The notes under the pieces: model-generated
Seen by the model: only the letters and a program-made list of their open reading frames with translations
Database searches by the model: none
What the model was told of the DNA's origin: nothing
Source: an uncultured Candidatus Saccharibacteria bacterium
GTDB taxonomy: Bacteria > Patescibacteriota > Minisyncoccia > Phycocordibacterales > UBA2100
DNA length: 64,000 nucleotides
Assembly (NCBI GenBank): GCA_964586255.1
Contig: CAZPGE010000003.1
Location: forward strand, 66,537-130,536
Reading direction: 5' to 3'
Translations under genes and position numbers: made by a program
Part shown: in pieces, positions 1 to 64,000 of the stretch
How the letters are laid out: the number at the start of each line of letters is the position of its first letter
Position numbering within the stretch: position 1 is the first letter of the stretch

Positions 1-2
1 GC

Positions 3-183
3 GTGCACCTCCGTCACCGCGTCGACCCTGAGACCGGCATGTACCGCGGCAAAGTCGTCATCGATGTCGTGGCTCGCACCAAGCGCGAGCAGCGTCGCGT
101 GAAGCGCAAGGAGAAGGAGCTCCGTGCGAGCGGTCAGGATGCTGCCGACGCGAAGAAGAAGGAGACCGTGAAGTCGGAATAAG
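3..183 (+). CDS. 3' end (C-terminal ~60 aa) of an upstream gene truncated by the window edge; Lys/Arg-rich tail; identity not resolved
   Basis: Open frame 3 runs from the window start to TAA at 181-183 (…DPETGMYRGKVVIDVVARTKREQRRVKRKEKELRASGQDAADAKKKETVKSE*). No diagnostic motif recognised. Confidence 0.4.
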
Positions 184-262
184 TCGCCTTTGAGTTTTCC
201 ACGCCTTTCATCCTCACATCAGAAGTTTCCTGGTACACTAGGGAAACAGTTCCTTTGTTTCT

Positions 263-1174
263 ATGGCAAATAGACATCTTGCGCGTTCAGTAGTTCTCCA
301 AGTGCTCTTCGAGCGCGACGCATCAAGCAATATGACACTCGACGCATGCCTCGGGAGGCTTGTCGACTATGCGAAAGAATTTGGCGCGCGCGAGAGCGAC
401 GCGTTTTTTATGAAAAATCTTTTGCAGACCACGCTCGCTAAGCAAAAGGAGATCGACGAAGTGATAGTGAGGGCAGCGCCCGAGTGGCCGCTCGACAAGA
501 TTGCTGCCATCGACCGCAACATCCTGCGCCTCGGGCTCACGGAGCTTCTCTATGCCGACCGCGCGCAAGTGCCGGCAAAGGTCGCCATCAACGAGGCCAT
601 CGAGCTCGCGAAAGCGTTTGGCAGCGCGTCGTCAGGACGATTCGTCAACGGTGTACTTGGCGCTGTCTATATAGAGCTTGGCGAGCCGGGTAAAAATGAC
701 GGCAGCGCAAGAAAGCAGGCTCCACAAAAGAGCGGGAAAATGCCGGTCGAAGAGCTCGTCGGCGCTGTCGTATATGCGCGTGAGGGTGCAGAAGTATACC
801 TTGCGCTGGTGCACGATATTTTTGGCCACTGGACGCTCTCGAAAGGAAAGCTCCAGAAAGACGAGCAGCTTCACGATGGCGTAAAGCGCAAGGTGAAAGA
901 AGAGATCGGACTCGAAGTCGAGGTGGAAGATACGCTCGGTGAGAACGAATACATCGCCAACGACAGCAATGCATCAGGTGGCAAGAAAAAGCGACATGCG
1001 ACATACTTCCTCGCTCGCGCTACGTTTCAGGACCTCATCCTCAAGAAAGAAGGGGGGCTCGACGACGGGCAGTGGTTTCCGCTTGCCTCGGTGGGCGACC
1101 TCAATTTTTATGACGACATTCTCCCTGTGGTCACGCGCGCAATAAATATCCTCGCGCAGAAGAACCGCACGTAG
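263..1174 (+). CDS. nusB: Transcription antitermination factor NusB fused to a C-terminal Nudix hydrolase domain
   Basis: The N-terminal ~145 aa match NusB (ARSVVLQVLFERDA…IDRNILRLGLTELLY…AINEAIELAKAFG). The C-terminal ~150 aa carry a canonical Nudix box (GKLQKDEQLHDGVKRKVKEEIGLEV = G-x5-E-x7-REUxEExGU). It is a single uninterrupted ORF. Confidence 0.8.
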   Translation: MANRHLARSVVLQVLFERDASSNMTLDACLGRLVDYAKEFGARESDAFFMKNLLQTTLAKQKEIDEVIVRAAPEWPLDKIAAIDRNILRLGLTELLYADRAQVPAKVAINEAIELAKAFGSASSGRFVNGVLGAVYIELGEPGKNDGSARKQAPQKSGKMPVEELVGAVVYAREGAEVYLALVHDIFGHWTLSKGKLQKDEQLHDGVKRKVKEEIGLEVEVEDTLGENEYIANDSNASGGKKKRHATYFLARATFQDLILKKEGGLDDGQWFPLASVGDLNFYDDILPVVTRAINILAQKNRT

Positions 1175-1176
1175 CC

Positions 1177-1875
1177 ATGGACTTCGCGCCGTTTGAACAA
1201 AAAATCGGCTACTCCTTCAAGGATAAGCGATTCATAGAGCAGGCCTTTACGCATCGCTCGTATCTCAATGAAAACCGGGGTACGTCCGCCGGCCGGCGGA
1301 GCGAGCACAACGAGCGCCTCGAATTTCTCGGCGACGCCGTGCTCGAACTCGTGGTGACGGAATTCTTGTATTCCAAATATCCCGATAAGCCGGAGGGTGA
1401 GCTCACGGCATACCGCGCGGCTCTCGTGAACACGGTGAGTATCGCCGATGCCGCCGTCTCGCTCGGCATGAATGAATTCCTACTGCTCTCACGTGGCGAG
1501 TCCCGCGACACTGGCCGTGCGCGCCAGATTATTCTTGCCAACGCATTTGAGGCGCTCATCGGCGCGCTCTATCTCGACAGTGGCTATGATGCGGCCAAGG
1601 ACTTCATCGCCAACCAACTGTTCCATAAGACAGACGAAGTCGTCTCGAAACGCCTCTGGCAAGATGCCAAGAGTAAGTTGCAGGAGATTGCGCAAGAAAA
1701 AATGAAACTAACACCTGTCTACCAACTACTCGACCAATCGGGGCCGGATCACGACCGCGTGTTTGTCGTGGGTGCGTACCTAGGCCAGGAAAAGGCAGCG
1801 ACAGGAGAGGGAAGGAGTAAGCAAGAAGCCGAGCAAGATGCTGCGCAAAAGGCACTTGCGGCGAAAGGGTGGTAG
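1177..1875 (+). CDS. rnc: Ribonuclease III
   Basis: RNase III signature ERLEFLGDAVLELVV, NAFEALIGALYLD, and a C-terminal dsRBD (GPDHDRVFVVGAYL…EAEQDAAQKAL). The start abuts the nusB stop. Confidence 0.9.
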   Translation: MDFAPFEQKIGYSFKDKRFIEQAFTHRSYLNENRGTSAGRRSEHNERLEFLGDAVLELVVTEFLYSKYPDKPEGELTAYRAALVNTVSIADAAVSLGMNEFLLLSRGESRDTGRARQIILANAFEALIGALYLDSGYDAAKDFIANQLFHKTDEVVSKRLWQDAKSKLQEIAQEKMKLTPVYQLLDQSGPDHDRVFVVGAYLGQEKAATGEGRSKQEAEQDAAQKALAAKGW

Positions 1876-1883
1876 GGGGCTCG

Positions 1884-1978
1884 GAGAATGCACTTCTCGG
1901 AGTCGCTGTCTGCGACTGCTGTCGCAGCGCTGCCTCTCGGCCCGTCGGCCTGCGAGACACTCCGAGAAGTGCATTCTC
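1884..1978. repeat. Long perfect inverted repeat (20-bp arms, 1884-1903 and 1959-1978) enclosing a 55-nt GC-rich spacer with internal sub-hairpins
   Basis: gagaatgcacttctcggagt … actccgagaagtgcattctc are exact reverse complements. The element lies immediately 3' of rnc. Confidence 0.7.
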
Positions 1979-2008
1979 GCTCGCTGATAATTTAGAAATT
2001 GCTCCAGT

Positions 2009-2030
2009 AAATTCACCAATTGGTGAATTT
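2009..2030. promoter_or_regulatory. 22-bp perfect palindrome (aaattcaccaa|ttggtgaattt) in the AT-rich upstream region, a candidate operator
   Basis: The first 11 nt equal the reverse complement of the last 11 nt. It lies ~85 bp upstream of a predicted -35/-10 promoter. Confidence 0.5.
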
Positions 2031-2114
2031 AGAGGAGTATAAAAATACGAGAAGCAAATAGAGAGAAAAGATAAAAATGGTGTTAGGAGCATCTCGTCAG
2101 GCCCAGGCATCAGT

Positions 2115-2143
2115 TTGACATACGTGTGTATGCATGGTATTTT
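2115..2143 (+). promoter_or_regulatory. Sigma70-type promoter (TTGACA-17-TATTTT)
   Basis: TTGACA at 2115-2120, a 17-nt spacer, then TATTTT at 2138-2143. The next gene starts with GTG at 2182, with GGAGG 6 nt upstream. Confidence 0.45.
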
Positions 2144-2181
2144 GCTGGCCGAGCTTAAAACGTCTTTCAGGGAGGCTACAC

Positions 2182-2577
2182 GTGAGCGCAGAGTATGCAG
2201 AGAGCATCCGCCCGGCTATTAGGCGGCTTGTCGACAGCTTGGACGGACTCGTCGCTGCATATGCGGCGGGTCAAAAATCAGTCACGATTCAGGAGCAGAT
2301 TGCACTTCTGTATCAGACACGCAAGAGTCGGGAGACGCTTCTCGCGCTCGAGCTCTTGATGCTCGCGGCGCTCCAGCTGCGCGAAATCGAAGCGGCAGCA
2401 GATATCCAAAAGAACTCGGGTATCGACATGACACTCGCAAAAAAATACCTCGCGCAGCTCGATGATCAGCGCGAGCATCTGCAAGCGCTCATACTGGAGC
2501 TGCCCACATCCGAGTCTTTGCATGGGCTCGTGAGGCGTGTGCTTCCGGACGCGGAGCTCGACGCTCCCAAGGAATAG
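2182..2577 (+). CDS. Hypothetical protein (~131 aa, alpha-helical) upstream of smc
   Basis: GTG start at 2182 with a GGAGG RBS. The ORF table's ATG at 2134 lacks an RBS. An intrinsic terminator follows. Confidence 0.55.
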   Translation: MSAEYAESIRPAIRRLVDSLDGLVAAYAAGQKSVTIQEQIALLYQTRKSRETLLALELLMLAALQLREIEAAADIQKNSGIDMTLAKKYLAQLDDQREHLQALILELPTSESLHGLVRRVLPDAELDAPKE

Positions 2578-2589
2578 TTCTGCGCGACC

Positions 2590-2632
2590 CAGCCCCGCAC
2601 GCTTCATCGAAGCTCGCGGGGCTGCTTTTTTG
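2590..2632 (+). terminator. Rho-independent terminator
   Basis: Stem cagccccgc / gcggggctg with a nested inner hairpin, followed by cttttttg. Confidence 0.7.
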
Positions 2633-2641
2633 ATACAATGA

Positions 2642-4858
2642 GTGCCAATGTTTCTGAGCCTCAAATCCATAGAGCTTTCGGGCTTTAAATCATTCGGCAA
2701 GAAGACCGAACTCGTTTTTACATCACCGATTGCGAGTATCGTGGGGCCCAACGGCTCCGGTAAGTCCAACGTCGCCGAAGCGTTTCGCTTTGTACTCGGC
2801 GAACAGTCGATGAAAAGCATGCGCTCAAAAAAGGGCGAAGACCTTATATGGGGCGGGTCGCCGGGGCTACCACGCGCAAATCGCGCGGGGGTCAAAGTCA
2901 CCTTCGACAACAGTAAGCGACTCTTGGACCTCGATTTCAATGAGGTGGTGGTGGAGCGTGTCGTGTATCGCGACGGACAAAATGAGTACCTGCTCAACGG
3001 CTCTGTAGTGCGCCTGAAAGACGTCATCCGGCTGCTTGCAGGGGCAAACATAGGCGGCTCAGGCTATCAAATAATCTCGCAAGGAGAGGCCGACCGTATT
3101 CTCAATGCGTCACCGAGAGAGCGCCGTGAGATGGTGGAAGACGCGCTTGGTCTCAAGCTCTATCAGCACAAGAAAGTGGAGAGTGAGCGTAAGCTTGAAG
3201 AGACGGGCGTCAATATCGACAAGACCAAATCGCTACGCCGCGAGATAGCGCCGCACCTCAACTTCTTGCGCTCGCAAGTGGAGAAGATAGAGAAAGCGCG
3301 TGAGATGAAAGAAGATCTCTCGCATAAGCTCGGTGAATACTTGGCACGTGAGAATGCATGGATTACACAGGAAGACGCGCGGCTCAAAGAAGACGCACAG
3401 GCGCATGAGGGCGAGGTGAGAAAGCTCACGGAGAAGCTTCGCGAGGCACGGACGCTCGCCGGAGAAGGTGACACGGGAGCGACGTCTCGTGCGCATGAGC
3501 TCCACGAGAAGCTTCAAGAGCGGGAAGCGAAGCTTGTCGAGTCGCGCCGACAATCCGGCGAAATAGCGCGCGAACTCGGCCGTGCAGAAGGAGCGCTCGA
3601 GGCCAACACCGTGACGGTCGAGCAGATTGTCGCGGTGCCGCACGTAAGACAGTTTGCGCGGGATATCGATGCACAGATAGCTGAAGCTGCCGAGAGCGGA
3701 GATATCGCACATGTGCGCTCCACGCTGCTTTCAATCCGAGACCGCATCAAATCGTTTATCGAGGGCCTTACCGGCGCTGCGCCCGTCACCAATCAAGAGG
3801 CTAAAAAGCATGTAGAAGAGCTCAGCGCGGCTCTCGAGAAGAAGCAGAAAGATGAAGCAGCGGTGGTGCTCGATATTGAAGCGATGCGCGCTGAAATCGC
3901 GCGTATTCGCGAGGCATCTTTCGCGGCCGAACGCGACGTCATCGAGCTCGAAGGTCATATTCGCGATGCGCAAAATCTACTCAATGCAGCGCATTCCGCT
4001 CGCGCGTCTATCGCGTCGCTTCGGCAGCGATTTGAAGAAGAAGTCCGTGAAGGAATTGCGCTTATCGGGGCAGCGGTGCATAGCTGGGAGAAGACCGGCA
4101 TTCCTCAGGGCGCACTCGCCGAGGATAGAAAAGAACAAGAGAAGCGCCGAAGAGACATCGAGCGTCTAAAGATAAAGATCGAGGAATCGGGGATAGGCAA
4201 TGGCGATGCCGTCGTAAAAGAATTCAATCAGACCAAAGAGCGCGACGAATTCCTCACGCGCGAACTTGCCGACCTAGAAGCTTCGGCGCAGAAGCTCAAA
4301 GAAATCATCGCAGAGCTCGAGAAGACGATTGACGAGCGATTCAAAGAGGGTCTCAAGCTCATCAACGTGGCGCTGAAGAACTTTTTTGAAAAGCTCTTTG
4401 GTGGCGGTAACGCCAAGCTCTTTATTGAAGAGCCACGCCGTGGCAAAAAGGAAGAATTTGACGAAGACGATGAAGAAGAGGTTCCTGAAGAGGACGAAAT
4501 ATACGCCGGCCTTGCCATCGACGTCTCGCTTCCGCGCAAGAAAATTCGCGGTCTCGAGGTGCTCTCGGGCGGTGAGCGCGCGCTCACATCCATTGCGATG
4601 ATATTCGCGATGACCCAGGTGAACCCCCCGCCATTTTTGATACTCGACGAGACAGACGCGGCGCTCGATGAGGCCAACTCGAAGCGCTATGCCGATATGA
4701 TCCGCGAGCTCGGCGAAAAGTCGCAACTTATCGTTATTACGCACAACCGCGCCACGATGTCTGCCGCTGGCGAGCTGTATGGCGTCACTATGGGGAACGA
4801 TGGCGTCTCGAAGCTCCTCTCCGTGAAATTTGAGGAGGCGGAGAGGGTAGCTAAGTAG
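2642..4858 (+). CDS. smc: SMC-family chromosome segregation ATPase, unusually short (738 aa), no recognisable hinge
   Basis: The N-terminus matches SMC (SIELSGFKSFGKKTELVFTSPIASIVGPNGSGKSNVAEAFRFVLGEQS). The C-terminus has the ABC signature LSGGERALTSIA and a Walker B (FLILDETDAALD). The middle is coiled-coil-like. Confidence 0.85.
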   Translation: MPMFLSLKSIELSGFKSFGKKTELVFTSPIASIVGPNGSGKSNVAEAFRFVLGEQSMKSMRSKKGEDLIWGGSPGLPRANRAGVKVTFDNSKRLLDLDFNEVVVERVVYRDGQNEYLLNGSVVRLKDVIRLLAGANIGGSGYQIISQGEADRILNASPRERREMVEDALGLKLYQHKKVESERKLEETGVNIDKTKSLRREIAPHLNFLRSQVEKIEKAREMKEDLSHKLGEYLARENAWITQEDARLKEDAQAHEGEVRKLTEKLREARTLAGEGDTGATSRAHELHEKLQEREAKLVESRRQSGEIARELGRAEGALEANTVTVEQIVAVPHVRQFARDIDAQIAEAAESGDIAHVRSTLLSIRDRIKSFIEGLTGAAPVTNQEAKKHVEELSAALEKKQKDEAAVVLDIEAMRAEIARIREASFAAERDVIELEGHIRDAQNLLNAAHSARASIASLRQRFEEEVREGIALIGAAVHSWEKTGIPQGALAEDRKEQEKRRRDIERLKIKIEESGIGNGDAVVKEFNQTKERDEFLTRELADLEASAQKLKEIIAELEKTIDERFKEGLKLINVALKNFFEKLFGGGNAKLFIEEPRRGKKEEFDEDDEEEVPEEDEIYAGLAIDVSLPRKKIRGLEVLSGGERALTSIAMIFAMTQVNPPPFLILDETDAALDEANSKRYADMIRELGEKSQLIVITHNRATMSAAGELYGVTMGNDGVSKLLSVKFEEAERVAK

Positions 4859-4865
4859 CTAAGGA

Positions 4866-5360
4866 GTGCTTACAATTGCATCAGTCTCTGTTGAAAAGGT
4901 CGCATTGAGCGGCTTGGCAGAGCGTAGGGATGTGGTCATGACGAGACAGGGTCAGAACTTCGTGATTCTCCCGGTGGCACCCGGGACATTTCTCCGGATG
5001 TTTCCGGAGCGGCACCTCGACGGAAGACTTCTCAAGGAATCGGGGTGGTGGACGCGCAGTGGGGACACCTATTACGAGGGACACCCGGTGTTTGAAGTCG
5101 AAAGCTACGTCCTCGACAGCGAAGGCGGCCACGTCACCTTTCAGCGTAGCGCCGGCACCTTTTATGTTTTAGGCGGTGGCCACATCGTCGATAGGATGTT
5201 TCCGTATCCCCATCCGATGTTCGAGGTAATCGACGCGGACGAGGCAGAGCACATACGGTCGCAGATGAAGGCTGCGGCTGCGAATCGGATTGCTCGCCGA
5301 AGCAGGAGTTGGTGGCCAGATTGGTTGCGGCTGGCAGCGATGCGCTTTGCGCGTGCTTAG
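4866..5360 (+). CDS. Hypothetical protein inside the insert bracketed by duplicated smc 3' ends
   Basis: 164-aa ORF. Alternative start MTRQGQNF at 4938. No recognisable domain. Confidence 0.4.
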   Translation: MLTIASVSVEKVALSGLAERRDVVMTRQGQNFVILPVAPGTFLRMFPERHLDGRLLKESGWWTRSGDTYYEGHPVFEVESYVLDSEGGHVTFQRSAGTFYVLGGGHIVDRMFPYPHPMFEVIDADEAEHIRSQMKAAAANRIARRSRSWWPDWLRLAAMRFARA

Positions 5361-5498
5361 GTGAAAAGCCTCAACGACACGCCTGCAAATAGAGCCGGTG
5401 CCCATAGCGGGCGCCGGCTGATCGATTTTGAATGTGAGTCTGGTACGTCCCGTGGGTTAAGACATTTCGCGTATTATGCAAGACAGAGCAGTCGTGGT

Positions 5499-5595
5499 CG
5501 CCGCTGGTGATCTGTATGGCGTCACTATGGGGAACGACGGTGTCTCGAAGCTCCTCTCCGTGAAATTTGAGGAGGCAGCTAAAGTGGCGAAATAG
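5499..5595 (+). repeat. Degenerate direct copy (~85% identity) of the last ~96 bp of smc (4763-4858); still encodes a 40-aa smc-tail peptide (ATG 5476…TAG 5595)
   Basis: gccgctggtgatctgtatggcgtcactatggggaacgacggtgtctcgaagctcctctccgtgaaatttgaggagg… aligns to 4763-4858 with a few mismatches. Confidence 0.75.
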
Positions 5596-5634
5596 CTGAC
5601 GTTGGTTTACAGTTTGTGAGGGAGGAAATAGCCA

Positions 5635-5859
5635 ATGTCCGCGAAAACATTCTATGCAAGACCAGTTCGCGATTTCGCTCTTGCCAATCTGGTGAGGCAG
5701 CTCGGTTACTACAACGTCGGGCCCGTAGTCCCCGACGATGCGCTCAATGTTGCGGTCTTCAGTGGGAGTGACGAGGACGCCGAGCGCGTTCGGCAGTGCC
5801 GACTTGTCCAATCTGTTGAGGAAGCCCGTAGCCTCGTGGGGCTCAAGAGGACGAGTTGA
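5635..5859 (+). CDS. Small hypothetical protein (74 aa)
   Basis: GGGAGG RBS 8 nt upstream of the ATG. A terminator hairpin follows. Confidence 0.4.
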   Translation: MSAKTFYARPVRDFALANLVRQLGYYNVGPVVPDDALNVAVFSGSDEDAERVRQCRLVQSVEEARSLVGLKRTS

Positions 5860-5870
5860 ATGTATTGAAG

Positions 5871-5905
5871 CCGGCGCGGGCAACTGCGCCGGTTCAACTT
5901 TTTAT
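5871..5905 (+). terminator. Rho-independent terminator
   Basis: ccggcgc…gcgccgg stem followed by ttcaactttttat. Confidence 0.5.
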
Positions 5906-5941
5906 GCGCCGTGACCGTTTAGGGGCTAAATACGCCACAAT

Positions 5942-5970
5942 TTGACGGTGCATGCCAACTCTGCTAGAGT
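5942..5970 (+). promoter_or_regulatory. Sigma70-type promoter for rpsP (TTGACG-17-TAGAGT); predicts a near-leaderless transcript
   Basis: -35 at 5942-5947 and -10 at 5965-5970. The rpsP ATG is at 5981. Confidence 0.45.
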
Positions 5971-5980
5971 GGCCCGACTT

Positions 5981-6412
5981 ATGTTGAAGATACGAATGCA
6001 GCGTGTCGGGCGCATCAATATGCCCTCGTACCGTATTATTGTGGTGGAACACACCGAAGGTCCTAAGACGGGCAAATTTACTGATATCGTAGGCACCTAC
6101 GACCCGCGCCGCAAAGAGCGAAAGCTCGATGAGGCCAAGATCAAGTACTGGATATCGGTCGGCGCTCAACCGAGCGACACGGTCCACAATATGTTCGTAT
6201 CTGCAGGCATCATCAAAGGCAAGAAGATAAACGTCCTTCCGAAGTTTGTGGAGCCAGAGAAGCCTGCTGAGGAAGCAGCGCCAGAGCCAGAGGCACCGGC
6301 CGCAGAAGCTCCAGCAGAGGAAGCCGCGCCAGAGACGGCACCGGCCGCCGAGGAACCTGCTGCAGAGCCAGCTTCTGAGGAGCCAAAACCCGAAGAGGCA
6401 CCAGCTCAATAG
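5981..6412 (+). CDS. rpsP: 30S ribosomal protein S16 with an Ala/Pro/Glu-rich low-complexity C-terminal tail
   Basis: MLKIRMQRVGRINMPSYRIIVVEH… matches S16. The tail is AEEAAPEPEAPAAEAPAEEAAPETAPAAEEPAAEPASEEPKPEE. The ORF table starts at an upstream TTG at 5942. Confidence 0.9.
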   Translation: MLKIRMQRVGRINMPSYRIIVVEHTEGPKTGKFTDIVGTYDPRRKERKLDEAKIKYWISVGAQPSDTVHNMFVSAGIIKGKKINVLPKFVEPEKPAEEAAPEPEAPAAEAPAEEAAPETAPAAEEPAAEPASEEPKPEEAPAQ

Positions 6413-6496
6413 GGCCTGTCCGCCAGCTGGCGGACCGCCTTTCGCGGCCTTTGCAATTGTTGTACAGTAATCCTATTAAGAGATAGCAAGACAGAT

Positions 6497-6847
6497 ATGG
6501 AAAGCGATCAGGCATTTCTTGAATACGTTATAAAGGCACTCGTAGACAAGCCGGAAGATGTGAAAATCAACCGCACGGTAGACGAGATGGGGGTCCTCCT
6601 TACTCTCTCGGTCAATCAAGACGACATGGGCAAAGTAATCGGACGCAGCGGCGCCACCGCAAAAGCCATCCGTACGGTCTTGCGTGTCGTGGGTATGAAA
6701 AACGATGCACGCGTAAATCTCAAAATCGAAGAGCCAGAGGGAAGCGAGCGTCGCTCAAATCAAGAGAGTCCAGCAGAGACTCCGTCTGAGCCGTATGTGC
6801 GCGACACTACGGTCGACGACATCATTACTGACCTAAAAAGTCAGTAG
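6497..6847 (+). CDS. KH-domain RNA-binding protein (YlqC/UPF0109 family) with an acidic C-terminal extension
   Basis: The KH GxxG loop VIGRSGATAKAIRTVL is present. The gene sits in the conserved position after rpsP. Confidence 0.85.
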   Translation: MESDQAFLEYVIKALVDKPEDVKINRTVDEMGVLLTLSVNQDDMGKVIGRSGATAKAIRTVLRVVGMKNDARVNLKIEEPEGSERRSNQESPAETPSEPYVRDTTVDDIITDLKSQ

Positions 6848-7196
6848 CCTTCATCCCGTCGGCTCGCAATTGCGAGTAGAGTCGCCAGCCGGCGCCGATG
6901 AGGAGCGCGAGTAAGATGGTGGGGATTCCCAGCGTGTATACATTGATAGACGCGACGAGCTCTGTGACGCCCTCGAGAAATACGGGAAATGAGCAGATGC
7001 GATGCTCGAGCAGCCCGCAGTCCATGCCAGTATAGGCGAGCTTGGCGATGAATATTGCCACCACCTGTACGATAAGCGCGATAAGAGACGCGATAAAGAA
7101 AGAGCGGTGCCGAAATATCATTGGCAAAGTATACCCCGTTAGATAATTCCGACGATATATTGCATAGTATAAGTCCATTCGCATCCACCGAGGCAT
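6825..7196 (-). CDS. Putative small membrane protein encoded antisense, in the slot where rimM normally lies
   Basis: 123-aa ORF with protein-like composition and predicted TM helices. It is convergent with the KH gene and sits 3 bp from the trmD start. Weak call. Confidence 0.3.
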   Translation of the reverse strand: MPRWMRMDLYYAIYRRNYLTGYTLPMIFRHRSFFIASLIALIVQVVAIFIAKLAYTGMDCGLLEHRICSFPVFLEGVTELVASINVYTLGIPTILLALLIGAGWRLYSQLRADGMKATDFLGQ

Positions 7197-7198
7197 AT

Positions 7199-7849
7199 AT
7201 GATCCATTTCCACATAGTGACGCTTTTCCCGGGCTCCATCGAGCCGTATCTCAAGGATTCGATACTCGGCAAAGCGCAGGAAAAAAAGACCATCAAAGTC
7301 TCTTTCTACGACCCCAAGGATTTTACGCGCGATAAATATGGACGTGTCGACCGCAGGCCATATGGCGGCGGCCCCGGTATGGTGCTGGAGCCCGACGGTA
7401 TGCTTCGAGCAGTCGAAAAAGCAGTGGGAAAAAAGAAAGGTGTGCAGGTAGTATTCTTTGCGACCGATGGTGCGCAGTTCGACGAGCCGATGGCGCAGAA
7501 GTTCTCAAAGAAGAAAGATATTGTATTTATTTGTGGCCACTACGAGGGAATCGATGCGCGCGTGCAAAAAATATTGAAAGCGAAGAAGGTTACGGTCGGT
7601 CCATATGTGCTCACCGGTGGGGAGCTGCCCGCGGCGACGATGATTGATGCAATCGCACGATTCGTTCCCGGCGTACTTGGGAAAGCTGAGTCGCTCGAAG
7701 CGTCGCGCGTATCGAGCCCTGAGGTCTACACGCGGCCGGAAATACTCGAGTGGAAGGGGAAGAAATACAAGGTGCCCGCAGTCCTCTTGAGTGGTAACCA
7801 CGCGAAGATAGATGCGTGGAAGAAAGGCAAGCGGGGACTTGCCAAATAA
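7199..7849 (+). CDS. trmD: tRNA (guanine37-N1)-methyltransferase
   Basis: HFHIVTLFPGSIEPYL…RPYGGGPGMVLEPDG…GHYEGIDARV motifs. An alternative upstream ATG lies at 7121. Confidence 0.9.
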   Translation: MIHFHIVTLFPGSIEPYLKDSILGKAQEKKTIKVSFYDPKDFTRDKYGRVDRRPYGGGPGMVLEPDGMLRAVEKAVGKKKGVQVVFFATDGAQFDEPMAQKFSKKKDIVFICGHYEGIDARVQKILKAKKVTVGPYVLTGGELPAATMIDAIARFVPGVLGKAESLEASRVSSPEVYTRPEILEWKGKKYKVPAVLLSGNHAKIDAWKKGKRGLAK

Positions 7850-8393
7850 AAAAAAGCTGTTATAGTCGCCAACGGGAAGAACAAACGTAATTTTGGCGTC
7901 ATCATAGAGAAGAAGGGAATTTCGTCATGCCAGCAATCTGGTATCCACACGGCGTCGGGATTACCGACGATGAAATCAAGAGTCATGGCGAACCCAGGAT
8001 GGTCCAAGCCGGGGCGCCTTTCCACCCCCGCATGCTCGAGGGTGCACGACTCTCGGTGCCGTGCGAGGTCGACAACGGCACGGTGTATCGTGTAAGGACG
8101 CCGACTCCTTCAATGGCACAGTCGCCGGATACGGCCTTCGCGTCGTCGGCCGCACGTCCCGTTCGGACGATTGTCCTCAGCTCGGCGCGCTGATTCGCAG
8201 CGCCGATGGAAGACGGGAGGATATCATGATCCAAAGTTGGCAGCGGGCGACCATCACGGTTGACCCGCTGTTATTTTTTATACAGAGACACGTTGACACA
8301 GACATCGGTGGTGGGACATAGTACGTGCAGCTCAAGCGGTTCGTTCTTTTCAAAGAATCGTGGGGCTCACACTAGCTAGGAAGGATATACGCC

Positions 8394-8654
8394 ATGCTGA
8401 GTCACTATTCATCAGGTAGGGGGTCCCCGGGCATTGATCCTGAGGCCGGAGCGAGCGCCTACTTCGTCTGCACCGAAGAAGTGAAGGGCGCTGTCACAGG
8501 TAATATCGGACGTTGCGGCTGCACGTTCGAGAAAGGCACGTGTCCGGATGAGCGCTTCCATCTGAAGCGACCGGTGCCGTTTTCGCTTCGTTCGGTCAGT
8601 CACGGTCCCGCGGGATTCTACTATGCGGGCGTTCGTCGCTTCTGCCAGCGTTGA
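8394..8654 (+). CDS. Small Cys-rich hypothetical protein (86 aa)
   Basis: AGGAAGGA RBS upstream and an intrinsic terminator downstream. It is the only plausible ORF in the ~1-kb gap before rpoB. Confidence 0.35.
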   Translation: MLSHYSSGRGSPGIDPEAGASAYFVCTEEVKGAVTGNIGRCGCTFEKGTCPDERFHLKRPVPFSLRSVSHGPAGFYYAGVRRFCQR

Positions 8655-8684
8655 ACGCTGCTTTACACCCTCAACATGGGTAAG

Positions 8685-8717
8685 GCTCGGGAGCAATCCC
8701 GAGCCTCCACTTTTTGT
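8685..8717 (+). terminator. Rho-independent terminator
   Basis: ggctcggga-gcaa-tcccgagcc followed by tccactttttgt. Confidence 0.55.
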
Positions 8718-8742
8718 CCCTCGTCTTCAAGCTCATGTTTCT

Positions 8743-8771
8743 TGACTCTCACTAAGTCTTCATATATATTG
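8743..8771 (+). promoter_or_regulatory. Candidate sigma70-type promoter upstream of rpoB (TTGACT-17-TATATT)
   Basis: TTGACT at 8743-8748 and TATATT at 8766-8771. Confidence 0.4.
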
Positions 8772-8922
8772 TGCCGACCTTTGCCCTCTGCCGATTGAGT
8801 CACGGATGCGCGTGGAGCAAAAAAGTCCCGTTGGAAGACACGGGTTTTGCATAGAAAAATTTAATAATGTAGTCACATGAGGCGAGGATCCGCCGGCTGG
8901 CGGAGCTCGCCCCCAACACCAC

Positions 8923-11900
8923 ATGGCAAAATCGTCTGCTCACGTGCGTCCGCAGAAGTTTTTTGGAAAGTTTCGCGAGCCTCTCGTGAAGCTCCCATCG
9001 CTCGTCGAATCCCAGATAAAGTCGTTTACCGACTTTGTCGAAGGAGGCGCAGAGCGTGTGTTCAAAGAGTTTTCTCCTATTTCCGACCACTCGGGAAAAA
9101 AGTTCGAGCTCAAGCTCGTGAAGTTCACTTTTGGTGACCTTCGCTGGGACGAGCAGTATGCGAAGCGTGCCATGAAGACCTATGAGGCACCGCTCTCTAT
9201 GGTGGTGAAGCTCAAGAACAAGACGACTGGCGATGAGAAAGAGCAGGAGATATTCCTCGCAGATTTCCCATGGATGACCGCACATGGCACGTTCATCATC
9301 AACGGTGTCGAGCGCATCGTGGTCCCACAGCTCGCACGCTCGTACGGCGTTTTCTTTGAATCCATTCCTTATAAGGGAAAGGATTACTATGCTGCAAAAA
9401 TAATCCCGGCTCGCGGCGTCTGGATAGAAATCGAATCCGACCCGGACGGTGGTCTCTATGTAAAGATAGACCGCAAGCGCCGCTTCTCAGTGACTTCGCT
9501 GCTTCGCGTACTCGGTCTTACCGACGACGCGTCGATACTGAAGCGCTTCGAGGGCAATCCCGCAGCGCGCGACGCTATAGTCGCATCTCTCGCCGCTGAC
9601 CATGCAAAGACGCAGGAAGAATCGTTTGTCGAAATCTACCGACGACTCCGCGACGGTGACATTGCCACCGCTGACACTGCCCGCGATCACGTGGAAAGTA
9701 TCCTCTCGACGGACCGCTACGACTTCTCACGCGTCGGCCGCTTTCATTTCAACCGCCGCTTTGGTCTCTCCACGAAAGAGGCTGACCTCACCAATTCGAC
9801 TCTCACACTCGAAGACGTCATTCGTATCGTGACGCACATTGCTGAGAGCAATGTGAATCCGCATGCAGAACCCGACGACATCGACCACCTCGGATTCCGC
9901 CGTGTCCGTTTTGCGGGCGAGCTCCTCGAGCAGCGCATGCGCGTGGGTCTCTCGCGCATGAAGCGCAACATCCAGGACCGCATGGCCATGGTGGACCCAG
10001 AGACGGTCACACCGGTGCAGTTCGTCAATCCACGCCCATTCCAGGCCGCAATCCGCGAATTCTTCACCACCGACCAGCTCTCGCAGCTCATGCAGCAGTA
10101 CAACACCCTCGATGAAATCGAGCACCTCCGCACGCTCTCCACGCTCGGTCGTGGAGGTCTTACATCGGAACGCGCAGGCCTCGAAGTGCGCGACGTGCAC
10201 TCATCGCACTATGGTCGCGTCTGTCCGATTCACACACCGGAAGGTAAGAACATCGGTCTCGTCTTGCACATGTCGCTCTATGCCCGCCCCAACGAATTCG
10301 GCATCATCGAGACTCCGTATGCAAAAGTCGAGAAGGGAGAAATAACGAAAGAAATAAAATACCTCAACGCGCTCGAAGAAGAACAGTACGCTATCGCACA
10401 CGCGGCGACCGCACGCGACGACGCGGGGAAGATCACGCCAAGTCTCGTGGAGGTACGAAAGGGTGGAGAGCCAGCACTCGTCGAGCGCACCGACGTGGAC
10501 TTCATCGAAGTCGCTACCAACCAGCCATTCTCGGTCGCGACAGCGATGATCCCGTTCGTGGAAAACGACGACGCAAACCGCGCACTCATGGGTTCAAACA
10601 TGATGAAGCAGGCGGTACCGCTTGTCGTACCGGAAGCACCGCTTGTCGGCACCGGTGTAGAGAGCGCCGCAGCACGCGATTCAGGACGCCTCATCGTTGC
10701 CGAAGAGGCAGGGGAGGTGACCTACGCAGATGCGCAGGTAATCAAGGTAAAGGGCGAGGGCAAGACCAAGGAGTACAGCCTCGTCAACTTCTCCCGCACC
10801 AACGGCTTCACCACATTCCACCAGCGTCCGCTCGTGAATGTCGGCGACAATGTAAAGAAGGGCGCCATCCTAGCCGACACCTCGACCTCGGTCGGCGGGC
10901 AGCTCGCTGTCGGTCAAAACGTCCGCGTGGCATTCCTCCCGTGGTTCGGCGCCAACTTCGAAGACGCCATCGTCATCTCAGAGAAGCTCGCCAAAGAAGC
11001 CCGACTCACTTCGATTCACCAGGAGGAATTTGTCTGCGTCGTGCGCGACACAAAGCTCGGTCCCGAAGTCACGACACACGACATCCCGAATGTCTCTGAA
11101 TTCAAACTCCGCAACCTCGATGAAGACGGCGTCGTCCGCATTGGTGCCGAGGTCCGTCCGGGCGACATCCTCGTGGGTAAAGTAACACCAAAGGGCGAGA
11201 CGCAGCTCACACCAGAAGAGCGACTCCTCCACGCAATCTTCGGCGAGAAGGCCAAAGATGTGAAAGACACATCGCTACGCATGGAAGGCGGTAAGCGCGG
11301 TCGCGTCATCGGCGTGAAAGTGTTCTCGCGTGAGACAGGCGACCAGCTCGAGAGTGGCGTCATCAAGCGCGTACACATCGAAGTCGCGCAGCTCCGCACG
11401 ATTTCAGTGGGCGACAAGCTCGCCGGCCGCCACGGCAACAAGGGTGTCATCTCGCGCATTCTTCCTGAGGAAGACATGCCGTTTGACGCTGAGGGTAACC
11501 CTGTAGACATCATCCTCACACCGCTCGGCGTGCCATCGCGTATGAACCTCGGACAGATTCTCGAGCTCCATCTCGGTCTCGCGGCTGAAATGCTGGGCTA
11601 CCAGGCTATTGTCCCGAGCTTTGCGGGCGCTACAGAGCAGGAGATTCGCGACGAGCTCGTGAAAGCAGGTGTCGACCCAAGCGGAAAGCGAATGCTCTTC
11701 GACGGTCGCACGGGCGAAGCCTTTGCACAGCCTGTCTCGGTGGGTGTCATGTACATGCTCAAGCTGCACCACATGGTGGAAGACAAGATTCACATGCGCT
11801 CAATCGGTCCTTACTCACTCACGACGCAGCAGCCTCTCGGCGGTAAAGCACAAAACGGAGGTCAGCGCGTGGGAGAAATGGAAGTGTGGGCATTCCTCGG

Positions 11901-12102
11901 CTACGGCGCCGCATACTCGCTCCGAGAAATTCTCACCATCAAATCCGACGACATCCTGGGCCGCTCTGCGGCGTTCGACGCAATCGTCTCGGGCAAGCGC
12001 ATCGAGGAGACAAACACACCGGCAACATTCAATGTCCTGGTCAGACACTTGAGAGGTCTTGGAATCGATATCGAATTCCTTGAACACGCTCCGGAGCTTT
12101 AA
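8923..12102 (+). CDS. rpoB: DNA-directed RNA polymerase subunit beta
   Basis: 1059 aa with full-length RpoB conservation (e.g. GRHGNKGVISRILPEEDMPF, NMMKQAVPL). Confidence 0.97.
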   Translation: MAKSSAHVRPQKFFGKFREPLVKLPSLVESQIKSFTDFVEGGAERVFKEFSPISDHSGKKFELKLVKFTFGDLRWDEQYAKRAMKTYEAPLSMVVKLKNKTTGDEKEQEIFLADFPWMTAHGTFIINGVERIVVPQLARSYGVFFESIPYKGKDYYAAKIIPARGVWIEIESDPDGGLYVKIDRKRRFSVTSLLRVLGLTDDASILKRFEGNPAARDAIVASLAADHAKTQEESFVEIYRRLRDGDIATADTARDHVESILSTDRYDFSRVGRFHFNRRFGLSTKEADLTNSTLTLEDVIRIVTHIAESNVNPHAEPDDIDHLGFRRVRFAGELLEQRMRVGLSRMKRNIQDRMAMVDPETVTPVQFVNPRPFQAAIREFFTTDQLSQLMQQYNTLDEIEHLRTLSTLGRGGLTSERAGLEVRDVHSSHYGRVCPIHTPEGKNIGLVLHMSLYARPNEFGIIETPYAKVEKGEITKEIKYLNALEEEQYAIAHAATARDDAGKITPSLVEVRKGGEPALVERTDVDFIEVATNQPFSVATAMIPFVENDDANRALMGSNMMKQAVPLVVPEAPLVGTGVESAAARDSGRLIVAEEAGEVTYADAQVIKVKGEGKTKEYSLVNFSRTNGFTTFHQRPLVNVGDNVKKGAILADTSTSVGGQLAVGQNVRVAFLPWFGANFEDAIVISEKLAKEARLTSIHQEEFVCVVRDTKLGPEVTTHDIPNVSEFKLRNLDEDGVVRIGAEVRPGDILVGKVTPKGETQLTPEERLLHAIFGEKAKDVKDTSLRMEGGKRGRVIGVKVFSRETGDQLESGVIKRVHIEVAQLRTISVGDKLAGRHGNKGVISRILPEEDMPFDAEGNPVDIILTPLGVPSRMNLGQILELHLGLAAEMLGYQAIVPSFAGATEQEIRDELVKAGVDPSGKRMLFDGRTGEAFAQPVSVGVMYMLKLHHMVEDKIHMRSIGPYSLTTQQPLGGKAQNGGQRVGEMEVWAFLGYGAAYSLREILTIKSDDILGRSAAFDAIVSGKRIEETNTPATFNVLVRHLRGLGIDIEFLEHAPEL

Positions 12103-12126
12103 TCGCCACGAACATAAAAAATCTAT

Positions 12127-15100
12127 ATGTCACTCCAAAAGAAAAAGGACATGATTCCGCAGGAATTCGAAGCCGTCGCGATGCGACTCGCTTCTCCTGA
12201 CAGGATGATGGAATGGTCGTACGGCGAGATAACAAAGCCCGAGACCATCAACTACCGCACCCAGCGCCCTGAAAAGAACGGTCTTTTCGACGAGCGCGTA
12301 TTCGGTCCTGAAAAGGATTACGAATGTTACTGCGGCAAATACCGCGGCATCCGTTTCCGAGGAATCGTCTGTGAAAAGTGCGGTGTGGAAATCACCCGCG
12401 CCATCGTGCGCCGTGAGCGCATGGGTCACATCGACCTCGCGACACCGGTAGCGCACATCTGGTTCCTTCGTGGCATCCCATCGCGCATCGCACTCATGCT
12501 CGGCCTCAGCGCCGCAGAAGTCGAAAAGGTGGTGTACTTCGCCGGCTATATCGTGACCTCGGTCAACGATGAAGAGCGTGCACGTCTTCTCAAAGATCTC
12601 GAAGCTGAATTCCAGCAGAAAGTGAAGCTCGCGCCGACGCCTGAAGCAAAGACCGACATCAAGGAAAAGGCGACAAAGGCCAAGAAAGAAATCGAATCGA
12701 TTCGCGAAGGTGTCGTCTTCGACGAAGCGTCGTACCACCTCTTTGCGGTGAAGTACGGAGCGATGTTCCGCGCCGCTATCGGCGCCGAAGCGCTCTACCA
12801 GATTCTCAAGTCCATCAACCTCGATACATTCATCAAGAAAGTGCGCGAGGAATACGAAAACTCCGGCGCAGCCGATCGAGACAAGCTCCGAAAGCGCCTC
12901 GCGCTCTCCGAAGCGCTCAAGCGCGCCGAGGTCCGTCCTGAATGGATGTTCCTTACCCGTCTCCCGGTCGTCCCTCCGGCGCTTCGCCCGATGGTCGCCC
13001 TTGAAGGCGGTCGCCATGCATCGTCCGACCTCAACGACCTCTACCGCCGCGTCATCAACCGCAACAATCGCCTCAAGCGCTTGCTCGCGATTCACGCGCC
13101 GGAAGTCATCCTCCGCAACGAAAAGCGCATTCTGCAGGAAGCGGTGGACGCGCTCCTCGACAACAGCATGCGCCGCGGTGCGGGTGTGCTCGGAATCCTC
13201 GGCGGTCGCCGCCGCGCGCTCAAGTCGCTCGCTGATTACCTCAAGGGTAAGCACGGGTACCTCCGCCAAAACCTCCTTGGTAAGCGTGTCGACTACTCGG
13301 GTCGCTCTGTCATTGTCGTCGGCCCTGACCTCGCACTCGACGAGTGTGGTCTTCCGAAGCACATGGTCTTGGAGCTCTTCCGTCCATTCGTGATTCAGGG
13401 ACTCCTTGCTCGTGAACTCGCGTACAACATCCGTGGTGCAGGACGCCTCATCGAAGACGAAGCACCGGAAGTGTGGCCAATACTCGAAGAGGCGATACAG
13501 GACAAATACGTCCTCCTCAACCGCGCACCTACGCTGCACCGCCAGTCGATGCAGGCATTCCGCCCGGTCCTCATCGAAGGCAACGCCATCCAGGTACACC
13601 CGCTCGTCTGCCCTGCGTACAACGCAGACTTCGACGGCGACGCGATGGCAGTGCACGTACCGCTCTCAGAAGCGGCGCAGATGGAAGCACGAGAAATCAT
13701 GTCGGCCAACAAGAACGTCCTCAAGCCGGGTTCCGGCGACGTCGTCGTGGCATCGAAGCTTCTCGACATCGTGCTCGGCTGCTACTGGATGACCAAGTCA
13801 ATCGACGGTCTCAAGGGCGAGAAGAAATCTTTCCCAACCACCAACGCCGCAATCACCGCATTCGACTTCGGTGCAATCGATTTGCGCGCGAAGATCATGG
13901 TGCTTCCGAGCGAAAACAAGAAGTACGCGCAGTACGAGGGCAAAGTCTTCGAGACTACCGTCGGACGCCTCTTGTTCAACTCGGTCTTGCCCAATGACTT
14001 CCCGTACATCAACGAAGAAATCACCAACAAGCGCATGAGCGCACTCGTGCACAATCTCGTCACGCACTACTCGCTCGACGGCATCCCGGCAATTCTCGAC
14101 AAGATCAAGGCGTTCGGGTTCCGCTATGCGACGCACGCGGGTATCACGTGGTCTATCTCCGACGTCATCGTGCCAAGCGTGAAGCAAGAGATGCTTCTCG
14201 CGGGACACAAGGCTGTTCAGAAAGAAGAGGAGAGCTTTGAAAACGGCCTCCTCACGGAAGATGAACGCCGCCGCTCGACCATCGACATCTGGGCGAAAGT
14301 CTCAGGTGACTTGCGCAAGCATGTCGTCGATGCGCTCGACAAGCAGGGTCCTGTGCACGACATGATCACCTCAGGCGCCCGCGGTAGCGTGGTCCAACTC
14401 CACCAGATGGTGGGTATGAAGGGCCTCATCACCAACCCGCGCGGAGAAATCATCGAATTCCCCATTACATCGAGCCTCAAGGAGGGCCTCACACCAATCG
14501 AGTACTTCATCTCGACACACGGTGCTCGTAAGGGTCTTGCCGACACCGCACTCAACACAGCGCGCGCCGGTTACCTCACGCGCCGCCTCTTCGACGTCGC
14601 ACACGACGTGGTGATTCTCGAAGCAGACTGCGGTACGAAAGATGGTGTGGAAATCAAGCGCCCAGGCAAGGAAAATATCGGAGGCAGCTTTGCGGACCGT
14701 GTCGCAGGACGCGTACTCGCGGAAGAGGCCGGCGCTTTCAAGCGCAACGCGCTCCTCAATCGCGATGATGCCAAGGCCATCGAAGATGATGCGTCTATAC
14801 AGGCGGTCATCGTGAGAAGTCCGATGAAGTGCAAGGTTGCACGTGGTGTCTGTCAGAAGTGCTACGGCGTCGACCTCGCCTCAGGTGAGCTCGTCGACCT
14901 CGGTGAATCTGTCGGAGTCATCGCTGCGCAGGCCATCGGCGAACCGGGTACACAGCTCACGATGCGTACATTCCACACAGGAGGTGTGGCGACCGCTGGC
15001 GGCGACATCACCATGGGTCTGCCACGTGTCGAAGAAGTGTTCGAAAGCCGCACACCAAAGCTCCCTGCGACGATTGCGCGCGTGTCCGGCGTGATTGCCG

Positions 15101-15834
15101 ACATCGTGAAGGATGGTCAGGAGACCATCATCACCGTGGTGCCGACAGAAGGCTCCGCAGGCAAGACAGCCAAGGCTGCGAAGAAGGATTCCGAATATCG
15201 CATCCATCCGCTCCGCAGCATTGTCGTGAAGAAGGGTGCCAACATCGAGAAGGGCGACTTCCTCACCGACGGCTCCGCCGACCTCGAGGAACTCTTCCTC
15301 CTCGCCGGAAAGGAGTGCGCACAGGAATACATCATCAACGAAATTACACGCATCTACGAACTGCAGGGTGTATCGACGGCGCGCAAGCACCTCGAAATCA
15401 TCGTCAAGCAGATGTTCTCGCGTGTATCTGTCGTCACAGGAGGTGATACAGGTGTCTCGGCCGGCGAAATCATCACCGACTTCGAGCTCGACCGCATCAA
15501 CAAGGTTGCCAAGACTGAGAGTGGAGAAGCGGCGAAAGCCAAGCAGCTCCTCCTCGGTATCACGGAGGTCTCGCTCACGCGTGCCTCGTTCCTCTCCGCT
15601 ATCTCATTCCAGAACACGCCTCGCAAGCTCGCAGAGGCAGCGGTGGGAGGCGCAGTCGACCGTCTCGTGGGTCTCAAGGAAAACGTCATCATCGGTCGCC
15701 TCATCCCTGCTGGTACCGGATTTGCAGGCAGCAAGAAGCACCAGATGATAAAGGACATGGAAGCCGGGTTTGCCGCAGAGGCGCCCGTGGATATGCCGAC
15801 CACAGACAGAGACCGCGACCGCGTCGAGCGATAA
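12127..15834 (+). CDS. rpoC: DNA-directed RNA polymerase subunit beta'
   Basis: 1235 aa. Zn-finger [22 protein letters not shown] and the catalytic NADFDGD motif. Confidence 0.97.
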
Positions 15835-15852
15835 TCGCTCCGACAGTCTCGC

Positions 15853-15885
15853 AAAAGCCGCCCCTCTCGGGCGGCTTTTGCTTTA
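15853..15885 (+). terminator. Rho-independent terminator after rpoC
   Basis: aaaagccgccc-ctctc-gggcggctttt followed by gcttta. Confidence 0.65.
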
Positions 15886-15890
15886 CGGAG

Positions 15891-16478
15891 GTGCATGCTA
15901 CAAGTATGTCGGAGCATGAGAGGGGTTCACCAGTGGCAAAACACAGAAGCTTTACGAAGGCGCTGTTTGAGAAGGTGAGCCCGAAGCAAAAGGGCCCACT
16001 GACCGACGCTCTCTCGGGCTGGGGTGGTCCGATAGAGATGCCATCGATTGATGATGTGCGACAAATGTACCGGCGCCCCGAAATGGAGACCGGCACACAA
16101 GAAGCGCTCATCGCCGTGGCTAATCAGCTCGTGAATGAGCCTGACCGATGGTTCAACGAACTCGCGATTGATGCCAAGTCATTCCGAGGGGTGAAGATAT
16201 TCGAGCGCGAGGGGAGAAACTACTGCGGCCTGCTCATCCACAAGCCGTTCGGGAGCTTCTTCCTGGTCTTCGAGCTTGGGGGCGAGAAGAACGTCAATCT
16301 CTACTGCATGGGGGTCATCGACGACCCGAATGCAGACAAGAAGAATCCGGTAACTTCTTTCCTCGGACATTGCACCTCGGTCGTGCGTGAGTTCGATGGG
16401 AAGCTTGAGCACTTCGTGTTCAAGGTCGGGGTGTTTGCGCCGGGAGCACGTGACGAAAAAGGGGAGTCGGACGCATGA
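15891..16478 (+). CDS. Hypothetical protein (195 aa); its stop overlaps the dnaG start (ATGA)
   Basis: Protein-like ORF. GGAGG lies 3 nt before the 15891 ATG; an alternative ATG is at 15906. Confidence 0.6.
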   Translation: MHATSMSEHERGSPVAKHRSFTKALFEKVSPKQKGPLTDALSGWGGPIEMPSIDDVRQMYRRPEMETGTQEALIAVANQLVNEPDRWFNELAIDAKSFRGVKIFEREGRNYCGLLIHKPFGSFFLVFELGGEKNVNLYCMGVIDDPNADKKNPVTSFLGHCTSVVREFDGKLEHFVFKVGVFAPGARDEKGESDA

Positions 16479-18244
16479 GCCGACTCCCCATGCTTTTTGA
16501 CAACATTCGGAGCATAATGACACCGATGGCACTCGATACCGTACAGCAAGTCAAAGATAAACTTTCCATAGTCGACGTGGTCTCTCAATACGTGAAGCTT
16601 GAGAGGGCCGGTGCTTCGCTGCGCGCTCGCTGCCCGTTCCATGCCGAACGCACACCCTCTTTCCATGTGTCGCCCGACAGGGGCACATACCATTGCTTTG
16701 GGTGCAACGTGGGCGGCGACATCTTTACGTTTGTCCAAGAAATTGAGGGACTCGACTTCAAAGGAGCGCTCAAGATTCTCGCGGAGAAAGCAGGAGTCGA
16801 AATCGTGTATGACAAAAAAGGAGTACGCGACGACCGTGAGAGGCTCTTCGAGCTGCTTGAAGTCGCGACTATCTACTATGCGGGCAAGCTGACCGATGAA
16901 GCAAAAAAATATTTAAAGGAGCGCGGCGTCGAGGACGATACCATCCAGGCATTTCGCATCGGGTGGGCGGGGGACGCGTGGACCGACGTATCCGATTTCT
17001 TGAAATCCAAAAAATTTTCCGATGCAGAAATCGTGGATGCTGGGCTTGCGAAGAAAAGTGAACGCGAGTCCGCCGGCTGGCGGATCACCGACAAATTCCG
17101 CAACAGAATACTTTTCCCTATTGCCGACAGCGCGGGCCGCATCGTGGGATACTCCGGGCGCATATTTGGTGAAAAGGCATCGCCCGAGGCACCGAAATAT
17201 CTCAACAGTCCTGAGACACCACTTTTTCACAAATCACGCATCCTCTATGGCTTCGATAGAGCCAAGGTCGCTATCCGCAAGCACAATTTCTCGATCCTCG
17301 TCGAGGGCCAAATGGACCTTATTTTAAGCCATCAGGCAGGCTGGCCGAACACGGTGGCTGTCTCTGGCACCGCATTTACTCCGGAGCATGCGGCGCTCCT
17401 CAAGCGCATGAGCGACAATCTCGTGCTCGCGCTCGACGCCGACCAGGCGGGCATAAAGGCGGCGAGCAGAGCAGCGAGAGCGGCTCTCCAAGGCGGGCTC
17501 AATGTGAAAGTAGCGCAGCTCCCGAGCGGACTCGACCCGGCCGATCTCATCCTCAAAGAAGGTCTGGAAGTATGGCGTGCAGCGATTCGCGATAGTAAAG
17601 ACATCATCACTTTTCTCCTCGATGTACTTCTACAGCATCTGCCGCAGCAAGATAAATTCCGCCGCGCCGTGGAGACCATCGTGCTCCCGTACCTCTCGGA
17701 TGTGCAGAGCCCGATAGAGCGCGAGCAATACATAAAAGATATCGCCAAGCGACTCGGTGTCTCGGAAGACGCAGTACACGAAGCATACGAGAAGACACCG
17801 AAAGTGCCGGGGGAGATAAAAAAGGCGGAGCCGCAAAAACCCGATGAATTTTCAAAAGCGGACCGCGTACGACAGGCGTATGCATTTCTCCTATGGCAGA
17901 AGTCGGTGCCGAAGTCGGAGTTCGATGTAAAGAAATACGAAGCGGACCTCCTCGAAATCATCGGGAAAGACTCTATGGAGATTCTCGTCTCACTTCCAGA
18001 GACCGAGAGAGAGACGATGCGCTTCTCCGCGGAGCGCGTGCACGGAAAGGGTCACAATGCGGTGAGGGAAGCGGAAGCCCTCCTCGCTGTACTACGCCGC
18101 GAGCAGCTCTCGGCGCGTCTCGCTGCTGCGGCCGCCGCGCTCAAGACCGCCGAAGCCACCGGTGACGAGGCCGAGATGGAGCGACGCATGGCCGAGTGCC
18201 AGTTGTTAACAGGGCAGATTGCCAAACTCCACGCGGGGGTGTAG
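16475..18244 (+). CDS. dnaG: DNA primase
   Basis: CHC2 zinc finger CPFHAERTPSFHVSPDRGTYHCFGCNVGGD, a TOPRIM region, and a helical C-terminus. Confidence 0.93.
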   Translation: MSRLPMLFDNIRSIMTPMALDTVQQVKDKLSIVDVVSQYVKLERAGASLRARCPFHAERTPSFHVSPDRGTYHCFGCNVGGDIFTFVQEIEGLDFKGALKILAEKAGVEIVYDKKGVRDDRERLFELLEVATIYYAGKLTDEAKKYLKERGVEDDTIQAFRIGWAGDAWTDVSDFLKSKKFSDAEIVDAGLAKKSERESAGWRITDKFRNRILFPIADSAGRIVGYSGRIFGEKASPEAPKYLNSPETPLFHKSRILYGFDRAKVAIRKHNFSILVEGQMDLILSHQAGWPNTVAVSGTAFTPEHAALLKRMSDNLVLALDADQAGIKAASRAARAALQGGLNVKVAQLPSGLDPADLILKEGLEVWRAAIRDSKDIITFLLDVLLQHLPQQDKFRRAVETIVLPYLSDVQSPIEREQYIKDIAKRLGVSEDAVHEAYEKTPKVPGEIKKAEPQKPDEFSKADRVRQAYAFLLWQKSVPKSEFDVKKYEADLLEIIGKDSMEILVSLPETERETMRFSAERVHGKGHNAVREAEALLAVLRREQLSARLAAAAAALKTAEATGDEAEMERRMAECQLLTGQIAKLHAGV

Positions 18245-18374
18245 AGTGTCACTACGTACGCGCACAGAGAGTAGTACATAGGGCGCGACGACGAGAAAGC
18301 CAGCTTCCGCAGGACGGGGCTGTTTTTTGCCTTGTATTCCGATTTTCGTAAAATTTTTCATCGCATACACATAT

Positions 18375-19691
<1,317 letters not shown>

Positions 19692-19692
19692 C

Positions 19693-19720
19693 AAAACGAC
19701 CTCGAAAGGGGTCGTTTTAC
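19693..19720 (+). terminator. Rho-independent (bidirectional) terminator after rpoD
   Basis: aaaacgacc-tcgaaagg-ggtcgtttt. Confidence 0.7.
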
Positions 19721-19739
19721 CGAGAACCGTTCTCTGTGT

Positions 19740-20267
19740 TCATAGCTTGTCAGGTATTATCGACCAATCCGTAAAATCATGTACCTGTTGTCTGGCACGC
19801 CTTCCCAATAGAAACGTTAGTGTGGCGATAAGTACTGTGACGACAAACCAGCCGATTATCCAACACCAACTTTGAGAAGAGAGATTTTTGTTGCCAAAGC
19901 CCGTAACTATTACGACGGACATTGCAATTAGTAATGCTCCAAACGAATTAAAGTTGAGTATCGCCATGTTCCAACGTCGCTCAATGTTGCTTCGACGAAA
20001 AGCTCGCAGATCTGGTTCAAGACCCTTCCAATACTCCCATTCCTTCGAGCTATTGAAATCATTAGTACAGAAATTAAGAAAGGCGTACGTGAATGTTGAA
20101 ATAACGTACCCGAGAGCGAATATCAATAACGTGCCCCCAAATAGAATTTGAACCGTATCGTCGCCGGTTCTTAGAAGGCCTAACGATTCACTGGGGTACG
20201 CTGAGGCAATTGCCACAATACTCAGTACTGGCGGAATAGTGTACTTATATTGAAAGAGAGTCTGCAC
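19740..20267 (-). CDS. Hypothetical multi-pass membrane protein on a conspicuously AT-rich segment
   Basis: 175 aa with several hydrophobic helices and a GTG start. Local GC is far below the ~60% background. Confidence 0.5.
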   Translation of the reverse strand: MQTLFQYKYTIPPVLSIVAIASAYPSESLGLLRTGDDTVQILFGGTLLIFALGYVISTFTYAFLNFCTNDFNSSKEWEYWKGLEPDLRAFRRSNIERRWNMAILNFNSFGALLIAMSVVIVTGFGNKNLSSQSWCWIIGWFVVTVLIATLTFLLGRRARQQVHDFTDWSIIPDKL

Positions 20268-20413
20268 TCAAGAATGCTACTCCTCCATGAGGGTTTGTCC
20301 AATGAGGGGATATTCATAGAAACAGCCCGCGGCATGGCTCAACAGAGCTACATCCAAGGGGACCCCTTGGAGTAATGACGGAGTTACGATCTCCGTCATA
20401 GTCAAAAGAAACA

Positions 20414-20434
20414 GCCGGGCGCGAAGCGCCCGGC
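20414..20434 (-). terminator. Hairpin-repeat family member (gccgggcgc-gaa-gcgcccggc); acts as a minus-strand terminator
   Basis: Perfect 9-bp stem with a GAA loop. The minus-strand reading is followed by TGTTTCTTTTG. Confidence 0.6.
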
Positions 20435-20454
20435 TGCGATGGTCCGATTGGGTG

Positions 20455-20850
20455 TCAGGACCGTGTCTTGGCCGCCTTGCGTTCTCGGAGTGCACGCCTC
20501 GCGAACACGATAAACACGATGAGCAGTGTCAGGTCGAACGCGACCCTGGTAATGCGTCCCAGCGTGTGTGCGAGTGCGTCAGAGAAGCCCACGAAGCTGT
20601 ACGCGCCGATGACGATTGCGTCCAAGAGTGCGGGCAGCTCAAGTGCGGTGGCCATGATGGCGCTTGGCGTGAGCTCGCCGTGGCGGACGTACACCCATGC
20701 CATCAGGCCGATGAACGACGCCACTTCGAGCAGAAGTAGTGCGATGACGACCCGACGAGATCTTCCTTGTTTTCGCATCCTGTCCTCCCAAGTATCTGGG
20801 TGCTGTGGAGATGCTACCCTCGCACTAAATATTGTCCAATAGTCACTCAT
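20455..20850 (-). CDS. Hypothetical membrane protein (131 aa)
   Basis: Protein-like ORF with TM segments. A hairpin-repeat terminator lies immediately downstream. Confidence 0.5.
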   Translation of the reverse strand: MSDYWTIFSARVASPQHPDTWEDRMRKQGRSRRVVIALLLLEVASFIGLMAWVYVRHGELTPSAIMATALELPALLDAIVIGAYSFVGFSDALAHTLGRITRVAFDLTLLIVFIVFARRALRERKAAKTRS

Positions 20851-20861
20851 ATATAGAGACA

Positions 20862-20882
20862 GCCGGGCGCGAAGCGCCCGGC
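20862..20882 (-). terminator. Hairpin-repeat family member (identical 21-mer gccgggcgcgaagcgcccggc)
   Basis: Exact copy of the 20414-20434 hairpin, placed after the stop of the protease gene. Confidence 0.6.
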
Positions 20883-20890
20883 CTGGGTTC

Positions 20891-21445
20891 TCATGGGAGA
20901 GCGGTTATTCTCGCCTGCGCCTCGCGGGTGAAGCGTTCGCGATACGCAGGAGGAGTGCGGCTCATGAATGCCTCCGAGAGCAGAAGGCGCAGAAAAGCGC
21001 GCACCGCATCTTTGCCCACCCACTGCGCCGCGAGCGCATCTGACGCGATTTCCTCAGCAAGACCCTCCGCCTCAGTGCGGGTACGCAGACCGCGTCGCGG
21101 GTGTGCGAGCTCGTGAGCCATCATGCCCCTGAGCGTGTCGCGGTCGGCGTCGAGTGCGAATGCGGGAAGCGTGACGGCATAGCGGATGCTCGTGGTCGTG
21201 GAGAATTGGAAGGTCAGTGGTATCGGACCGACCGATGTATTTTCCAGCTTGCACAATACCGGCATGTCATCCACGCCAAAGCCCGCCTGCGCCGCGACCT
21301 CGCGGTAGAGCAGATTGATGCGAGCGTCGTCGATGGCACTGAAGCCCTGGACGCCGACCACATTCACATTGGCCCTGCATGCATCCTGTGCATGCGCGGG
21401 CGCCATGAGGTAGAGCAGAAGCCCGATTAAGGTGATGAGCCGCAT
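20891..21445 (-). CDS. Secreted putative zinc metallopeptidase (HExxH)
   Basis: Signal peptide MRLITLIGLLLYLMAPAHA and an HELAH motif (MMAHELAHPRRG). The ORF table extends to 21481. Confidence 0.55.
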   Translation of the reverse strand: MRLITLIGLLLYLMAPAHAQDACRANVNVVGVQGFSAIDDARINLLYREVAAQAGFGVDDMPVLCKLENTSVGPIPLTFQFSTTTSIRYAVTLPAFALDADRDTLRGMMAHELAHPRRGLRTRTEAEGLAEEIASDALAAQWVGKDAVRAFLRLLLSEAFMSRTPPAYRERFTREAQARITALP

Positions 21446-21538
21446 GTGGCCCTCCTGGATACAGTTGTCCTCTGGCGGCACTGTATAGATAGGGTATTAA
21501 AAAGTAAACAGCCGGTCGGCTTGTGCTAGTATGGCGGC

Positions 21539-21859
21539 ATGACTTTGGAGCGCAGGAGATTGTATGCGCGTGGCGTAGAGGGGGAAGGTGTCGAGCGCAT
21601 CGATGCCGCTGCTATCCAATATGGAGACGATGTGTTCGTCGGCATCAATCATGGTGAAGCGTATGAAAAGCTCACGGCGATTCATCCGGAAGTAATCGCA
21701 GCGAATGCGGACATAAAAAATGGATTCCTCACGAGTACCGGACGCTTCGTGAGTCGCGATGAAGCAAGTGTCATAGCTGATAAAGCAGAGCAGGTCCGCG
21801 ATGAAATGAAAAACAGAATCCGAACGGGGCTTCACAGCGAAGACCTCAAGCGAGAATAA
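21539..21859 (+). CDS. Hypothetical protein (106 aa)
   Basis: Protein-like ORF, followed at 21875-21897 by a hairpin repeat. Confidence 0.45.
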   Translation: MTLERRRLYARGVEGEGVERIDAAAIQYGDDVFVGINHGEAYEKLTAIHPEVIAANADIKNGFLTSTGRFVSRDEASVIADKAEQVRDEMKNRIRTGLHSEDLKRE

Positions 21860-21874
21860 GAATACAAAAGAAAC

Positions 21875-21897
21875 GGCCGGGCGCGAAGCGCCCGGCC
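21875..21897. repeat. Hairpin-repeat family member (ggccgggcgc-gaa-gcgcccggcc) with the conserved aaagaaac 5' flank
   Basis: Same core as the 20414 and 20862 hairpins, extended by one pair. Confidence 0.6.
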
Positions 21898-21993
21898 GAT
21901 ATTGCTGCGGAGGTGACACCTTGGTATGCACTGTTGACGACGAATGACGCTTAGGGGATAGTGGGAGCCGTTTCAACCGGAGCAAGGTGCACA

Positions 21994-22314
21994 ATGTCCA
22001 ACAATGCGTCTCGCGGCCTTGTCCAAGGTTCGGTCGTCTGGAATACGCTTGCTGTCGTGGCGTTTGCGGTGATGCTTTGGTTCGTCGCCAAGCACATGCT
22101 CTTCACGCCGGTATCCACGTGGAAGCTTGTCCTCTCGGCAGCGCTGTCGTACGCTTTCTGCTACGTGGCTGCTAAGGAGGCGCTCCCGAAAAGGGACGAC
22201 CGGCTCGAAGTGTGTAGGCGCCACCTTTTCCAGGGTGACCTCGCTATCGCTTCGTTCGCGGTGTTCGTGATTGTCATCGGGCGCTGGGGCGCATCGCTCT
22301 GGCCGTGGTTCTGA
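21994..22314 (+). CDS. Hypothetical membrane protein (~106 aa)
   Basis: Hydrophobic helices. It is favoured over the Arg/Ser-rich antisense ORF 21973-22533. A terminator hairpin (aggacgcc-gaaa-ggcgtcct) follows at 22347-22366. Confidence 0.5.
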   Translation: MSNNASRGLVQGSVVWNTLAVVAFAVMLWFVAKHMLFTPVSTWKLVLSAALSYAFCYVAAKEALPKRDDRLEVCRRHLFQGDLAIASFAVFVIVIGRWGASLWPWF

Positions 22315-22483
22315 GGGATCGATTGTTCGTGAAAGGAAACAGGACGCCGAAAGGCGTCCTGCATCATTTGGCATACCTTTTGCAGAGAACCGTTCTCTGC
22401 AAACTACTACTAATGTGTGCAGCATACGCCGCACATCTCCAAAGCAAACGACCCCGCGTGGCGGGGCCGCTGGTGTCGAGAGC

Positions 22484-22804
22484 TTACGCATCGACGGTGA
22501 TTTGCAGAGTGTTGGCGACGATGAACTCCTCAAGCCACTCCAGGATCAGTGTGGCCGATGGGAAGTTCTCCTCGGTCACATCTTGCTGCGCGGAGCGCGC
22601 GGTCCACTTGGCGTGCGCGACAGCAGCATGAAGGTCGCCGAGGCAGAATGCGGGGCGGCCGCTGTCGACATGGCGCATCTGCCGGGGCTGCGTGTGCGGG
22701 TACGATGCATCGAGTGCCGCACGGATTGCGGATACCCGCAAGGCGATGGAACTTTCTGGCATGGGCGAAAGACCTTTCTGGTTTGGACTGCCGCCATCAT
22801 ACAC
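22484..22804 (-). CDS. Hypothetical protein (106 aa)
   Basis: Downstream on the minus strand lies ccccgccacgcgggg followed by a T-rich tail (terminator). Co-oriented with the DUF167 gene upstream. Confidence 0.45.
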   Translation of the reverse strand: MYDGGSPNQKGLSPMPESSIALRVSAIRAALDASYPHTQPRQMRHVDSGRPAFCLGDLHAAVAHAKWTARSAQQDVTEENFPSATLILEWLEEFIVANTLQITVDA

Positions 22805-22822
22805 CCTTGAAAAGGCGTACCA

Positions 22823-23041
22823 TTATTCCCGTACCTGGATAGTCTTGGAAGGGGAGCGTTGACCTTTGATAATAAGGAGCTTCTTGGGAGCGATGCCAAT
22901 CTCGCGCGCAAGAAGTGAGAGTACGCGCGCGTTGGCCATCCCGCCCTCGGCTTTTTCGCGCACGGATATGTCATAGCGGTCCGCGACTTTCTTTATGCTC
23001 TCGTTTCTCGCACCGGCTTTCACGCGCACTTTTATCAGCAT
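22823..23041 (-). CDS. DUF167 / YggU-family (UPF0235) small protein
   Basis: …VKAGARNESI…GMANARVLSLLAREIGIAPKKLLIIKGQRSPSKTIQV follows the YggU pattern. Confidence 0.65.
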   Translation of the reverse strand: MLIKVRVKAGARNESIKKVADRYDISVREKAEGGMANARVLSLLAREIGIAPKKLLIIKGQRSPSKTIQVRE

Positions 23042-23066
23042 CCGCGCATGGTATCAAAAAAGAAAC

Positions 23067-23087
23067 GGCCGGGCATGAGGCCCGGCC
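23067..23087 (-). terminator. Hairpin-repeat family variant (ggccgggc-atgag-gcccggcc); minus-strand terminator
   Basis: 8-bp stem. The minus-strand reading is followed by GTTTCTTTTTTG. Confidence 0.6.
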
Positions 23088-23114
23088 GAAATCGCGCCGC
23101 TGCAGTGTCGCGTA

Positions 23115-23522
23115 TCAGATCACGAGGACGCTGACTCCAGGCATGCCCGGAATCTGCAGCGGAAGCCCGACCATTCTAAGCAGGCCGAGCAAAGCGCCCT
23201 CGGCGCCGTCGCGTCCACCCTTGATTTCGTCGCTGGTCTTGACGCCGCGATCGAGCGCCATCTTGTCGAGCAGTGCGACCTCGATATCCTCGATGTCGCC
23301 GCCGAGGACATTCTTCACGACGCGCTCGTCGGTCGGAATCTTGTCGAACGTGACCTGCCTCGCGTGTTCGCGAAGCCTCGCCTCCTGCGCTTCGCTCATG
23401 ACGAGGACGAGCTGGGCGCGGCAGGTGCAGAGGGGACCGCAGCCGACGTTGCTGGTCTCCAGCAGAAGGACCCGCTCGACTGCTTTTTTGGGGCCCGGCA
23501 TCTGGTGTGCGCTTGCGTTCAT
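23115..23522 (-). CDS. Hypothetical protein (~136 aa) with a CGPLCTC motif
   Basis: Protein-like ORF. Start chosen at MNASAHQ; the ORF table extends to 23570. No family recognised. Confidence 0.45.
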   Translation of the reverse strand: MNASAHQMPGPKKAVERVLLLETSNVGCGPLCTCRAQLVLVMSEAQEARLREHARQVTFDKIPTDERVVKNVLGGDIEDIEVALLDKMALDRGVKTSDEIKGGRDGAEGALLGLLRMVGLPLQIPGMPGVSVLVI

Positions 23523-23625
23523 GGCTTTCCTCCGAATTTGTTGCGGATCACCGCCTGGTGTCCTGTGCATTTTTTACTACTTTGTGAGAAGCTTGTCAAG
23601 CGGTGGCTATATTCCAAAAAAGAAT

Positions 23626-23646
23626 GGCCGGGCGTGAAGCCCGGCC
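23626..23646 (-). terminator. Hairpin-repeat family variant (ggccgggc-gtgaa-gcccggcc)
   Basis: Minus-strand reading is followed by ATTCTTTTTTGG. Lies after the stop of the 23688-24272 gene. Confidence 0.6.
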
Positions 23647-23687
23647 GGTGTTGGGGGAAAGAACGAGGGGGGATGAGGTCTGGAGCG

Positions 23688-24272
23688 TTACCGTCCCAAG
23701 CTCGTCCACGCTGCGTGGCGACGCTCCGAGGTCCTCTCGACCGCTGCGAGCAGCAACGAGTAGATTAGGACGACCTCGAGGAAGACCAGCACGCTGTGGA
23801 GCTGCAATACCTTGACCACGAGGGTCTCGGTCTTGTGCGCGTTGAACATGCGCAGCGTCGCCTTGACGAAGTCAGCGTGCCCCTTGTACCACGCCGCCGT
23901 CTCGGCCGTGAAGCCGAACCAAGCGACGAGAAGGATCGCATGCACGATGATAATCGCGAGGACGACGCGCTTCACGTGCCACCAGGTATTCCCGCCGCGC
24001 ATGACGAAGAGGATGGCGAACATCCAGAGCGTCATGAGCGTGCCGATGACGAGCGTGCTGTCGAGATGCATCTTGTCCGCGACGATCGTCTCGGCCAAGA
24101 TGGGTGACGTACTCGTGAACGACGAGATGACGCGCGCCATGGCTTTCGCCACGTCTTCCGCATCCTGGAAGATATCGTTGACGAACTTGGTGTCGACGAC
24201 GTACCAGAATACGAAGATGGTAACCACTGCCAGAAATTGGCAGAACAGTCTCAATGCGGTAATGCGAAGCAT
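23688..24272 (-). CDS. Hypothetical multi-pass membrane protein (~195 aa)
   Basis: Several TM helices. Start at MLRITALRLF; the ORF table extends to 24302. Confidence 0.5.
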   Translation of the reverse strand: MLRITALRLFCQFLAVVTIFVFWYVVDTKFVNDIFQDAEDVAKAMARVISSFTSTSPILAETIVADKMHLDSTLVIGTLMTLWMFAILFVMRGGNTWWHVKRVVLAIIIVHAILLVAWFGFTAETAAWYKGHADFVKATLRMFNAHKTETLVVKVLQLHSVLVFLEVVLIYSLLLAAVERTSERRHAAWTSLGR

Positions 24273-24364
24273 GGCCGAACCTTTCGATGTTGGCAGTGCC
24301 ACTATTGGCTAGCTGTTATTATACTACTGAAAGCATGTATTGTCAATGATGGTAAAATGGCTCT

Positions 24365-25246
24365 GTGGCAGGGAAATCAGTCGCTAAGAAGAAACGTGCG
24401 AAGACAGGCGCAAGGGCCCCGAAAGCCGCTGTGGAAGCTCGAGGAGCGCCTATAGCGCATTGGAGCCATTCCTCCTTGATGGCTTTTCTGCGCAACCAAT
24501 TGGCCTGGTACAAGCGCTATGTTGAGAATGTGCGTGATACGCCGTCGAATCCGTCCTCTGTGATTGGCCGCGCGGCTCACACGGCACTCCAGCATTTCTA
24601 TGGCGGACTCGGCAAAGATGCCGCGATGGACCTCGGGCTCGCTTATCTGCGCGATGTGCCGGACTTCGAGATAAATTTTGGTAAAGCGAGGAGTCGCAAA
24701 GACAAGAAGCGGAAGCGTGAGCTGATGGAGCGCGATTACCTGCAGGCGGTGAGCTTTTATCTAGAAAAGGCGCCCAAGCACGAGGTGCTCGGTGTCGAGG
24801 TGGTAGCGACGGCACAGGTAGAAGGCTTACAGCTCCCGCTCAAGGCGATTTCGGACCTCGTGGTCGTGTCGCGTGCGCAAAAGGGCGCGGTGGATATCGT
24901 CGACCACAAATTTGTCGATGCGTTTAGCAAACAGAAGAATCAAAAGACGCTCTTTATTATGCAGGCGCTCTTCAACTACTACACCGTGATGCACGCATAC
25001 AAAATGCCCGTACGAAGATTTCTCGTGTACGAGTGCAAAAAGTCGCGCAACATCGACGGCTCGCCACAGCTTCGCCGCTACGTCATAGATTTTTCGAAAA
25101 TCTCGCACGAGTTTGAGGTGTTCCACCGGCTTATCAACGATGCGACGGAGGAAATATCGCGCCCGCGGCGGTATTTGCCCAATCCGTCGGACATGTTTGA
25201 GGGTGAAAACAGTTTTGAAATCTACCGACTTGGGCTCGTGGAATAA
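24365..25246 (+). CDS. Stand-alone PD-(D/E)xK nuclease superfamily protein (RecB/Cas4-like fold, no Cys cluster)
   Basis: N-terminal HWSHSSLMAFLRNQLAWYKRYV. Core motif …AISDLVVVSRAQKGAVDIVDHKF resembles the GxIDRxD…IIDYKT nuclease motif. The basic N-terminal tail is Lys-rich. Confidence 0.6.
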   Translation: MAGKSVAKKKRAKTGARAPKAAVEARGAPIAHWSHSSLMAFLRNQLAWYKRYVENVRDTPSNPSSVIGRAAHTALQHFYGGLGKDAAMDLGLAYLRDVPDFEINFGKARSRKDKKRKRELMERDYLQAVSFYLEKAPKHEVLGVEVVATAQVEGLQLPLKAISDLVVVSRAQKGAVDIVDHKFVDAFSKQKNQKTLFIMQALFNYYTVMHAYKMPVRRFLVYECKKSRNIDGSPQLRRYVIDFSKISHEFEVFHRLINDATEEISRPRRYLPNPSDMFEGENSFEIYRLGLVE

Positions 25247-25262
25247 AAAACAAGCGCGGCCG

Positions 25263-25282
25263 AACGGCCGCGCTGCATCACT
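25263..25282. terminator. GC hairpin (gcgcggccg-aa-cggccgcgc) between convergent genes; bidirectional terminator
   Basis: Flanked by an A-tract on the + side and a T-tract on the minus-strand reading. Confidence 0.55.
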
Positions 25283-25296
25283 TGAAAGACCAGAGG

Positions 25297-25965
25297 TCAG
25301 CGGGCAAGCTGCAGGAATGCGACCTTGCCCGGTCGCGCGCTTCGAGCGGCGTGTGCCATGGCGGCCTGTCGGCGGTAGAGCGCGAGCGCTTCACCGCAAT
25401 ACAGGACGCTACAGAGCATGGTGCCGAAGGCGACCCAAAATGCGAACGTGACGAAGTACCAGAGCGCACCGCCGCTGAGCACGTCTTCCGCTGCGATGGC
25501 AGCAAAGAATGCCAGCTGTGCAGCGAAGAGATACGCCGTCTTGTACTTCGCGGCCTGGTTGGCATCGAGGATTTCTCCGCGTGTCCGCATGGCGGTCGTT
25601 GCTCTGGAGTATTCGTCGACCTTCCATGCAAACGCGATGTACCAGATTAGGTACCAGCCGAGTCCGAAGTAGAGCGGGACGACAGCGAGGCAGGCATAGG
25701 AGAAGAACTTGTCCATGAGCGGATCGACGCGCGCACCGAAGTCAGTCCTCCATCCATAGGCGCGCGCCAGATGGCCGTCGAGTGCGTCGGAGCCGACGCA
25801 CAGGGCAGCGAGAAGCAGAGCGACTGAGCGGAAGGGGAAGTACTCGTCCGGCGGCACGACAAGACCAAAGTTGCCGGCGATGTACCAGATGAATAGTGCT
25901 ACGATAGCGGGCGTCATCACAAGCCCGCGCAGAAGTGTCAAAGCGTTCGGAATCTGCTGAAGCAT
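25297..25965 (-). CDS. pgsA: CDP-alcohol phosphatidyltransferase (PgsA-like)
   Basis: DALDGHLARAYGWRTDFGARVDPLMDK matches the D-x2-DG-x2-AR…G-x3-D-x3-D motif. Confidence 0.85.
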   Translation of the reverse strand: MLQQIPNALTLLRGLVMTPAIVALFIWYIAGNFGLVVPPDEYFPFRSVALLLAALCVGSDALDGHLARAYGWRTDFGARVDPLMDKFFSYACLAVVPLYFGLGWYLIWYIAFAWKVDEYSRATTAMRTRGEILDANQAAKYKTAYLFAAQLAFFAAIAAEDVLSGGALWYFVTFAFWVAFGTMLCSVLYCGEALALYRRQAAMAHAARSARPGKVAFLQLAR

Positions 25966-26042
25966 TGAGCCCCCCTAAGATTTCTTGAGCAGGATTGCTC
26001 CTGATGAGTAGCCTACGGGGCCAGAGGCGAGGGGTCAAGTGT

Positions 26043-26540
26043 CTAGGAATCAAGACTTGCGCATGTGGCATGACGTATCTTTTGGCGCGTGATTTTGCCT
26101 ACACCGGTGGTCTCGGAGACGTCGGGGATAGCCTGCTCTTTCTGCCACTCATACACGGCGCGCGCGGTCTGCGGGCCGTAGAAGCCGGTGATGAGATCGC
26201 TGTAGACACGCTCTCGCGTGAGAAAATATTGCAACTCACTCACTTCTCCGTCGGTCTTTGCATCACTGGTCCCAGGTCTCAAGTCATGCGCGAGGTCCAC
26301 GCAGTCAGATACTTGCGAGCTCGCTTTGAAGTTGGTGATGATGCGGCGAAGATTGGTGATTATCTCTAGAAGTATTGCAATGTGTTCTTGTTGCGAGACT
26401 CCGAGTGTCTGCGCTTTCGCGCTTATCTCCATGAGTTCACCGAGGCTGCACGCTTCGTTGCGCTCCACGCACGTGCTCGCGAAAGCGAGCGAGGGAGCGA
26501 AAAGTGCGCCGACCGCGAAGGAGGCGAGAAGACGCGTCAT
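26043..26540 (-). CDS. Secreted protein with a peptidoglycan-binding-like domain
   Basis: Signal peptide. The C-terminal YGPQTARAVYEWQK resembles PG_binding_1. Confidence 0.55.
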   Translation of the reverse strand: MTRLLASFAVGALFAPSLAFASTCVERNEACSLGELMEISAKAQTLGVSQQEHIAILLEIITNLRRIITNFKASSQVSDCVDLAHDLRPGTSDAKTDGEVSELQYFLTRERVYSDLITGFYGPQTARAVYEWQKEQAIPDVSETTGVGKITRQKIRHATCASLDS

Positions 26541-26542
26541 GT

Positions 26543-27040
26543 TTAGCGACTGCGGACCTTGAGCTTGGTCTGGCGTCTCTTGTTGATTTTCGGAAGGCGA
26601 ATCATAAGGATGCCGTGCTTCTCACTCGCTTCCGCAAGGTCCACATCGACTTCTTCGGGGAGTAGAATCGTGCGTGAAAATGCACCCCAGTACAACTCTT
26701 TTTGGAAATAGTCGTTGTCCTCGGCTTCTTTCTCGTCTTGGCGGGTGCCGGATATGGTGAGCATCTCGCGCGTGAGGGAGATGTCGATAGTGGTGGGCTG
26801 CACGCCAGCGACGAGTGCCTTTATGACAATAGAATCGGGTGTCTGGTAGACATCGACGGCGAGCTCGCCTCCTGGCTCTTCAGGCGTCCATTCGCCAGCT
26901 GGCGAACCCTCCCGCGTATTTATGTGTGCGACGCGCTCTTCGCCCTTACCCTCAAAGCGTGGATGCTCGGCGACAGGGTCGTCGAAAAAGTCGTCGTATT
27001 CTTGAGACGAGCCTGCGAGCTTAGAGAAGAATTTCTTCAT
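26543..27040 (-). CDS. Small heat-shock protein (Hsp20 / alpha-crystallin family)
   Basis: Alpha-crystallin domain GELAVDVYQTPDSIVIKALVAGVQP…AFSRTILLPEEVD…GILMIRLPK. Confidence 0.85.
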   Translation of the reverse strand: MKKFFSKLAGSSQEYDDFFDDPVAEHPRFEGKGEERVAHINTREGSPAGEWTPEEPGGELAVDVYQTPDSIVIKALVAGVQPTTIDISLTREMLTISGTRQDEKEAEDNDYFQKELYWGAFSRTILLPEEVDVDLAEASEKHGILMIRLPKINKRRQTKLKVRSR

Positions 27041-27068
27041 ACGGTGAACAGATATATGATAACACCAA

Positions 27069-27791
27069 TTATAACCAGCGCGGGCGTAGCCGCTTCACAA
27101 ATTCCAAGATGGCGAGGAGTGCAATCACCCCAATCCATACAAAGGCAAACGTCCTGAGCAGCTGGTCGTCGGCCGTGTGTAGTATAAAAAAGTTGAACGC
27201 CGCATGCAAAAGCGATGCAAGGACAACGCCGCCGATTGCGTACCGTATGCGCGTGGCGCGCTTCTCATAGAAAGCGAAACCTATCATGACACCTATCACC
27301 GCCGAGGCGAGCACGTGGAGGAGCGTCGCGCCGATAAAACGGAGGTTGCCCGTCATGACGGTCTGCAGGATAGAGTCACCGGAGAGCGGGGAGAGTAAGA
27401 AAAGGGTATTTTCTGCTGCCGCGAAGCCGAGGGCGACCGTCACCATGTAAATCACAGGGTCTATGGGCTCGTCGTCTTCGCGTCGGCGGAGGACGGTGAG
27501 CGAAGCGGCGATAAATTTGAACACTTCTTCGATGATGGACCAGACGGTAAAGATGATGGTGTTGACGGAAAACACACCGACAAAGAAGTACACCTCATGG
27601 ATGTATGAGGCGGCAAACTTCTGGATAGGTATGACCACCGCCACCGTCACCATACCGGCGAGAAAGGCGAGCGCGATGAGCTTGCGCGGCTCAGGGTGTG
27701 CACTATCTTCCCTGCGCCAAAACCAGAGCCAGGCGAGAGCGGGCAAGACGCCGCCCGCCATCGCTGCGAGGATAGTAAGCGTCTCAATCAT
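27069..27791 (-). CDS. PrsW-family intramembrane metalloprotease
   Basis: Motifs IIEEVFKFIAA, GFAAAENTLF and HVLASAVIGV within a polytopic membrane protein. Confidence 0.75.
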   Translation of the reverse strand: MIETLTILAAMAGGVLPALAWLWFWRREDSAHPEPRKLIALAFLAGMVTVAVVIPIQKFAASYIHEVYFFVGVFSVNTIIFTVWSIIEEVFKFIAASLTVLRRREDDEPIDPVIYMVTVALGFAAAENTLFLLSPLSGDSILQTVMTGNLRFIGATLLHVLASAVIGVMIGFAFYEKRATRIRYAIGGVVLASLLHAAFNFFILHTADDQLLRTFAFVWIGVIALLAILEFVKRLRPRWL

Positions 27792-27798
27792 TCCTGGA

Positions 27799-30033
27799 TT
27801 ATATCGTGTTCTCGGACGGCCACTGCGCTACCATGAGGAGGTCGCGTTCTTTCTCGGGGAGGTGCTGCCAGATAGCTTCTGTGACAAAAGGCATAAAGGG
27901 ATGGAGAAGCTTGAGGGAAATTATCAATATTTCGTAGAGCATATGCTGCTTGGATGCTTTTGCTGCTTCGTCATCGCCTTTTAGCGTGGCTTTTGACTCC
28001 TCGATTATCTGCGCGGCAAAACGGTCCCAGACGTAGTGGTATACGGCATCCGCGGCGAGGTCGAGACGGAAGTTGTCGATATTGCCCGACACTGTCTTCG
28101 CCAGTTCTCGCGCCTCTGCGACCAGCGCCGCATCCGCCTCAGTCAAAATGACCGAGTTCGTAACTCGAACATCTTGGTTTTCGAGGACGAAGCGGGCGAT
28201 GTTCCAGAGCTTGTTGGCGAAGTGCTTGTAGCCGCGCACACGGTCCTCCGAGAGTTTGAGGTCGTTGCCCGGCTGCGCTCCCACGACGAGCGAGAGGCGC
28301 GTCGCATCGGCGCCGTACTTCTTTATCATGTCGAGCGGGTCGATGATGTTGCCGAGGCTCTTGGACATTTTTCTCCCCTGCCCGTCGCGCACGAGTCCGT
28401 GGAGGTATACCTGTTTGAAGGGGACTTCGCCCATGTGGAATCCCGACATGAGTATCATGCGTGCCACCCAGAAAAAAATAATGTCGTAGCCCGTCTCGAG
28501 GACTGCGGTCGGGTGATAGGTCTTCAAATCTTCAGTCGCATTGGGCCAGCCGAGCGTGGAGAATGTCCAGAGACCCGAGGAGAACCACGTATCGAGCACA
28601 TCGGGATCCTGCTCCCAGCCTGCCTCGCGCGGCGCCTCTGTACCGCAGTAGACTTCTTCGCCCTGCGCGTCTTTCTTGTACCAGACGGGGATGCGGTGGC
28701 CGAACCATATTTGGCGCGAGATATTCCAATCGCGCAGATTGTCTATCCAGTGATAATAGATTTTTTCAAATCTCTCGGGGTTGATTTTGACACCACCGTT
28801 TTCCACCGCCGCTTTCATGAGCTTCTTGAGCGTGGTCGCCGAGCCTGACTCGATGCCAGTGATTGAGGATTTCTCGATGACAAATTCTTTGTCGACGCCG
28901 ATAAACCACTGCTTCTTCACTTGCGGCTCGATGATGCCGCCACCTCGGCTGTTGGTCGCGATGTTGTGTACATACTTTTCATCTACTTTTGCGACGAGTC
29001 CCTTGCTTTGCAATTTCTCCACAATGGCAGCGCGCGCTTTTTTGATGTGCTGTCCTGCAAATTCTCCTGCGATGGGGAGGAGGATGCCGCGCTCATCGAT
29101 GACCTGCTCGATATCGAGCTTGTGTCGCTGCGCTATCTCGAAGTCGACGGTGGAGTGTGCGGGCGTGATTGTCATCACGCCTGAGCCTGTCTCCATGTCT
29201 ACGACCTCATCCTTTATCACCGTCGCGGTGATTGGGCCGTTTATCCATTCGAGATCTATCTGCTGGCCGTGTGAATACCCGGTATAACGCGCGTCGTCGG
29301 GATGCATTACCACATACTTGTCGCCGAATTTGGTCTCAGGGCGTACGGTGCCGATGACGAAGGGGCCGTACTGAAAATAGTAAAAAGGGTCGGTCTTTTC
29401 GACGTACTCTATTTCGTCGTCGGAGACAGTGGTCTGCAGCTTGGGGTCCCAGTTGACTATCCTGAAGCCTCTATATATGAGCCCCGCATTGTACATGCGG
29501 ACGAATGCCTCCATCACCGCTTTGTAACGAGGTTCGTCCATCGTGTACGCATAGCGAGTCCAGTCGAGACTCGAGCCCATCTTCTTGAGCTGATTGATGA
29601 TGGTGAGCTTGCTTTCGTCGGTAAACGCATCGATGCGCTTCATGAGCTCGTCGCGGCCAAGGTCGTGGCGGGTCTTCTTCTCCTTTTTATAGAGCTCATC
29701 TTCCACTTTTGCTTGCGTGGCGATGGCAGCCGAGTCTGTACCTGGTACCCACAGTGTGCGAAAGCCGCGCATGCGGTGGTAACGGATGAGAATGTCCTCG
29801 ATGGCGAGCATGGCCGCGTGGCCCATGTGGAGCGTGCCCGTCACGTTGGGAGGGGGAAGTACGATGGAATACGATTCGGCGTCGGGCTTCGTGATGCCTT
29901 TTTCGATACAGACATCAGGGTTGGCGTACCCGCTTTTCTCCCACAGGTCGCCTATGGCCGACTCCCGCTCCTCGGGGTTGTAGGGCTTCAGAAATGGCTC
30001 GGGCGCTTTAGATGGCTCCATCATATTCGTCAT
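27799..30033 (-). CDS. valS: Valine--tRNA ligase (compact form, 744 aa)
   Basis: PPPNVTGTLHMGHA (HIGH) and KMSKSLGN (KMSKS). The N-terminus aligns to ValRS. Confidence 0.9.
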   Translation of the reverse strand: MTNMMEPSKAPEPFLKPYNPEERESAIGDLWEKSGYANPDVCIEKGITKPDAESYSIVLPPPNVTGTLHMGHAAMLAIEDILIRYHRMRGFRTLWVPGTDSAAIATQAKVEDELYKKEKKTRHDLGRDELMKRIDAFTDESKLTIINQLKKMGSSLDWTRYAYTMDEPRYKAVMEAFVRMYNAGLIYRGFRIVNWDPKLQTTVSDDEIEYVEKTDPFYYFQYGPFVIGTVRPETKFGDKYVVMHPDDARYTGYSHGQQIDLEWINGPITATVIKDEVVDMETGSGVMTITPAHSTVDFEIAQRHKLDIEQVIDERGILLPIAGEFAGQHIKKARAAIVEKLQSKGLVAKVDEKYVHNIATNSRGGGIIEPQVKKQWFIGVDKEFVIEKSSITGIESGSATTLKKLMKAAVENGGVKINPERFEKIYYHWIDNLRDWNISRQIWFGHRIPVWYKKDAQGEEVYCGTEAPREAGWEQDPDVLDTWFSSGLWTFSTLGWPNATEDLKTYHPTAVLETGYDIIFFWVARMILMSGFHMGEVPFKQVYLHGLVRDGQGRKMSKSLGNIIDPLDMIKKYGADATRLSLVVGAQPGNDLKLSEDRVRGYKHFANKLWNIARFVLENQDVRVTNSVILTEADAALVAEARELAKTVSGNIDNFRLDLAADAVYHYVWDRFAAQIIEESKATLKGDDEAAKASKQHMLYEILIISLKLLHPFMPFVTEAIWQHLPEKERDLLMVAQWPSENTI

Positions 30034-30053
30034 GTTGGCTCATCGTAGCAATA

Positions 30054-31277
30054 TTAGAGCGCTGTTTCTAGCTTCAGGTTCCCCTTTGCGACGATATCCT
30101 CGGGCGCAGCATAGCGACTCGCGAGAGCGTGGAAGTATCCGGCAAGTCCAATCATGATGGCGTTGTCGGTCGCGAGCTGCGGAGATGTCGTGAGAAGTTG
30201 CTCCACCGCGCCGTCTTCGCGTACGCGCCCAGCCAATAATTCTCGGATGCGCGTGTTGGCCGACACGCCGCCGCCCACGATGAGTGTCTTTGCGCCGTAT
30301 TCATCGGCAGCACGAAGTGTCTTCTCGATAAGCACCTTTGCAATCGTCTCTTCTACGGAAAGCGCGAGCCTCCGCTTGTCATCGTCGGAAAGCGGGGAGT
30401 GCTTTTCAACGAGTTTGCGCACCTCTGTCTTGAGACCCGAAAAGGAAAAATCATAATCATCACTGCGGAGCATTGGCGGAGTGAGTTTCCAAGGGGATTC
30501 CTTGGAGTCTATAGGGCTCTCTTGGATGGTGCGCGCTTCGGCGGCAAGGCGGGAGATTTCCGGACCGCCGGGATAGGGGAGGTCCATGAGGCGCGCGACT
30601 TTGTCAAACGCTTCGCCCGCAGCGTCGTCGCGTGTCTCACCGATGAGCTGGTACTCGCCGAATTTCTTTGAAAGTACGAGCTCCGTGTGACCGCCCGATA
30701 TGAGAAGTGTAAGAAGCGGAAAGTTGAATGCACGCATCGTCCCGGACATTCTCACATTCTCAAGAATGTCAGAGTGTTCCATCATGGGCATGACCACATG
30801 CCCCTCCATGTGATTGACCGCGACAAGAGGCACGCCCCAGAGGTGGGAGAGTGCCTTGGCAAAGTTGATGCCGACCCAGAGTGCGGGTTCGAGCCCGGGG
30901 CCCGCGGTGACGGCGATAGCGTCGATGCCTGGCTTTCGATAGCGCAGTGCATGTGCGAGTAGCTGTTTGAAAAGCTCCTCTTCGCGCTCGAGAAGCTGCT
31001 TGAGCGGCTGAAATGCGGCTGGGTCGGTGGGTGACTCGGTGTGAAAAAGCTCGCCCGCCTGCCGGAGCGCTTCTTCAAGGAGCGGCACGAGATTCTTCGC
31101 GTGTTCGCGCTTGGCAAGATTGGGGAACACGCCACCGTATTCCGTGTGGAGCGCCGCTTGAGAGTGGAGCGCATTGCCAAGGATGCGGAATTGGAAATCG
31201 CGCTCAAACGTACCCTCGGCCTCGAGGAGGCAGACAGCGGATTCGTCGCACGACGTCTCTATAGCTAAGATGCGCAT
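30054..31277 (-). CDS. tsaD: tRNA N6-adenosine threonylcarbamoyltransferase TsaD (Kae1/YgjD family)
   Basis: MRILAIETSCDESAV…, metal-binding HMEGH, GGVSAN. The ORF table starts at 31295. Confidence 0.9.
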   Translation of the reverse strand: MRILAIETSCDESAVCLLEAEGTFERDFQFRILGNALHSQAALHTEYGGVFPNLAKREHAKNLVPLLEEALRQAGELFHTESPTDPAAFQPLKQLLEREEELFKQLLAHALRYRKPGIDAIAVTAGPGLEPALWVGINFAKALSHLWGVPLVAVNHMEGHVVMPMMEHSDILENVRMSGTMRAFNFPLLTLLISGGHTELVLSKKFGEYQLIGETRDDAAGEAFDKVARLMDLPYPGGPEISRLAAEARTIQESPIDSKESPWKLTPPMLRSDDYDFSFSGLKTEVRKLVEKHSPLSDDDKRRLALSVEETIAKVLIEKTLRAADEYGAKTLIVGGGVSANTRIRELLAGRVREDGAVEQLLTTSPQLATDNAIMIGLAGYFHALASRYAAPEDIVAKGNLKLETAL

Positions 31278-31306
31278 CCACAGGTTATAGCGCATAATAC
31301 TTCTTT

Positions 31307-33082
31307 ATGAAATCTATCTGGCGCGACGACCTCCCGATGAGCAAGAGCCCCTTGCGCTTCTTTCTCTTTTCATCGAGTCCTCATTGGAAAGCAGCGCTTT
31401 TGGCGATAGCGCTTGCCGCGCTCGGCAACATCGCGGCGGCGAGTGTCTCATACATATTTAAGCTCATCGCCAACGCCGCGACTGCGCTCATACAGGGCGG
31501 CACGTTTGAGGCGCTCTTTGTGGCTAGCGCGCTCTACGTACTCGTCCTCGCTCTCGCGAAGCTTTTCTGGAGATTGGCCGGATTTGCCGGTGCGCGCTGG
31601 GCGACAGGCGCCTCGGCGACGGGCCGCTTTGCACTCAGCTCATACGTGACGCTCCATAGTCGTGCGTATTTCTCCGATAGGTTTGCGGGCTCGCTCATGA
31701 ACAAGATTCGGCACGCCGCGACAGGCCTGCGCGATATTGTCGACATCACACTCTGGGAATTCCTCGAGCTTGGAGTGACTGCGGTCATGAGCTTTATCAT
31801 CGCGTTTATCGTGAGCCCCATCATCGCGTGGATTTTCTTTGCGTGGGTACTCGTGATTGGTGTGGCCAATGCATATCTCGGAATCCGGAGAGTGCCCTAT
31901 GCGGTGCGCGCGCACGACCTCGGTACCTACCTCAACGGTGCGACGGTGGACCTCTTGTCCAACGTGAGCGCGATGCAAGAATACGCGCGCCGTGAGTTTG
32001 AGATTGAGCGCATCAAGACCGCTATCGAAGACCATCGTATTGCCCACCTCAAGAGCTGGAATTTTGGCGAGTGGACACGCATCCTCAACAGCGTATTCCT
32101 CGTGATTTTTGGTGGCGCGATGGTCTTTACCACCGTATGGCTCGCGCAAAAGGGACTCCTTTCGATCGGCGATATTGTGCTCGTGATCACGATTATTTTC
32201 CGCGTCGAAGGGCTCTTGCAGGGGCTTGGTTCGAATTTCAATAAAGCGGCGGAAGTGTGGGGTGAAATCTCCGAGAGCCTCGAAGAGATAATCGAGCCGC
32301 ACGAAATTGCGGACACGCCGAATGCAGCCGAGCTCAAGGTGGAGAAAGGCGAGATACGCATCGAGGACGCTACCTTCCAGTATGGACAAAATACCGTGTT
32401 CGAATCTCTGAGCCTGACGATTCGCCCTGGTGAGCGCGTCGGTCTTGTAGGAAGAAGTGGCGCGGGGAAGTCGACGTTTATGCGGCTGCTTCTTCGCCAC
32501 CATGAATTGACCGGCGGGAAAGTATGCATCGACGGCACCGATATCACGACGGTCACCCAAGAGAGTCTGCGCAATGCGATATCAGTCGTGCCACAAGAGC
32601 CGCTGCTCTTCCATCGCACGATTCGAGAAAACATAAGCTACGGAAAACCCGACGCGACCGAGGTGGAGATAATCGAGGCGGCAAAGCTCGCGCATGCGCA
32701 CGACTTCATATCGCGCCTTGAGACCGGCTATGAGTCGATGGTGGGTGAGCGAGGTGTAAAACTCTCAGGTGGAGAGCGCCAGCGCATCGCCATAGCGCGC
32801 GCGATACTCAAAAGCTCCCCCATACTTCTCATGGACGAGGCGACGAGCGCGCTCGATAGCGAAAGCGAGGTCCAGATACAATCGGCGCTTCGCGCACTCA
32901 TGGTAGGGAAGACGGTGATTGCAATCGCGCACCGCCTCTCGACGCTCCGTGAGATGGACCGCATCATCGTGATGGACCGCGGCGCAATTCTCGAGGAAGG
33001 CACGCACGAGGAACTCGTACAAAAAGGTGGGCTCTATGCAGAGCTCTGGGCACATCAGGCGGGAGGCTTCTTGCAGGACTAG
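31307..33082 (+). CDS. ABC exporter, fused permease/ATPase (MsbA-like)
   Basis: Six TM helices in the N-terminal half. Walker A GRSGAGKST, signature LSGGERQRIAIARA, Walker B ILLMDEATSALD. Confidence 0.9.
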   Translation: MKSIWRDDLPMSKSPLRFFLFSSSPHWKAALLAIALAALGNIAAASVSYIFKLIANAATALIQGGTFEALFVASALYVLVLALAKLFWRLAGFAGARWATGASATGRFALSSYVTLHSRAYFSDRFAGSLMNKIRHAATGLRDIVDITLWEFLELGVTAVMSFIIAFIVSPIIAWIFFAWVLVIGVANAYLGIRRVPYAVRAHDLGTYLNGATVDLLSNVSAMQEYARREFEIERIKTAIEDHRIAHLKSWNFGEWTRILNSVFLVIFGGAMVFTTVWLAQKGLLSIGDIVLVITIIFRVEGLLQGLGSNFNKAAEVWGEISESLEEIIEPHEIADTPNAAELKVEKGEIRIEDATFQYGQNTVFESLSLTIRPGERVGLVGRSGAGKSTFMRLLLRHHELTGGKVCIDGTDITTVTQESLRNAISVVPQEPLLFHRTIRENISYGKPDATEVEIIEAAKLAHAHDFISRLETGYESMVGERGVKLSGGERQRIAIARAILKSSPILLMDEATSALDSESEVQIQSALRALMVGKTVIAIAHRLSTLREMDRIIVMDRGAILEEGTHEELVQKGGLYAELWAHQAGGFLQD

Positions 33083-33594
33083 ACGGTCCTTTGCGTGGGG
33101 CGGAGAGTGACGAAATCTTTGAGCGCTTCCGCGTCGCCTTTTTTCAGAAGCAGCGTAGCGTCGGGTCGCGGACGAATGCTATGCGGCGCAGCGGCGAGCT
33201 GGTCGGGCGAGGAAGTCCAGATCTCGACGAGCGTGAGCCCAAAGAGCATGAGGAGCGGGCCGCGCTCATTGTCGACGACCTGGATGCGCTCGAAATTTAT
33301 TGTCTCATGCTGGCGAAAGATGATGCCTGAGTTGATGGTGATGGCGTGTTCGCCTATTTCGTATGAGAAAAGCAGAAAAAAGAGAATTGGGTATGCGATA
33401 GCCACTACGGTGCCCACTACGGATACAGACAAGACGAGCGCCGAGAAACCCGGCATGCTCGCCGATGCCAGCGTGCTTGAAGTAGCAAAAACGATGCCGA
33501 GTGCAAGTACGATACAGGCGATAAGAATCGCCGGGAGCGCGGTATACCAGAGGGCGGCGATTGGCTGCCGGTGCCGGATATTGAGTGCGGGCAT
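33079..33594 (-). CDS. Membrane-flanked bacterial PH-domain protein (YdbS/DUF304-like)
   Basis: Two TM helices followed by a PH-like region (…HAITINSGIIFRQHETINFERIQ…). Confidence 0.55.
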   Translation of the reverse strand: MPALNIRHRQPIAALWYTALPAILIACIVLALGIVFATSSTLASASMPGFSALVLSVSVVGTVVAIAYPILFFLLFSYEIGEHAITINSGIIFRQHETINFERIQVVDNERGPLLMLFGLTLVEIWTSSPDQLAAAPHSIRPRPDATLLLKKGDAEALKDFVTLRPTQRTV

Positions 33595-33663
33595 GGGGCT
33601 ATTATACCTACCAAAAACAGCGGATTTTGCTATAGTATGGCCGTACGTTCTGGGTGGAAATAT

Positions 33664-33736
33664 TGCGCGATTAGCTCATTTGGTAGAGCGACCCCTTGAC
33701 GTGGGGTAGGTGGCAGGTTCGATTCCTGCATCGCGC
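33664..33736 (+). tRNA. tRNA-Val (GAC)
   Basis: GCGCGAT-T-AGCTCATTTGGTAGAGC-G-ACCCC-TTGACGT-GGGGT-AGGTG-GCAGGTTCGATTCCTGC-ATCGCGC-A folds as a cloverleaf. No CCA is encoded. Confidence 0.85.
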
Positions 33737-33743
33737 ACAGAAT

Positions 33744-34379
33744 ATGGAGCGCATTACGCTCAGTAGCGAGAATACTGCGGAGGCGGCGGAAAAGGCCGCT
33801 GCTGTACTGCGCGCGGGCGGGGTCATCTTGTACCCCACAGATACGCTCTATGGGCTTGGTGCCGATGCGCTCTCCGACGATGCGGTGGCAAAAATATTTG
33901 AGATAAAAGGTCGCGATGAGGGAAAGCCGATGCATGCAATCGTGTCTGACATGCACATGGCTGCGAAATACACGGAGGTGAGCGGCCTGGCGCGCCTCCT
34001 CGACGACCGACTCCCCAAAGGTCAGGTCACCTTTATCACGCAAAAGAAAGAGGGGCTCGATGAAGGCATCTCACGGCGGATAGAGACGTTCGGCTTCCGG
34101 ATCCCGCAGCACGCTTTCTGTGTCGAGATGATACGCGCGTTTGGTGGACCGATAACAGCGACGAGCGCCAACGCGAGCGGGGAGAAGCCGGAGCGCTCTG
34201 TCGAGGCGATTCTCGCTCAGCTTGGCCCTCGTGCAGCGCATATCGACCTCATCATCGACGGAGGCGAATTGCCGGCGAGAGAGCCCTCTACCGTCGTCAA
34301 TTTCACGCACGACCATCCGCTGATTATACGAGAGGGTGCCGTGCCGGCGGCCGATGTGTGGTCCGCGCTGCAGGACTAA
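33744..34379 (+). CDS. tsaC: L-threonylcarbamoyladenylate synthase (TsaC/YrdC/Sua5 domain)
   Basis: …GGVILYPTDTLYGLGADA…, GPITATSANASG. The ORF table starts at 33696 and overlaps the tRNA; the start was re-set to MERITL. Confidence 0.85.
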   Translation: MERITLSSENTAEAAEKAAAVLRAGGVILYPTDTLYGLGADALSDDAVAKIFEIKGRDEGKPMHAIVSDMHMAAKYTEVSGLARLLDDRLPKGQVTFITQKKEGLDEGISRRIETFGFRIPQHAFCVEMIRAFGGPITATSANASGEKPERSVEAILAQLGPRAAHIDLIIDGGELPAREPSTVVNFTHDHPLIIREGAVPAADVWSALQD

Positions 34380-34470
34380 AGTCTCTCTGAAGGGTGTCGA
34401 CAGATTCCGTTTGCGGGTGTTTTTGGACGGGGTACACTGCGGGGGTATCAATCATTTTTATAGTCGTATG

Positions 34471-34977
34471 GAATGGAATACAAAGACGCAGCAGTGGGCA
34501 ATCGCAGGGGTCGTGGTGGTCGCGCTCGCACTCGGTGGTTGGTGGTTTTTTACGGGCGCAGCAACGAATTCAATAGATGACGACACGGTCACTCCGTCTG
34601 AGAAATCCACAGAGACAGGTACGACGTCGAGCGTGAGCGATGGACGCCCAACTGTCGGCGCGCAGACGGGTGAGGAAGTGCGCGCGGATGATCAGCCGGC
34701 AGGCGACAATGTGCGCGTGGTAGAAGCGAGGCTTGCTCGCGTGAGCTGGATTGCAGTGCGCGATGATATGCGCATTTATGGTGCTGCGCGCGTGACGCCG
34801 CCGGAGGGTGGAGGCACGGTCAACGACATCACGGTCCCGCTTCTGCGTAACACAGAGGCAGGGAAGACCTACAGCGTCGTCGTCTATGCCGACGATGGCG
34901 ACGGAGCATTCGACTTCAAAAAGGATGCACTCGTGACGGGCCTTGAAGATACATTTTCAGCCCTCCACGGCGACTAA
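34471..34977 (+). CDS. Hypothetical membrane-anchored / secreted protein (~168 aa)
   Basis: N-terminal TM anchor (AIAGVVVVALALGGWWFF) with an acidic, Thr/Ser-rich ectodomain. Start chosen at MEWNTK. Confidence 0.45.
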   Translation, partial: EWNTKTQQWAIAGVVVVALALGGWWFFTGAATNSIDDDTVTPSEKSTETGTTSSVSDGRPTVGAQTGEEVRADDQPAGDNVRVVEARLARVSWIAVRDDMRIYGAARVTPPEGGGTVNDITVPLLRNTEAGKTYSVVVYADDGDGAFDFKKDALVTGLEDTFSALHGD

Positions 34978-34978
34978 A

Positions 34979-35626
34979 TTATAAAGGACGGTCCTTTATA
35001 ATCTTGGCCTCGTCTGCCACTCGCCAGAGATACCACGATGCTGCCGTGGCGTGTGCTCTCCACGGCAGCGCTATCTTCTCCATCCGCTTTTTGTCGGGCA
35101 ATTGCTTGAGGCCATAGACCTCCTTGAATCCTTTTTGTATCGCGAGGTCGCCCCACGGGAGGATGTCGGGGCGATAGAGGGTGAATATGAGGAGCATGTG
35201 CGCGGTCCACACACCGATGCCTTTGACTTGTACGAGGTGGTCGATGATTTCCTGCGAGGACATCTTCGGGAATCGTTTCTCGCTTATCGTGCCATCGAGA
35301 TATTTGTGCGCGAGGTCTCGCACATACACCACCTTTTGCGGCGAGAGCCCCGCGGAACGCAGCTTGGAGACGGGGATTTTCAGCAATAGCTCGGGCGTCG
35401 GCTTTTTTCTTGGAAACAGCTCCAATACGCGGTCGAGTATCGCCGCCGCTGCCTTTCCCGATATTTGCTGATACACAATAGAGCGCACGAGCCGCGCAAA
35501 CACAGAGCCCGCACCTTTGTGATATTTCGATAAATCGAGTGTGCCGTGTTTGCGCAACACGGCGGCCATCTTCGGGTCCTTTTTGAGCGCCTTGAGCGAC
35601 TCGGAAAAATCAGGATGTTTTACCAT
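34979..35626 (-). CDS. HhH-GPD superfamily DNA glycosylase (AlkA / 3-methyladenine DNA glycosylase II-like)
   Basis: HhH-GPD region: …VKGIGVWTAHMLLIFTL…PWGDLAIQKGF. Confidence 0.8.
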   Translation of the reverse strand: MVKHPDFSESLKALKKDPKMAAVLRKHGTLDLSKYHKGAGSVFARLVRSIVYQQISGKAAAAILDRVLELFPRKKPTPELLLKIPVSKLRSAGLSPQKVVYVRDLAHKYLDGTISEKRFPKMSSQEIIDHLVQVKGIGVWTAHMLLIFTLYRPDILPWGDLAIQKGFKEVYGLKQLPDKKRMEKIALPWRAHATAASWYLWRVADEAKIIKDRPL

Positions 35627-35633
35627 GTGTAGA

Positions 35634-35644
35634 TGACCCTAACG
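35634..35644. repeat. 11-bp near-copy (tgaccctaAcg) of the tRNA-Glu 3' end (tgaccctaCcg, 38139-38149), at the far border of the AT-rich island; candidate att remnant
   Basis: 10/11 identity, direct orientation. It sits exactly where GC content drops. Confidence 0.3.
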
Positions 35645-35772
35645 ATACAGAACTCAAAACCAATAATCCAGTTCCTCCAAACGCTCAGCGCTGTAGCGGC
35701 AAAATTCGAGAGTCTGCAAAATCGAGGCTTTGCACCAACGGCTCAGCTTATGGAAATACTCCCTTAATGGGG

Positions 35773-36420
35773 TTAAAACCCTGTAATCTGTGCTAGGTGG
35801 GGCAAATACTGAACTAGTACATTCTTTGCCGCTTCCCACAATGTATAAAGATCGGCAGAGGTTGAGAGCATCGACTTAATTGACTGGTACGTCGTCTTCT
35901 GAACAGATAAATTTTGCTGTTCTTTTGGAACAGATATTTGACTCAAAAGATAAGAAATTTGTTCGATAGTTTCTTTTCGCGCTTCTTGGGCCAGATCATT
36001 GTTGCGTGATATTGATTCAATCAATGCTTTGAGCTGTTCAGCATGCTCAGGGTTAACTTGCTGAATTAGTGAAACTGACGAGTTTAGTGATCCTATGGTG
36101 CCCGTGTTGAGCACGCCAATAGTGCTCCCATCGATTCTAATACTATGGTCGTTTACGGTTGTTCTCGGAGCATGCACTATCTGCCTTGGTGGGATTTGCA
36201 TAGGCACTCTGGGCGCTAACCCAACGGCGGCATATGCTGAGTTCTCTATGTCATTCATCTGAGCCATCAGGAGCCTAATGGTGTCATTCGTTGCGTTTTG
36301 GATTTGCGAGAGCATTGCTGCGTGCTCAACGCACAAGGGATGCCCTTGCATAGTGCCTATTGCGGGTTTGCTACATTGGCTGCATTGCATATAAATTATG
36401 ACATTTGGATTCGCTGCCAA
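35773..36420 (-). CDS. Hypothetical protein, third gene of the island operon; N-terminal CxxC…C…H cluster, Q/S/N-rich helical remainder
   Basis: 215-aa ORF (alternative start MQCSQCSK at 36390). AT-rich codon usage unlike the backbone. Overlaps or abuts the upstream gene. Confidence 0.5.
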   Translation of the reverse strand: MAANPNVIIYMQCSQCSKPAIGTMQGHPLCVEHAAMLSQIQNATNDTIRLLMAQMNDIENSAYAAVGLAPRVPMQIPPRQIVHAPRTTVNDHSIRIDGSTIGVLNTGTIGSLNSSVSLIQQVNPEHAEQLKALIESISRNNDLAQEARKETIEQISYLLSQISVPKEQQNLSVQKTTYQSIKSMLSTSADLYTLWEAAKNVLVQYLPHLAQITGF

Positions 36421-36983
36421 TCTTTGATGGCAAGCTGAAAGCGTTGGATTTCATCATCATCGAGTTCGCAGCTGTGTGCTATTGGGTTTCTGATGCGATT
36501 CAAGAGTCGGAGTGCCGCTACGGCTGCTTTCTTGCTTCTAAGCGTGTCAGAAAAGTCGTCCCAGTTTGACTCGATTATTTTTATTAGATCGCTGAAGTTG
36601 GTGTAAAAAATGGGTTCCTCCGAGCGTATCGCTATGGGGGTTTCTTGCTCACGCTCTCGTAAATCCACGACATCATTCTTCACTTCTTCAGGCACTTTTT
36701 GTTCCCACCAATCAGCACCATACTTCTCTTGTAAGCGTCCGACTATGAGGTTGCGTACAGAGTTCTCGATACAGAAGTAGAGATAGTAGAATGCGCTCAT
36801 CTTACGTGCTTGGTCTCGTATGTCAGCCTCGAAGAGCTCTACGTCTACGATCTCTTTTTGTTCGATTGTCTGCGAGTGGCCGATGTCGAGGCCTGCCTCC
36901 TCCAACTTCAGTAGGTCCGCTTCGAGCTGAAAGTTCTGCATCCCGAAAATCTTGAGCTCCTGGAGAAAATCTTGCGATGTCAT
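36396..36983 (-). CDS. HEPN-like domain protein (R-x4-H motif; Swt1/AbiV- or RiboL-PSP-like), putative RNase effector
   Basis: C-terminal …AALRLLNRIRNPIAHSCELDDDEIQRF carries R-N-P-I-A-H within an all-helical ~195-aa protein. Its ATG overlaps the stop of the upstream gene (TAATATG). Confidence 0.55.
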   Translation of the reverse strand: MTSQDFLQELKIFGMQNFQLEADLLKLEEAGLDIGHSQTIEQKEIVDVELFEADIRDQARKMSAFYYLYFCIENSVRNLIVGRLQEKYGADWWEQKVPEEVKNDVVDLREREQETPIAIRSEEPIFYTNFSDLIKIIESNWDDFSDTLRSKKAAVAALRLLNRIRNPIAHSCELDDDEIQRFQLAIKDWQRIQMS

Positions 36984-36984
36984 A

Positions 36985-37626
36985 TTACTTGTCCAGCAGG
37001 TTTGCTTTGAGGCTTTTGAAGATGGCGTTAAAAACCTCAATTTCTGTCGTCGGGGGCAGGTTGAGGTTAATCGTGTAGGAAAGGCCAAACTTCGTTGGGA
37101 GCTCAACGTGTACCTGCTCTCTGTCCTTGCGAACCTCATTCCGGGGCTCCTCCTCTTGTATCAAGTGTGGAGGAGGCACTTCGCCCTCGAAGTCGGCAAG
37201 CTTTACCAGTTCCAAGAAAGTGCTGGCTACTGCGCTGACCTGTTGGTCGCTTTTCGAAGCACCAGTGATTCGCACGATGATGTTTTCGAGCTCTTTCTTA
37301 TCCTGCCTGTGTGCATACTCGCTCGCTTTGTAGAGATCGGCGTACGCCTTCCGAAGCTTGTCTGCCAAAATGGCGCTCTTTCCCTGCTCACCCCTGTAGT
37401 CTTTGTACGCCACTGTGGGTACGCCAGCCGCATCAAGGAAATCTATCTTCTTGAGAAGCGGAATGAGTGCTCTATGGCTCGACGACTTGAGCCCTAACAT
37501 AGAGGCTAGGAAATCGTTGGTAAACTTCGTCGGTACCTGCGCCTCTCGAATCTTCGGAAACAGGCTGGCGACGCCGCCATGTGCGTTTACGTAGGGAGGG
37601 AATTTTCTCTCTGCCATATCTGTCAT
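36985..37626 (-). CDS. Hypothetical protein, first gene of the island operon (213 aa); no recognised catalytic motif
   Basis: Protein-like ORF with AT-rich codon usage. No P-loop or nucleotidyltransferase motif. The C-terminus is …FGLSYTINLNLPPTTEIEVFNAIFKSL. Confidence 0.55.
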   Translation of the reverse strand: MTDMAERKFPPYVNAHGGVASLFPKIREAQVPTKFTNDFLASMLGLKSSSHRALIPLLKKIDFLDAAGVPTVAYKDYRGEQGKSAILADKLRKAYADLYKASEYAHRQDKKELENIIVRITGASKSDQQVSAVASTFLELVKLADFEGEVPPPHLIQEEEPRNEVRKDREQVHVELPTKFGLSYTINLNLPPTTEIEVFNAIFKSLKANLLDK

Positions 37627-38138
37627 TTGTGCTAATGAGTAATAGGAGTCTGGCGCAGCATCGTGCTGAACACGCCAAAGTCCTTATGGAGTATACGTTG
37701 GTGCACTCTCGCAGCAAGATTGACCTTTTTCCCCCGTGTGTCGCTCTGAGTTTTTGGCGCATTGTGCCAGATTCTGTAGATGTCTTTGATATTTATTCAA
37801 AGAATCGCTACTCACATGCCATACCCTGCGCGCTCGTAGATCTCGTTGATGGCAGCTTCGAGCCTGCTGAAGCAGTCCGGATCGTGTAAGCATTTCACTC
37901 TTGCTCTCTCGTCCGGAGAATCCCGAAACAGGAGTTGAGGCAGTAGTTGAGTTTGGAATTCGCCTCGTTAAAGAATATCCGGACATGTGGCGAATGTTGG
38001 AGCCTGCAGAGTTGCGAGCAATCAATTCCATGCTCTTTCCTCAAAACCTGCTGTATCACCATCCTGGAATTAAAACCGCTGAATTAGCACCAATTTACAA
38101 GCTTAAATCGGCATCGAACGATGCGGTGAATCATTATG

Positions 38139-38210
38139 TGACCCTACCGGGAATCGAACCCGGATTCTCAGCTTGAAAAGCTGGTGTCCTAACCATTAGA
38201 CGATAGGGCC
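38139..38210 (-). tRNA. tRNA-Glu (TTC)
   Basis: Minus-strand reading GGCCCTA-TC-GTCTAATGGTTAGGAC-A-CCAGC-TTTTCAA-GCTGA-GAAT-CCGGGTTCGATTCCCGG-TAGGGTC-A. The T-arm GGTTCGATTCC is present. Its 3' end faces the AT-rich island. Confidence 0.85.
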
Positions 38211-38414
38211 GTGCTCTGCCTTGGCTTCGCAGGGCTAGCCCTTGAAAGCGCGAGGAAAAGTGGCTATATCATACGGTTATTTTGGCTGAAAGGCAAAAAA
38301 ATGATATGGTATCTCTCGGTCAGATCGTTAGTGATTTCTGCAATTGCGGAAGACACATGATGCGGGAATTCGTTCCTGTATCACATAGGAGAAGCGCACT
38401 AGCGCTTCTCCCAA

Positions 38415-38499
38415 GGAGAGGTGGCTGAGTGGTCGAAAGCACCGGTTTCGAAAACCGGCATACCGCAAGGTATCGAGAGTTCGAATCTCTCCCTCTCCG
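38415..38499 (+). tRNA. tRNA-Ser (CGA), type-II with a long variable arm
   Basis: GGAGAGG-TG-GCTGAGTGGTCGAAAGC-A-CCGGT-TTCGAAA-ACCGG-CATACCGCAAGGTATC-GAGAGTTCGAATCTCTC-CCTCTCC-G. Confidence 0.85.
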
Positions 38500-38668
38500 C
38501 ATGTTGAAAATCCCCCGACTGCGGGGTGATTTTCTTATGCGGAGAGGAGAAGAGTGCTGAGCACTCTTCGTGAGAGATTCGAACAGCGGAGCGATGCCGA
38601 GCCAGCTGGCGAGGCCGTGAGCTGGTGCCTAGCCCGAGTCCACCGACGGGTGGACGAGAGGCGAAGGA

Positions 38669-38698
38669 GAATCTCTCCCTCTCCGCACGTGTTGAAAA
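38669..38698 (+). repeat. Direct repeat of the tRNA-Ser 3' end plus flank (gaatctctccctctccgca[cg]tgttgaaaa), copy of 38483-38510
   Basis: 28 bp identical apart from a 2-bp insertion, 186 bp downstream of the tRNA; att-like. Confidence 0.6.
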
Positions 38699-38741
38699 AG
38701 GCGTACTTCGGGTACGTCTTTTTCAATGTTGGCGTGCGATA

Positions 38742-39638
38742 ATGGAGCGCATGCAAAGAGGTGGCACTGTGGGACTTCTTCTCGTCGTGTTCGGAATCCT
38801 CGTCGTGACGATGTGGGGAGGGTACTACGCATTCAAGGCAGACCCAGAGCCAGAGCGGGCGCCGACGCCGCTCGTAGAAGTGGTACCAGATGGCGACCCG
38901 CGAAAGACGCGCTCATACGTGATTCTCGACAACAGCTTTGCGTCGGGTGGGGAGTACGTCTACTACAAGACCGGCAGTGACAGCACAGGAGAGCCTGTCT
39001 ACGCCGTCGTGCGTGGTGCCGACCCTGAGACCTTTAAGAAAGTCGGTACCGTCTCGCCGCATATTCCTGGTGGCGCACCTCGCAGCTCCACACAGACCTC
39101 GTCGCTCGTGGGAGGTAGTGGCGGCTCTGCGCAAGAAGCAACGCAAAGCTCACAGACTGTGACGCAGACACAGTCTAGTGGTCCCACACAGCTCGGCTCT
39201 GCCGGAGGCTCTGGTGCCGCCGGCACCTCGTATAGCATCACGTATTACAGTGACGCAAATAATGTGTACATGGTCATAGAGAGCGGCGGACAGACGAGCT
39301 CGCCGCAAGTCGTCGTCGGTGCAGACCCAGCTACTTTTCAGATTTTGAATGCGGAATATTCAAAAGATGCGGAGCATGTGTACGTCATCATCGTGACTTG
39401 CACAGATGGTGTATGTACCGCTTCCGTGTCGATAGTGGCGTCGGCCGACCCTGCGACATTTCAAGCTTTTCCTTCTGCGCAGAATGTTTTGAATTCCGAT
39501 TGTACGGGCTACGTGGTAGCCGATGGTCAGGATGCCAACAATGTGTACAACAACGGTCAGATAGTCGATGGGGTAAGCGTGTACTTGATTGGCGGAGGTG
39601 GCAGCTGCGACGACACGCCGGTCCTCATATCGCCATAG
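38742..39638 (+). CDS. Membrane-anchored DKNYY-like repeat protein
   Basis: N-terminal TM anchor, then repeated units (GEYVYYKTG…ADPETFK; DANNVYMV…ADPATFQ; DAEHVYVI…ADPATFQAF; DANNVYNNG). Confidence 0.5.
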   Translation: MERMQRGGTVGLLLVVFGILVVTMWGGYYAFKADPEPERAPTPLVEVVPDGDPRKTRSYVILDNSFASGGEYVYYKTGSDSTGEPVYAVVRGADPETFKKVGTVSPHIPGGAPRSSTQTSSLVGGSGGSAQEATQSSQTVTQTQSSGPTQLGSAGGSGAAGTSYSITYYSDANNVYMVIESGGQTSSPQVVVGADPATFQILNAEYSKDAEHVYVIIVTCTDGVCTASVSIVASADPATFQAFPSAQNVLNSDCTGYVVADGQDANNVYNNGQIVDGVSVYLIGGGGSCDDTPVLISP

Positions 39639-39766
39639 GCTGATTTGACACATCGCTGCGTGCTGCTACGCTGAGGGCATGCAGGTATATCGCACCGCGA
39701 TGATGATGGAGATGCGACCGCTCGGCGGGAGTCTTCTTCGTACTGCATAACTAAGCAACATACGAA

Positions 39767-39795
39767 AAGCCCCGCCACAAGCGGGGCTTTTTCGT
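39767..39795 (+). terminator. Rho-independent terminator
   Basis: aaaagccccgc-caca-agcggggcttttt. Confidence 0.6.
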
Positions 39796-39828
39796 TGGAT
39801 CTTTTGACAGCTCTTTAGGGAGGTACCG

Positions 39829-40029
39829 ATGGAAGAGTGCACGACGTGCCACGAGCCGGCTCGACTGCGCGTATTTGTGCGACCCCAAGAAGGAGGTCCG
39901 CGCAAAGCGCATCATTTCTGCTGCGAAGAGTGTAAATCTGCAGGATTGAGAGACCTCTCTGAGCAGGGTCTCAGGGAGACCGATGAAGTCCTCGGATGGG
40001 ACGTCTTCATCCCGATGTGGATGCGTTGA
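39829..40029 (+). CDS. Small zinc-ribbon protein (CxxC…CxxC, 66 aa)
   Basis: GGAGG lies 6 nt before the ATG. Cys pairs CTTCH…CCEEC. Followed by terminator 40029-40068 (aaccggtgaatc…gattcaccggttttctttt). Confidence 0.45.
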   Translation: MEECTTCHEPARLRVFVRPQEGGPRKAHHFCCEECKSAGLRDLSEQGLRETDEVLGWDVFIPMWMR

Positions 40030-40081
40030 ACCGGTGAATCGCTTGATTCACCGGTTTTCTTTTGTGCTAGTATGCAGCGCA

Positions 40082-40912
40082 ATGACCGGGAGAAACTTTC
40101 GAACACTGCTCGAAGCACAATGGGATGCCAAGAAGTTTCTCTGTGTGGGGCTTGATACCGACGACCAGAAAATACCCGAAGAGTTGCGAAAACTAGGCGT
40201 GTACGAAGGCATCCTTGCCTTCAATCGTGCGATAGTCGATGCGACGAAAGATATCGCCTCCTCATACAAACCAAACACCGCATTTTACGAAGCGCACGGT
40301 GACCTAGGATTTGCTGCACTGCGAGCCACGATTATGTACATCAACGAAGTGGCGCCTGAGTTGCCTGTCATCCTCGACGCGAAGCGCGCGGACATCGGCA
40401 ATACGAATCAGGGATATGCAGTTTCCGCCTTTGACCATCTCGGTGCCGACGCGATTACCGTGCATCCGTATTTTGGTGCAGAAGCGCTGGAGCCTTTTTT
40501 CGAGCGCACCGACAAGGGCATCATCGTCTTATGCCGCTCTTCCAACGAAGGTTCAGGCGAACTTCAGTTGCTCGACGTGGGCGGCGAGCCGCTCTACAAA
40601 GTCGTGGCGAAGCACATAGCAGAAAAATGGAATTCTCGCGGCAACTGTTCGATTATGGTCGGCGCGACATACCCTGATGAGCTACGCGAAGTTCGCGCTA
40701 TCGTGGGAGACATGCCGATTTTGATTCCGGGCATCGGCGCCCAAGGCGGCGACTTAGAAAAGACCGTTGCGGCGGGTAAAGATGCGCGCGGAAGAGGGAT
40801 GATAATATCCGCATCGCGCGCTATTACGTTTGCCTCCGGAGGACCAGATTTTGCGGAGGCGGCGAGAGCTCGTGCACAGGAGCTCCATGACGCGATAACG
40901 AAAGCGTTATAG
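40082..40912 (+). CDS. pyrF: Orotidine 5'-phosphate decarboxylase (type 2, long form)
   Basis: FLCVGLDTD… and ILDAKRADIGNT motifs. Start re-set to MTGRNF; the ORF table starts at 39983. Confidence 0.85.
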   Translation: MTGRNFRTLLEAQWDAKKFLCVGLDTDDQKIPEELRKLGVYEGILAFNRAIVDATKDIASSYKPNTAFYEAHGDLGFAALRATIMYINEVAPELPVILDAKRADIGNTNQGYAVSAFDHLGADAITVHPYFGAEALEPFFERTDKGIIVLCRSSNEGSGELQLLDVGGEPLYKVVAKHIAEKWNSRGNCSIMVGATYPDELREVRAIVGDMPILIPGIGAQGGDLEKTVAAGKDARGRGMIISASRAITFASGGPDFAEAARARAQELHDAITKAL

Positions 40913-40925
40913 AATATTCATCGAT

Positions 40926-41558
40926 ATGGACGAGGGCAAAGTACTGGAGATTTTGCAGAAGGTAGGTGCCTTCCGGTCCGGGCACTTCGTGTTTGTCTCT
41001 GGGCTTCACGCCGATACGTACGTCAACAAAAATGCGATGTACCCGTACACGCATTCCATGTCTGAGCTCTGCAAGGGGGTCGCTGAGATGTTCAAGGGTC
41101 AGCAGATTGAGGCAGTTCTTGGTCCCGCTACCGGCGGGATTATTCTTTCTCAATGGGTCGCGTACCACCTGAGCGAGCTCGAGGGACGCGAGGTCTATAG
41201 CACGTACGCAGATAAAGATGGAGATGGTTTTGTCATCAAACGCGGCTACGACGAGCTCATCAAAGGAAAAAAAGTGCTCGTCGTCGAAGACCTCGTGACG
41301 ACGGGTGGCTCACTCAAAAAAGTCGTCGAAGCTGCGCGTGGCGTGGGCGCGGAGGTCGCTGCCGCTGTCGCGGTGTGCAATCGTGGCGAGGTCACAAAAG
41401 AGATGGCAGGCAACCCGCCTGTCTTCACCTCGCTCCTCACGGTCCATCTGGACCAGTGGCCGGCAGCGGAGTGCGAGCTTTGTAAGCAGGGCATACCGGT
41501 AAACACGGATGTCGGCCACGGTAAGGAATTCCTCGCCAAGCAGGCTGCAGGGGTATAG
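40926..41558 (+). CDS. pyrE: Orotate phosphoribosyltransferase
   Basis: PRPP-binding motif VLVVEDLVTTGGS. Confidence 0.9.
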   Translation: MDEGKVLEILQKVGAFRSGHFVFVSGLHADTYVNKNAMYPYTHSMSELCKGVAEMFKGQQIEAVLGPATGGIILSQWVAYHLSELEGREVYSTYADKDGDGFVIKRGYDELIKGKKVLVVEDLVTTGGSLKKVVEAARGVGAEVAAAVAVCNRGEVTKEMAGNPPVFTSLLTVHLDQWPAAECELCKQGIPVNTDVGHGKEFLAKQAAGV

Positions 41559-41625
41559 AGCGCCTATTTCGGCCACTTTTCCGCAATGATATACTGGTGT
41601 CTCTACCAGTTTTTTATACTTTCCT

Positions 41626-42075
41626 ATGCAAAAGACGATTATTTCCGCGCTCCTCGTCATAATCCTTGCGGCAGGCGCTATCTATTGGCTCAGTGCGAAG
41701 CCGCCCGTCGTCGAAGAGGGTGATGCCACGACGTCAGTCGATTCCACAATGCCAGTGCAGGGCGCTGAGGGGAGAAGCGAAATGACCGTATCGCCAGAGA
41801 CCGCGGGGTCAGACACTGCAGCGCCGGAGCAGAAAGCGGGGACCTATACACTCGCTCAGGTAGCACCACACAATAGCGCGACGAGCTGCTGGAGTGTTAT
41901 CAACGGCGGTGTCTACGACCTTACAAGCTGGATAGCGAAGCATCCGGGCGGCACGCAGGCGATTCTGAGCCTGTGCGGCAAAGATGGAAGTGCTGCGTTC
42001 GTCGGCCAACATGAAGGCGGTGAGAAACAGGCGGCCATGCTGGTCACACTCAAGATAGGCACTCTCGTACAGTAA
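41626..42075 (+). CDS. Membrane-anchored cytochrome b5-like heme-binding domain protein
   Basis: N-terminal TM anchor. …CWSVINGGVYDLTSWIAKHPGGTQAIL… carries the HPGG motif. Confidence 0.7.
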   Translation: MQKTIISALLVIILAAGAIYWLSAKPPVVEEGDATTSVDSTMPVQGAEGRSEMTVSPETAGSDTAAPEQKAGTYTLAQVAPHNSATSCWSVINGGVYDLTSWIAKHPGGTQAILSLCGKDGSAAFVGQHEGGEKQAAMLVTLKIGTLVQ

Positions 42076-42077
42076 GT

Positions 42078-42461
42078 ATGCCCTCGACCTCACTCTTCTC
42101 GAGGACTGCAGAATACGCGCCATTCGTGCTTCGCACAGCGCTCGCTGCAGTGGTGATGTGGTTTGGCGCGCAGCAGCTCATGGCGCCTGATATGTGGGTG
42201 AGTTGGGTACCTGCATGGGCAGGCGTCTTCGGCATGTCGCCTGAGACGCTCGTATTCATCAACGGCTCGTTCGAAGTAGTAGCAGGAGCGCTCCTGCTCG
42301 CAGGTATTTTCACGCGTGCCGTCGCATTCTTTCTTTTTGTACACATGGCGATTCTCGTATGGGAGTTTGGAGTGACACCAGTGGGTGTGAGGGACTTTGG
42401 CCTCGCCATGGGTCTTCTCACGCTCGCGCTCGACGATAGGAGCAAGTGGGCACTTTCATAA
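42078..42461 (+). CDS. DoxX-family membrane protein
   Basis: Four TM helices with a DoxX-like N-terminus (FVLRTALAAVVMWFGAQQL). Confidence 0.65.
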   Translation: MPSTSLFSRTAEYAPFVLRTALAAVVMWFGAQQLMAPDMWVSWVPAWAGVFGMSPETLVFINGSFEVVAGALLLAGIFTRAVAFFLFVHMAILVWEFGVTPVGVRDFGLAMGLLTLALDDRSKWALS

Positions 42462-42464
42462 CGT

Positions 42465-42920
42465 ATGCGCAGCTTCGGCATCGTTGCAGTACTTCTTGCC
42501 GTGGCGGTCGGCACATATATGTATGCGCGTCCGGCGAGGCAGCCGGTCACAGAGGTCGTGCAGCGTAGTGGCAATCCTGTCGTAGGGATGGTCTCGGCAG
42601 AGGGTGCGGATTCATACGACGTGCTCGTGACGTTTGATGGAGAAGCGTTTTCTCCCAAAGAGCTCACCGTACAGAAAGGTGCGCGTGTGCGTTTTCTCAA
42701 TACATCGGACGAAAGCGTGTGGCCTGCATCCGCTGTGCATCCCACGCATTCCATCTATCCTGAAAAAGACACGCAGAATTGTCTCGGGAGCTCTTTCGAT
42801 GCGTGTCGTGAGCTTGGGAAAGACGAATTCTTCGACTTCACCTTCGAGTATGTGGGAGAGTGGCGCTACCATGACCATATCAAGGCGTTTAAGACAGGCG
42901 TAATCACGGTGACCGAATAG
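42465..42920 (+). CDS. Secreted hypothetical protein, possibly a cupredoxin-like fold
   Basis: Signal peptide. The beta-rich C-terminus (…[29 protein letters not shown]) has His/Cys ligand candidates. Confidence 0.4.
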
Positions 42921-42921
42921 T

Positions 42922-43881
42922 ATGGAATGGCCAGAGGAGATGCAGCAGAACTTGAAGAGGGCGACGACGCTTCGCTATGGAGAGAATCCGCACCAAGCAG
43001 CGGCGCTCTATCTCGACGAGAACGACACAAGGCCGTCAGTCGCGCGCGCCACGCAGGTGCAGGGTAAGGAGCTGAGCTTCAACAATCTGCAGGATGCAGA
43101 CGCCGCTTTCGAGTGCGTGGCGGAGTTCGAGGAGCCTGCGTGCGTGATTGTAAAGCATATGAATCCATGCGGTGTCGCCGTGGCGAGTGATGTCCGTGAG
43201 GCCTACCTGCGCGCATACGCGTGCGACACCATCTCAGCATTTGGCGGCATCGTAGCGCTCAACTCCACGCTCACCGAGCAGCTTGCGATAGAGCTCGTCA
43301 AAATATTTCTCGAGGTCGTGGTGGCGCCGGAAGCTGACGCTGAAGCGCTCGCGATACTCTCTACCAAACCCAATGTGCGTGTCCTGCTCACGGGCAGCAT
43401 GCCCGACCCTGCGCAGGTGCGCACCACGGTGCGCTCTATCAGTGGAGGATTCCTCGTGCAGACGGCGGATAGTGCGGTGTTTGATGGCGAATTGAAGACG
43501 GTGACGAAGCGCGCACCGACTACTGAGGAGCTGTCGGACCTCATCTTTGCGTTTACGGTGGTAAAACACGTGAAATCCAACGCCATCGTGTATGCCAAAG
43601 ACGGCGCGACGAAAGGCGTGGGCGCAGGACAGATGAGTCGCATATATAGCGCGAAGATTGCGGCCATGAAAGCGGCAGAGGAAAAGATTTCGCTCTCAGA
43701 CAGTGTCATGGCATCGGATGCATTTATGCCGTTTCCTGATTGTGTGCATGCGGCACACGAGGTGGGAGCCACGGCAATAATCCAGCCGGGCGGCTCGCTC
43801 AAAGACCAAGACTCCATCGATGCGGCTGACTCGTTTGATATGGCGATGGTCTTCACAGGGATGCGTCATTTTCGGCACTAG
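42922..43881 (+). CDS. AICAR transformylase domain protein (PurH C-terminal AICARFT domain only; no IMP-cyclohydrolase/MGS domain)
   Basis: YGENPHQ signature and FNNLQDAD… motifs. Only 319 aa, against ~520 aa for bifunctional PurH. Confidence 0.75.
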
Positions 43882-43922
43882 CGCGGATTTGTCTAGAAAG
43901 AAAGCGGTGGTACTATCATCGG

Positions 43923-45155
43923 ATGAAACCGCTGCCCTTCAATCTTTCCGATATAAAGACCCTTCTTTCTGAGCACCCGACGCCGCTCTATATCTACGAT
44001 GAGGAGGGTATCCGCGCGCAGATTCGAAAGCTGCTCGCGGCTTTTTCATGGAATGAGGGATTTCGCGAATATTTTGCCGTGAAGGCACTTCCCAACCCGG
44101 AGATTTTGCGTATCGCTGCCTCAGAAGGATGCGGCGCCGATTGTAGCTCGATGGTAGAGCTCTTGATTGCCGACAAGGCAGGGATTACAGGAGGCGATAT
44201 CATGTTTAGTTCCAACGACACGCCAGCGGAAGAATTTAAGGCGGCTATGGAACGAGGTGCACACATCAACCTAGACGACATCAATCACCTCGATTTCCTC
44301 GAAGAAGTAGCCGGCTTGCCGGAGCTCATATGTTTTCGGTTTAATCCGGGGTCTGTGCAGGGCGGCAACGCTATCATCGGCGATCCAAAAGAAGCGAAGT
44401 TTGGCCTCACTCGTGACCAGATGTTTGAAGCCTACGAGTCGGCAAAGGGGAAGGGCATCAAGCGATTTGGACTTCACACCATGCCGATTTCCAACGAGCT
44501 CAACATCACGTATTTCCTCGAGGCCGCTGAGCGTGTCTTTACACTCGCCAAGGAGATAGAAGAGAAAGTCGGAATTACGTTTGAGTTCATAAATCTTGGC
44601 GGCGGTCTCGGTATCCCCTATAAGCCCGGCCAAAAGGAGCTCGATATCGAAGGGCTCGGCTCGGGCCTCAAGCATGTATACGAGAAGATTTTTGGAGAGC
44701 GACAGTCGTCCATCAAACTTTTCCTCGAATCAGGACGCTACATCACGGGGCCATTTGGATTCCTCGTTTCGAAAGTGCGGCACGTGAAAGACTCGTACAA
44801 GCAGTATGTGGGGCTCGATGCGAGCATGGCCAACCTGATGCGCCCTGGCATGTACGGTGCGTACCACCACATTTCGGTTCTCGGTAAGGAGCATGAGGCG
44901 CAGGGGATGGTGTACGACGTCGTCGGGTCCCTGTGTGAAAACAACGATAAATTTGCTATCGACCGACAGCTGCCACCGATGGAGGCGGGTGACGTGGTCG
45001 TCATACACGACGCAGGTGCGCACGGACACGCGATGGGCTTCAACTACAACGGCAAGCTTCGTTCCGCAGAATTTCTCATGCATCCCGATAAGACATTCAC
45101 CATGATTCGTCGTGCAGAGACTGCCGATGACCTATTTGCGACGCTCGTGCGCTGA
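43923..45155 (+). CDS. PLP-dependent fold-III decarboxylase (diaminopimelate decarboxylase family, LysA-like)
   Basis: FAVKALPNP…, GGGLGIPY, ESGRYITGP and a C-terminal beta-barrel. LysA cannot be told apart from carboxynorspermidine decarboxylase on sequence alone. Confidence 0.8.
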   Translation: MKPLPFNLSDIKTLLSEHPTPLYIYDEEGIRAQIRKLLAAFSWNEGFREYFAVKALPNPEILRIAASEGCGADCSSMVELLIADKAGITGGDIMFSSNDTPAEEFKAAMERGAHINLDDINHLDFLEEVAGLPELICFRFNPGSVQGGNAIIGDPKEAKFGLTRDQMFEAYESAKGKGIKRFGLHTMPISNELNITYFLEAAERVFTLAKEIEEKVGITFEFINLGGGLGIPYKPGQKELDIEGLGSGLKHVYEKIFGERQSSIKLFLESGRYITGPFGFLVSKVRHVKDSYKQYVGLDASMANLMRPGMYGAYHHISVLGKEHEAQGMVYDVVGSLCENNDKFAIDRQLPPMEAGDVVVIHDAGAHGHAMGFNYNGKLRSAEFLMHPDKTFTMIRRAETADDLFATLVR

Positions 45156-45226
45156 TTGACGAGTCGTCCTTTACAGTGTTATCTAGTGAGAGCGCAGCAG
45201 CGCGGTAGGAATCAAGGAGGCGACAG

Positions 45227-45544
45227 GTGGCAAATATTTCATACCACGGACCCGAAGTCATTCGTGTTGCAGGTCGGACTCAGCTCGCATTTCTCGTGCC
45301 GATTGAGAGCAGTGATGGCCTCGCGGCAGCGATTCGGGCCACGAACCGTGCGATTGAGTGCGCCGACTTCCTCGGTCGAATCGACGTATGCCCCTCAGAG
45401 TATCAGGCGCGAAAGCGCCATGCGAAACCCGGCGTGTGCGTCTACGTGTCGGTGTCACCGGGCGTCCGCGACCCGCTGCAGGGTGAGGTGTGCGCGACGG
45501 CGAAGCGAATCCTCGGCAAGGTCTGCGAAGCAATTGCCGCTTGA
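45227..45544 (+). CDS. Small hypothetical protein (105 aa)
   Basis: GTG start with an AAGGAGG RBS 6 nt upstream. Confidence 0.4.
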   Translation: MANISYHGPEVIRVAGRTQLAFLVPIESSDGLAAAIRATNRAIECADFLGRIDVCPSEYQARKRHAKPGVCVYVSVSPGVRDPLQGEVCATAKRILGKVCEAIAA

Positions 45545-45595
45545 ATCGGCGACAGAGCAATGACAATGGCGCGGGGAAACCCGCGCTTTTTCCTT

Positions 45596-46531
45596 TTATG
45601 CCTCGCTCTTATTCTTACGGAGGTACATGTACACATCCTCGAGCGCTTTTACGGCGTCTCCCGCTGCGATGTTGTTTTGGTGATAGATACCATCAGTGAT
45701 GTCGCCGGCTGCCCATACGCGCGGGTGCGAGGAGCGCAGCGTGCGCGGGTCGACTTTGATTTGGCCGACCTGATTTTTCTCGAGCGTATCGCCGACCCAT
45801 CCTGAGTTTGGGATAAGACCTATTTCGACGAATATGCCCGAGACGGGGAGCCCATGCACTTCGCCGGATTTCGTGTCCTTGTACTTGATGCCGGAGACGA
45901 ATGCATCGCCGAGTACTTCTATCGGCTCGGCATTGAGGATGATACGCATGTTGGGATGAGATTTTGCAGCGGCGATAGATATCTCATCAGCGCGGAAGGT
46001 ATCAGTGCGGTTGAGGAGCGTGACGCTTTTGCAGTACGCAAGAAGTTGGAGTGCGCTCTCAAACGCGGCGTTGCCGCCGCCGATTACTGCAACATCCATG
46101 CCGCCAAAAAGCGGTCCGTCACAGGAGGCGCAGTAGGTGAGGCCCTTGTTGTCGTGTTCGGCTGCACCCGGGACGTCGAGCTTTCGGCGCTGCGCCCCTG
46201 TGGCCACGATTGCGGTCCTTCCCGAGTACACCGTGCCGTTTTTGATGGTGACTTCTACATGGTCGTCAAACGTCGCAAGGTTGCTCGCCTCAGCAGGGGA
46301 GACCACTTCCAGAAACTCTCCTTTGTAGGCCTCGACATGTTTTTTGAGCGCATCAGCGAGGTCAGCGCCCATGATGGCGGGCGTGCCTATCCAATTTTGT
46401 ATTTCGCTCGAGACGGCGCTCTGTCCGCCCCATTCAGTCGTAAGAAAAAGTGTCTTGAGCTGCTTGCGCGCCGCATAGACGGCTGCCGATGTGCCCGCTG
46501 GGCCACCGCCGATTATGATGAGGTCGTACAT
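45596..46531 (-). CDS. trxB: Thioredoxin-disulfide reductase
   Basis: FAD motif IIGGGPAGTSAA, redox-active CASCDGPLF, NAD(P)-binding IGGGNAA. Confidence 0.9.
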   Translation of the reverse strand: MYDLIIIGGGPAGTSAAVYAARKQLKTLFLTTEWGGQSAVSSEIQNWIGTPAIMGADLADALKKHVEAYKGEFLEVVSPAEASNLATFDDHVEVTIKNGTVYSGRTAIVATGAQRRKLDVPGAAEHDNKGLTYCASCDGPLFGGMDVAVIGGGNAAFESALQLLAYCKSVTLLNRTDTFRADEISIAAAKSHPNMRIILNAEPIEVLGDAFVSGIKYKDTKSGEVHGLPVSGIFVEIGLIPNSGWVGDTLEKNQVGQIKVDPRTLRSSHPRVWAAGDITDGIYHQNNIAAGDAVKALEDVYMYLRKNKSEA

Positions 46532-46591
46532 GGTTTCCTAGTGTACACGAGAAAGACGCGCCAGCACTGTTGACTGCGCACTACGGGAGTA

Positions 46592-47797
46592 TTACTTCCG
46601 ACGGAGGAAGGAAGGAAGTCCGCCCCACGAATCCTCGTCATCCTCGCCCTGTGCAAGCGGAGACTCCTGCTTCGGTGCTTCTGGCTTTGGTGTCTCCTTG
46701 ACCTCGGTGCGCTCTACAGCGGCATCGATAATCTTCTTTGGTGCCGGCTTGTCTGTAGGACGGGCAGGAATCACAGGAATATCGCCGTCTTTACGAGGAG
46801 CGATGCGCTGACCAAAGAGATTGGGTGCGCGGCTCGTGGTCTCTGGGAAGCCGGTAGCGATGACGGTGACGCGCACCTGTCCCTTCTTGAGTGTATCGTC
46901 GGTGACGGCGCCAAAGATGACCTTTGCGTCGGGGTCGATAGCTTCGGTGATGACATTGGCAGCATCCTGTACTTCGAGCATGCCGAGATCTTCGCCGCCG
47001 GCGATAGAGAAGAGAACGCCCTTGGCTCCCGTGATGGAGACTTCGAGAAGTGGCGAGTTTATCGCGGCGCGCGCAGCCTGCTCGGCGCGCTTGTCGCCCA
47101 TGCCAGTGCCGATACCCATGAGTGCCGAGCCTGCGTTTTGCATGATGGAGCGGACGTCGGCGAAGTCGACGTTGATGATACCGGTCTGCGTGATGAGATC
47201 GGAGATTCCTTCAACAGCCTGCTTGAGAATGTCATCGCACATGGCGAATGCATTTTTGATGCCGGTCTCGCGCGTGACGATAGTGAGAAGCTTGTCGTTG
47301 GGGATGATGATTACCGCGTCGACTGCCTTGCGAAGCTCAGAGATACCTTGCTCTGCGAGTCGAAGACGCTGCTGTCCCTCAAACATAAACGGCCTCGTCA
47401 CTACACCGACGGTGAGTGCGCCGAGCTCTCTCGCGATTTTCGCCACGACAGGTGCCGCGCCGGTACCCGTGCCGCCGCCCATGCCACCCGTGATGAAAAC
47501 CATGTCAGAACCTTTGATTGCGTCCTGGATTTCTTCGCGCGTCTCTTCAGCGGCCTGCTTGCCGAGGTCGGGGTTCATGCCGGTACCAAGGCCGCGCGTG
47601 AGGGTCTTGCCGATATGAATCTTTTTCTTTGCCTTGGACTTATGGAGGTCTTGGGCGTCGGTGTTGACCGCGATAAAGTCCACACCCTCCACCTTAGAGG
47701 TCACCATGTGGTTGACGGCATTGCCGCCGGAACCTCCGACGCCGATTACGCGGATTCGCGCAAATGACTCGACTTCGGACCTGACCTGCTTCGACAT
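46592..47797 (-). CDS. ftsZ: Cell division GTPase FtsZ
   Basis: [11 protein letters not shown] tubulin signature. Start at MSKQVRSE; the ORF table starts at 47833. Confidence 0.93.
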
Positions 47798-47910
47798 AGT
47801 GTGGACATCATAGCACTTCGGGAAAAATGACAATCTTGACGATGTGCGGTTTTCGATGCTTCATAAAAGTCGCAAAAAAGCGACAAAACGGGGGATTAGA
47901 GGTGTAATTT

Positions 47911-49080
47911 CTACGGAAGGAGTGCGCGGAAACTTTGTTTAAATGATTCCCATCCGTGCGTAAACATATCGCCAAGCGAGTGACCACGGTCGCTCATGTC
48001 TTCTCCGTATGCCCATCGACACAGTCCGTATGCGACAGACCACGTCGCATCCGATGCTGCAGTGCGCGCCATATTTCCTGCTTGGCCAATCTGCGATGGA
48101 AGTTTGAGAACCGTCTTTGCGATTTCTGAAACTGCTTCGAGTCCGGAGCCGCCGCCCGTTATCACAATGCCCGCGGGTAACAAACGCGAGCGACCGATTG
48201 ATTTGAGGTGTGTGTTGATAAGACCAAACATGTCGCGCAGCTGCGAGGTGACAATGGTCTGAATTTTTTTTGGGGCGATATCGCTTCCTGTCACTGCACC
48301 ACGCTTCATCTGTTCGGCCTCCGTGAGTGGGATTTGGAAAGATAGCGCAATAGTGTTGGTGATGTCTCCCGAGCCTTCCGGGAAGACCTTGAGCGATACG
48401 GGCACGTCGTCGTCGAAGACCACGAGAGAGAGTGTCTCAGAGCCAATATTGGCGAGTACGACGCCCGCGGTCTTTTGTGCTTTGGTGAGTGCCACGAGGC
48501 TCGCGGCTAAGGGTGAGGCCATGACACTCTCCACCTCCACACCGGCAGCCTCCACTGCGTCGATGAGATCGTCGTGGTGTTGCGTGAGGATGGTGATGAG
48601 GAGCGTGTCGACGGAGAGCTTCGTGCCCTGCAAGCCGACGGCTTTGCCAAAAACTTTGTTGCCGTCGACACGGTACTCAAGGGGAATCGTATGAATAACG
48701 CTTCGGTTGGTCAGCTTGGCCGAGGCACGCGTCTCGCTGTCTTTGAGTGCGCGTTCGACATCGCGCTCAGTGACAATGCCGCCCGATTGGGTGAGCGACA
48801 CGTCGCCCATGGAGCGTGTCTCGTCGAGGCCGACGCCGCCCATAGCGACGCGCGCACTCTTCACACTCACCTTCGCTGCCGCAGAGGCGCGCATGAGCGC
48901 TTCTTTGATGCTTCGTCCTGCTTCGACGCGGTCGATGATGTACCCGTGGCGCACCCCTTTGGTAGCGGCTGTGCCCGTGCCGATTATTTGCATCGGGACA
49001 TCGGGGCGCTCTGCCGGCGCGGCAATGACGACCTTCACGAGAGAAGAGCCGATGTCGATGCCGGTATAGAACTTCCTCAT
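47911..49080 (-). CDS. ftsA: Cell division protein FtsA
   Basis: Actin-like ATPase (GIDIGSSLVKVVIA…); conserved partner upstream of ftsZ. The ORF table starts at 49113. Confidence 0.9.
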   Translation of the reverse strand: MRKFYTGIDIGSSLVKVVIAAPAERPDVPMQIIGTGTAATKGVRHGYIIDRVEAGRSIKEALMRASAAAKVSVKSARVAMGGVGLDETRSMGDVSLTQSGGIVTERDVERALKDSETRASAKLTNRSVIHTIPLEYRVDGNKVFGKAVGLQGTKLSVDTLLITILTQHHDDLIDAVEAAGVEVESVMASPLAASLVALTKAQKTAGVVLANIGSETLSLVVFDDDVPVSLKVFPEGSGDITNTIALSFQIPLTEAEQMKRGAVTGSDIAPKKIQTIVTSQLRDMFGLINTHLKSIGRSRLLPAGIVITGGGSGLEAVSEIAKTVLKLPSQIGQAGNMARTAASDATWSVAYGLCRWAYGEDMSDRGHSLGDMFTHGWESFKQSFRALLP

Positions 49081-49137
49081 TTGACTATTGTACCGTGTCC
49101 TGGCCGGGTGCACGTAGTCTTCGCGAGGGGATAATCC

Positions 49138-49524
49138 TTATTGTAAGCCGAATTTTTTGAGTACTTTCAATTCCTCACGTTCCATCGCATCGCCGTGTGC
49201 GAGACCTTTGAGATGGAAGAGACCGTGCACATAGAGAAGTGCGACGCGCTGCTTCAGCGTCACGCCGTATTGGCGCGCTTCGCGCTCCGCTTTGCGAATA
49301 TTCAAAAATATCTCACCTTCCTTCGGGTCGAGCTCGAAAGAAAGTACGTTGGGGTAGTAGCTCTTTTTCCGATACGCGATGTTGATGCGCCGCGCGAGCG
49401 TGTCGCCGCAGAGCACAAGTGAAAGCTGGTACGAGGAGCCGAGCACGACGCGTGCCATATCTTCAAACGCAATTCGCGGCACTGGGCCGCGAATGGTTGT
49501 TCGTATTTCTACGAGAGATGACAT
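49138..49524 (-). CDS. ybeY: rRNA maturation endoribonuclease YbeY
   Basis: HGLFHLKGLAHGD matches the H-x3-H-x5-H zinc motif. Confidence 0.85.
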   Translation of the reverse strand: MSSLVEIRTTIRGPVPRIAFEDMARVVLGSSYQLSLVLCGDTLARRINIAYRKKSYYPNVLSFELDPKEGEIFLNIRKAEREARQYGVTLKQRVALLYVHGLFHLKGLAHGDAMEREELKVLKKFGLQ

Positions 49525-49836
49525 TTAGCGAGCGATAGGAGTGCTCTCTCCGAAGCGAGCTGGGGCGGTGGTGGTCTGTGGTTCGCGTGAATAGGTACGG
49601 CGCTGCGGAGCCTCAATGACCTTGCCCTCCTTTACGAGCTGGCGGTAGTCCGCTCGGCGCTTGATGAGCTTGAGGGCGCGCTTCTTCTGGACGTTCTTGG
49701 ACTTCTGACGGTCAAAGTAACGGGTCTTGCGGGAGTTCTTTATAAGGCCCGTGCCCTGCACTTTGCGGGAGAATTTGCGAATCACCGAGAGGGTACTCTC
49801 GTTGCCGCTTTTCGTGACTTCTGCATTGATTGACAT
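49525..49836 (-). CDS. rpsU: 30S ribosomal protein S21 (with a C-terminal extension)
   Basis: The basic segment VIRKFSRKVQGTGLIKNSRKTRYFDRQKSK resembles bS21. Its stop abuts the ybeY start. Confidence 0.65.
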   Translation of the reverse strand: MSINAEVTKSGNESTLSVIRKFSRKVQGTGLIKNSRKTRYFDRQKSKNVQKKRALKLIKRRADYRQLVKEGKVIEAPQRRTYSREPQTTTAPARFGESTPIAR

Positions 49837-49889
49837 GTGGGCCAGAGTCTAACACGAAAACTGCAGGTGTAGCAAGTCCCTCCCGCGGC

Positions 49890-51101
49890 TTATGCAGAGA
49901 GTGCGGTCAAGGGGGCGCTTATGCGGCGGCGCTTGAGGTAGTTGGAGAGGTCGTCGAGAGGGACGGCTTCTTGCGAGTTGGACACGACTTCGCGGACGAG
50001 GACGGTATTTTCCATAGCCTCCTTGTATCCCATGATGAGGATATAGGGGACCGCGAGCTGCTTCGCCTGCACCATCTGTTCACCGATTCGGTCGTAGAGA
50101 AGCGATTGGTGGACAGGAATATCTGCATGTCGCAGTGTCTCGAGGACACTGAGTGCGCGCCTCCTCGCCTCTGCGCCGAGATGGGCGAAGTAGATGGCCG
50201 GCACGCCTCTCTTCTCGCGCTTTACCTGGGTCTTGCCGCGGACCTCACAATTGATAGATATCATCGCAGCCGGCGTGGCTTCTGAGCCGAAGCGCGTTGC
50301 GAGCGGGTCGTACCTGCCGCCGAAAGCGATAGCGACGCGTGATCCGGTCTCTTCGTCGATTGTCGAAATCTCAAAAAGTGAATGCGCCCAGCAGTCACGG
50401 CTACCGAGCACTTGTGGCGAGAGCTCGTAAGGGAGTCCGTACACCTCGAGGTATTCGAGGAGTTCCCAAAACTTTCGACGCTCTTCTTCCGTGAGGTACT
50501 CCATTGCTTGCGGCGCTCTTGGGGCAGCCGGATGGCCGCGCTCTATGAGCTGCACAAGTGTGCCGAGTGGGTCGGTGGCTGCGCGCGGTCGAAGTGTCGG
50601 AGAAATCGTCTCGATGTGTTTGCGTAAGTATGCGGACACGTCACGTACAAAACGATTCGACGATTCGTGCGAGCCGATGTTGTTGATGGCAAGATACTTT
50701 TCACCGATACCGGCTTCTTCCAAGATGGCGTGCGCGACGACGAGAAGGAGCGCCTCTGAGACGGCGGATGTACTACCGACGACATGCAGCTCGAGCGTCG
50801 TTGAGGGAATGCCCGTGGTGTTTTGCACGGCGCGCCATGCAAGAAAACCTTCTTTTTGCGTGCGCGCGCATGCGGCGCAGCGCTTCGCAGACGAAGTAAG
50901 TGGCCGCTCATCGCGCCGTGCGTACGCGATATCGGCGTCGCTTCTCGCTGCGCGCTTCTTGTCGTCCTTCTCGCCGGACTTAGCCATGCGCGTCATGCGC
51001 ATTTCCTCAAGCGGCGCGAAGCCGTAATACTCCGCGGTGCGAATAGCTTCGGAGAGAAAATCGGCAGTGGAAGCATGGTGTGTATCCTTGAGCCGTATCA
51101 T
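49890..51101 (-). CDS. hisS: Histidyl-tRNA synthetase-like protein (HisRS/HisZ family), divergent
   Basis: Motif-3-like FGGRYDPL and a C-terminal anticodon-binding-like domain. No clear fRyErPQ motif 2. Confidence 0.55.
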   Translation of the reverse strand: MIRLKDTHHASTADFLSEAIRTAEYYGFAPLEEMRMTRMAKSGEKDDKKRAARSDADIAYARRDERPLTSSAKRCAACARTQKEGFLAWRAVQNTTGIPSTTLELHVVGSTSAVSEALLLVVAHAILEEAGIGEKYLAINNIGSHESSNRFVRDVSAYLRKHIETISPTLRPRAATDPLGTLVQLIERGHPAAPRAPQAMEYLTEEERRKFWELLEYLEVYGLPYELSPQVLGSRDCWAHSLFEISTIDEETGSRVAIAFGGRYDPLATRFGSEATPAAMISINCEVRGKTQVKREKRGVPAIYFAHLGAEARRRALSVLETLRHADIPVHQSLLYDRIGEQMVQAKQLAVPYILIMGYKEAMENTVLVREVVSNSQEAVPLDDLSNYLKRRRISAPLTALSA

Positions 51102-51120
51102 ATGATGATTATTTATGTTG

Positions 51121-51726
51121 CTAGTACCTTGCTACACCCGGAAAGATGGAAATTTCTCCGAACGGGAAAAGTCGCACGAGTACCCGCCCTACGATGTCCT
51201 CGCGAGGGAGGACGCCCCATATCCGCGAATCCGCAGAGACTTTTCTGTTGTCGCCGAGCACGAAGAACTCATCGGTGCCAAGTTTTACACTCACTTGGTT
51301 GGCGCCGCCAAGATTTTCTCTTGAGAGATACGGTTCTTCGAGCTGAAAACCTTGGGGATTCTCATCGTTGATGATGGTGACGGTGTCACCGGCGATGACC
51401 ACCGTGTCTCCAGGAAGCCCAATAACCCTTTTTATGAGCGCTTTACTGGTGTTTTGGGGGAGATCGAAGACGATGACATCTCCGCGCGCAGGCTCTCCGA
51501 GGTTATAGGACACCCGATCTATGATGAGGTAGTTGAGGTCTTGGAATGTAGGGAGCATCGAGGCCCCCTGGACGATGTATGGAGCGGCGATGAAGAAGCG
51601 TATGAAGAGCGCAAGGCCCAGCGCTACGAGCGTATACGCCACGAGCGACTTTGAGGATGATGGATGCTCAGTAGGCCCCCTCTCAATCGGTGCCTGCACA
51701 GTGTTTTGTGTGTCGCCTTCACTCAT
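51121..51726 (-). CDS. lepB: Signal peptidase I
   Basis: Catalytic Ser region GASMLPTF and the Lys box GDNRKVSADSRIWG. Confidence 0.85.
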   Translation of the reverse strand: MSEGDTQNTVQAPIERGPTEHPSSSKSLVAYTLVALGLALFIRFFIAAPYIVQGASMLPTFQDLNYLIIDRVSYNLGEPARGDVIVFDLPQNTSKALIKRVIGLPGDTVVIAGDTVTIINDENPQGFQLEEPYLSRENLGGANQVSVKLGTDEFFVLGDNRKVSADSRIWGVLPREDIVGRVLVRLFPFGEISIFPGVARY

Positions 51727-51995
51727 ACGCGCAGCGACAACCTCTTTTCTTGTAAGAGCCCATCAGAATTTTTTCTAACGGGAGACATGTGCGAATATTC
51801 TACTCGCTCAGTGGCATTGACACCAAATGAATGGAGTGGTGCGTCTCATTTCGCATTGCGATTCGCGAAGCACGAATAATTTTTTGATAAAAATTTTCTC
51901 CGCTCGCGCCGTCGCGCTGCGCGAGGCTTCGCGCAATCGCAATGCTCATGAGTCGGTGGGGTGTGAGGCGATGAAAATGGGATATACTGGCCGCC

Positions 51996-52586
51996 ATGTC
52001 ATGGGTAGTCATCGGTCTGGGCAATCCCGGAGAGGAATATATCGATACAAGGCACAATGCCGGCCGTATGGCGGTGGAATTCTTTGCTAAAAAAGCTGGC
52101 GCGAGCGCGTGGAAAGCGCACAAAAGCTCAGAATCGCTCACCGCGGGGGTGAGCGTGGGCAAAAATCTGCTCGCGCTTGTGCTCCCGGAGACCTTTATGA
52201 ACAAATCGGGCGTTTCTGCCGCGAAGTTTGTGAAGTCGGTGAGAGCGGCTGAGAAGATGATTGTCATATACGACGACCTCGACCTTCCGCTCGGCAAAAT
52301 AAAAATATCGTTTGACCGCGGAAGCGGGGGACACAAGGGCGTGGAGTCCATCATGCGTGCGGTGAAGACAAAAAAGTTCACACGCATCCGCGTCGGCGTG
52401 TCGCCGACGACGGCAGGAGGGAAACTTCGCAAGCCGGAAGCGGGCGATGACGTCGTCGATTTTATATTAAAGCGATTTAAAGCGAGCGAGATGGATGACC
52501 TCAAGAAGGTGTTTAAGACGGTATCCGAAGCGATAGAAACTGTCGTGACCGAAAGTGCCGTGATCGCAATGAATCGTTACAACTAG
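51996..52586 (+). CDS. pth: Peptidyl-tRNA hydrolase
   Basis: MSWVVIGLGNPGEEYIDTRHNAGRM… is the canonical Pth N-terminus. Confidence 0.9.
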   Translation: MSWVVIGLGNPGEEYIDTRHNAGRMAVEFFAKKAGASAWKAHKSSESLTAGVSVGKNLLALVLPETFMNKSGVSAAKFVKSVRAAEKMIVIYDDLDLPLGKIKISFDRGSGGHKGVESIMRAVKTKKFTRIRVGVSPTTAGGKLRKPEAGDDVVDFILKRFKASEMDDLKKVFKTVSEAIETVVTESAVIAMNRYN

Positions 52587-52676
52587 TCCTTGGTAGCGAG
52601 GATGCGCGCTTATTGACTGAGTCTCGTGTATGGGGCATGCTCTCGCGAGCAACTCGTGTGACATCAAGGGGGGAAC

Positions 52677-52850
52677 ATGATTCAGCATATCCACAGAACG
52701 CCTGCGGCGGATGTACCTCCACCTGGCGGAGACCTCGTGCAGGTCTGTGCCTACTGCGAACTGTACGTACCGCAGCCGTGTTCGGCCGCCGACTACCACC
52801 GGTGTGAGAATTACAATCACGCCGTAAACGACGACGAACGTCGTCACTGA
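52677..52850 (+). CDS. Tiny Cys-containing ORF (57 aa) with a very strong SD
   Basis: AAGGGGGGAAC then ATG. Below the 60-aa cut-off of the ORF track. Its stop overlaps the SD of the next ORF. Confidence 0.3.
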   Translation: MIQHIHRTPAADVPPPGGDLVQVCAYCELYVPQPCSAADYHRCENYNHAVNDDERRH

Positions 52851-52861
52851 AAGGGGGAAAC

Positions 52862-53155
52862 GTGCCAAGCGAGAGAGAGCTGTCTGAAATGCCGGGCGTC
52901 GGTGTGCGCATCGACGCCGTGATTGAGGGTTGGCGAGCCACCATCGTCCGCCGCGACACCAATGGGTGTCTGCACGGGCAGACGTGGCCCGTTCGGACGA
53001 GAATCCACCTCGCGGTGCGAGATGCGCGGCGATGTGCGCCCGACGTCTTGCTTGCGTCATGCGATGCAATGGGCGCTTGGCGGATAGCCATGTGCCGGCG
53101 GCGTTACCTCACGTCGCTCGAATACGGGCTCAGTCCCGAAGGGGGCATCGCATGA
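52862..53155 (+). CDS. Small hypothetical protein (97 aa), second of a strong-SD pair
   Basis: GAAAGGGGGAAAC then GTG. A bidirectional terminator follows. Confidence 0.3.
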   Translation: MPSERELSEMPGVGVRIDAVIEGWRATIVRRDTNGCLHGQTWPVRTRIHLAVRDARRCAPDVLLASCDAMGAWRIAMCRRRYLTSLEYGLSPEGGIA

Positions 53156-53180
53156 GACGAAAAAGAAAAAGGACCGACTG

Positions 53181-53215
53181 CGGAATCGCGGACGGTCCTT
53201 TCACTTTGGCCGGTT
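53181..53215. terminator. Bidirectional intrinsic terminator between the small-ORF pair (+) and rpsA (-)
   Basis: aggaccg-actgcggaatcgcgg-acggtcct, with T-runs on both strands. Confidence 0.55.
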
Positions 53216-54337
53216 CTACTGGACCGGCTTGAGCGTCATGCGGCGCTCCTTGGGCTCGAAGAAGGTGATGATAAACGGATACACCTTGCCGAGTTCGAGT
53301 TTCTGACGAAGTTCGTCCTCGCTCGCAAATTCCGATATGTGGACGAGTCCGGCGACGCCTTCCTCGATAGAGGCGAGCGCGCCGTGCTTGTTGTATTTGA
53401 TGACGACGGCATCCACCTGCTGGTCTTTGGTGAATTTTGCTGCCGCAGTCTTCCACGGGTCGTCGACGAGGGCCTTGATAGAGAGGGACACTTTCGAATC
53501 CTTTATCTCGATGACCTTCACTTTGACCGGCTCGCCGACCTTGTAGCGAGACTTTGGATTCTCCACGAGTGCCCAGTCCATTTCGGAGATGTGCACGAGT
53601 CCTTCGAGTCCGTCCTCGAGCTTCACAAATACACCGAATTCTGTTGCGCCCGTTACCACGCCGTCGATGACATCGCCGACCTGGTACTTCTCGACGAGTG
53701 AGCTGCGCTCCGAAGAGCCCGCGCCCTTTTCGCTGAAGATGAGCTTCTGTTCTTTTGGAGATGCCGTGATGACCATGACCTCAAGCTTGGTTCCCACCAT
53801 CTTCTTGAGTTCGAGGAATATCTTGTCTTTATCACCATCCGGCACGCGCGGGTAGTGCGCGGGCGAGAGCTGGGAGGCCGGGAGGAATCCCTGAATGCCG
53901 TTCCAGTTGATGATAAGGCCGCCCTTGTTGGCGTCGGTGATAGGGAGCTCGAAGACCGTCTTTTTCTGGGAAGCGATCTCCGCCTCGTTCCAGATGAGGG
54001 CCTGGCGCGCTTCGCGAAGCGAGAGTTCGATATACCCATCTTCGTTGTCGGTGCCCACCACCTTTGCAGTGACGAGGTCACCGATATGGACGTTTTTCAG
54101 TGTCTCGCGAGCCGAGAGATACTCGCGGCCGTAGATGATACCTGTACCAAACGGATGCAGGTCTACGAACACACGGGCACGGCCAAGAGCGATGACCGGA
54201 CCTTCTACTACATCGTCTGTCGCAGGAGCCTTCGGCGATGCCGTGAGGAGCTCCGCCATGGGGCCCTGGGGCTTCACCTCTCCTACCTCGGATTCGTCGG
54301 AATCCTTTACCACCTTCTCTTCTGTTTCTGTAACCAT
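53216..54337 (-). CDS. rpsA: 30S ribosomal protein S1 (four S1 domains, 373 aa)
   Basis: Repeated S1 OB-fold units (…GDLVTAKVVG…, …GDVIDGVVTGATEFGVFVKL…). Start re-set to MVTETEEK; the ORF table's upstream extension is Arg/Gly-rich junk. Confidence 0.85.
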   Translation of the reverse strand: MVTETEEKVVKDSDESEVGEVKPQGPMAELLTASPKAPATDDVVEGPVIALGRARVFVDLHPFGTGIIYGREYLSARETLKNVHIGDLVTAKVVGTDNEDGYIELSLREARQALIWNEAEIASQKKTVFELPITDANKGGLIINWNGIQGFLPASQLSPAHYPRVPDGDKDKIFLELKKMVGTKLEVMVITASPKEQKLIFSEKGAGSSERSSLVEKYQVGDVIDGVVTGATEFGVFVKLEDGLEGLVHISEMDWALVENPKSRYKVGEPVKVKVIEIKDSKVSLSIKALVDDPWKTAAAKFTKDQQVDAVVIKYNKHGALASIEEGVAGLVHISEFASEDELRQKLELGKVYPFIITFFEPKERRMTLKPVQ

Positions 54338-54496
54338 GTAATGGTGCGCACGGATCTTCCTGCTTACGCTACCGTGTCTGTCGGCAGGGAAGAAATTAAC
54401 CGTCCGCTCTATTAATGAATAAACGCCCAAAGGGCGTCCGCACAATATATATGAACACCCCCCTTCATGCAATGTGGTACATTGGGGAACATACGT

Positions 54497-54967
54497 ATGC
54501 GCGGATTTGAACGACGTGTAGGGGGCTTCTTTACCGAGTTTTGGAAGTTTGCTGCCAAGGGCAATGCGATTCAGCTTGCGGTCGCCGTGGTTATCGGAGG
54601 GGCATTCGGCGCCATAGTAAACTCGCTCGTGGCCGATATCATCACGCCATTTCTCTCCGTCCTCACTGGCAACGTCAACTTTTCCACTTGGTCGTACACG
54701 ATTCGACCCGAGACGGTACTGACGGGGACCACGACCCCCGAACTTGTCGTCGGGTACGGCAAGCTCATGCAAGCCACACTCAACTTCTTTATCGTGGGCC
54801 TCGCCATATTCGGGCTTTTCAAGCTTTTCTCTGGTGTACTCGCCAGATTCCAGCAGAAAGAAGTGGAGGAACCTCTTACGCCGACCTCGACGGAAGAGAA
54901 ATTGCTCTGCGAGATACGCGACATCCTCAAAGAGCAGTCTGCGAAGAAAAGCGACTTCACTCAGTAA
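54497..54967 (+). CDS. mscL: Large-conductance mechanosensitive channel
   Basis: MRGFERRVGGFFTEFWKFAAKGNAIQLAVAVVIGGAFGAIVNSLVADIITP matches the MscL TM1 region. Confidence 0.85.
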   Translation: MRGFERRVGGFFTEFWKFAAKGNAIQLAVAVVIGGAFGAIVNSLVADIITPFLSVLTGNVNFSTWSYTIRPETVLTGTTTPELVVGYGKLMQATLNFFIVGLAIFGLFKLFSGVLARFQQKEVEEPLTPTSTEEKLLCEIRDILKEQSAKKSDFTQ

Positions 54968-54972
54968 AAAGG

Positions 54973-55000
54973 ATGACCCCGGATTCCCGGGGTCATTTCT
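54973..55000 (+). terminator. Rho-independent terminator after mscL
   Basis: atgaccccgg-attc-ccggggtcat followed by ttctcc. Confidence 0.65.
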
Positions 55001-55014
55001 CCTATGGCTCCCCG

Positions 55015-55410
55015 CTACGGGAGCTTTGCTGCCGCGCTCAGTGCCGGAGCTGGCTCAGGCTTCGATGCGGTAGCCGGCGGTTCCTGCTCTTCGAACTGGG
55101 CGGTAAGAACCGGCCATTTCGACGCGGGGACCGACCAGATATACGGCAGGTCTTCGAGCGAACCACTGTCGTGCAGAAATGCCCGCAAATCGGCCTGCCG
55201 CTTCTCGATGACGTCGTCGAGCGGGTGACGCCTCAGGAGCGGCTCGTCGAGTTCGATGATGGCCGACCTCGACCTATCGAGCGCTGCCAGCGTTGGGTTC
55301 TTTCGGCCAGACGCTTTGAAACGCTCGTCGAAGGAGTCTGCGGATGCGATCTGCGCCGCACTTGCAGACATTGCAGTCAGTATCAATATCGCGTACGCCA
55401 TGGGTTTCAT
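55015..55410 (-). CDS. Small secreted hypothetical protein (~131 aa)
   Basis: Signal peptide MKPMAYAILILTAMSASAA with GGAGG upstream. The ORF table extends to 55599. Confidence 0.45.
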   Translation of the reverse strand: MKPMAYAILILTAMSASAAQIASADSFDERFKASGRKNPTLAALDRSRSAIIELDEPLLRRHPLDDVIEKRQADLRAFLHDSGSLEDLPYIWSVPASKWPVLTAQFEEQEPPATASKPEPAPALSAAAKLP

Positions 55411-56151
55411 GGCAGCCTCCCCAATCATCCACCATTGGTGAGCAACGATTCCCTCGGATTGATGGTTGAATCCGCGGGTACTATTCAGTACGCTACGCCT
55501 CCTTTTGATTAATGTCCATCGATTCGCGTGTATAAAAAAACGAACCCTGGGTGGAGATTCGGTAATCGCGAATATAATGCGAAAAACCAGAATCCCCAAC
55601 CAGGGTATGCCGACTTGGGACGCAAAGTCCCGTGGCTCACGAAATCGAGCCTAGGCGGCCAGCTTGATCTTGACGCTTCCACCGAGATAGTCGGCGGTGT
55701 AGGTCATGTCGGCAACTTCATTCGTGGCCGCATTGGCCGAAGTCGTCGACATGGAGATGATGGTCGCGAATACCGGGCTCGCACGCGCGAAGCCGGACAG
55801 CGCACTGGACTTGATCATGCTCTTTCCTCTCGTCAAATTGTCCTATCCATACGGAATCGGACGCGCGGGAGAACGGAAAATCTCCCGTCCATTCATACTA
55901 TGCCTTTCATGAACGTCTGCAAGTGGGGGAGTGGATAACGGTTTGTATGCAAAACTGGCAAGAAGCTCTCTCTATAAAAATGGTACCCAGGAGGCGTGCA
56001 TCGCAGAGCGATGTCGTGTCTCCCAGGATTTATGACGCACCCCCGTACGCTCCTTTCCAATCGCCCGGAGTCCGACCGATTGATACACTAGCGTTTCTTC
56101 GGATTCGGTCAAGAGGGTGTGCGTGGAGAAGAAACTGCTATACTATCGGCC

Positions 56152-56772
56152 ATGATTCTCACATTCCACGAAGGCGCCTGTATCAAGGCGAGCGCGGGCG
56201 ATACTACTATTGTATTCAGCCCTGTATCCAAAGCGTCCAAGAATTTTAAGCCGGTCAACTTTGGGGCCGATGTGGCGTTTGTATCCTTTAATCATCCGGA
56301 CATGAACGGTGCCACCGAAGCAGGGCGAGGAGAAAAGCAGCCGTTTGTCATCTTTGGACCGGGAGAGTATGAGGTAAAGGAAATCAGCTGCTCCGGCTTC
56401 CCATCGGGCTCTACCTATGGAGGCGAGGGAAAGATAAACACCGTGTACTCGGTGCATTTCGACGGACTCAGTGTGCTCTATCTCGGCGCCCTCGGCGATT
56501 TGGATTTGCCGAGTGATTTGCTTGAGATGGATTCACCCGATGTGCTTATTCTGCCAATCGGTTCCGAAGGCACACTTACTCCTGCGGAAGCTGCCAAGCT
56601 CGCGGTGAAGCTCGAAGCGAAAATAATCATCCCGATTCTCTACGACGAAAAGTCACTCAAGGTATTTCAGAAAGAAGCAGGTGCTGAAAGCGTGAAGCCG
56701 GTGGAAAAACTCACGATCAAGCCGCGCGATGTGGTCGGTAAAGAAAATGAGGTGGTAGTGCTCTCCGCATAG
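56152..56772 (+). CDS. Metallo-beta-lactamase-fold hydrolase
   Basis: Beta-lactamase-fold sandwich pattern (…VAFVSFNHPDMNGA…, ILPIGSEGTLTPAEAAKL). TATACT lies ~8 nt before the ATG, suggesting a leaderless transcript. Confidence 0.65.
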   Translation: MILTFHEGACIKASAGDTTIVFSPVSKASKNFKPVNFGADVAFVSFNHPDMNGATEAGRGEKQPFVIFGPGEYEVKEISCSGFPSGSTYGGEGKINTVYSVHFDGLSVLYLGALGDLDLPSDLLEMDSPDVLILPIGSEGTLTPAEAAKLAVKLEAKIIIPILYDEKSLKVFQKEAGAESVKPVEKLTIKPRDVVGKENEVVVLSA

Positions 56773-56796
56773 GTAAACATAAGGTAAAATAGCGGA

Positions 56797-57162
56797 GTGG
56801 TAGTCCAAAAGACAATAGACAATCTCAAAGAACGCTCCAAAGACGAGCGGCAAGTCGTAGCCGGTGGCGTCGCGGTCACCGTCGTCGTGATTTTGCTCGT
56901 GGGCTGGGCGGTCCTTTTCTTTAAGCGTATCCAAAACGGTTCTCAAGAAATCAACTTTGACAGTGGTGCGCAGGAGGAATTCAATTTCGGTGCGACGCGC
57001 GAAGCGCAAGATGCGATAGAAGCATCTCGCAACCAGTCCAGTGAAGACCTCTACCGACTTCGTGACGACGCAGCGGGCAATCAGCTCAGGGGCGAGGGGG
57101 AGATATACCTTCAGGAAATAGGTGGCAGCTCCGATCAATTCGGCAGCGACCAAAACTTCTAG
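56797..57162 (+). CDS. Hypothetical membrane-anchored protein (121 aa)
   Basis: Single TM anchor (VAGGVAVTVVVILLVGWAVLFF) and an acidic tail. Confidence 0.45.
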   Translation: MVVQKTIDNLKERSKDERQVVAGGVAVTVVVILLVGWAVLFFKRIQNGSQEINFDSGAQEEFNFGATREAQDAIEASRNQSSEDLYRLRDDAAGNQLRGEGEIYLQEIGGSSDQFGSDQNF

Positions 57163-57232
57163 AAATGAGGCCTCAGTAGAGCCGTAATAGGGTGGATACC
57201 TAATGGATTTTGTGATACTATAGAGGTACTTT

Positions 57233-59725
57233 ATGGCCCGCGGAAAAGAGGTAAAACAGCCTGATTCTGAGGCGCCAAAACCGGCACACATAAACGTGAT
57301 TTCGCGCTCCATCACGACGGAGATGCGCGAGTCGTACCTCGACTACGCAATGTCGGTCATTACGGCGCGCGCGCTTCCTGATGTACGCGACGGCCTGAAG
57401 CCCGTGCATCGTCGTATTCTCTATGCTATGCACGAAGCGGGTCTCTCTGCCTCGGCAAAGACACGCAAATCGGCGACCGTGGTCGGTGATGTGCTCGGTA
57501 AATACCACCCACACGGCGACGCATCGGTGTACGACGCGATGGTCCGCATGGCGCAGGACTTCTCGATGCGCTACCCGCTCATCATCGGTCAGGGCAACTT
57601 CGGCTCGATAGACGGCGATGGGGCTGCAGCGTACCGCTATACAGAAGCGAAGATGTCGCGCCTTGCCGGCGAGATGTTGCGTGATATCGATAAAGAGACG
57701 GTGGATTTTCGCCCCAACTACGACAACACGAAGCAAGAGCCCGTGGTGATGCCTGCTGCATTTCCCAACCTGCTCCTCAACGGCACGCTCGGTATCGCCG
57801 TGGGTATGGCGAGCAACATCCCGCCGCACAACCTGCGCGAGACGTGCGACGCAGCAATGCACTTGATAGACAATGCAGATGCGACGACGGAAGACCTCCT
57901 GCAGTTTGTACAAGGACCCGATTTCCCGACCGGCTGCATCGCGTTTAACAAGAAAGATATCGCACACGCGTATGCGACGGGCCGCGGCGGTGTGGTGGTG
58001 CGTGGCAATGCGGAAATCGTGGAAGGAAAGAAGAGTGACTACCAAATAATCATCACCTCGATTCCGTACCGCGTCGTCAAGGCGGACCTCATCACGAAAG
58101 TCGCGGACCTCGTCCACGAGAAGAAGCTCGAAGGCGTGCGCGATATCCGCGATGAGAGCACGACAGACGTGCGCATCGTGATTGAGCTCAAGGGCAATGC
58201 GCATCCACAGACGGTGCTCAACTATCTCTACAAACACACGCAGCTTGAAGAGACTTTTCACTACAACCTTGTTGCCCTCGTCGATGGTGTACCGCAGACG
58301 CTCTCACTCAAGGCGATGCTCGAGAGCTTTGTCGCACATCGCAAAGAGGTAGTGACGCGCCGTACGAAGTACGATCTCAAGATTGCGGAAGCACGCGAAC
58401 ACATCCTCCTTGGTCTCAAGAAGGCACTCGACCACATCGACGAGATCATCGCACTCATCAAAAAATCCAAAGATGTCGACGAGGCGAGAATCAACCTCAT
58501 GTCGAAGTTCAAATTCTCCGAACTCCAGGCACAGGCGATTCTCGATATGCGCCTCCAGAAGCTTGCTGGTCTCGAGAGAAAGAAAATCGAAGACGAGCTC
58601 AGAGAAGTGCAGGCGCTCATCGAAGAGCTTCGAGCGCTTCTCAAGAGCGAAAAGAAAATGATGGAGCTCATCAAGAAAGAGATGCGCGAGCTCAGCGAGA
58701 AATACGGTGACGATAGGCGCACGAAGATTGTAAAAGGTGGTGCGGCGATTCTCTCTGCGGAGGACCTTGTGGCCGACGAAGAGTCGGTGCTCGTCCTCAC
58801 GCAGGGCGGATATATCAAGCGTACCAATCCAAGCGAATATCGCAGGCAGAAGCGCGGTGGTGTCGGTGTCGTCGACCTCGATACCAAAGACGAGGACTTC
58901 GTCACCAACTTCCTTACCGCATCCGCACACTCCGACCTCCTCTTCTTCTCCGACCGAGGCAAAGCGTATCAGCTCAAAATGTACGAGCTCCCCGAGGGTA
59001 AGCGTGCGACCAAAGGCAAGTCCATCATGAACTTTATTTCGCTCGAGCAGGGCGAGCAGATTACCTCCATCCTCTCGATGCCAAAAGAAAAGAAGGCGAC
59101 ACAGGGGCTCTCGCTTCTTATGGTGACGCGTGGCGGCACGGTGAAGCGCGCCGGTGCCGACAACTTCCACGAAGTGCGACGCTCCGGCCTCATTGCGATT
59201 GGTCTCGAAAAAGGTGATGCGCTTATCTCCGCGCAGTTCATCCGCGAGGAAGATGATGCGATGCTCGTCACTGCAAAGGGCCAGTCGATTCGATTTGCCG
59301 CAAAAGATGTACGTGAGATGGGGCGACAGGCTGCGGGCGTCCGCGGCATCAAGCTCACCTCAGGCGACAGTGTCGTTGGCTCCGGCATCATCCCCAAAGG
59401 CTCGAAGGGCGAGCTCCTCGTGCTCTCTTCGACCGGCTATGGCAAGAAGACGCCGCTCAGTGAATACAAAGTGCAAGGACGCGGAGGCAGCGGCATCAAG
59501 ACCATGTCAATCACTACAAAGACAAAACAGCTTGTGGGCGGCGCTGTAGTACTCACGGGCGGGGAGCTTGTAGCGATGTCAAAGAAGTCGCAGACGATTC
59601 GCACGGGTCTCGACGAAATCCCGAAACTCTCGCGTGCGACGCAGGGTGTGCGCGTCATGAAGCTCTATGAAGGCGACCAGGTGGCATCGTTTGTGATTTT
59701 CGAAGCGGAGACAGTGCAAGAATAG
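57233..59725 (+). CDS. gyrA: DNA gyrase subunit A
   Basis: [28 protein letters not shown] with the active-site Tyr region. C-terminal beta-pinwheel repeats. Confidence 0.95.
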
Positions 59726-59776
59726 TTTCCCCATTCACTTTTTTTCCGCGACGAGAATGCACATCGGCGTTATATA

Positions 59777-60355
59777 ATGAGCGCAATGTCTGCGCACACT
59801 TCGCGTTTCGCGCACCCGCATCGCAATATCGATGCACTCGGTATCAGGCCGGGGCAGACTGTCGTCGATTTTGGAGCGGGGAGTGGCGCATACGTCTTTG
59901 CTATCGCAGAGCGCCTCAAAGGCATGGGACACATCTATGCTGTCGACGTGCAGCAAGAGCTCCTGAGACGGATTAAAAATGAATCGCACAAGAGGGGATT
60001 CAAGAATGTAGAGATTATTTGGAGTGACTTGGAGAAGCCCAATAGCTCCATGATTGCAGACCGTCACGCTGACCTCGTGCTGATTTCAAACCTGCTCTTT
60101 CAAGTCGACGCGAAAGAGGCGGTGCTTGCCGAAGCGTGGCGCATATTGAATGCGGCCGGGACACTCGCGGTCATAGACTGGAGTGACTCCTTTGGCGGCA
60201 TGGGTCCAGTGAAGAAAGATGTCGTAAAAAAAGAGAAAGCTATGGAGCTCGCCGATAGAGCCGGCTTTGATCACGTCGGCGACTTTGATGCGGGGGCGCA
60301 TCACTATGGACTGCTCTTTCAGCCAAAGATAGGTGATAATAACCGCACGGTATGA
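59777..60355 (+). CDS. Class I SAM-dependent methyltransferase
   Basis: SAM motif I VVDFGAGSGAYVFAIA. Confidence 0.75.
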   Translation: MSAMSAHTSRFAHPHRNIDALGIRPGQTVVDFGAGSGAYVFAIAERLKGMGHIYAVDVQQELLRRIKNESHKRGFKNVEIIWSDLEKPNSSMIADRHADLVLISNLLFQVDAKEAVLAEAWRILNAAGTLAVIDWSDSFGGMGPVKKDVVKKEKAMELADRAGFDHVGDFDAGAHHYGLLFQPKIGDNNRTV

Positions 60356-61650
60356 AAAGACTTTCAGTATTTCAAGTAATCTTGCTTGCGAGCTTCGGCG
60401 CGATAGCTATTGCAGCAGTGCTTATCTTTGCGTTTGCGGTGGGCGGTGGCTCCACGAGCACTACGGGTGCCGTGCGCATCTGGGGCACGCTCGACGAGAC
60501 CGCATTTACCACCGTGATACGACAGGCTGCAGAGAACAACCCGAACCTCTCTCAGGTCACCTATGAGCAGCAGGACCCGGAAACGTACGACAAGAGACTT
60601 ACCGATGCGCTCGCGAGTGGACAAGGGCCCGATCTCTTTCTTTTCCGCCAAGACAATGCCTTCTCCGATGCGAGCAAAGTCATCCCGATACCATTTACGT
60701 CTCTCACAGAATCGCAATTTAGCTCGGCATTTGTAGATGCCGCACAGCCATTCATCTCGCAAAGTGGTGTGCTCGCGATACCGCTACTCGTCGACCCGCT
60801 CGTCCTCTATTGGAACAAAGACACACTCTCCACCGCCGGATACGCAAAAGCACCACAGTTTTGGGACGAGCTCTACAAAATAGCGGGTGATATCACGAAA
60901 AAGACCGACGCAGGCACGATTCAGAAAAGCGCGCTTCCATTTGGTGAGTATCGCAACGTCAATGGCGCGAAAGCGATTCTCTCCACTTTGATTCTGCAAG
61001 CGGGCGGCAACATCACGACGCGCGACACTGCGGGCAACCTCGTCTCCGCCATCTCGCCGCGTACTGGTGAGACCGCACAGTCCACTGCCAACGCGCTGAG
61101 ATTCTATACGGAGTTTGCCGACCCTTCTAAACCGCACTACACGTGGAACCGTGCTCTTCCGGATGCGCGAAAGTCTTTTGCGGCGGGGGACCTCGCGCTC
61201 TATATAGGCAATGCGAGCGAGGAACCGCTCATCCGCCGCATGAATCCGAATCTTAATTTTTCGGTTTCGGCGGTGCCCCAAATACGCGGTGCTGCACGCG
61301 CGGTGGTCACGGGGTACGTATACGGCCTGGCAGTACCGCGCACCAGCAGCAACCCGTCGGGCGCCGCGATAGTGGCCTTTGACCTTGCGGGAGCGGAGAT
61401 GTCGCGGGCGCTCTCGACTGCGCTCGGCATCCCTTCGGTCAGGCGCGACGTGCTCTCCATGCCAGCAGAGGGCAACGACGTGATATACAACAGACAAGCT
61501 ATCATCACACGCTCCTGGATAGACCCCGACCCAGAAAAGACAGAGGTCATCTTCCGCGATATGATTGAAAGCACGGTCAGTGGTGCCGCGCTCGTGACCG
61601 AAGCTGTGCAAAGAGCGGACCAAGAAATGGCTGCTATGCTAGGACAATGA
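60352..61650 (+). CDS. Extracellular solute-binding protein (ABC transporter SBP family 1), membrane-anchored
   Basis: N-terminal TM anchor. SBP_bac_1-like sequence (…GQGPDLFLF…, LALYIGNASE). No cognate permease or ATPase in the window. Confidence 0.75.
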   Translation: MKRLSVFQVILLASFGAIAIAAVLIFAFAVGGGSTSTTGAVRIWGTLDETAFTTVIRQAAENNPNLSQVTYEQQDPETYDKRLTDALASGQGPDLFLFRQDNAFSDASKVIPIPFTSLTESQFSSAFVDAAQPFISQSGVLAIPLLVDPLVLYWNKDTLSTAGYAKAPQFWDELYKIAGDITKKTDAGTIQKSALPFGEYRNVNGAKAILSTLILQAGGNITTRDTAGNLVSAISPRTGETAQSTANALRFYTEFADPSKPHYTWNRALPDARKSFAAGDLALYIGNASEEPLIRRMNPNLNFSVSAVPQIRGAARAVVTGYVYGLAVPRTSSNPSGAAIVAFDLAGAEMSRALSTALGIPSVRRDVLSMPAEGNDVIYNRQAIITRSWIDPDPEKTEVIFRDMIESTVSGAALVTEAVQRADQEMAAMLGQ

Positions 61651-61994
61651 AATACCTCAAACACACACTCGCATACGCACTTCCGCTTGCGACTCTCATA
61701 GTCGCTGATGTTGCTTCTGCGCAGAATCAACAGCTACAGAATCCGCTCACCATCAGCGACATCTCGGGCTTCATATCGCTCGTCCTCAAGGTCATGGTGA
61801 TGGTGGCGCTTCCTATCATCAGTTTCTTTATCGTGTACTCGGGCTTCCTCTTCATCTCAGCGCAAGGCAATCAAGAGGCGCTCAGCAAAGCCAAGACCAA
61901 TCTTCTCTACGTACTCATCGGTTCTGTATTGATACTCGGCGCGTGGGTGATATCGACGCTCATAGGCGGCACGGTCACGCAGCTTGTCCGCTAA
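61647..61994 (+). CDS. VirB2/TrbC-pilin-like small membrane protein, paralog 1 of 5
   Basis: Signal peptide plus two hydrophobic helices. Shares motif pattern with the next four ORFs. Confidence 0.55.
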   Translation: MKYLKHTLAYALPLATLIVADVASAQNQQLQNPLTISDISGFISLVLKVMVMVALPIISFFIVYSGFLFISAQGNQEALSKAKTNLLYVLIGSVLILGAWVISTLIGGTVTQLVR

Positions 61995-62000
61995 CTACGT

Positions 62001-62393
62001 ATGAGGAAACCTTATCTGTTCGCTCTCTCTGCGGTGGCGCTGCTTTTCCCCGCAGTCACCTTTGCGGCACCGCGCACGTTTAATGAGCTGGCCAATCTCA
62101 TCGTCACGATTCTTGATACGGGCACGGGGCTTCTTATCTTGGGAGGTATCGTGGTGTACTTTTGGGGTATCTCCACAAACATTCTCAAAATGAAAGATGA
62201 GGGGAGCCAGGCATTCAAGGCGTACTTCGTATGGGGACTCATTGCCATTTTTGTCATGTTTTCTATCTGGGGCATTATCGAAATATTGCAGAACACGATA
62301 TTTGGCGGGGACTACTACGACCCGAGTGGTGGAAGCCCGGCGCAATCCGGAGGCGGCGGTTCGTCGACGCAGTTTCCTGTATTTGGCGAATAA
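62001..62393 (+). CDS. VirB2/TrbC-pilin-like small membrane protein, paralog 2
   Basis: Signal peptide AVALLFPAVTFA. …VVYFWGISTNI…GLIAIFVMFSIWGIIEILQNT. Gly-rich tail. Confidence 0.55.
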   Translation: MRKPYLFALSAVALLFPAVTFAAPRTFNELANLIVTILDTGTGLLILGGIVVYFWGISTNILKMKDEGSQAFKAYFVWGLIAIFVMFSIWGIIEILQNTIFGGDYYDPSGGSPAQSGGGGSSTQFPVFGE

Positions 62394-62396
62394 GAT

Positions 62397-62780
62397 ATGA
62401 GGCGCGCCCTCCTGCCACTTTGTATCGTGCTCCTGCCCTCCGCGGCATCTGCCCAGGTGCTCTCACAGGTATCCGGACTTTTCAATATCATGGTCGGGCT
62501 GATGCTCGTCTTTGCCTTCCTCTTCTTTTTCGGGGGCTTAGGCATGTGGTTTGTGCGTCTTGGGACATGGCCGACGTATCGCGATGAAGCCATCAGACTG
62601 ATGCAGTGGGGCGTGGTGATTCTCTTCGTGCTCGCTGCGCTCCTCGCAATCGTTCAGTTTGTGCAAAAACACGTGGCCGCGGCTACGTTCTTGGCAGGCA
62701 TCGTCATCGTGATTGGTGTGGCGTGGATGGTGGTCACCGTTTCTCAGGCCAAGGGAGAGGACGACGAGAAGAAGCATTAA
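62397..62780 (+). CDS. VirB2/TrbC-pilin-like small membrane protein, paralog 3
   Basis: Signal peptide LLPSAASA followed by two TM helices. Confidence 0.55.
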   Translation: MRRALLPLCIVLLPSAASAQVLSQVSGLFNIMVGLMLVFAFLFFFGGLGMWFVRLGTWPTYRDEAIRLMQWGVVILFVLAALLAIVQFVQKHVAAATFLAGIVIVIGVAWMVVTVSQAKGEDDEKKH

Positions 62781-62851
62781 AAGGGCTATCCACACTAGGC
62801 GCCGCGGTGTCTATTGTATTTTCGGCCCCCAGGGCTACGATTAGTCTAATT

Positions 62852-63235
62852 ATGACTAAAACGAGCTTCGCTATGCGCGCACGATTAATCTTCACATCTG
62901 TAGTTACCGCCGCTGTTATCGGTCTTCCGTCTTTTGTCGGCGCGGCCAGCCTCTTTGATACGCTCTCTCTGGCCAATACGTTCCTCAACGCGCTCATCGG
63001 TCTCTTCATTACGCTCGCAATCGTCGTCTTCTTCTGGGGCCTCATCAAATACCTCTGGAGCGTAAGCTCGGAAAATGCGAGTGAAGGCCTCCAAATCATG
63101 ATGTACGGCGTCATCGCCATCTTCGTCATGGTGTCAATCTGGGGCATCATCCGCCTCTTGCAGAACACGTTCAAAGTTACCTCTACGGATCCGATCATCC
63201 CGAAGGGTATCCAGATAAACGCAGTGCAGTACTAG
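62852..63235 (+). CDS. VirB2/TrbC-pilin-like small membrane protein, paralog 4
   Basis: …VVFFWGLIKYLW…GVIAIFVMVSIWGIIRLLQNTF is almost identical in pattern to paralog 2. Start re-set to MTKTSF. Confidence 0.55.
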   Translation: MTKTSFAMRARLIFTSVVTAAVIGLPSFVGAASLFDTLSLANTFLNALIGLFITLAIVVFFWGLIKYLWSVSSENASEGLQIMMYGVIAIFVMVSIWGIIRLLQNTFKVTSTDPIIPKGIQINAVQY

Positions 63236-63255
63236 GCTGCTAGGCGAGGCTACTC

Positions 63256-63567
63256 ATGAACGCTGCCTCAACGCTCATAGATAGGTTTGTTGATTACATC
63301 ATAAACCCGATGATTCTCATCGTGTTTGCGACAGGATTCTTCCTGTTTGTCTGGGGGCTCGTGCAGTTTATCTACAAGCTCGACGAAGGCGCGCAATCGA
63401 GCGGCAAACAGCATATGCTCTGGGGTATCGTGGGCATGCTCATCATGGTCTCTGTATACGGCATCATTGGACTGATCGACGAGACCTTCAACCTCGACAT
63501 CGGCAATCCCGACATGAGCCGTATGAACAACATCACGGCTCCAGCGGATTTCGGGGGACAGCAGTAG
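63256..63567 (+). CDS. VirB2/TrbC-pilin-like small membrane protein, paralog 5
   Basis: …LFVWGLVQFIYK…GIVGMLIMVSVYGIIGLIDETF. Confidence 0.55.
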   Translation: MNAASTLIDRFVDYIINPMILIVFATGFFLFVWGLVQFIYKLDEGAQSSGKQHMLWGIVGMLIMVSVYGIIGLIDETFNLDIGNPDMSRMNNITAPADFGGQQ

Positions 63568-63730
63568 GAGCGTTCGTATCTTGGCAGAGGGGCTCGGCCA
63601 AGAGCTCGTTTTGATGCCGTCGCATCAAAACTCCTCTCGGCACTGCTCGCGTCGCCCCATCTGTTGATGGGGCCCCCGCCGCTCCCTTTCGAGTCTCCCT
63701 CTGACCAAAAACAGTAATCGCCGAGAGATG

Positions 63731-63812
63731 TACTCTCGGCTCAACTGTTTTAGTGGGCAGAGGGAGACTCGAACTCCCAACCCTTGCGGGACTAGGTCCT
63801 AAGCCTAGCGCG
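63731..63812 (-). tRNA. tRNA-Leu (TAG), type-II
   Basis: Minus-strand reading GGGCAGA-TG-GCGGAATTGGTATACGC-G-CTAGG-CTTAGGA-CCTAG-TCCCGCAAGGGTT-GGGAGTTCGAGTCTCCC-TCTGCCC-A. Confidence 0.85.
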
Positions 63813-64000
63813 TATACCAATTCCGCCATCTGCCCAACTCGCGTATCCTACCAAATAATCACTCCCTTGGCGCTGTCTCTGTGGTCACAGATAATTCGTT
63901 CGCGGCCATTCTCAGTAGGATGCGGCCAAGCGCTCAGCGTGACTCCGGCCCGCACTTCGTGGTCACAAATAATCCCTCGCCGTCGCTCGCGATTTTCGCG

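Follow-up and report, generated by a model that had tools for sequence, protein, structure and literature searches.

The window, that is, the whole 64-kb stretch of DNA that we analysed, carries three adjacent minus-strand genes, here called A, B, and C, next to the 3' end of a tRNA-Glu gene. The features of the locus are as follows.

35633-35647, no strand assigned: putative direct repeat of the tRNA-Glu terminus (final 15 nt), short and decayed (11/15 matches; core of 10/11 at 35634-35644)
35653-38137, no strand assigned: strain-specific cargo segment, 2485 bp, GC 0.478
35773-36390, minus strand: gene C, 205 aa when counted from the ATG, of an unnamed family; its ORF reaches back to a TTG at 36420
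36396-36983, minus strand: gene B, Swt1-like HEPN protein, 195 aa, putative endoribonuclease
36985-37626, minus strand: gene A, encoding a DUF5343 protein of 213 aa if translated from the first ATG
37627-38137, no strand assigned: spacer of 511 bp that separates gene A from the tRNA-Glu 3' end, GC 0.474
38138-38210, minus strand: tRNA-Glu(UUC), called by ARAGORN (ttc) and by the Rfam tRNA model (64 bits); its 3' end is the proximal cargo boundary

The three ORFs stand where the first-pass annotation had placed them, and they are tightly packed. In the window, 1 nt lies between A and B, and 5 nt between B and C when C starts at the ATG at 36390, the start used by C homologues; with the TTG at 36420, B and C overlap by 25 nt. 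The genes were also co-directional in two near-identical contigs (L001 and L002). Given this shared direction and the 5-nt gap between B and C, the three genes are probably co-transcribed here. The GC content of 35653-38137 was 0.478, the lowest of all same-size segments of the window (mean 0.556, SD 0.018), and this was the sole sizeable low-GC stretch within the 64 kb. The low-GC island reported earlier was therefore recovered, but the window mean puts the backbone at about 56% GC, not at about 60% as first stated. GC3 increased along the operon from C (0.45) through B (0.56) to A (0.63), compared with 0.58-0.69 in the flanking genes. Pfam and NCBIfam revealed no recognisable gene or integrase remnant in the 511-bp spacer, and Rfam no RNA there; the Rfam scan returned two tRNAs and nothing else. 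This spacer presumably holds the operon promoter; scans for promoters and terminators gave signal at or below chance.

We compared the locus with that of a close relative (L096), whose flanking genes are 87-97% identical at the protein level. The results showed that A, B, and C are missing from the site in this relative, which carries an unrelated 840-bp segment with a different gene at the position of 35653-38137. Homology between the two genomes stops exactly at 38137, the tRNA 3' end, and resumes at 35652. On the far side, the cargo probably ends at the decayed tRNA-Glu copy, 7 nt upstream of the start codon of the alkA-like gene. The relative has a 12/15 copy of the tRNA end at the same place as the 11/15 copy in the window, each at most 8 nt from the homology break, with mismatches mostly at different positions. 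Horizontal acquisition at the tRNA-Glu 3' end, as proposed from the sequence beforehand, is borne out by the lowest GC in the window and by the missing cargo in the relative. None of the relatives compared showed a truly empty tRNA-Glu-alkA junction.

The earlier reading had also relied on a direct repeat of the tRNA end, and TCCCGGTAGGGTCAC would be the repeat flanking an integrase-bearing element at tRNA-Glu. The 10/11 match between 35634-35644 and 38139-38149 is present, but it is weak by itself, as chance would give about 0.6 such matches over both strands of the 64 kb and about 0.02 over one strand of 2.5 kb. The comparison with the relative makes the repeat more credible than it is alone, the chance probability of a tRNA-end match within 30 nt of the boundary being about 4e-4 to 3e-3. 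No integrase was detected in 35627-38137 by Pfam or NCBIfam, and tblastn with the integrase of a related element (L092) gave no match at the cargo segment, in agreement with the initial description. Since the tRNA end and its decayed copy bound the site and the relative carries another gene there, the sequence comparison marks it as a hotspot for cargo beside a tRNA, in which no integrase remains.

A different origin for the cargo has to be weighed here. Segments at the hotspot might have been swapped through the conserved flanks, with no site-specific integration, the repeat then being chance or part of the alkA leader. The lack of an integrase or remnant in the cargo segment and the weakness of the 10/11 repeat on its own are consistent with this, as is the finding that no tRNA-Glu(ctc) 3'-end repeat lies downstream of the A-B cargo in one related genome (L094) or of the C cargo in another (L091). 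However, the cargo of the window and the different cargo of the relative both end exactly at the tRNA 3' end, and the 11/15 and 12/15 copies beside the far boundary are hard to attribute to chance. In two other related genomes, tRNA-Glu genes are again followed by A-B or C, and a 22-nt duplication of the target type is present at the neighbouring tRNA-Ser. We therefore consider exchange through the flanks doubtful, though it keeps a real share of the probability. The flanks of tRNA-Glu and tRNA-Ser are documented as cargo hotspots in Parcubacteria-type genomes, in which mobile elements and defence are poorly known.

Protein B matched Pfam PF18731 (HEPN_Swt1) with 53.9 bits and an E-value of 2.7e-14, against a gathering cut-off of 27.5, which upholds the earlier assignment of the middle protein to the HEPN RNases with an R-x4-H motif. 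It carries the motifs E73-N74-x2-R77 and R165-x4-H170 (RNPIAH). Conservation of the R/H motif had been named as a check: R165 was invariant and H170 was present in 31/33 aligned sequences, and RxxxxH was found in 77 of the 79 genomic B partners, both exceptions being broken ORFs. The protein is acidic, with a pI of 4.6 and a family median of 5.1. From these sequence features, B is a putative HEPN endoribonuclease.

Protein A is a member of Pfam DUF5343 (E 1.3e-47), its sole Pfam match; its start is likely M4 at 37617, which gives a protein of 210 aa. The N-terminal domain, at about residues 10-150, is basic (pI 9.0), winged-helix and helical, and is followed by a variable charged linker. The C-terminus is the near-invariant peptide GLSYTINLNLPPTTEIEVFNAIFKSLKANLL, quoted correctly in the earlier description, and no part of A is better conserved across bacteria and archaea than its last 30 residues. 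Fold searches with the predicted structure matched winged-helix proteins, with weak similarity of the model to BrxA (BREX) and SspB (Ssp), which are accessory DNA-binding proteins. No nucleotidyltransferase family was found in Pfam at E<=1, so A is not an MNT-type nucleotidyltransferase, as had been argued. Profiles of A, B, and C searched against PDB sequences gave nothing meaningful, and B has no solved relative by sequence.

The first-pass annotation had regarded the system as uncatalogued, which does not hold. A matched PADLOC PDC-M34A (PDLC04589; E 2.5e-55; residues 11-210 aligned to 6-207 of the 208 profile positions) and B matched PDC-M34B (PDLC04592; E 2.6e-43; residues 8-191 on 4-188 of 192), a phage-defence candidate. 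In the supplement, PDC-M34 is listed as the two-family cassette CAS_00130, FAM_01148>>FAM_01657 (file 8; Payne et al. 2024, bioRxiv 10.1101/2024.01.29.577857). PDCs are described in this preprint as cassettes that sit inside BREX, DISARM or type I RM loci and were proposed through guilt-by-embedding (bioRxiv 10.1101/2024.01.29.577857); by that account, PDC-M34 was defined from RefSeq copies inside such loci. The pair in the window shares its gene order, adjacency, and strand and matches both models nearly end to end, but it lies in a Patescibacteria genome, adjoins a tRNA, has no defence neighbours, and is followed by an extra unrelated gene. The locus thus adds a new PDC-M34 member and no new kind of system. 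PDC-M34 is one among many catalogued candidates, and we found no phage test, other experiment or mechanism for it or for DUF5343 in the searchable literature.

A survey of gene neighbourhoods, proposed earlier as a check on co-occurrence, showed that A is directly followed by B in 79/80 species-representative genomes from bacteria and archaea; in the single exception, the contig ends just after A. The distance from the A stop to the B start was -4 nt in 32 loci, -8 in 13, and -11 in 7; the gap was at most 17 nt in 78/79 loci, with stop and start codons usually overlapping. The conserved unit is therefore the two genes A and B, strictly paired and translationally coupled.

The DUF5343-HEPN(Swt1) combination occurs in at least 471 species-representative genomes. 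It is scattered unevenly over bacteria and archaea, CPR and DPANN lineages with small genomes among them, and identity from phylum to phylum is 40-57%; it was not seen as a syntenic core gene pair across whole clades. Carriers that can be cultured include Pseudomonas sp. LP_7_YM, Alcanivorax xiamenensis, Erythrobacter sp. NAP1, Tenacibaculum adriaticum, and Gordonia hydrophobica. The closest relatives of the pair (68-90% identity) lie in other genomic contexts with unrelated genes downstream. The 150 immediate neighbours fell into 130 Pfam families, none of them represented more than twice. In other genomes the pair stands mostly beside housekeeping genes, and a few neighbours are linked to defence or mobility (integrase, PIN, Cas1, mad3, PDC-S13, and a type I S subunit); the cassette in the window adjoins no recognisable defence gene. 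Beside one copy (L131), a 422-aa neighbour showed a match to ApeA-HEPN, at sub-threshold level only. A HicAB-like identity had been guessed for the genes that follow A-B in five loci (L126-L130) and was rejected, as Pfam gave no support. A had no match in 72,556 plasmids, 50,697 phage records or IMG/VR, collections that hold few environmental taxa, and this absence would be unusual for a classic addiction module.

Our main reading, to which we give a probability of roughly 0.6, is that the locus holds an autonomous two-gene cassette, PDC-M34, mobile by horizontal transfer and placed in a tRNA-Glu hotspot, in which A gates the RNase B, with C as a separate gene. The most likely function is that of a latent HEPN RNase held in check by its winged-helix partner. 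B would act as a metal-independent HEPN endoribonuclease whose active site consists of R165 and H170 with E73, N74, and R77, probably formed by both subunits of a dimer, as is the case for other HEPN proteins. Translational coupling would supply A and B in a fixed proportion, and the two would form a complex. The basic winged-helix domain of A may bind nucleic acid, whether in autoregulation or in a sensing or targeting role, and its flexible linker would bear the near-invariant C-terminal beta-alpha peptide, which may dock on B and keep it latent. Infection or loss of A would then release or redirect B, and the freed enzyme could cut cellular or invader RNA and stop growth, with an abortive-infection or toxin-antitoxin-like outcome. 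All of this is inferred: that B is an RNase, that A and B form a complex, that the tail inhibits B, what the trigger is, and that the pair serves in defence. The layout is that of a type II-like toxin-antitoxin, with small, adjacent, coupled genes and a DNA-binding type of domain in the upstream one. The charges, acidic for B and basic for A, are opposite to those of many toxin-antitoxin pairs.

Because B is acidic and A is basic, a role for A as a nucleic-acid-binding or targeting subunit fits at least as well as a role as an inhibitor. In that case A would activate B by bringing it to specific DNA or RNA, and B alone would be inactive. The low pI of B set beside that of the A N-domain, the weak likeness of the A model to BrxA and SspB, a strict 1:1 coupling that would suit an obligate heteromer, and an absence from plasmids that suits an addiction module poorly are all in line with such an arrangement. 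We rate activation by A as unlikely overall, and as a proposal to be taken seriously, below gating of B by A. A role of the pair in housekeeping or stress-related RNA processing, unrelated to phage or mobile-element conflict, would agree with the many housekeeping genes immediately beside it elsewhere, but it is improbable in view of the patchy spread over bacteria and archaea with 40-57% identity between phyla, the missing cassette at the same site in the close relative, a composition that differs from the backbone, the two broken copies among 79, and the first detection of the cassette within BREX, DISARM or RM loci.

Among known systems, HEPN-MNT (HepT-MntA) resembles A-B in being a two-gene cassette that is wide in bacteria and archaea and comprises a small HEPN RNase with R-x4-6-H and an upstream, translationally coupled partner. 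In contrast, the partner in A-B is a DUF5343 protein with a conserved C-terminal peptide and not a minimal nucleotidyltransferase, so that neutralisation by AMPylation is not expected, and B belongs to the Swt1/Abi2 branch and not to the MNT-associated one. RnlA-RnlB and LsoA-LsoB are HEPN-domain RNase toxins with protein antitoxins, in which the protein partner holds the latent RNase until it is released on phage infection. By analogy, the same working principle may apply to A-B. RnlA is a large multidomain protein, and the gene order and partner folds of RnlA-RnlB are unlike those of A-B; to our knowledge, there is no sequence relationship between A-B and either of these systems.

By Pfam family, B falls in the same HEPN branch as the Abi2/Swt1 clade. 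This clade includes AbiD/AbiF and Ava_2192-type HEPN domains fused to a DUF499 ATPase in R-M-like operons, and its bacterial members were deduced to have catalytic activity and to be associated with R-M and abortive-infection contexts (Anantharaman et al. 2013, PMC3710099). These are single proteins or ATPase or transmembrane fusions, unlike A-B, and a partnership with DUF5343 is not described in that survey (PMC3710099). We tentatively suggest, as a possibility somewhat short of probable, that DUF5343-HEPN(Swt1) forms a class of HEPN regulation of its own, of ancient origin, in which a BrxA-like A gates or targets B, and that C is an unrecognised mobile conflict gene. If true, an unusually acidic HEPN RNase would be gated or targeted by a tethered, nearly invariant 30-residue C-terminal beta-alpha peptide, a mechanism unlike either AMPylation in HEPN-MNT or the RnlB-type antitoxins. 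The present data sharpen the target for tests to strictly two coupled genes that span bacteria and archaea and have a conserved HEPN catalytic motif, and the C-terminal peptide of A, as the most constrained element, is an obvious handle for mutagenesis.

The locus had first been taken for a three-gene system, in which A, B, and the zinc-ribbon protein C would act jointly as one defence or toxin module. Despite the shared direction in the window and in both near-identical contigs and the 5-nt spacing, this is highly improbable, as a C homologue was found in 0/80 A-B loci, unrelated genes follow the closest A-B relatives, C homologues stand without A-B in at least 6 other contexts (L005-L010 and L091-L093), and the GC3 of C, lower than that of A and B, suggests a separate history. 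C is a separate mobile gene that landed beside A-B in this lineage, outside the conserved unit. It had no family match in Pfam, PADLOC, NCBIfam or PHROG, and a fold search with its AF2 model (pLDDT 89.7) yielded no informative match. Its family is nevertheless large, with 1386 representatives at E<=1e-3. The N-terminal cysteine/histidine cluster noticed at the outset was confirmed, as CxxC...CxxH in a zinc ribbon. A long helix comes next, then a disordered stretch bearing the motif IxIDxSxIGVLNTG, and the C-terminus forms a helical bundle.

The window is from a genome of Patescibacteria/CPR type; proteins labelled 'Minisyncoccota bacterium' and 'Parcubacteria group bacterium' share the 90%-identity cluster of a neighbouring ABC transporter. 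Genes A, B and C lie together on the minus strand between a glycosylase gene and tRNA-Glu(ttc), as follows.

34979-35626, HhH-GPD glycosylase gene (Pfam E 2.4e-15)
35773-36420, minus strand, ORF of C, with the ATG at 36390 favoured as start
36396-36983, minus strand, ORF of B
36985-37626, minus strand, ORF of A
38138-38210, tRNA-Glu(ttc), the other flank of the block

One nucleotide separates the A stop from the B ATG. Since C homologues open with MQCSQCS, the start of C is most likely the ATG at 36390, 5 nt past the B stop. ORF and RNA family searches found no recognisable gene or RNA in the 511-bp spacer between A and tRNA-Glu.

We compared A and B with family and defence databases. The results showed that A matched Pfam DUF5343 (E 1.3e-47) and B matched HEPN_Swt1 with 53.9 bits, above the Pfam cut-off of 27.5, confirming that the middle protein is a HEPN protein, as the first-pass annotation had proposed. 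Both also matched PADLOC models nearly end to end, A to PDC-M34A (E 2.5e-55) and B to PDC-M34B (E 2.6e-43). The PDCs comprise 145 'phage defence candidates' that were put forward after copies had turned up embedded within BREX, DISARM or type I RM loci, and the supplement assigns CAS_00130, FAM_01148>>FAM_01657, with the words 'Assign as candidate PDC-M34' (Payne et al. 2024, bioRxiv 10.1101/2024.01.29.577857). Our literature search found no mention of PDC-M34 or DUF5343 in paper text, and the validation reports found for PDCs all concerned other PDCs. The pair is therefore already catalogued, with no functional characterisation in the literature searched; the earlier description 'uncharacterised' holds to that extent, but the statement that it matches no named pair does not. 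The feature is a CPR-genome addition to the catalogued candidate PDC-M34, with an unrelated gene attached. The original observation stands, and its interpretation was right in part. A-B does not represent a new kind of system, but it is a clearly delimited HEPN pair that occurs very widely and offers an obvious point of entry for experiments.

When the A profile was run against GTDB r232, with each species represented by one genome, it returned at least 471 loci, of which the best 80 were analysed. These spanned bacteria (Acidobacteriota, Bacteroidota, Proteobacteria, Actinomycetota, Cyanobacteria, Planctomycetota and Patescibacteria) and archaea (Woesearchaeota, Bathyarchaeia, Thermoplasmata, Nitrosopumilus and Methanosarcinales). 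A B homologue directly followed A in 79 of these best 80 loci, and at the sole locus without B the contig terminates right past A. The gap from A stop to B start was -4 nt in 32 of the 79 loci, -8 in 13 and -11 in 7, and at most 17 nt in 78. No C homologue occurred within 6 kb of A at any of the 80 loci, indicating that the constant unit is the A-B pair and not the three-gene module first suggested. The 150 immediate neighbours of A-B fell into 130 Pfam families, none of them present at more than two loci; many were housekeeping genes, and defence or mobility genes (integrase, PIN, Cas1, mad3, PDC-S13, PDC-M52B, type I S subunit) were a minority. The nearest relatives (68-90% identity, all on CPR-like contigs) had other contexts and unrelated genes downstream. 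What the analysis shows is the protein identities and motifs and the pairing, mobility and patchy spread of A-B. Broken copies occur occasionally, with B split or truncated at two loci (L054, 6578-7163; L087, 1007-1531) and the tail of A lost at a third (L047, 1643-2194), which is typical for dispensable accessory genes. On contig L131 (1405-4647), A-B is flanked by two further R-x4-H proteins, one of 191 aa with EFRNKIAHANW and one of 422 aa with an ApeA-like HEPN match below threshold (E 6.7e-4), and HEPN genes may be clustered at this locus.

We aligned the homologues of each protein. Among 33 aligned B sequences, R165 was invariant and H170 occurred in 31, as did E73, N74 and R77. The R-x4-H motif noted earlier proved to be conserved, in 77 of 79 genomic B partners, the two exceptions being broken ORFs. 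The most conserved segment of A was its last 30 residues, GLSYTINLNLPATTEIEVFNAIFKSLKENLL, near-invariant from archaea to proteobacteria and preceded by a linker that varies in length and charge. An RNase activity, a complex, a direction of regulation and a defence role are inferred for the pair, most likely with B as a latent HEPN endoribonuclease bound by A. A would be produced in fixed ratio with B and contact it most plausibly through its tethered C-terminal peptide, and the winged-helix domain of A would bind nucleic acid, serving in autoregulation, in sensing or in targeting. Upon infection, or once A is lost, B would be freed or redirected and would then cut RNA and cause growth arrest. 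A less probable alternative is that A acts as a subunit that targets or activates B and not as an antitoxin; consistent with it are the charge pattern (pI 9.0 for the basic N-domain of A, 4.6 for the acidic B, B family median 5.1) and the failure to find the cassette in 72,556 plasmids, 50,697 phage records and IMG/VR.

Searches of Pfam, NCBIfam, PADLOC and PHROGs assigned protein C to no family. A word-index search gave only 14 homologues, and a full profile search gave far more, with 1386 representatives at E<=1e-3, of which 737 reached E<=1e-10, indicating a large, unnamed family of proteins of about 195 residues. Members carry an N-terminal CxxC...CxxC/H zinc ribbon followed by a long helix, a disordered stretch with the conserved motif IxIDxSxIGVLNTG, and a helical bundle (AF2 pLDDT 89.7); the fold gave no informative match against PDB or BFVD. 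In some members an N-terminal extension replaces the zinc ribbon, and that of P0356 has a weak winged-helix match. At least six contexts had a C homologue but no A-B. The best reading of C is that of a mobile gene in its own right, co-transcribed with A-B in the window strain only. In one of the six contexts, contig L092 (55-6333), the C homologue is accompanied by a tyrosine integrase and an excisionase-type gene (HTH_17), as well as by an 819-aa protein without family and a 196-aa protein; this contig is probably an integrative element carrying C.

We compared the window with L096, a close relative found by a metagenome scan with the window's glycosylase. Flanking genes were 87-97% identical, in the conserved order pyrF, DKNYY-like, tRNA-Ser, tRNA-Glu, glycosylase, DUF7282, Sua5. 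DNA homology ended exactly at the tRNA-Glu 3' end (38137) and restarted at 35652; between these breaks L096 had an unrelated 840 bp (GC 0.445) with a 254-aa membrane-type ORF and none of A, B or C. The last 15 nt of tRNA-Glu are TCCCGGTAGGGTCAC, and both genomes carry a decayed copy no more than 8 nt from the restarted homology (TatCGtTAGGGTCAt, 11/15, in the window; TCCCacTtGGGTCAC, 12/15, in L096), and most of the mismatches differ in position between the two copies. A match this good would arise by chance within 30 nt of the boundary with a probability of about 3e-3 (window) or 4e-4 (L096). The 10/11 repeat on which a tRNA-targeted element had been proposed is weak taken alone, and the L096 comparison strengthens it. 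Pfam and NCBIfam searches of the ORFs, and tblastn with the L092 integrase, detected no integrase or remnant at 35627-38137, in agreement with the first-pass annotation. These results indicate that the site is a tRNA-flanked cargo hotspot; an integrase-mediated origin of the island is likely.

The low GC reported for the island was real, 0.478 at 35653-38137 against a mean of 0.556 (sd 0.018) for same-size windows of the 64 kb, of which it is the minimum; the backbone value of about 60% had been set too high. No further sizeable stretch fell below 0.49 across the 64-kb window, and the sole other part with 1-kb GC slightly below 0.50 was 19250-20500 (0.495-0.499). GC3 rose from 0.45 in C through 0.56 in B to 0.63 in A, with flanking genes at 0.58-0.69; C is the most foreign and A is near the backbone.

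In two other related genomes, tRNA-Glu(ctc) was followed by A-B on L094 and L095 and by a C homologue on L091, three related CPR contigs with a common mraZ-mraW-PBP-Mur-ligase backbone. The flanks of tRNA-Glu are recurrent cargo sites. A search for a repeat of the tRNA end beyond the L094 and L091 cargos gave none. An unrelated 213-aa protein follows A-B on L094 (8691-10909) and L095, and a 233-aa membrane protein accompanies the C homologue on L091 (6697-8249). The divergent tRNA-Glu/tRNA-Ser pair (window 38138-38500) is oriented alike in the window and L096, whose arrangement is inverted with respect to the glycosylase gene when set against more distant relatives (L097, L098, L102-L106). In the latter, tRNA-Ser lies 0-1170 bp from the glycosylase gene: its 3' end abuts the glycosylase ATG in L102, and 88-1170 bp of variable sequence intervene in the others.

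Directly after the tRNA-Ser(cga) 3' end, the window has an insert of about 186 bp (38483-38690), flanked by a 22-nt direct repeat of that tRNA end (38483-38504 and 38669-38690, 21/22 identical). L096 is without it, its tRNA-Ser end directly joining sequence that matches the window from 38688 onwards. The insert looks like the scar, or the remnant, left by an element that had integrated at tRNA-Ser. Within it, part of the tRNA-Ser T-arm and 3' end recurs in inverted form at 38541-38584, with 13/13 complementary arms (38479-38491 and 38572-38584), which hints at a past inversion between tRNA-derived sites. The GTG start of the DKNYY-like ORF (38625-39638), at 38625, falls inside this insertion; because the L096 alignment begins only at residue 43, the true start is probably near 38750.

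Follow-up and report, generated by a model that had tools for sequence, protein, structure and literature searches.

The window, by which we mean the whole stretch of 64,000 nucleotides that was analysed, contains an array of five open reading frames in tandem on the + strand, whose presence an ORF check of the window confirmed and which are real genes. Gene 1 (61647..61994) encodes 115 aa, gene 2 (62001..62393) 130 aa, gene 3 (62397..62780) 127 aa, gene 4 (62852..63235) 127 or 120 aa and gene 5 (63256..63567) 103 aa, and the gaps between them are 6, 3, 92 and 20 nt. The five consecutive + strand ORFs reported in the initial annotation were borne out, the orthologues of each being under purifying selection, and so were the lengths, except that of the fourth, given as 128 aa, which is 127 aa and more likely 120 aa. 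A scan for consensus promoters and terminators near the array gave nothing above shuffled expectation.

Two genes separate gyrA from the array. The first (59777..60355, + strand) encodes a class I SAM-dependent methyltransferase (Pfam Methyltransf_31/25/11), and its stop overlaps by 4 nt the start of the second (60352..61650, + strand), which encodes a membrane-tethered family-1 (sugar-type) SBP (PF13416 SBP_bac_8, E = 1.4e-16; also PF01547) with an N-terminal transmembrane anchor, a Gly/Ser/Thr linker behind it and distant similarity to sugar-binding proteins of solved structure (4r9f at 2.8e-10, and proteins of the MalE type). The SBP stop in turn overlaps the ATG of gene 1 (ATGA), and this overlap is kept in 54 of 77 loci. 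The methyltransferase gene, the SBP gene and the array appear to form an operon downstream of gyrA, with the methyltransferase gene first, while a functional link of the methyltransferase to the array is unproven. The order gyrA-methyltransferase-SBP-array was found in each of the 77 loci, out of 80, that extend to the SBP position, and also in distant lineages with 37-43% GC, and in all lineages examined the array lies between gyrA and the rbfA/infB block. Because the SBP homologues among the matches listed come from close relatives only (at least 56% identity), the breadth of this linkage was approached through distant pilin-domain matches. No importer permease (BPD_transp_1 type) or ABC ATPase was found beside the SBP gene in the window or in the relatives, and the window holds a single ABC gene, which is an exporter-type fusion (31307-33082). 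We know of no system that pairs an SBP with VirB2-fold proteins. The tethered sugar-type SBP is a concrete candidate for a partner of the array, and this context is absent from the array accounts in PMC12102498 and PMC10633639.

On the other side, a tRNA-Leu(TAG) gene (63753..63835, - strand; ARAGORN, Rfam tRNA 59.7 bits) lies 185 nt after gene 5, in agreement with the neighbourhood originally described, and is the first of a Leu-Lys-Leu-Cys cluster seen in relatives. The spacer holds a lineage-specific insert of ~177 nt outside the array (63570..63746), which L001 and L002 lack, their tRNA lying 11 nt after gene 5, and which is partly common to the closest relative, L054. Within the insert lies the inverted 19/20 copy of the tRNA-Leu 3' end (T-loop and 3' acceptor strand) that had been pointed out earlier, located not at 63676-63697, as given then, but at 63688..63707 (+ strand); zero matches of this kind are expected in shuffles. 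A T-stem cannot be built from the sequence in front of the fragment, and ARAGORN and Rfam show no second tRNA either at the fragment or elsewhere in the spacer. Another RNA between gene 5 and the tRNA was considered and rejected, as Rfam gave only chance microRNA-like hairpin matches, which the inverted repeat explains. In L054 a direct partial copy of the tRNA 3' end lies nearby. The suggestion of a rearrangement at this tRNA is sound insofar as the insert that carries the fragment is lineage-specific and the tRNA cluster farther downstream flips orientation between close relatives, but these changes are unrelated to the array.

Signal peptides of the array proteins were called from hydropathy and AxA-type sites. 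Gene 1 encodes the canonical TrbC/VirB2-like pilin-type protein (PF18895, 29.4 bits), in which hydropathy shows two hydrophobic helices behind a signal peptide that ends ASA|Q, and AF2 models the mature part as a helical hairpin (H14-46 and H51-89, mean pLDDT 79). Gene 2, a divergent PF18895-type paralogue (14.1 bits, below threshold), has a signal peptide ending TFA|A, two helices and a Gly-rich C-terminal tail, which is the Gly-rich variable tail of the initial annotation. Gene 3 is the most divergent paralogue, without a Pfam hit for the window copy; behind its signal peptide, which ends ASA|Q, come two helices and then, at the C-terminal end, an extra, third hydrophobic helix with a charged tail, and it is the array position that varies most between genomes, with a short ORF there in ~10 loci. 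The best-conserved paralogue is gene 4 (PF18895, 32.5 bits), with 765 close homologues, Kaiserbacteria for the most part, and a median identity of 63% over ~80 species. Its start is probably ATG 62873 (120 aa) and not ATG 62852 (127 aa), since most homologues are 118-122 aa long and cover 94% of the longer form. Its signal-peptide-like segment ends VGA|A, its motifs read FFWGLIKYL...IFVMVSIWGIIRLLQNT, and its AF2 model consists of a signal-peptide helix and two long helices (pLDDT 73). Gene 5, a minimal two-helix paralogue (PF18895, 20.2 bits), always closes the array; like its orthologues it has no signal peptide and begins at the equivalent of a mature N-terminus, and in distant lineages the array is closed by 80-81 aa equivalents that also lack a signal peptide.

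The expected AxA-type cleavage sites are thus present in genes 1-4, together with two hydrophobic helices by hydropathy. The single architecture proposed for all five proteins describes genes 1, 2 and 4, while gene 3 adds a third helix and gene 5 has no signal peptide; likewise, the FWG...IWGII...LQNT motif proposed for the set is found in genes 2 and 4, is relaxed in gene 5 (VWG...VYGII...IDET), is weak in gene 3 and is absent from gene 1. Pairwise identity between the paralogues is 20-33%. Profile-profile comparison (hhalign) gave probabilities of 88-99.8% within genes 2-5, with gene 4 matched by gene 2 at 99.8%, gene 3 at 98.3% and gene 5 at 99.4%, and of 59% between genes 1 and 2, against 0.1-0.2% for the negative control. 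These probabilities, taken with the purifying selection on the orthologues, indicate that the likeness among the paralogues is not due to chance.

Membership in the VirB2/TrbC-type T4SS pilin superfamily, as first proposed, was supported by Pfam matches and by the profile links of genes 2, 3 and 5 to gene 4. Genes 1 and 4 exceed the gathering score of PF18895 T4SS_pilin (26.6 bits). All 77 gene 1 orthologues match PF18895 and 71 of the 77 match PF04956 TrbC/VirB2 (E <= 0.01, best E-value 6.1e-11), although the window's own gene 1 has no PF04956 match at E <= 1; a precomputed PF04956 match is present in about half of the database homologues. For the orthologues of genes 2, 3 and 5 PF18895 is the top family, matched by 7/42, 7/35 and 37/43 of them, respectively, and genes 2-5 are essentially without a PF04956 match (gene 2: 1/42 orthologues). 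The pilin-family reading holds because of the matches of the gene 1 orthologues, the above-threshold score of gene 4 and the hhalign links of 98-99.8% to gene 4; judged by these profiles, gene 1 is a TrbC/VirB2-type protein and genes 2-5 are a divergent PF18895 subfamily. Profile searches of PDB sequences from gene 1 and gene 4 returned no solved pilin, and Foldseek with the AF2 models returned nothing significant, its top 50 including no conjugative pilin, the hairpin fold being too simple to discriminate. NCBIfam gave sub-threshold matches only, to a Mycoplasma ICE pilin-like protein and to TraQ.

The order of the array is kept, with one-to-one orthologues, in ~80 species-level genomes of the Kaiserbacteria clade. 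A check for copy-number variation found exactly five genes in 68 of 80 distinct loci, with contig ends explaining most exceptions and with occasional extra copies of gene 4 (L016 and L042). Against the closest relative, L054, dN/dS of the array genes is 0.01-0.10 with unsaturated dS (0.44-0.88), and the array genes diverge at roughly the rate of the SBP and methyltransferase genes next to them. The five array positions are ancient paralogues. Some lower-GC relatives carry 2-3 pilin-like domains fused in one polypeptide; such fusions account for 54 of the best 150 representatives, and two fused members were found in the same locus. One locus, L085, has a 645-aa gene embedded in the array, in which we found no T4SS signature and only a weak GT2 match.

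T4SS ATPase and channel genes are absent from the window, as originally noted: every ORF of at least 500 aa is a housekeeping gene or its shadow, and none of five membrane-protein ORFs scanned in the window belongs to a T4SS family (one is a PrsW protease, one a CDP-alcohol phosphatidyltransferase and the other three have no Pfam match). Neither virB4, virB6 nor any other T4SS gene was found in the 61 kb upstream of the array within the window. The VirB4/VirD4-like genes looked for downstream were not found within 10 kb in the three relatives with called genes listed, and the flanks of the other loci with genes listed, which are shorter, showed no T4SS genes. In the available part of Table S1 of PMC12102498, VirB4 is recorded for 19 of 24 Kaiserbacteria drafts and for 6 of 10 array-bearing drafts; the four array-bearing drafts entered there without VirB4, which include the closest relative Athens0416_74, are of near-complete size (741-873 kb, against 859 kb for a complete genome). 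Across Patescibacteria assemblies a pilin gene lies near virB4 in only 1,135 of 1,948 (PMC12102498), so that proximity to virB4 is common but not defining.

Divergent VirB2-like tandem arrays in Patescibacteria are already published (Wang 2023, PMC10633639; Quiñonero-Coronel 2025, PMC12102498). They comprise 2-11 pilin-type genes that follow one another directly or with a single gene in between, at a mean identity of 25% and a maximum of 54% (PMC12102498), and Southlakia epibionticum has six PF18895 genes in tandem (SEML1_0014-0019), all scored essential, beside VirB6-like and PrgI genes (PMC10633639). The array described here shares with these arrays the Pfam family, the protein size (100-185 aa), the phylum, the presence of five or six very divergent tandem paralogues (mean identity ~25%) and a chromosomal location that is not on a mobile element. 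It differs from that of S. epibionticum, which lies inside a T4SS cluster, in that virB4 is more than 61 kb away on the window side and more than 10 kb away on the other side in three relatives, and it follows gyrA, a methyltransferase gene and a tethered SBP gene, a partner unmentioned in the published arrays (PMC12102498, PMC10633639). Neither of these accounts shows a pilus for a Patescibacterial VirB2-like protein (PMC12102498, PMC10633639).

With the classical pilins TrbC (RP4), VirB2 (Agrobacterium) and TraA (F), the array proteins have in common a cleavable leader, a two-helix hydrophobic hairpin and, through the gene 1 orthologues, matches to PF04956 as good as the E-value given above. 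The classical systems have one pilin gene beside virB3 and virB4 in a diderm host, whereas here there are five paralogues in a monoderm-type CPR cell, with no adjacent T4SS genes, and their sequences match no solved pilin. Bartonella and Anaplasma phagocytophilum also have tandem sets of several divergent virB2-type genes, where they are proposed to serve antigenic or host-range variation (cited in PMC12102498); unlike these, the present array has a stable copy number, one-to-one orthology, strong purifying selection and domain fusions in relatives. The Mbov_0395/MMCAP2_0565 Mycoplasma ICE protein (NF045849) is likewise a small two-helix membrane protein of a wall-less/monoderm T4SS, and its model matches gene 1 (26 bits, E = 5e-6) and gene 5 weakly, far below the 40-bit cut-off, but it is encoded on an ICE while the array here is conserved and chromosomal.

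With a probability of about 70%, we consider the array to be a fixed, non-redundant VirB2/TrbC-superfamily set, the Kaiserbacteria version of the monoderm-type Patescibacteria T4SS pilin arrays. This reading is backed by the Pfam and profile links, the hairpin architecture, the agreement in identity with the published arrays, the one-to-one orthologues at low dN/dS together with the fusions, and the VirB4 entries for Kaiserbacteria drafts, which show that the clade has a T4SS. Speaking against it are the lack of T4SS genes in the window and in the relatives' flanks that were listed, the four array-bearing drafts entered without VirB4, the missing PF04956 match of the window's own gene 1, the searches of PDB sequences and with Foldseek, which returned no pilin, and the absence of a demonstrated pilus from the accounts cited. 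The products of genes 1-4 would be inserted by Sec, with signal peptidase I cleaving them behind their AxA-type sites, that of gene 5 would be inserted without a leader, and the mature subunits would form membrane hairpins with both ends outside, which would leave the variable C-terminal tails exposed. The five subunits may then co-assemble as a heteromer, the gene 1 product as the canonical TrbC-like subunit and those of genes 2-5 as lineage-specific partners, into a pilus-like or channel-lining structure that a VirB4/VirB6 machine encoded elsewhere would build or use for host-cell contact or for transfer to or from the host. The co-translated tethered sugar-type SBP may, speculatively, join in, for example as a surface-exposed binding module.

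A putative non-redundant heteromer is favoured here over antigenic variation because the genes are individually conserved under purifying selection, their order is fixed and fusions occur in relatives. The initial annotation had taken the five divergent copies to suggest a diversifying surface or secreted family, as with antigenically variable pilins. Spelled out, this reading likens them to the VirB2 paralogues of Bartonella or Anaplasma and calls for a varying copy number and for positive selection. The strong divergence of the paralogues and their variable C-terminal tails fit this idea, as do the occasional extra gene 4 copies, and the analogy has been raised for Patescibacteria arrays (PMC12102498). 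However, each position has its own orthologue in ~80 species and five genes are the rule, dN/dS is low at unsaturated dS, divergence resembles that of the neighbouring SBP and methyltransferase genes, and the multi-domain fusions speak for co-assembly and not for alternative use; the reading is already largely refuted and we regard it as very improbable. Scarcely credible is a further reading, in which the array is what remains of a conjugative or mobile element integrated at tRNA-Leu and the pilin genes are leftover cargo. The adjoining tRNA gene and the partial copies of its 3' end, inverted in the window and direct in L054, would suit such an origin, but these fragments flank only a 180-275 nt insert downstream of the array, the location between gyrA and rbfA/infB is the same in all lineages examined, the GC content is uniform (0.54-0.55), no integrase, relaxase or ATPase is present and the array genes are under purifying selection. 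With synteny and composition against it, this reading was rejected.

It is unlikely that the locus encodes a module independent of a T4SS, in which five VirB2-fold proteins recruited from T4SS pilins form with the SBP their own membrane or surface assembly for uptake, sensing or adhesion. The overlap of the SBP stop with the gene 1 start and the gene order kept in 77/80 loci and in the 37-43% GC lineages point this way, together with the absence of virB4 from every locus with genes listed, the four of ten array-bearing drafts, of near-complete size, entered without VirB4 in the part of the table available, and the lack of an ABC permease or ATPase beside the SBP gene. Shared function need not follow from conserved synteny when genomes are small and streamlined, however, a pairing of an SBP with VirB2-fold proteins is not known from any other system, and the VirB4 absences fit incomplete drafts, given the 19 of 24 Kaiserbacteria drafts with VirB4 in the same part of the table; moreover, the sole genetically tested relative has its array inside the T4SS cluster and essential together with it (PMC10633639). 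The broader proposal, that Paceibacteria VirB2-fold proteins have been uncoupled from the T4SS and make up with the SBP, perhaps also the methyltransferase, a separate heteromeric device at the surface or in the membrane, independent of VirB4, seems to us doubtful, slightly more so than the module itself. If true, this device might serve host-glycan binding or nutrient capture by epibionts, and it would have a fixed subunit order, TrbC-like first and leaderless minimal last, with subunits fused in some lineages.

A large part of the uncultured bacteria belongs to the Patescibacteria, whose members live on other cells, and in the sole species tested genetically the T4SS and the VirB2-like array are essential to the epibiont lifestyle. 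The locus adds comparative constraints on what the VirB2-like array builds, namely the individual conservation of the paralogues under purifying selection, their fixed order and their fusion in related lineages. In Kaiserbacteria and related Paceibacteria the array also stands apart from virB4 and is tied to a tethered sugar-type binding protein. Genes 2, 3 and 5, which annotations usually call hypothetical, could take their name from gene 4.

The five pilin-like genes recognized in the initial annotation are real, and ORF analysis corrected their lengths and coordinates slightly. Gene 1 (61647-61994, 115 aa), gene 2 (62001-62393, 130 aa), gene 3 (62397-62780, 127 aa) and gene 5 (63256-63567, 103 aa) lie on the + strand, as does gene 4, which ends at 63235 and starts either at 62852 (127 aa) or, more probably because most of its homologues are 118-122 aa long, at 62873 (120 aa). 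The array is preceded by gyrA, a SAM-dependent methyltransferase gene (MT, 59777-60355, +) and the gene for a membrane-tethered sugar-type solute-binding protein (SBP, 60352-61650, +), and the whole has the appearance of an operon: gyrA and MT are 51 nt apart, MT overlaps SBP by 4 nt, SBP overlaps gene 1 by 4 nt, and the spacings that follow are 6 nt (genes 1 and 2), 3 nt (genes 2 and 3), 92 nt (genes 3 and 4) and 20 nt (genes 4 and 5). The ATGA overlap between SBP and gene 1 is kept in 54 of 77 loci. The 92-nt gap (62781-62872) is the only sizeable one within the array and includes, at 62796-62823, a hairpin with a T-rich run behind it, found in a scan whose overall result was not above shuffled expectation.

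The products of genes 1 to 4 begin with a signal-peptide-like segment ending in an AxA-type site (ASA/Q, TFA/A, ASA/Q and VGA/A, respectively, the slash marking the site), followed by two strongly hydrophobic helices; gene 3 is extended by a third such helix and by a charged tail. Gene 5 is leaderless, and its N-terminus falls where the mature parts of the other members begin. AlphaFold2 modeled gene 4 as two long helices preceded by a leader helix (pLDDT 73) and mature gene 1 as a plain helical hairpin (pLDDT 79); the predicted fold is compatible with a pilin, yet too simple to be diagnostic.

Pairwise identity among the five proteins is 20-33%. Profile-profile comparison built on the orthologue alignments, with MT as the control (0.1-0.2% probability), paired gene 4 with genes 2, 5 and 3 at probabilities of 99.8, 99.4 and 98.3%, gene 2 with genes 5 and 3 at 98.7 and 96%, and gene 3 with gene 5 at 88%, while gene 1 reached 59% with gene 2 and 15% with gene 4. 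On these last two low values, gene 1 is an outlier of the array, connected to genes 2-5 via the Pfam family T4SS_pilin (PF18895). Genes 1 and 4 exceed the gathering score of this family, 26.6 bits, with 29.4 and 32.5 bits, genes 5 and 2 fall below it with 20.2 and 14.1 bits, and the window copy of gene 3 does not match it. Orthologues of gene 1 match PF18895 in 77 of 77 cases and TrbC/VirB2 (PF04956) in 71 of 77 (best E-value 6e-11); for genes 5, 2 and 3 the proportions matching PF18895 are 37/43, 7/42 and 7/35, and this family ranks highest in each orthologue set scanned (genes 1, 2, 3 and 5). These HMM searches support the interpretation of the array as pilin-family proteins. No further members of the family were found within the window. 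The NCBIfam search returned weak matches only, to a Mycoplasma ICE pilin-like protein, and neither PDB sequence searches nor Foldseek retrieved a solved conjugative pilin.

The window has a GC content of 54-60% and carries SMC, rpoB, rpoC, dnaG, sigA, a class I aminoacyl-tRNA synthetase gene, tsaD, ftsZ, an S1-domain protein gene and gyrA. The genes analyzed have close homologues in genomes of Candidatus Kaiserbacteria and further Paceibacteria (Parcubacteria), and the nearest relative found was "Parcubacteria group bacterium Athens0416_74" (contig VMEY01000029.1), whose array locus is designated L054, the loci of other related genomes being numbered likewise; the GyrA comparison with L054 gave a dN of 0.004 and a dS of 0.60. 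The housekeeping genes, the homologues and the GyrA comparison identify the window as chromosomal DNA of a CPR/Patescibacteria bacterium.

A scan using one genome per species yielded 80 loci. Wherever the contig was long enough, the order gyrA, MT, SBP and genes 1 to 5 was constant, and the best match of every array position was its own counterpart in the other loci. Exactly five array members are present in 68 of the 80 distinct loci; the exceptions are mostly contig ends, together with two loci that have an additional gene 4 and loci in which position 3 is undetectably divergent. The window's genes 1-5 are matched at median identities of 51, 42, 41, 63 and 53%, SBP at 55%, MT at 57% and GyrA at 83%. 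Compared with L054, genes 1-5 have dN/dS values of 0.10, 0.03, 0.04, 0.03 and 0.01 (dS 0.44-0.88). The proposal of a diversifying family is not supported, given the largely constant number of members, the low dN/dS and the one-to-one counterparts; genes 1-5 are old paralogues, each constrained, and not fast-diversifying or copy-variable.

The sole clear copy-number changes seen are the additional gene 4 copies of L016 (L016:11067-11426, 3 kb downstream) and L042 (L042:8254-8685, immediately after gene 5). Gene 4 of L054 is divided over two reading frames (L054:9440-9942), owing to a frameshift or else to a fault in the assembly; its remaining four array genes are intact. A solitary additional gene, coding for about 145 aa and matching PF18895 weakly (22 bits), lies about 9 kb past the array, outside the window, at L001:12079-12516, directly before the ribosomal protein L33 gene, and is also present in L007, L034, L060 and L069.

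SBP, 432 aa long, is anchored in the membrane at its N-terminus and combines a Gly/Ser/Thr linker with a family-1 solute-binding fold (PF13416/PF01547). It distantly resembles sugar-binding proteins, among them 4r9f (2.8e-10) and MalE-type proteins. Neither an importer permease gene nor an ATPase gene adjoins it in the window or among the listed genes of the relatives. Because no ABC importer permease is nearby (window 59777-61650; the distant loci L085 and L088; a contig of JGI 3300071358), SBP looks orphaned or re-purposed.

We searched the profile of gene 4 orthologues against a library of 1.84 billion proteins, which matched 7,726 cluster representatives. Context was taken from the distant members for which at least 5 kb could be fetched, namely L085 (43% GC), L088 (37% GC) and the JGI contig. 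Each has gyrA followed by MT, SBP, a gene 1-like gene, a gene 4-like gene and, further on, a gene 5-like gene; rbfA and infB follow the array in the two contigs that reach far enough. The arrangement of MT and SBP ahead of the array, with its stop/start codon overlaps, persists in these lineages of 37-43% GC. Since all distant members with context show the same type of locus, the linkage of array and SBP reaches well past the Kaiserbacteria-clade loci collected first.

Among the best 150 of the 7,726 representatives, 54 are single polypeptides of 190-370 aa in which the domain is repeated two or three times in tandem (for example the homologues P0363, P0364, P0366, P0380 and P0383). These fusions are relatives of genes 2-5, carry a leader on the first copy only and have Gly/Ser/Pro/Thr-rich linkers between copies. 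The triple-domain P0364 and P0366, both with fetched context, are encoded mid-array, after gene 1-like genes, in the gyrA-MT-SBP type of locus (L085:6239-7240 and L088:3343-4419). Because both ends of each domain are predicted to lie outside the membrane, such fusions are topologically possible, and their existence argues that neighboring array members function jointly in one assembly.

The initial annotation had seen no T4SS ATPase or channel gene in the window, and this was borne out: with all ORFs of at least 500 aa accounted for, the window contains no virB4, T4CP or VirB6-like gene, and the window membrane proteins scanned gave no T4SS-family match. Neither did T4SS genes appear within 10 kb downstream of the array in three relatives or in the flanks, which are shorter, of the remaining loci with listed genes. 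In the part of Table S1 of PMC12102498 that was examined, VirB4 is recorded for 19 of 24 Kaiserbacteria drafts; among array-bearing genomes it is listed for six of ten, the four without it including the nearest relative. This pattern fits a T4SS encoded elsewhere and incomplete drafts, and is no proof of dependence. We consider the most likely function of the array (probability roughly 0.7) to be that of VirB2-like subunits which form a heteromeric set without redundancy and serve the Patescibacterial T4SS. A T4SS-independent role coupled to SBP is a much less probable alternative.

Arrays of VirB2-like genes as a kind are already published, and the interest of the present one is therefore modest. 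Quiñonero-Coronel et al. 2025 (PMC12102498) used PF04956 and PF18895 to search 3,035 Patescibacteria genomes; in 383 assemblies they found 441 arrays, each made up of 2-11 VirB2-like genes, with a mean identity of 25% and the highest abundance in Microgenomatia and Saccharimonadia; their array figure presents arrays near virB4, and they raise the analogy to Bartonella/Anaplasma. A 2025 review gives the same picture (PMC12857230), and the tables of Wang et al. 2023 (PMC10633639) include six tandem PF18895 genes of Southlakia epibionticum, SEML1_0014-0019, every one scored essential. An SBP partner is not mentioned in these three sources, and no paper in the literature searched combines the two subjects. 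That literature apparently does not describe the virB4-distal, SBP-coupled form of Paceibacteria, its one-to-one orthology, its purifying selection or the fused forms.

Beyond gene 5, ARAGORN and Rfam predict tRNA-Leu(TAG) at 63753-63835 (-). An inverted copy of its last 20 nt, reported earlier, does exist with 19/20 matches, for which zero are expected by chance, and its coordinates are corrected to 63688-63707. It is not a second tRNA: the preceding sequence is unable to form a T-stem, and neither program found one there. The copy lies within an insert (63570-63746, about 177 nt) that is lineage-specific: L001 and L002 lack it, and there 11 nt separate gene 5 from the tRNA. L054 has a related, larger spacer and, in direct orientation, an 18/20 copy of the tRNA-Leu end at a distance of 222 nt (L054:10328-10347). 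The downstream cluster (Leu-TAG, Lys-CTT, Leu-TAA, Cys-GCA) varies in strand and order among close relatives, its orientation differing in L007 and L005 (L007:3347-3862, L005:10879-11321, L001:3294-4395, L054:10549-12013). The fragment and insert look like an insertion or inversion scar at tRNA-Leu. The rearrangement suspected at this tRNA is partly supported by the insert, the L054 copy and the reoriented cluster, and the site is a small hotspot of rearrangement or insertion, without bearing on the function of the array.

Elsewhere in the window, a DKNYY-family protein is encoded at 38625-39638 (+), and a membrane-anchored, cytochrome b5-like haem-binding protein at 41626-42075 (+). The latter is unexpected in this CPR lineage, which is usually said to have no respiratory chain.
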